DNA of 20,000 bases from Pachysolen tannophilus NRRL Y-2460 (Eukaryota), in NCBI GenBank assembly GCA_001661245.1, contig KV454012.1, forward strand, positions 2,173,614 to 2,193,613, written 5' to 3'. The notes below the pieces were generated by a model. That model made no database searches and was not told where the DNA came from. It worked only from the letters and a program-made list of their open reading frames with translations. How positions within the stretch are numbered: the first letter of the stretch is position 1; the number at the start of each line of letters is the position of its first letter. Positions 1 to 20,000 of the stretch are shown here, piece after piece. A program made the translations under genes and the position numbers.

Positions 1-1522
1 CAAGGGTCTTTGGAGAAGGTGAATTTGTTGAATTAATAGATTTATCTGTCTTTATCTGAATATTATTAGCAAAATGAAGAGGAGAATTTTCATCTTTCAC
101 AGTTTGTTGTTGGTCTGGACGATGCAACAGCAGCAGCTGTTGTTGTTGTTGTTGTTGTTGCTGAATATTTATTATTGATTGGTTTCCATTTATAGCATGT
201 GATTTCACAAAATGTTCCAAGGCGCTTAATGGACCAGAACATTCGTGTCCAACTGAATATATCATCAAAGTTTTTAGATGGGCCATTACATCACTTACTT
301 GAACAACTCTCATAACACTTTCTTGTAAACCAAAGTTTGACATTGATTGGAAAACTTTAAAATTTTTCTTTAAATCATCTATATTCTTTAAACTCAGTAA
401 ATCATTATCAGGCATTGAAAGAAAAGATTCTAAAGCAGGCCAATCTAAACCGGGGGTAAAATGATGTGTTTGAAAATCAAACCAATCAATTTTTAATTCT
501 TGATTAAACATGGCCCTTACGGTACCATAAATGGTAACATATGAATCATCACTGTACCAATGTTTTATTGATGACCTTGAACTCTCCAAGTAAGCTGCAC
601 CATTAGGTAAAACTTGTATCCTTATATTGTTTGGAACAAACTCGAACCTAGTAACACCGCTTTTGAAAATTGAATTGAAGAATCTTGGAATTAAAGGAAC
701 TGAAAATTCAAAATTTCTAACATCATTATTATTTCTGACACTATATCTAAACAATCCATTTTCAGTGAAATAATCTGAAGTTATCTTTTGCCAATAAGAT
801 AATTCTTTTTCTGCTTTTATACCAACTAATTCACAAAATTCTAAAAATCTCATTGTTGCAAAATTAGATATTTGTTTCCTCAAATTTAAAACTGGATTCA
901 TTATAGGTGCACTTCCAGCAACTGAAGGAGAATAAGTATGATGATGTATATGTTTTGAACCTGTAGAAGAATTTTGCATCGGCGGTACAGTAGAATTCAG
1001 ATTAACTCCTCCAGTTTGTAACTCACGATGATTTGGAATCGTTGAATTATTGTTCGCGTTCAAAGTTACAGGTCTTGTTGTATTCTCTGTGAAATTCTTA
1101 TTCATATTTGCTTCTAAATGTAACTGCTGCTGATTAAACTGTTGCTTCTGCTGTTGTTGTTGCTGAAAGGAAAACATTTGTTGAGGAAGTGGAACGGTCT
1201 GTCTCAATTGCTGTTGTGGTTGCAGCTGCTGTGGCTGTATTTGTGCCTGTAGTTGTTGTTGTGGTTGTTGTGGTTGTTGTTGTTGTTGTTGCTGCTGTTG
1301 TGGTTGTGCTTGTGGTTGTTGTGATTGTTGCGGTTGGGCTTGTTGCTGAAGAGATATGTTGGGCGTCCTATTTATCATCAAATTTTGTGCTGCTATGCTT
1401 CCGTTAGTATTGGCAGCATTACCGTTCAAATTCATATTTAGTGGATGACTTATATTATTATTAACATCATCTATACTTCCTATACTATAGTTCGAAATAC
1501 GTCTATTACCATTAGAATTCAT
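1..1522 (-). CDS. MFG1: LIM-domain-binding (LDB/Mfg1/PtaB/Adn1-like) transcriptional co-regulator, Q/N-rich; 3' end runs off the window
   Basis: Absent from the ORF track, consistent with its stop lying outside the window. Manual translation from ATG 1522 (in-frame TAG upstream) gives MNSNGNRRISNYSIG, poly-Q tracts, then MRFLEFCE..LSYWQKITSDYFTENG..FEFSVPLIPRFF..KIDWFDFQTHHF..FGLQESVMRVVQVSDVM, typical of the LIM_bind domain of fungal Mfg1/PtaB. Confidence 0.8.
   Translation of the reverse strand, partial: MNSNGNRRISNYSIGSIDDVNNNISHPLNMNLNGNAANTNGSIAAQNLMINRTPNISLQQQAQPQQSQQPQAQPQQQQQQQQQPQQPQQQLQAQIQPQQLQPQQQLRQTVPLPQQMFSFQQQQQQKQQFNQQQLHLEANMNKNFTENTTRPVTLNANNNSTIPNHRELQTGGVNLNSTVPPMQNSSTGSKHIHHHTYSPSVAGSAPIMNPVLNLRKQISNFATMRFLEFCELVGIKAEKELSYWQKITSDYFTENGLFRYSVRNNNDVRNFEFSVPLIPRFFNSIFKSGVTRFEFVPNNIRIQVLPNGAAYLESSRSSIKHWYSDDSYVTIYGTVRAMFNQELKIDWFDFQTHHFTPGLDWPALESFLSMPDNDLLSLKNIDDLKKNFKVFQSMSNFGLQESVMRVVQVSDVMAHLKTLMIYSVGHECSGPLSALEHFVKSHAINGNQSIINIQQQQQQQQQLLLLHRPDQQQTVKDENSPLHFANNIQIKTDKSINSTNSPSPKTL
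1123..1347 (-). repeat. CAA/CAG-rich trinucleotide tracts encoding poly-Gln/Pro (a second tract lies at ~128-161)
   Basis: (GTT)n/(GCT)n runs on the + strand read CAA/CAG in the frame of the minus-strand LDB gene. Confidence 0.9.
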
Positions 1523-1873
1523 AACAGTAGTAAAATAATGATAAGATTTATGGGTAATACCATTAATTGTAAAGTATCGCAACTAAAGGTGATAGTTGAT
1601 ACAGTTTTACTAGTATTTTGCTTAATTAGCTGGCGGAACTTTACTCGCGGAAAAGATAGCTACTTTGGGGAATTTTCAGTTGCACGTAGAATATCACTAC
1701 GAAATGTTCATAAGCCTATTTATTGTTGTTGTACAAATAATCTATATTTCATTTAATGAATTAAGAAGAAGAAACTCAAGGGTAAAATGAGACAACTATT
1801 GAATATATGAATGAATCTAATGTAATCTGATCTATAAAAAATAAAAGATAAAAGAAAAAAAAAAAAAGAATAT

Positions 1874-2812
1874 CTATTTGGGAGTCGGCACTTTTCCAGG
1901 ACATTCTAAATCACGGTAATATTGATAACCAGCATGGGGACCAAAATCAGAGTATCTTATGGAATAACCCAAATTTGAAAGGGCTTTAAAATCTTCATCC
2001 TCTAGTTCTAATTCATCGCCGATCAAATTTTCTTCAATTCTTGAAGGAGTAACTGATTTGGCAAGAACTGAAGTATTTCTTTTCAAACCCCAAGCAATTA
2101 GAATTTGAGCTGGAGTTTTTGAAATTTTTTTGGAAATTTCCATAACAATTGGATGTTCTAAACATTTTGGTTCATTTTCCAACAGATAACATTCATTTTG
2201 ATTACCAAATGGAGAGTATGCAGTAACGTGGATGTTATTATCTGTATGGATTTTCAAGAACTCATCTTGTTTTAAATACGGATGCATTTCTAATTGGTGA
2301 ACCAGAGGTTTCACTTTACAATTAGCTAATAATCTTTCAAGTTCTGAATTACAGAAATTACTTATTCCTATAGATCTAACCTTGCCAGTTTCTAACAATT
2401 TTTCCATTGCAGCCCATGTTTCTAGGTAATCAATATCAGAAAAAATAGTTTCACCTTTTTCAAAAGTTTCCTTATCACTAGCAGCTGGATAATGCATTAG
2501 ATACAAGTCAACGTAATCTAAACCCAATTTTTGTAAACTTTTTTCAAGACCAACTGGAACATCTTCAGCTTTATGCATAGAGTTCCATAATTTCGTGGTA
2601 ACAAAAATATCTTCTCTTTTAACATTACTTTTTCTAATACCTTCACCTACTTGGTCTTCATTACCATAAATAGTCGCAGTATCAATATGTTTATACCCTT
2701 TCTTTAAAGCATACTCAACAGCTTTGGCAGCATCATTATTATGTGATTGCCAGGTTCCAAGACCGAAAAGTGGCATTTCAACACCATTGTTAAGAATCGT
2801 GGTTTTTACCAT
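1874..2812 (-). CDS. Aldo-keto reductase (Gcy1/Ypr1-like NADPH-dependent AKR)
   Basis: 312 aa with GLGTW, catalytic tetrad DTATIY..K..LMHYP, SIGISNF, HQLEMHPY, AYSPFG and AKSVTPSRIEEN. Confidence 0.95.
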   Translation of the reverse strand: MVKTTILNNGVEMPLFGLGTWQSHNNDAAKAVEYALKKGYKHIDTATIYGNEDQVGEGIRKSNVKREDIFVTTKLWNSMHKAEDVPVGLEKSLQKLGLDYVDLYLMHYPAASDKETFEKGETIFSDIDYLETWAAMEKLLETGKVRSIGISNFCNSELERLLANCKVKPLVHQLEMHPYLKQDEFLKIHTDNNIHVTAYSPFGNQNECYLLENEPKCLEHPIVMEISKKISKTPAQILIAWGLKRNTSVLAKSVTPSRIEENLIGDELELEDEDFKALSNLGYSIRYSDFGPHAGYQYYRDLECPGKVPTPK

Positions 2813-3038
2813 TTTCTTATAAACACTAAAGAGAAGGAAAAAAATGGAGTGGTGGGTGGGGGGTTAGGATGAAAAAATATATAAAAAAAAAAAAAAAAAA
2901 AGATAAAAGAAATTACTTTTATCAATTTAAATAATGAGGACCTTCCAAACTCCTAGTAGATTTTCACATTTTTGAATATTCTCTTTGAATTGAAATGATT
3001 CGTTTGAATATTTAATCTCTTCGTTATGCTTGGTTAGC

Positions 3039-3105
3039 CTTATCTGTGGTGGAGAATTGATAAGAAAGGTGGGCACTTTCCCGATTTAGAATGATTATGC
3101 CCACC
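3039..3105. promoter_or_regulatory. Upstream element cluster of the AKR gene: CTTATC, GGTGGAGAA, GATAAGAAAGGTGGGCAC, TTATGCCCACC
   Basis: Motifs at 3039-3044, 3048-3056, 3059-3076 and 3095-3105 recur upstream of the NCS1 and dioxygenase genes. GATAAG is the known GATA-factor (nitrogen catabolite repression) site. Confidence 0.65.
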
Positions 3106-3567
3106 TCTTCAACTGCTCGAAATGGGTAGTATTTATCTTAACATTACGGAGATATCTACTAAAGACAGATTCTAATTAAAAAATCAATAGCTTCTTTCTT
3201 CATGTATCATCTATAGATTGTAGGCTATATTAGATGTCGAAAGGATAAAGTTAACAAAATCTTAAAGGGGATTTGAAAGGATGCATATAAAATCTTTGAA
3301 CGAATTAGATCTATTTCTATGTTGAATCTAAAAAAATGTTTAGTACCACTAAATAAATATCTCAATACATTAAGCAAAATACTCTGATTGCAGAAGTTAA
3401 TCAAAAAAAAAGAAAGATATATATAAAAAAAGCCAATGAAATATTTGAATTAAAAAACGCCACCAAGTAAAAATCCAAAATAATAAAAAGTGTTTAATAA
3501 CTACCCTAATAAAAGTAACAAAATTTTCCAAGGAATATCTAAAAATAAATATAATAGGATTTTAAAA

Positions 3568-5256
3568 TTATTTCTTACTGTCAATAGTAATAGAAATCTT
3601 CTCAACAGACCCGCTACCCTCAATGTCGTCACTTAAGCCTGTATCACTGTCTAATTTGCTTATGGCAACACCGTCTTCCGTGTAAACTTCATCAACTTTA
3701 GTATCTGGCTGAATAGTAAAACCAGGGAAAATTAATTCCAACACTATTAAAGTTGTAGCACTAACAATAATACCCCAAGGATAAGACATTTTAAAGATTT
3801 TGTTCCATGCACCCCAATCCTTACCATCTGCTTCGGCGACTAAACCTGGCAAAGTGAAAGCAGTACCCATAATCCAAGCAACAGCTGCTCTCCAATCAAA
3901 TCCGTGCCAGAACCAATAGATTGAAGAAGAATTACCAACGTATAAGTCTTGTAATAAAATTTTTCTTTTGTAAATGAAAAAATATTTAGCAATAATAATA
4001 CCTGTTAAACCAGAACAGAAGCAGCCCCAACCATTACCAAGAATGATAACAGCTGTAGCGTTTGCTTGTAATTTCCAAGGCCAACAAAGTAAACCAACAA
4101 CGGCAACAATTAATGAAGCTCTCCTCATATTTAAATATTTTGGACATAAACCAGCCAAATCCATACCTGTGGAAACAGAATTTAACAAAAGGTTAATAGC
4201 CAATTGCTGGCCAACAAATGCTAAACCACCAAAAAATACACCAGCTCTAGCAGCTTTTGAATTATTTTCGTAAGACTGAATAGCAGACAATACATTTAAA
4301 GGATTCCATACGGTTTCTCCAACAATATCGTTAACTGCAGAAGTAACTAAACAACCAATTAAAGAAGAATAAACAACAGCAATTGGAGCACCAATAAACT
4401 GAGCAGGAGCTGGGCCTCTCTTCGTTGTAGAATATCTTGCCCAATCAGATTGTCCCAAGATACCAGTTCCAGCTGTACCAACGACACTAAAAATTGACAT
4501 AACAACAGCCCATGCAACTTCAGCTTTTGTAGTCAACGTCGATGAATGTTCTGTTAACATAGCTCCAGCACCGCCTGCGGTCTTGATAGCCCATCCAAGA
4601 ATTCCAAACATGGCACCAAATACTAGTACAAATGTAATTCTGAAAAAAGTTTGAATTTTTTCTGGAGGTATCATAATACATGGAATAAATAAAATCATAT
4701 AGATCATTAATCCAACGAAATCAGCCGAAGTTATACCATTTTTATCATCAAAAGTATCCCATGTAGCATAACTTGGATTCATTGCAGCAATTACAACTCT
4801 CACTGCTTGTCCTCCATAATAAGCTTGAACACCAACCCAGACAATACCGGTACATAATCTTATGATAACTGGGAAATAAAAAGCAGGAAACTTACCTTTA
4901 AATCCACCTACACCCCAACAAAATCTTGAAATAACGGTAAACCCAATATGATGATGAGAACCTATCCAACCCATAATAACTGCCATAAACCCATATATAA
5001 TACCTGCAGCCACTGTGCAACCCAAGGCCTGTCTAACAGAAAGTCCGTAAGCAACGATAGTAGATCCAGTAGTCCAACCAGATATAGAGACACCTTCCAC
5101 AATCCAGTAACTGAAATAACCCAAAGGAGTCCAAGTTCTACGTTCTGGTGGAATAGGAATCAAATCTCTATTGGTAAGCTTATCATTATCATAGAAAGAC
5201 TGTTCATCTTTTGGAACTTCAAGTTTCTTTTTAAGTAATTCCCAAGAGATCGTCAT
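3568..5256 (-). CDS. NCS1-family (Fur4/Dal4/Thi7-type) nucleobase/allantoin/vitamin permease
   Basis: N-terminal LTNRDLIPIPPERRTW..FSYW, HIGFTVISRFCWG, QSDWARY, WNP, N..LNS, DLAGLCPKYLNMRR, LY..SSIYWF.HGFDWRA, and many hydrophobic helices. The track ORF starts at a TTG (5298); the first ATG is at 5256 (562 aa). Confidence 0.93.
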   Translation of the reverse strand: MTISWELLKKKLEVPKDEQSFYDNDKLTNRDLIPIPPERRTWTPLGYFSYWIVEGVSISGWTTGSTIVAYGLSVRQALGCTVAAGIIYGFMAVIMGWIGSHHHIGFTVISRFCWGVGGFKGKFPAFYFPVIIRLCTGIVWVGVQAYYGGQAVRVVIAAMNPSYATWDTFDDKNGITSADFVGLMIYMILFIPCIMIPPEKIQTFFRITFVLVFGAMFGILGWAIKTAGGAGAMLTEHSSTLTTKAEVAWAVVMSIFSVVGTAGTGILGQSDWARYSTTKRGPAPAQFIGAPIAVVYSSLIGCLVTSAVNDIVGETVWNPLNVLSAIQSYENNSKAARAGVFFGGLAFVGQQLAINLLLNSVSTGMDLAGLCPKYLNMRRASLIVAVVGLLCWPWKLQANATAVIILGNGWGCFCSGLTGIIIAKYFFIYKRKILLQDLYVGNSSSIYWFWHGFDWRAAVAWIMGTAFTLPGLVAEADGKDWGAWNKIFKMSYPWGIIVSATTLIVLELIFPGFTIQPDTKVDEVYTEDGVAISKLDSDTGLSDDIEGSGSVEKISITIDSKK

Positions 5257-5378
5257 ATTTATTTCCTTTTTTTGCGATTTCTTTTTTGAAGACCTCAACT
5301 TAAAATCTCAAACGATTTTAATTTTGATTGTGATTTTGATTCCAAATTTGACACTCGAAACATATGCTATAAGGCTAG

Positions 5379-5398
5379 ATATATATATATATATATAT
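5379..5398. repeat. (AT)n microsatellite / TATA-like tract upstream of the NCS1 gene
   Basis: About 10 AT units seen directly. Confidence 0.85.
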
Positions 5399-5470
5399 AA
5401 GAAAATCTAATCTTTGATAATAACTTTGAATATGCTTGTAGTGTTTTTCATTTCCGGAGTCTGCAGTATC

Positions 5471-5598
5471 TTATGCCCACAACTATTTTTTACTTGTTAT
5501 AAGCTTAGAGATTTAGTATGTTTTCCTTTTGAAAAATCAACGGTGGAGAACTTTTCAGTGAAAAATTATGATTTTTGGTGGGCTATCGAGCCGTTATC
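5471..5598. promoter_or_regulatory. Upstream element cluster of the NCS1 gene: TTATGCCCAC, GGTGGAGAA, GGTGGGC, TTATC
   Basis: Motifs at 5471-5480, 5542-5550, 5577-5583 and 5594-5598 match those upstream of the AKR and dioxygenase genes. Confidence 0.6.
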
Positions 5599-5900
5599 AA
5601 AAAAAAAATTATTATGTCCAAGATATACTGCTGTAATGTTGCTGATGATAATAAAAGAAGGAAAATACCCCAGTTTCTCAACATTTTCACTTTTCATACA
5701 GTTGTTCATTTGATTATTTTCAATTCAAGATATTTGTAATTGAAGGATCTAAACAGGGATTAATATTAAAATTATGCTATAGATTAAGTACCGTATATTG
5801 AGTATTTAGTTATCGTAAAAATGTAAAATTGTAAAAATTTTGGAAGGGACAAAAAGAGGACAAAAAGAAGAAAAAGAAAAAAAAATTTTTTTTGAGTCCC

Positions 5901-6932
5901 TTAATATGTTGCGTTTAATCTCATACTAAGATATTCTAAAGCGTTAATTGGCTCATATTTCTTTGGGTTTTCTTCAGAGTATGTTCCAGGTAAACAATCA
6001 ATTGTCTTTGTTCTATCAGCGCTGATAAAGAATGGAATTGAGTATCTAACTTTTGAGTATCCAGTTTCCGATATAATAGGTGGGGCTCTAACTCTATGTA
6101 AGGTAGATTTTAACAGGTTATTTGACCATCTCATAAGAAAATCACCAGTATTTACTACGAGTGCACCGGGGACATAAGGAGCTGGAATGAAAACTCCTTT
6201 ATGATATGGGTCTTCAACTTCTAAGCCTCCGCAACTATCTTGAAGTAATAAAGTCATTGTACCGAAGTCTGTATGAGCAGCAATTCTTTCAGTAGAACCA
6301 TTTCTTAAATCTTGTTCTTTTGTAGGTGGATAATGTAATAATCTAAGTTGATTTTCACTATCAATATGATAATTTAAGAAAAAATCTTCATTTAAGTCCA
6401 TTCCAAGAGCAAGTGCTCTTAAAAAATATTTAGAAGTTAAAGTGGCTTTATTATAATAATTTTGGCAACCCAGTTTAAAACCAGGAATATCTGTATCTTC
6501 TGGCCAAAAATTACAATAATATCCATCTTCTTTACCAACATCAAAAGATTCTTTAACATCTGGATGTTTCCTCAAATTGGAAATCTCTTTTTCATCAAAA
6601 ACCATTTGAACCACTTTTTCTTTACCAAGAGCTGACCAACCTCTATGATGTGCACCATTTGGAGGATGAGGGCATTTAGATTTTTGTTCATCGGATAATT
6701 CAAAAAATTTCTTGGACCATTCAAAAATATCATCAATTTCTTTTTGCTCAATACCGTGATTAATAATATACATGAATCCAACTTCACGTAATACTTTTAC
6801 CATTTGCTTACCAGTTTCTAATTTTTCTTCAGGTTTACCCGAAAAAAAAGGCGAAAAATCAATAATTGGGAGAGAAGAAGTCGGAGAAGTTGTTGTATCA
6901 ACAACTTCAACTGTAGTGGTAACAGAGGACAT
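5901..6932 (-). CDS. 2-oxoglutarate/Fe(II)-dependent dioxygenase (DIOX_N + 2OG-FeII_Oxy; thymine-7-hydroxylase/IPNS-like fold)
   Basis: 343 aa with LPIIDFSPF, GFMYIINHGI, HRGWS..G.E, DVKESFD, LRLLHYP, facial triad HTD..HRV, and the 2OG-binding RYS motif. Confidence 0.95.
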   Translation of the reverse strand: MSSVTTTVEVVDTTTSPTSSLPIIDFSPFFSGKPEEKLETGKQMVKVLREVGFMYIINHGIEQKEIDDIFEWSKKFFELSDEQKSKCPHPPNGAHHRGWSALGKEKVVQMVFDEKEISNLRKHPDVKESFDVGKEDGYYCNFWPEDTDIPGFKLGCQNYYNKATLTSKYFLRALALGMDLNEDFFLNYHIDSENQLRLLHYPPTKEQDLRNGSTERIAAHTDFGTMTLLLQDSCGGLEVEDPYHKGVFIPAPYVPGALVVNTGDFLMRWSNNLLKSTLHRVRAPPIISETGYSKVRYSIPFFISADRTKTIDCLPGTYSEENPKKYEPINALEYLSMRLNATY

Positions 6933-7032
6933 ATTGGAAAACTACTTTATTTGGAATATTACTCTACCTAGTAAGCTAACTTTTTCTTCTCTTCTGTTTT
7001 TGTTCTTTTTTGTTTTTGGGACTTCTGTAGAG

Positions 7033-7134
7033 CTTATCCGACTATATATATATATTTATGTTGAAGATCATCTTTACCCAAGCGTAGATAAGAAAAGGTG
7101 GGCACCTCTATTTTCTTGGTGGAGGATGTTTATC
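7033..7134. promoter_or_regulatory. Upstream element cluster of the dioxygenase gene: CTTATC, GATAAGAAAAGGTGGGCAC, GGTGGAGGA, TTATC
   Basis: 7087-7105 differs from 3059-3076 by one extra A; GGTGGAG is at 7118-7124. Confidence 0.65.
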
Positions 7135-7281
7135 TTGCATATATTGTATGCATGGTTATAAACGTTTGATTTCTTGACTATATTTAAAATCTGATCAAAA
7201 TGATTAGAGTTATCATGTGATTTCATAAAATGTATGGGAATCAGTTTCTAAAAATTGAATTAAGGAACATGACATAGAATT

Positions 7282-8154
7282 TGCAGTTTAAGAAGATTAT
7301 TACAACCTTATAAAGAAACACATAAAGAGTACCAGATGAATTGTTTCTCCCAGTATTCTAGATTTATTTCTTTACATGGGTTATTAAATATTTGCTATGA
7401 TTTGAAATATAGAGGATTATTTGATTTAGGTATTTTAACCAAGAAAAGATTATTTGACTTGGTTATTAGATTACAGCATGCATTTTTAAGTTGGAAAGAT
7501 TATTTTGATAGGCATATCTCGATTACAAATAGATCTGAATGTGATGAAGTTTTAAACGACTATTCTGCATCTCCTATATTCTGGTCAAATTTAACAATTT
7601 TTAAAATTGCGTTAATTTCGTTGTATGTTGATACTTCTACAATATTGAAATATTCATCAAATTTAAATGATCATAAACTTATCACAAAAATTCAAAATTG
7701 GACAAAATCGTCTGAGGGAGAATCATGCGTAATTGAAAGTTGTCGCTTTCTTATAATAGTCATAAATAATGTCGAAATAATCCATTCCGTTCCTCATGTT
7801 GCATATTGTACTTTTTTGGTATGTCTCATTCTTTGGTCTTTTGAAACAAACAGGCAAATATCAGCTTTTAATTCTACAAATATGCTTACCCCATTAACAC
7901 CAAGAAAATATTTTGATGCAGACAATAACTTATTAATTGAAACTGTAGGAAATGATGCAACAAATTACCTTTCTGGAATATTAGAAAACAACAATATCAA
8001 TGTTGAAAATTTTGAAGAATACTGTACAAGACAACAGCAAGTGATTGCTTTAATCACTTATATTATTGGGATATTAAAAGAAAATTGTAGTTGGGAAAAT
8101 ATTGGTCCACGAATCGAAGTTTTAGAAAAGGTACTAAAAACTTATGATGAGTAA
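7282..8154 (+). pseudogene. C-terminal half of the C2H2/Fungal_trans transcription factor, displaced to the opposite strand by an apparent inversion (could be translated alone from ATG 7336, 272 aa)
   Basis: The frame is open from 7273: (HRI)CSLRRLLQPYKETHKEYQMNCFSQYSRFISLHGLL..LQHAFLSWKDYFD..IQNWTKS..PHVAYCTFLVCLILWSF. This resembles the C-terminal region of fungal-specific TF domain proteins and lacks a DNA-binding domain. Confidence 0.75.
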
Positions 8155-8315
8155 ATATTTACAGTAGAGTATATATGTTTTCGTTTTTTCGTTTCTATTA
8201 AATTAACTAGTTTGATCTTATACAAGGTGGTAATATCACTATTTGTAGAACCTTTGAAAAAAAAAAAAAAATTTTAAATCACTGTATCATTCCAAAGTCT
8301 CTATATCCTTTTTGC

Positions 8316-10002
8316 CTAATGAAAAATAAAAAAAGAAAAGAAAAAAAAAGAAAACCATAATTTAAGAAATAAAAAATTTGGCCATCTAGTTTCTATTTTG
8401 ATACTAGATAATAATGGAGTATTTGAATTTGCATCATTTAGTTCAATAGATGGTTTTTTTCTTGGATTTAAATTCTTAGGTTGTAAATCGTACTGTTCAA
8501 AAAACTCATTTAAATCACTTGCATTCCATACGTTATCTGTACAAGGTAGTTCCAAATTAATTTCAAAAATTGAAAGATGTTGATCAAGATTAAACAAAGC
8601 AGCATGCTGTGAATCACAAATATATGCAAAAAAAGCAGTTCTTTTACTTGTTTCATAAAGAATCCAGTCATTCCATGAACTTTTGTCGCTCACCAGAGGT
8701 TCAACCAAACCTTCTAAAAAACGTAAACTTTTCAATAAATTTATGTTTAAGCCATGGAAAAGTATGGATTTCTTTAATTGTAGGTCTGTTCCACAATATT
8801 TTCCAAAATAATTATTAAGTAACAAAGCTTGGAAAATACTTAATTCTAAATTATCTTCAAAATTATTCACTTCATAAAGTAACAATTTTCTCAATGAATC
8901 ATGAACTAATAATGAAATTTTATAATGACATGTATATTTACTGTATGCCATTCCAATATTCAACATACTTACTAAAAGATAAATATTTGTCTTACTTGGG
9001 TCAAACGTTGGGAAATGGATAATTGGATAAATTGAATTGAATTCATTCCAATATAATTTTAAAAAATCGTCAAAGTCTTCAATTAATAAGGAATTTAAAT
9101 CATCCAAGTTTAAAAGTTGTAATATTTGAAATCTAGTCTCTTCGCTTAATAAGTTAAAATTATTCAAATTTGCTTGTTCTCGATTCATAGTAGATAATAC
9201 TGGTGATAGACTTTCAAAAAATAATTTGTCAGGTTCAAATTCAAGGTTATTTAAATTACCAAATAACCAACCATAATTATCGCGATATTCACTAAATGCA
9301 TTGGGTGGGGTAGCTTTTTGATGAATACCAGAAGACTCAGTATCTATCCCTTGATTAAATAAATGATTTTGATTTTTCTCTTCCATCTTTGAATGTGATA
9401 TATTTTCAAGTCCTAAAGTATCTGAGGCATTTTGCATTGGGTTAAATATATTCCGTAATGATAGATTTTTGGATGATGTATTAAGTGAACTATCTGTACC
9501 ATAATCAAAAGATGAAGTTTCTTTAAATTCTTTTGACACAACTTTATTACCAATTGATGAATTCAGTTCCAAATCATTCGTAATTTGGTCATTATATTTA
9601 CATGGTATATCGGCTTTTCTCTTTTGATGAGATTTTGATTTGAAATGCCTAGAAAGGGAAGAAATGATACATTTATTCTTAGTAAATAATTCTCATTATT
9701 ATAATCCAATAAATTGGAAAAATATAAATACTAACTTTATTAACAAATCTTTCCTTGCAAAACCCAGCTGACATTGACGGCAATTGAATGGTTTCACTTC
9801 GCTATCTAATATAAAAAGTTAGTAATTAAATTTCATCTAATCCATACAAAAATTTAAAATAAAATAAAATTGCATACGATTCCCTTTATGTCTCAATAAA
9901 TAATCAACTCTAGCAAAAGATTTGTCGCAACCTGGATGTGAACATTTGAATTTTTTCTCCTTTATCGAATTCTTCTTGATTAGATTATCTATTGAGTTGG
10001 AC

Positions 10003-10004
<2 letters not shown>
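8316..10004 (-). CDS. C2H2 zinc-finger + Fungal_trans transcription factor (Adr1/Mxr1/Tda9-like architecture), N-terminal part; exons 10004-9878, 9805-9736, 9648-8316; homologous sequence ends at ~8368
   Basis: Splicing two introns gives finger 1 CSHPGCDKSFARVDYLLRHKGNH and finger 2 CRQCQxGFARKDLLIKHFKSKSH. Then LYWNEFNSIYPIIHFPTF, WNDWILYETSKRTAFFAYICD and LELPCTDNVW (Fungal_trans). After WPNFL the frame runs into poly-A-derived sequence (LKLWFSFFFFSFFIFH*). Confidence 0.88.
9649..9735 (-). other. Spliceosomal intron 2 of the C2H2 TF (87 nt)
   Basis: GTTAGT donor, TACTAAG branch variant, pyrimidine tract and TAG acceptor. Removal completes finger 2 in frame with the long ORF. Confidence 0.85.
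9806..9877 (-). other. Spliceosomal intron 1 of the C2H2 TF (72 nt)
   Basis: GTATGC donor, TACTAAC branch point (9824-9818) and TAG acceptor. Removal creates the last His of zinc finger 1. Confidence 0.9.

Positions 10005-10034
<30 letters not shown>
10003..10034. repeat. Interrupted (AT)n microsatellite abutting the start codon of the C2H2 TF
   Basis: ATATATATACATATATATATATATATATATAT seen directly. Confidence 0.85.
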
Positions 10035-10490
10035 CTAATTATGTTTAATTTGATAGTATAATCTATAAGAGAAGGATCGCTATCTGAAAATTGTCAAATT
10101 TAGGCGAAATTTTTTTTCAATTAAAAAAAATAAATAAATACAAAAAAAAAACGGATTGAAGTCTTTCGTTCCTTAGTTATTTAATATTTAATATTAGTCC
10201 AGATAAAATTTCCTCTCTGAGGTTTTTTATTTAAAGTAAAATATTTATCATACAGTACTGAAACACTGGCCTTCTGTTTACAAGCTGTACAGATTCCCGA
10301 ATCGAAGAAATAAAAGAAGAATATAAAAAGTAGAAAAAGTATAAAGATAAAAAAGATAGATAAAATAAAATAAAGTAAAATAAAATAAAAAATTAAGAAA
10401 AAAAAGAAGAGAAAAGAAAAGACAAGAAATAGGGACAAACCAAATTGTAAGATTATCCTTGAAACGAATATTATTTAAAGATTTTAAAAA

Positions 10491-12041
10491 TTAGTAGGAA
10501 TATTTAAACTCCAAATTCTCCATATCTGTTAAGTCAGCAAATTCGGAATTTGGAATTTTTTGATAACTGTCACCTAATTCCAGTATTTTCTTAGCCTTCT
10601 TTTTATTTCTTAATGAAATGATGGTCAACATCAAAGAAGGAGCAATTAAACACAATGTGAAAGTAGATACCATAACTTTCTTTGCTGTTGGATAATTATC
10701 TTCACTTTCTGAACCTAAGAAAGTTTGTGGTCCAATCATATTACCAGCACAGAATCCAATTAAAAATACAGAGTTTAACGTAATTTTTTTAGTATAACCA
10801 GCAACATTTGTTGAAATACAAGAAGCCATAGTTGCATAACTAGCAGTAGAAAAATAAGACAAATAGTAACCAACCATTTGAGCTCCTTTAGGAGAACTGA
10901 AAGCCAATAAACAAAGTCCTGTGAACATACAAGAATTTATGAAAAGACACATTGCAAGTCTACTAGGAACAAATTTTTGTTGAATAAATGCAAACAATAA
11001 TGGGAAAACAATATCAATTCCACTTCCAACCATGTTCATCAAAAGAGCATTTCCAGTAGAGAATCCAAAATTATCTTTCAATAAGATTGATCCGAAATTA
11101 CCAATACCTCCATTTGGTATACCATAACCAATCATATAGAAAAGGAAAAGATATGTATTAGGATCCATTAATGCTTCTTTAAATTGATACATCTTGAAAT
11201 AATGATTTCCAAAACCTTGATTATTAATTCTGATTCTTTCAACAACATAAACTTTTTCCTTTTCATTCAAAAACCAAGCTTTAACTGGAACATCAGGAAT
11301 ATGCAAATATGAAACAACAGCAAAGAAAATAGTAATCACACCTGTAATTATATATAAAAGTCTCCAAGATGCAATCGCATTACTACCTCCATGTTTATAC
11401 AAGCCATAAGCAATTCCTGAACCTAACATTGTACCAAAACCTTCGAATCCCAACCAAACACCACATCTAACATATTGTTCAGATTTTTTGTACCATTGAG
11501 AAGTTAAAAGAATATAAGCTGGAGTCATAAAACTTTCAAATATCCCAAGCAATGTACGACAAGCAAGAAATGATGCTGCTGAATGACAGGCACCGTGACA
11601 ACAAATAACAACTCCCCAAGCAAGAATAGCCAGAGCTAAAGTTTTCGATAAGGGAAACCTTTGCAACAGCATGTTTGCCGGAAATTCAAAAATTAAAAAA
11701 CCAAGATAGAAAGAACTCGCAACCCATGAATATTCGCTACTACTCATGTTCAAATCCGTTTGTAAACCCATAATAGAAGCATATGAATTAGTCGACTTAT
11801 CCATAAGTTGAATAGACATCAATATCGACATAATTGGCATAATGTAGCAATCAATTTTACGAACAAGTTTTCTTTCAAACTCTTCATCGATTTCGATTTC
11901 CGGATCCTCGACAGCATACTTGTAAGCTAAATCAGCTTTTTTTTCATTAAATTCAACAGTCGTTAAAGATACAACATTTGTAACTGCTGCATGCTTTTCT
12001 AAATCAATAGCGCTACTTCTGGAAACAGCAGATTCAACCAT
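10491..12041 (-). CDS. MFS transporter, anion:cation symporter / allantoate permease (Dal5/Yct1-like) family
   Basis: 516 aa with LVRKIDCYIMP, QLMDKS, YSWVASSFYLG, EFP..LQRFP, RTLLGIFES, WYKKSEQ, SWRLLY, PD.P..AWFL, NVAGYTKK, GNMIGPQTF and the C-terminal FADLTDMENLEFKYSY. Confidence 0.95.
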   Translation of the reverse strand: MVESAVSRSSAIDLEKHAAVTNVVSLTTVEFNEKKADLAYKYAVEDPEIEIDEEFERKLVRKIDCYIMPIMSILMSIQLMDKSTNSYASIMGLQTDLNMSSSEYSWVASSFYLGFLIFEFPANMLLQRFPLSKTLALAILAWGVVICCHGACHSAASFLACRTLLGIFESFMTPAYILLTSQWYKKSEQYVRCGVWLGFEGFGTMLGSGIAYGLYKHGGSNAIASWRLLYIITGVITIFFAVVSYLHIPDVPVKAWFLNEKEKVYVVERIRINNQGFGNHYFKMYQFKEALMDPNTYLFLFYMIGYGIPNGGIGNFGSILLKDNFGFSTGNALLMNMVGSGIDIVFPLLFAFIQQKFVPSRLAMCLFINSCMFTGLCLLAFSSPKGAQMVGYYLSYFSTASYATMASCISTNVAGYTKKITLNSVFLIGFCAGNMIGPQTFLGSESEDNYPTAKKVMVSTFTLCLIAPSLMLTIISLRNKKKAKKILELGDSYQKIPNSEFADLTDMENLEFKYSY

Positions 12042-12139
12042 CCTAATATTGCTTCAACTACTAGGTACTCTTGGAGTAGTGATGTTTTTTGATGTCGATC
12101 TTATTTTGAAAGTCATAAGCTTTATATACGTTTATGAAA

Positions 12140-12380
12140 ACATATATCAATAGATATGAGTATCTGTTTATCTATCTTTCTATCCGACGTAAAAAATAAT
12201 CGTAGAGATTCCTCGATTTGGATCAAGAGAAAGCCAAGAAACTGTGGTGATGTAAAATGTAAAGTGTAACCTAAATTCATATCGATAAAGTTTCCTTTTT
12301 GGGACCTATCAGCAATATTTTTGGCCGATAAATCTTTTTGACTCTGAAAAATTTTTTAGTGATAGCGATGCGTCGTATCA
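12140..12380. promoter_or_regulatory. Divergent promoter (MFS / flavocytochrome b2-like) with many GATA/TATC elements and one AAACTGTGG
   Basis: Numerous GATA/TATC words, including TTATC and two CGATAAA; AAACTGTGG at 12239-12247. Confidence 0.5.
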
Positions 12381-12616
12381 GTTTCCTCTTTGGAGCTACA
12401 ATGCATAATATTGCATATTTTGTTGATGATGTTGATTCATTTGAAAAATTGAACCCTACAATAACTACAATAACATATGGTTCGACTTGAAAAATGGCCT
12501 ATATGACTAACGTTCTAAGCAAATATATAACCTTTCCATTTATTCTCAGAACTTCTTTTTTTTTTTTCTCTTTTTTTCTTTCTTTTTGCTTTACCAAAAA
12601 AAAAAAAAAAGCAATT

Positions 12617-14332
12617 ATGTTGAGATTGATATTGAATGCAAGCGGAGCAAAATCGCTAGGCAAATCTAAAGTTTCCAAGTTTCTAGAAATTGGTTTTCAA
12701 GGATCTAGGAATACTATGAGAAAATATCATTCTGATAGTAACTATAATTTGAGATTGATATCAGAGAATAAGTCGAAATACTCTAGAATCTTGTACTATT
12801 TTCTGGCAGCAGCGTTAGCTCTCGGAACAAACCAGTATTTTGAAAATTCACATGTTTCTTGTGAAAATGAAAAAAGCATCAATGTATCTGAGCTTGTAAA
12901 GCACAACACAAAAGACAATTTATGGGTTGCAGTGAATGGAAAAGTTTATGATTTAACCGAATTCCTGCAGAAACATCCTGGTGGATCAGCTGCCATTTTG
13001 GAATTTGCAGGTAGAGATGCATCGAATGCATTTAATCAAATACATAGAAAAGATTTGATCCCGTTTGTGTTGCTGGAGGAAAAATTTTTGGGACACTTGG
13101 TAGGCAAGTTACCTGAAGAGGAAGTTGAACTCTCAGAAGAAGAGATTTTAAGACTTAAAAACATTAGAAACAAACCACCGCTTCATAAAATATTCAGTAT
13201 TACAGATATGGAATATGTTGCTAAACATGTGTTACCTAAAAGTACTTACAATTATTTTGCAACGGGTTCAGAAGATGAATTTACTTTGAGAGAAGGCCAT
13301 TACGCTTACTCAAGAGTTTATTTTCGTCCAAGAATTTTATGCGATGTCCGTGAAGTTGATTTATCAACAACAATGTTAGGAACAAAAGTAGCTATACCAA
13401 TTTATTTTTCTGCTACCGGTGGACAAGGAAGAGCACACCCGGAAGCAGAAAAAATAATCACTCGTGTTGCTAAGAAACATGGAATGGTACAAATGATCCC
13501 CTTTCTTTCGAAATGGCCAGTAGAAGAAATCGTGGCAGAAGCTGATCCTAATCAGGATCAATGGTTTCAACTTCATTTTAATTCTCTTGAAACGTTTAAA
13601 AAGGCACCAGAAATAATTAAAAAAATAAATTCTTTACCAAATATTAAAGCATTAATGCTTAATGTTGATTGTCCATGTTCTCCTATTAGGGAGAAAGATA
13701 TCAGAACAAGAGCGGAAGCTACAGGTGCCGATGTAGAGCAGTTAGCGTCAATATCTGACCCAAACAACGTTTATGCAACATTAACGTGGGAAGACATAGC
13801 AAACTTCAGAAAAATGACTGATTTGCCAATTGTTTTGAAAGGAGTCCAGAGAACTGAAGATGTTTTAAAAGCAGCAGAGCTAGGATATAACGGTGTTATT
13901 CTTTCCAATACAGGTGGTAGACTGTTGGATTTTTCACAACCTACTTTAGAAGTCTTAGCTGAGACGATGCCAGAATTGAGAAAGCAACCATATTACAATA
14001 AGGATAAGTTTCAAGTTTACATTGACGGAGGTATTAGAAGATCAACAGACGTTGTAAAAGCACTATGTTTAGGTGCTACAGGAGTTGGAATTGGAAGGCC
14101 GTTTTTGTATTCTATGTCTTCTTATGGTGAAGATGGTGTTAACAAATTAATTGAGATTTTAAAAGTTGGCTTATCAAAGGACATGAAGCTCTTAGGTGCA
14201 AAAAATGTCGATGAATTAGACGAGAGTTTTTTGAATTTGAAGGATCTCTATAATAGAGGAAAAGCTCAGGATAAATTATACGATGCACTATATGATTCCC
14301 TTCCTTTCCCAAAATTTGAAGAAGATACCTAA
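12617..14332 (+). CDS. Flavocytochrome b2 (Cyb2)-like protein: mitochondrial presequence + cytochrome b5 domain + FMN-dependent alpha-hydroxy-acid dehydrogenase domain, with a non-canonical active site
   Basis: Probable start is ATG 12617 (MLRLILNAS..., 571 aa), since the upstream in-frame part is poly-T/poly-A. Basic presequence plus hydrophobic stretch, KHN..LWVAVNGKVYDLTEF..HPGG, FRPRIL.DV, LNVD.P..REKD, PIVLKGVQ, SNTGGR.LD, YIDGGIRR.TDVVKALCLGA.GVGIGRPFLY. Confidence 0.93.
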   Translation: MLRLILNASGAKSLGKSKVSKFLEIGFQGSRNTMRKYHSDSNYNLRLISENKSKYSRILYYFLAAALALGTNQYFENSHVSCENEKSINVSELVKHNTKDNLWVAVNGKVYDLTEFLQKHPGGSAAILEFAGRDASNAFNQIHRKDLIPFVLLEEKFLGHLVGKLPEEEVELSEEEILRLKNIRNKPPLHKIFSITDMEYVAKHVLPKSTYNYFATGSEDEFTLREGHYAYSRVYFRPRILCDVREVDLSTTMLGTKVAIPIYFSATGGQGRAHPEAEKIITRVAKKHGMVQMIPFLSKWPVEEIVAEADPNQDQWFQLHFNSLETFKKAPEIIKKINSLPNIKALMLNVDCPCSPIREKDIRTRAEATGADVEQLASISDPNNVYATLTWEDIANFRKMTDLPIVLKGVQRTEDVLKAAELGYNGVILSNTGGRLLDFSQPTLEVLAETMPELRKQPYYNKDKFQVYIDGGIRRSTDVVKALCLGATGVGIGRPFLYSMSSYGEDGVNKLIEILKVGLSKDMKLLGAKNVDELDESFLNLKDLYNRGKAQDKLYDALYDSLPFPKFEEDT

Positions 14333-14508
14333 ACTTTGTTGTCAGAAAATCTAGATTAGACTAAACTAAAAGATCCAAAAAGGATAATCAAAAATTGTTA
14401 TTTTTGTTTGTTTTCTTAAAACCGTTGCTATTTGCTATTTATTAATTTTTTTTTGTTTTTCAATAGAGTGAGCGCTAAGTAAGTGCTTTCAGATAATCTT
14501 AGTTTATT

Positions 14509-14535
14509 TAACTTAATATAACTTAATATAACTTA
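14509..14535. repeat. Short tandem repeat (TAACTTAATA x ~2.7) overlapping the stop codon of the Zn2Cys6 gene
   Basis: taacttaata taacttaata taactta seen directly. Confidence 0.7.
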
Positions 14536-16721
14536 TACATATGCAGGTAATACTAGTCCATCGGCTTCTGCAATTTCGCACCAATTAACATATGTCATGC
14601 CATTTTGGTTTAATGTCCAAACTTTTTGTGTCAACTTAATGATAGTCAAAAATTTTTCACTTTTTCTAATTTCATATATGTCGTAAAGATTTTCAACAAA
14701 CCATTTCCTGTAATTATCACCAATCAAATCACATCCAAAAACAAATATTGGCAAAATCAAGTAAAAATTAAAATCTTCATTCTGTTCGTCGAGATAACTT
14801 TTGAATATTTCAGTTAGAATTGGTAACGATCGCCTTACCAGTAGTATCGTCGCCGTTGATGACGAATTATTATTGTAAATTAACTGAGATATAAAGAGAT
14901 AACATACTTCTTTTGAGAATAAAAACAAATTCTCAATAGGTGTGAAGCTCAGTTCTGTATCAGATTCAGCTGACTCTGTTGAAATAGTAACTAAATCTAG
15001 CTGCTGCTCAAGATCCTTAGCTTCTGATAAAACTCTCAGAAGACTGTCCTCATGCATTACACCGTAGTCATTAATGTTGGACGATATTTCACTGCCATTT
15101 CCACATTTTGCTACTCGTAGCAAATTAGATAAATGTGATATTCTGCCATAAATTTTGAATAGTCTTTTCCAGTTTTTGTAAGCTAAACTATCATGTTCCT
15201 GCACTGATATTTCGTATATATATTTGAATTCATCTGCAGTTAAAAAATACCGATCATTTACCAACGAAGTACTATAATTAAAATTTGACAAGTAATAATA
15301 GCTGAAAACTCGAGAAAAAAAGGATCCCGTAGAAGTCTTTGTTAAATTCTCTACACCTCCTCTTAATGATATCATTTTTCCCATTAAGTTTACGAGTCCA
15401 AACCAATATTTAGCAGTATTTTCAGCTTTGAGGTTTTCAATATATAACAATAGCAAAACAATAGACATGGTATGATCACAGCAAACAGCAGACCTAAAGC
15501 TCAATCTGTGATTTAATTCAACTATTATTTCATTATATAAATTCTCAATTATGTTGGATGCGTCCTTTAGCTTGCTTTCAGAAGATTTGCTGCTGTGCAA
15601 ATTCCAAGCAGACCATAATAATAAAGTTTTGAAAACAGTAACATTACTGAAAGCTAACGGAAGATAAACGGTCAAGATCAATGTTGTTTTCTGTTTTGCA
15701 AGGAAACTATTTGAGCACGACGAAAAATACAATTTATTGGTTTCATTGGGGAAATTTTCACAAAAATTGAAAAATAACAACTCAATGATATCTGAAGTTA
15801 AGTATGGGGGTAGATTCCCTAATTCCAATAAAAATTGGCGTTCGTTTTCATTTTTTGTTGGAAGAGAATCATTGAAATTAATGAAGGAAGGAGCTTCAAG
15901 GTATAAAATATTTTTTAATGATTCAGCATTTACTTCAACAAGCTGAAGATTTTTATCATTAGTAGCATCTTTTGGTTTCTTCTTGCGACTAATGACTGAC
16001 CCTCCATTATATTGTAAAAGATAAAAGTAATGGTTATCATCCAAATCATTTCCAGGAACTTCATCTCCTTCAAAGCAGTTTAACAACATTTTTTTCAGCA
16101 CTTCTTTCAGCTTTACTTTATCATAGCCATATATGATTTTACTATTCTCGTCAATCAATGTGTCCTCATTTATTATTGGTATTTCTTGCATAGTTTCATA
16201 TAAAATATTTTTCTGATCTGCATTGACCACAATTTGCTTTTTTTCATATAATTTAGTTAATCCAACAGAACCTATGGTTGATGTATACGTAGATCCAGCA
16301 CCTGAGCTTTGATGGTTACATTTAAAATAAGTTTTAACAACTTCAGCAGCGATGACTAAGCTCTGATTACTGGTAAGATATCTAATTTCAATCGATAATC
16401 CACCAGTGACTGTTTTAAGAAACGGTTCTTCAAAAGCATCTTTTTTTCCAGGGAGCTTTCTGGTCTTCTTTTGATCCAGTCCATCAAAGTGAATAATTTT
16501 AATATCCGGTATCTCACAGGGAATATTCTTTTTTGAACAATATGAACAGCTGGTGGAGCCTCTGGTAATATCACATTTTTTACTGTAAAGATGAATTTTC
16601 ATTTTAAGATTAGTACACCTATCATTGAAACCCGTATGAACTTGATCTATACATACTTTCGAGACTTGCACAGCAAACATCCGCGTCGCTGAATACTTCC
16701 TTTTCTGATCCTCTTCAACAT
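14533..16721 (-). CDS. Zn(II)2Cys6 transcription factor with a Fungal_trans_2-like C-terminal domain; exons 16721-16657 and 16582-14533
   Basis: The spliced N-terminus MLKRIRKGSIQRRGCLxCKSRNKKCDITRGSTSCSYCSKKNIPC contains all six Cys. C-terminal LPIFVFGCD..RKWF..KVW..NW resembles PF11951-type factors. The track's N-terminus (MFAVQV..) reads through the intron. Confidence 0.88.
16583..16656 (-). other. Spliceosomal intron within the zinc cluster (74 nt)
   Basis: GTATGT donor, TACTAAT branch point and TTTACAG acceptor. Removal joins Cys1-2 to Cys3-6 in frame. Confidence 0.9.
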
Positions 16722-16853
16722 CCTATGGCATTAAAGTGTATTTCTTGTTTTCTGATAATACCAACCAACCATCTTGGATTAATCTGCATTATTTTTATAT
16801 TTTGCCTTCATCGGCAAAGGAAAATCACAATGTCCCAAATAGGCAACTTTTAA

Positions 16854-16902
16854 GATAAAGAAAAGATATCATGAATTCTTACAATCGTTGAGAGTATAAA
16901 AG
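16854..16902 (+). promoter_or_regulatory. GATAAA/GATATC elements and TATA box (TATAAAAG, 16895-16902) upstream of the FAD oxidase
   Basis: Consensus TATAWAWR about 80 nt upstream of ATG 16979, with GATA words just upstream. Confidence 0.5.
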
Positions 16903-16978
16903 AGTTTACTAGGAATATGATTAACTTTTACTCATAATATTCCATCTAAAAATAATTAGAAACTAGGGAAGTAAAGTT

Positions 16979-18460
16979 ATGACTCAGAAAGTAGAAAAAA
17001 ACACAAAAATTATCATTGTTGGTGCAGGTGCCTTTGGAATTTCCTCTGCTTACCATCTTGCTAAAAACGGGTATAACGATGTCACCGTTTTTGATAAACA
17101 GCCATATGATGTTAACTATTACGAGTCGGTAACAGACGTTGCAGATGCGGCATCTAGTGATTTGAATAAAATTGTTAGATGCTCTCACTATGATGATGAT
17201 TATCAACAATTGGCTTTAAAGTCTATTTTAGAATGGGAACAATGGAATGATTTGATTGCAAAAGCCAAAGATTTACCGCTGGGCCTAACGAATGATTTCC
17301 CAGTTTACGTGAAATCAGGGTATACCAGATACTATACTGAAGACATGTCAAAAAATCAAAAAGAAATATCGAGTAATGATTCCTTTTCGAGATTAGGATT
17401 AAGTGCAACACAATTTGAACTTGAAGATTCTAAAGACCTGTTTAGAGCAAAATTTACTGGATTAAGCAAGAAGTTGGATCCATTGGATTTAAAAGGGAAA
17501 TTAGATGAGAAGGGTGAACCTATTAAATCTCATTTAGATATTACTGCTGGGTTTGCGTATGCATCAAGAGCTACTTATTTTTGTTATTATTTAGCGAAAA
17601 AACATGGTGTTAAATTTTTCTTGGGACCTGAGAGAGGTGCATTCCAAGATTTTTTAAAAGAAAACAATAAGGTAAAGGGAATAACCACGAAGGATGGAAA
17701 ATCGCATTTTGCCGAAGTGGTAATTGTTGCATGTGGTGCTTGGTCACCTTCATTGGTTCCTGAATTACAACCTATTAACCAAGCAACTTCAGGCAATATA
17801 GTTTTGATTCATATTCCGGATGAACGTAAAGATTTATTAGAAAAATATAGTGTCAAAAATTTTCCAGTAGTTGCTTGGAAATCTTTTGAATTCAGGCAAG
17901 AAGGAGGAGGTGTATTTTTCTTTCCAATTACTGAGCCTGATCATTACTTGAAGTTTGGTGCTAGACATACTAGATGGACAAATCCAGTGAAAACCAAAGA
18001 TGGGAAAGTTATTTCTGTCCCGCTAACTGAGACTTCAGAACCTTCTCATACTGCTATACCTGCTGATGCTTTAAAAACTGTCACTGATTTTATTGAAAAA
18101 TATATGCCTGATGTAGCAGAGTTGCCAATCACTAAAACTAGATTGTGTTGGTACGCCGAGGCGGTAAACAGCGATTTCATTATCGATTGGGTACCAAACG
18201 TCGAAGGTTTATTTATTTGTGGTGGCGCCAGTGCTCATGGCTTCAAATTCTTACCAACTATTGGTGAGTTTACAGTCAATGTTTTGGAAGGTGTTAAAAA
18301 CAAATATACCGAAAAATTTTCATGGAGAAAACCAGAAGATAACCCTAGTGACATTGAAAAATTTAAGAATGTCTTGGAGCATAATACTTTAAGCTCAATT
18401 GACTTGAAGTCAATTGACGGTACTTGTGAAAAATTTGAAAAACTTCAATTGAAGCAATAG
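16979..18460 (+). CDS. FAD-dependent amine oxidase of the sarcosine oxidase / L-pipecolate oxidase / fructosyl-amino-acid oxidase family
   Basis: 493 aa with IIVGAGAFG (Rossmann), AASSDLNKIVR, VIVACGAWS, TRLCWY (Cys at the covalent-flavinylation position), DFIID and GGASAHGFKFLPTIG. Confidence 0.93.
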   Translation: MTQKVEKNTKIIIVGAGAFGISSAYHLAKNGYNDVTVFDKQPYDVNYYESVTDVADAASSDLNKIVRCSHYDDDYQQLALKSILEWEQWNDLIAKAKDLPLGLTNDFPVYVKSGYTRYYTEDMSKNQKEISSNDSFSRLGLSATQFELEDSKDLFRAKFTGLSKKLDPLDLKGKLDEKGEPIKSHLDITAGFAYASRATYFCYYLAKKHGVKFFLGPERGAFQDFLKENNKVKGITTKDGKSHFAEVVIVACGAWSPSLVPELQPINQATSGNIVLIHIPDERKDLLEKYSVKNFPVVAWKSFEFRQEGGGVFFFPITEPDHYLKFGARHTRWTNPVKTKDGKVISVPLTETSEPSHTAIPADALKTVTDFIEKYMPDVAELPITKTRLCWYAEAVNSDFIIDWVPNVEGLFICGGASAHGFKFLPTIGEFTVNVLEGVKNKYTEKFSWRKPEDNPSDIEKFKNVLEHNTLSSIDLKSIDGTCEKFEKLQLKQ

Positions 18461-19780
18461 ACATTTATAATATAAAAAATTGAAGAAAAAACAGCTATGC
18501 ACTGTTTCCGAATTTACTTGAAGTTCAAGTTTTTGTTTTAGATTGTACTATAAATAATCATATCATGTTAGATCTAGTGTAAATAGAAGTCTTAGCATAT
18601 AAGTAAATTCACTGTAAACCTTGAATACATAGTAACGGCCTCCGATACACTTAAAACTGCCAGAAGTAGCCAATAACCTTTTCTCTCAGAAGTATATGAA
18701 AAAAACATAGAAGCTTACCAAAAGACAAAATAAAAGGCAATGGTAGAAGATGCACTAAACTAATACGAAAGAATCAATTTTTATGTTTCAACTCAGTAAG
18801 TAAGTATAATCGAAGAATTAATCAACCTAAATTTAGATTTATAGCTTTATAATGGCAATAAATGATAACTATTACAAGCATAAGTTGTTATGCAAATAAA
18901 AAAAAGTACTGTGAAATCCATCAATAAATATATAGCTTTGTTTATGGAAACTCTCCAACCACCTTCAATATGACGAAGATTTGGGAATATAACTAAAACA
19001 AATTGTTTGCATTGGGAGATGGTGTAAGTGGTGTGAGGTGTAAATAAAACTCGAAAGGTAGAGGTTTGGCTTTATTAAAAAGTAGTAAAGTATAATGTGA
19101 GAGTGTCCTGCATACGTAATGATGCTTTTCAGCGTCTAAATTGCAGAACTGTTGCAGAAAGGAAGAATTGGAAAGATAATGTACTAATGCGAGCTATTTT
19201 GGTCCATAAAATGCTCTACATGATGAAAATCACAAAGAATAAGAAAAACATCGGTTGATTGAACACAAAGAAGAGTTTGAAAACTATTGATCTCTGAAAT
19301 GCAATAAATTTCTGATGAAAAAGCAAAAAAAAAAACGAATAAGTTTACTTGTAATTCATTTCAAAAAGGATTTTGCTTCAATGAATGTAAAAATACTGAA
19401 TCTGATTTATCTAAAAATATGTAACAAAATTGTAGAATATTATTTCCGTTTGTGAACAGAAATCTGACAATATCAGCAAAAAAAACTGGAATCATGGTGC
19501 AAATGCTGTAGTCTGAAACGGATACCTTTTTTTACATCATTAGTCGTCGTTAAGTAATGATAAGCTCTTACTGCTTTATCTTGCATGTAGATCATTGTAA
19601 TGTACATAATAGAAATGAAAGACAACTGATAGTATGGTAATAAAGATAACAAAGTCAATTAATACCTAATTCATTGAGTTTAGCTCAGTAAATAAAAATG
19701 AGTGAAATTGTTTCCGAGCAGCAAAAATTGGGGAAAAAAAGAAAAATCTACTTAAAACTATGTTTGGAATAATAGAAATA

Positions 19781-20000
19781 GTGGTGGTGTGGTGGTGTGG
19801 TGGTGTGAGTGGTGTGAGTGGTGTGAGTGGTGTGAGTGGTGTGAGTGGTGTGAGTGGTGTGAGTGGTGTGAGTGGTGTGAGTGGTGTGAGTGGTGTGAGT
19901 GGTGTGAGTGGTGTGAGTGGTGTGAGTGGTGTGAGTGGTGTGAGTGGTGTGAGTGGTGTGAGTGGTGTGAGTGGTGTGAGTGGTGTGAGTGGTGTGAGTG
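19781..20000 (+). repeat. Telomeric repeat array: 3 x GTGGTGGT (19781-19804), then 21 full + 1 partial GTGAGTGGT (19805-20000)
   Basis: Perfect G/T-rich tandem array running 5'->3' to the end of the sequence and containing the GGTGT core common to budding-yeast telomeres. Confidence 0.92.

What the first reader, a model, noticed from the sequence alone, without database searches (positions are those of the whole stretch)
7273..10004. Cluster transcription factor split by an internal ~1.09-kb inversion; halves face each other and rejoin in frame
Seen: the minus-strand C2H2/Fungal_trans gene loses coding character right after ..KIETRWPNFL(F) at ~8368. A plus-strand frame gains coding character at ~7282-7285 with (C)SLRRLLQPYKE.. 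and runs to 8154. Flipping ~7283-8368 gives one continuous ORF (..WPNFL[C/F]SLRRLLQPY.., ~782 aa) on the minus strand, the same orientation as the three genes to its left. Neither half has internal stops or frameshifts. Inference: the options are a very recent inversion that disables or rewires the regulator, a polymorphic or switchable allele, or an assembly error. The N-half keeps both zinc fingers (509 aa as it stands) and could act as a deregulated activator or competitor. The C-half now lies divergent from the dioxygenase promoter and has its own ATG (7336), so it could be expressed separately.
Basis: partly seen in the sequence, partly recalled or inferred. Interest (0 to 1): 0.85.

Follow-up and report, generated by a model that had tools for sequence, protein, structure and literature searches.

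The report
Yeast regulator gene split by inversion
In the Pachysolen tannophilus genome assembly, a zinc-finger transcription-factor gene near a chromosome end is cut in two by a base-perfect 1.08-kb flip of its back half, which most likely disables it; reads have not yet confirmed the flip.

Summary
The window is Pachysolen tannophilus NRRL Y-2460 (name) and is subtelomeric: a telomere-like 9-nt array lies at 19784-20000. A C2H2 + Fungal_trans (PF04082) regulator is in two pieces. The N-part is on the minus strand, 10004..8316, with three exons and 509 aa. The C-part is on the plus strand, 7285..8154. All 13 full-length homologues aligned carry one continuous motif, WPxFL[W/F]SLRRLMQPY. Here WPNFLF ends the N-part and SLRRLLQPY starts the C-part. 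Flipping 7285-8366 (1,082 bp) restores a 782-aa frame with no residue lost or gained. The cut lies inside PF04082 and inside a confident helix. The two parts are predicted to pack as one domain. The breakpoints have no inverted repeat (longest match 6 nt), so a recombination switch is unlikely. Both parts keep the family's conserved residues and show no decay. The flip is therefore either very recent (under about 1% neutral divergence) or both parts are under selection. I could not lay reads, so a misassembly stays open at about 0.2. Best reading (0.55): a real, recent end-joining micro-inversion that inactivates the regulator. It is an ordinary kind of lesion in an unusually clean example.

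The parts
9878..10004 (-). N-part exon 1 (ATG at 10004). Encodes the first C2H2 finger up to ..RHKGN.
   Evidence: The prefix is identical to deposited model P0059.
9806..9877 (-). Intron 1: GTATGC .. TTACTAAC .. AG.
9736..9805 (-). N-part exon 2. Encodes the end of finger 1 and most of finger 2.
   Evidence: zf-C2H2 scores 24.4 bits with two stretches, just under the 25.2 cut-off.
9649..9735 (-). Intron 2: GTTAGT .. TTACTAAG .. AG.
8367..9648 (-). N-part exon 3, the homologous portion. It ends ..IKIETRWPNFLF (residue 493) and carries PF04082 profile positions 1-212 of 262.
8316..8366 (-). Non-homologous tail of the N-part: 16 codons (LKLWFSFFFFSFFIFH) plus a TAG stop. It is read from the reverse complement of the former 3' UTR.
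7285..8366 (.). The inverted segment, 1,082 bp. Breakpoints are 7284|7285 and 8366|8367, with 1 nt of ambiguity.
7285..8154 (+). C-part coding sequence: SLRRLLQPY.. to ..KTYDE plus TAA, 289 homologous residues. The first ATG is at 7336, and the deposited protein P0013 (272 aa) starts there.
8155..8366 (+). 212 nt of the gene's original 3' flank, carried along with the C-part.
   Evidence: inference from the breakpoint positions.
7273..7284 (+). Four in-frame codons (HRIC) that are not homologous to the family. They come from the old intergenic DNA and are preceded by TGA at 7270-7272.
6933..7284 (.). 352-bp spacer between the dioxygenase ATG (6932, minus strand) and the left breakpoint. It is now a divergent spacer between the dioxygenase and the C-part.
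5901..6932 (-). Neighbouring 2OG-Fe(II) dioxygenase (DIOX_N + 2OG-FeII_Oxy). Context only.

Best explanation
A real and evolutionarily recent micro-inversion has broken the gene. The segment is 1,082 bp (7285-8366) and holds the last 289 codons of a C2H2 + Fungal_trans transcription-factor gene plus 212 nt of its 3' flank. It was cut out by two breaks and re-ligated in the opposite orientation without homology. This is an end-joining type event with at most 1 nt of microhomology. It splits one folded regulatory domain into a 509-aa N-fragment and a C-fragment. The N-fragment holds the zinc fingers, four fifths of PF04082 and a 16-residue nonsense tail. The C-fragment has lost its promoter and now faces the dioxygenase promoter. 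The most likely result is loss of function of this subtelomeric regulator in the sequenced strain. Both pieces still look intact simply because too little time has passed for decay. Shown: the two pieces, their exact junction, the missing inverted repeats, and the cut inside the domain. Inferred: the end-joining mechanism, the recency, and the loss of function.
For: The junction is exact to the codon against full-length homologues. All 13 aligned homologues are continuous across it, and two read WPNFLF-SLRRLMQPY. Of the 46 non-self relatives of the C-part, 41 are 570-1319 aa and carry the match well inside or at their C-terminal end. The next best identity after self is 42%. The named relatives from Scheffersomyces stipitis, Priceomyces carsonii, Kuraishia capsulata, Ogataea haglerorum and Spathaspora passalidarum are single proteins of 708-757 aa. 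The breakpoints have no inverted repeat: the longest inverted match within 40 nt is 6 nt, against a null mean of 6.5. The 8-nt direct match is reached by 17% of random window pairs. The window has no N. The cut is inside PF04082. The intact homologue P0016 matches profile positions 3-261 over residues 210-526, with the junction at 455|456. The N-part here matches only positions 1-212. In the AlphaFold2 model of P0016 (pLDDT 79.8, pTM 0.76) the junction lies in helix 453-461, in a 10-residue block of mean pLDDT 91. This is just after a disordered loop at 422-441. The two parts are predicted to pack as one body. The score is 0.88 and the best of 3 controls is 0.01. That mark was reached by 51 of 78 solved complexes and 2 of 108 mismatched pairs. 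On eukaryotes it was reached by 39 of 65 solved pairs and 2 of 126 unrelated pairs. The runs agree in at least 73% of contacts, and the partner's pLDDT is at least 73. Because these are two pieces of one domain, the pass shows that they belong together, not that they meet in a cell. There is no sign of decay. The C-part keeps 29 of 31 near-invariant family columns. The N-part keeps 46 of 51, and its 5 misses lie at the start of the ORF. I assign those misses to intron read-through in my raw translation, by position only; I did not re-align the spliced protein. Intact homologues keep 0.81-1.0 in leave-one-out tests. If the gene were neutral, the chance of no stop or frameshift drops below 5% at 0.6-1.25% divergence. 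The locus lies about 10-12.5 kb from a telomere-like repeat array. From general knowledge, that is a rearrangement-prone setting.
Against: Only one assembly was seen. Both deposited proteins occur on a single 2.19-Mb contig. I saw no reads across either junction. Five runs from two studies each hold 0.96 of the sampled words of 6500-10500. I cannot tell whether the junction words are among those held. A flip with no base lost or gained at the coding junction is also what a small contig placed the wrong way round would look like. Intact frames in both pieces fit selection on a functional split just as well as they fit recency. No expression or phenotype data exist.
Confidence: 0.55

Rival explanations
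1. Assembly or finishing artefact. The strain carries an intact 782-aa gene, and a 1.08-kb piece was put into the assembly in the wrong orientation.
For: The flip is base-perfect at the coding junction. The right breakpoint sits beside A-rich homopolymer tracts at 8322-8376, where assemblies can break. Only one assembly's proteins are in the databases. No read-level check was possible.
Against: There is no N and no inverted repeat at either breakpoint. From general knowledge, those are the usual causes of orientation errors. The left breakpoint is in ordinary sequence. Five runs from two studies hold 0.96 of the sampled words of the stretch, but the junction words could not be singled out.
Confidence: 0.2
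2. Functional gene fission. Both pieces are expressed: the C-part from the now-divergent dioxygenase spacer, and the N-part from its own promoter. They reassemble non-covalently into a working regulator, or each has taken on a role of its own.
For: Both frames are intact and keep the conserved family positions. The C-part has an ATG at a position where 4 of the 13 aligned homologues also have Met, so no new start codon was needed. The halves are predicted to pack with a score of 0.88 against a best control of 0.01. That mark was reached by 51 of 78 solved complexes and 2 of 108 mismatched pairs. The runs agree in at least 73% of contacts, and the partner's pLDDT is at least 73. The cut comes only about 14 residues after a disordered loop.
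Against: None of the other 46 relatives shows a split at this motif. The five short ones are 188-506 aa. Of those, P0024, P0045 and P0057 have the WP motif intact, P0049 has it well inside the protein, and in P0056 my motif search found none. Intact frames are equally expected after a very recent break. Four upstream ATGs on the plus strand (7200, 7215, 7230, 7269; read) would burden translation from a far-upstream start. The complex pass is expected for any two pieces of one domain.
Confidence: 0.15
3. A programmed or culture-polymorphic invertible segment that turns the regulator on and off.
For: The species does carry out a nitrogen-starvation-induced inversion at MAT (PMC6692504, passages). 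The flip here restores a perfect reading frame.
Against: The MAT system uses 2-kb inverted repeats around an 8-kb region. Here the longest inverted match at the breakpoints is 6 nt, which is no better than chance. If repeat arms existed, the plus frame would read WPNFLF upstream of SLRR. It reads TGA-HRIC instead.
Confidence: 0.03

Closest known systems
HxnR of Aspergillus nidulans, the nicotinate-cluster regulator, and its relatives Klf1 (S. pombe) and AN6733
   Same: The architecture is the same: two N-terminal C2H2 fingers followed by PF04082 (PMC5746545, passages). Like HxnR, it sits beside a 2OG dioxygenase and an MFS transporter.
   Different: Orthology is not shown. The nearest relatives include Debaryomycetaceae species, a family reported to lack hxn clusters (PMC8478523, passages). 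That paper also says the P. tannophilus hxn cluster holds an hxnM gene. In this window, none of the ten ORFs of 150 aa or more matched Pfam families of the enzyme classes the paper gives for hxnM, hxnT, hxnV or hxnX (deacetylase/imidase, flavin oxidoreductase, further oxidoreductases). This judgement is mine, from the family names. The paper's supplements, which show the yeast clusters, could not be read.
Flip/flop mating-type inversion of P. tannophilus and other yeasts
   Same: It is a chromosomal inversion in the same species, and its orientation decides what is expressed.
   Different: At MAT an 8-kb region is flanked by 2-kb inverted repeats and flips by recombination (PMC6692504). Here the segment is 1.08 kb, has no repeat, and cuts through a coding domain.
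Gene disruption or gene fission by a small inversion (a general class, recalled from general knowledge rather than from any call)
   Same: Two breakpoints, one inside a gene, leave two head-to-head or tail-to-tail gene pieces.
   Different: This case is unusually clean. No residue was lost or duplicated, both pieces are intact, and each has been deposited as a separate protein.

Membership tests
C2H2 + Fungal_trans (PF04082) fungal transcription factors | PF04082 domain | tested here: met
   The N-part scores 95 bits against a cut-off of 23, but covers only profile positions 1-212 of 262. The rest lies in the C-part, as shown by intact P0016, which matches positions 3-261.
C2H2 + Fungal_trans (PF04082) fungal transcription factors | Two N-terminal C2H2 zinc fingers | tested here: inconclusive
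   zf-C2H2 gives two stretches at 24.4 bits, just under the 25.2 cut-off. The Cys/His pattern is visible in P0059. Relatives carry PF00096.
HxnR orthologues (nicotinate regulon) | Orthology to A. nidulans HxnR and residence in an hxn gene cluster | tested here: inconclusive
   No HxnR sequence was available to compare. The window holds a dioxygenase and an MFS transporter, but I judged none of its ten large ORFs to be of the hxnM, hxnT or hxnV type. The nearest relatives occur in a family said to lack hxn clusters. The paper's supplements were unreadable.
Recombination-driven invertible switches (flip/flop type) | Inverted repeats flanking the invertible segment | tested here: not met
   The longest inverted match within 40 nt of the breakpoints is 6 nt, against a null mean of 6.5. 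No arm pair near 7285 and 8366 appears among the 25 longest inverted repeats shown, out of 539 found.
Recombination-driven invertible switches (flip/flop type) | Both orientations present in a population | not testable with these tools
Functional split genes (fission) | Both parts separately transcribed and translated | not testable with these tools
   No run on record as RNA was listed. Both parts have been deposited as proteins, but a deposit is not evidence of expression.
Functional split genes (fission) | The split is conserved in relatives | tested here: not met
   None of the 46 non-self relatives is split at the motif, and the closest relative is only 42% identical. No sister strain or species was available.

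The most novel reading that the evidence does not exclude
The inversion is a true, stable gene fission. The C-part is transcribed from the dioxygenase's bidirectional spacer. The regulator is therefore completed, by non-covalent assembly of its two domain pieces, only when that cluster promoter fires. This would be a feed-forward wiring created by a single 1-kb flip.
Probability: 0.1. Interest if true: 0.65.

Novelty: new member of a known kind. Interest (0 to 1): 0.33.

Why it matters
If the inversion is real, the type strain of a biotechnologically used yeast carries a broken, or at least rewired, regulator. It sits next to a subtelomeric set of transporter and oxidoreductase genes. That could explain a strain-specific nutritional trait, and it means the two deposited proteins (489 aa and 272 aa) are pieces of one gene. 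It is also a textbook-clean natural example of a homology-free micro-inversion with codon-exact junctions. That makes it useful for studying end-joining rearrangements near telomeres. It also offers a natural split-domain experiment on the Fungal_trans regulatory domain. If it is an artefact, the reference assembly and two gene models need correcting.

Tried and rejected
No junction reads were seen.

Expression: no RNA holder was listed.

Whole genome: none is held for this window.

Metagenome scan with a 32-nt pattern just inside the C-part: 0 matches.

Earlier scan notes: nothing by place, by sequence or by words.

Supplements of PMC8478523, which show the yeast hxn clusters and the HxnR tree, were not readable.

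Foldseek of the P0016 model against the PDB: no match with E <= 0.001. Only the zinc fingers matched, to WT1, Zif268, Klf4 and Adr1 at probability 1.0. No solved fold was found for the regulatory domain.

Atlas look-ups returned only generic C2H2/Fungal_trans and Fe2OG dioxygenase clusters. NCBIfam had nothing for either TF part.

A splice explanation: TTTGCAG at 7279-7285 looks like an acceptor site. However, there is no GT donor directly after WPNFLF on the minus strand. The homologous proteins are continuous across the junction. I rejected it.

The third 'intron' in deposited model P0059 (GTATCA..TTAG) lacks the TACTAAC-type branch point that the two real introns have. I treat it as a modelling artefact.

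A larger or alternative inversion that moved the N-part would need two events, so I rejected it on parsimony.

Literature: 'Pachysolen tannophilus' + 'inversion' found 14 papers, 13 of them listed. 'PACTADRAFT' found 1 paper, on P450s. I saw no report of this split, and I read passages in only two of the papers.
Full report
**What is there.** The window has 32% G+C (base counts) and no N. The deposited protein P0059 names the organism as Pachysolen tannophilus NRRL Y-2460. This yeast reads CUG as Ala. Two CTG codons lie in the N-part and none in the C-part. The right end of the window, 19784-20000, is 24.3 copies of a 9-nt unit, GTGGTGTGA, with the G-rich strand running towards the end. The locus is therefore subtelomeric. 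The transcription-factor ATG is 9.8 kb from the array and the left breakpoint is 12.5 kb from it.

The neighbouring genes are as follows:
- On the minus strand to the left: a LIM_bind protein, an aldo-keto reductase, an NCS1 nucleobase/allantoin-type permease and a 2OG-Fe(II) dioxygenase.
- To the right: an anion:cation-symporter-type MFS transporter (-), a flavocytochrome b2-like gene (+), a Fungal_trans_2 gene (-) and a sarcosine-oxidase-like flavoprotein (+).

**The two pieces.** The N-part starts at ATG 10004 on the minus strand.
- Exon 1 is 10004-9878.
- Intron 1 is 9877-9806 (GTATGC .. TTACTAAC .. AG).
- Exon 2 is 9805-9736.
- Intron 2 is 9735-9649 (GTTAGT .. TTACTAAG .. AG).
- Exon 3 runs from 9648 to the TAG at 8318-8316.

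This gives 509 aa with no internal stop, and the first 481 aa equal P0059. The N-part carries two C2H2 fingers, scoring 24.4 bits against a cut-off of 25.2, and PF04082 at 95 bits. The C-part is the plus-strand frame 7273-8154. From ATG 7336 it is identical to the deposited 272-aa protein P0013. It matches no Pfam family on its own.

**They are one gene.**
- A search of 1.84 billion representative proteins with the C-part gave 47 hits at E <= 0.001. One is the window's own P0013.
- Of the other 46, 41 are 570-1319 aa and carry the match well inside or at their C-terminal end. The best non-self identity is 42%.
- Five hits are shorter, at 188-506 aa. P0024 and P0045 begin about 45-50 residues before an intact WP motif. 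P0057 ends soon after its WP motif. P0049 has the motif well inside the protein. My motif search found none in P0056. None of the five is split at the motif.
- Against P0003 (1036 aa), N-part residues 421-442 align to 669-690 and C-part residue 5 aligns to 691. P0004 gives the same order.
- All 13 full-length homologues in the alignment run without a break through EGxWPxFL[W/F]SLRRLMQPY. P0016 (Kuraishia capsulata) and P0017 (Ogataea haglerorum) read WPNFLF-SLRRLMQPY.
- Here the N-part ends WPNFLF at residue 493 (TTT = 8369-8367). The C-part begins SLRRLLQPY (AGT = 7285-7287).
- The inverted segment is therefore 7285-8366, 1,082 bp, with 1 nt of positional ambiguity.
- Turning it round gives 493 + 289 = 782 residues with nothing lost or doubled.
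- The four plus-strand codons before S (HRIC, after TGA 7270-7272) are not homologous to the family. Nor are the 16 minus-strand codons after F493.
- The segment also carries 212 nt of the gene's former 3' flank (8155-8366). A single inversion of this segment is the only one-step path from an intact minus-strand gene.

**Where the cut falls in the protein.**
- In the intact homologue P0016, PF04082 covers residues 210-526 (profile positions 3-261) and so spans the junction at 455|456. The P. tannophilus N-part reaches only profile position 212.
- An AlphaFold2 model of P0016 from a 29-row alignment has mean pLDDT 79.8 and pTM 0.76. It shows a disordered loop at 422-441, then helix 453-461 containing the junction, in a block of mean pLDDT 91.
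- Folding N-part 180-442 together with C-part 5-293 gave a score of 0.88, with the best of 3 controls at 0.01. That mark was reached by 51 of 78 solved complexes and 2 of 108 mismatched pairs. On eukaryotes it was reached by 39 of 65 solved pairs and 2 of 126 unrelated pairs.
- There were 138-173 contacts. The runs agree in at least 73% of their contacts, and the partner's pLDDT is at least 73.
- Because these are two pieces of one domain, the pass shows that they form one interlocked body. It does not show that they meet in a cell.
- Foldseek found no solved structure for this domain. Only the zinc fingers matched.

**How it could have arisen.**
- Within 40 nt of each breakpoint, the longest inverted match is 6 nt. 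Random pairs of 80-nt windows average 6.5.
- The longest direct match, TTTAAGAA at 8 nt, is reached by 17% of random pairs.
- There are therefore no repeat arms for homologous recombination.
- The known programmed inversion of this species, at MAT, uses 2-kb inverted repeats around 8 kb and is induced by nitrogen depletion (PMC6692504, passages). This locus does not resemble it.
- The junctions fit two breaks rejoined by end joining. That mechanism is inferred, not shown.

**Age and consequence.**
- The C-part keeps 29 of 31 near-invariant family columns.
- The N-part keeps 46 of 51. Its five misses are at the very start of my raw ORF translation. I assign them to intron read-through by position only; I did not re-align the spliced protein.
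- Intact homologues keep 0.81-1.0 in leave-one-out tests.
- In these two frames 6.4% of possible substitutions create a stop. With indels at 5-20% of substitutions, an unselected gene would have less than a 5% chance of remaining intact beyond 0.6-1.25% divergence.
- The break is therefore either very young or both pieces are under selection. With no closer relative than 42% identity, I cannot separate these two readings.
- I favour a young, disabling lesion. The cut removes a large buried surface from each piece, the C-part lost its promoter, and subtelomeric genes are often broken. That last point is general knowledge.

**What stays open.**
- I could not see reads. 
- Five runs from two studies each hold 0.96 of the 420 sampled words of 6500-10500.
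- About six of those words should span the junctions, by my estimate. The figure cannot tell me whether they are among the words held.
- The absence of N and of inverted repeats argues against the usual kinds of orientation error. The base-perfect flip and the homopolymer-rich right breakpoint keep a misassembly at about 0.2.

**Identity of the regulator.**
- The architecture is that of HxnR, Klf1 and AN6733 (PMC5746545, passages).
- PMC8478523 (passages) says that P. tannophilus has an hxn cluster with hxnM, and that Debaryomycetaceae lack such clusters.
- This window has a dioxygenase and an MFS transporter. I judged none of its ten large ORFs to be of the hxnM, hxnT or hxnV type.
- The closest named relatives include Debaryomycetaceae species.
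- I therefore do not file it as HxnR. The paper's supplementary figures, which could settle the point, were unreadable.

**Verdict.** The kind of lesion is known, but this instance appears to be unreported in the searches I ran. Interest is modest unless the split proves functional.

Noticed in passing
window 19784-20000: There are 24.3 tandem copies of a 9-nt unit, GTGGTGTGA, with 99% matches. The G-rich strand runs 5'->3' to the window end. This looks like the telomere repeat of this yeast and makes the whole window subtelomeric.
   Followed up: partly
window 14533-16722 (-): This is a Fungal_trans_2 gene. Its ORF start shows only the second half of a Zn2Cys6 pattern (C-x8-C-x2-C-x6-C), and a search for the full pattern found none. 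The first half may lie in an upstream exon or may have been lost.
   Followed up: no
window 8312-8397 (-): Deposited model P0059 splices out a third 'intron' (GTATCA .. TTAG), giving the tail KKDIETLE. Unlike the two zinc-finger introns, it has no TACTAAC-type branch point. It is probably a modelling artefact caused by the broken gene.
   Followed up: partly
window 6933-7335: The spacer now shared by the dioxygenase and the C-part holds three GATA-type sites (AGATAA at 7086; TTATCT at 7130; TTATCA at 7210). It also holds four plus-strand ATGs ahead of 7336 (read).
   Followed up: no
window 8154-8318: After the flip, the stop codons of the two pieces face each other 162 nt apart. Any transcripts would converge and probably overlap at their 3' ends.
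   Followed up: no
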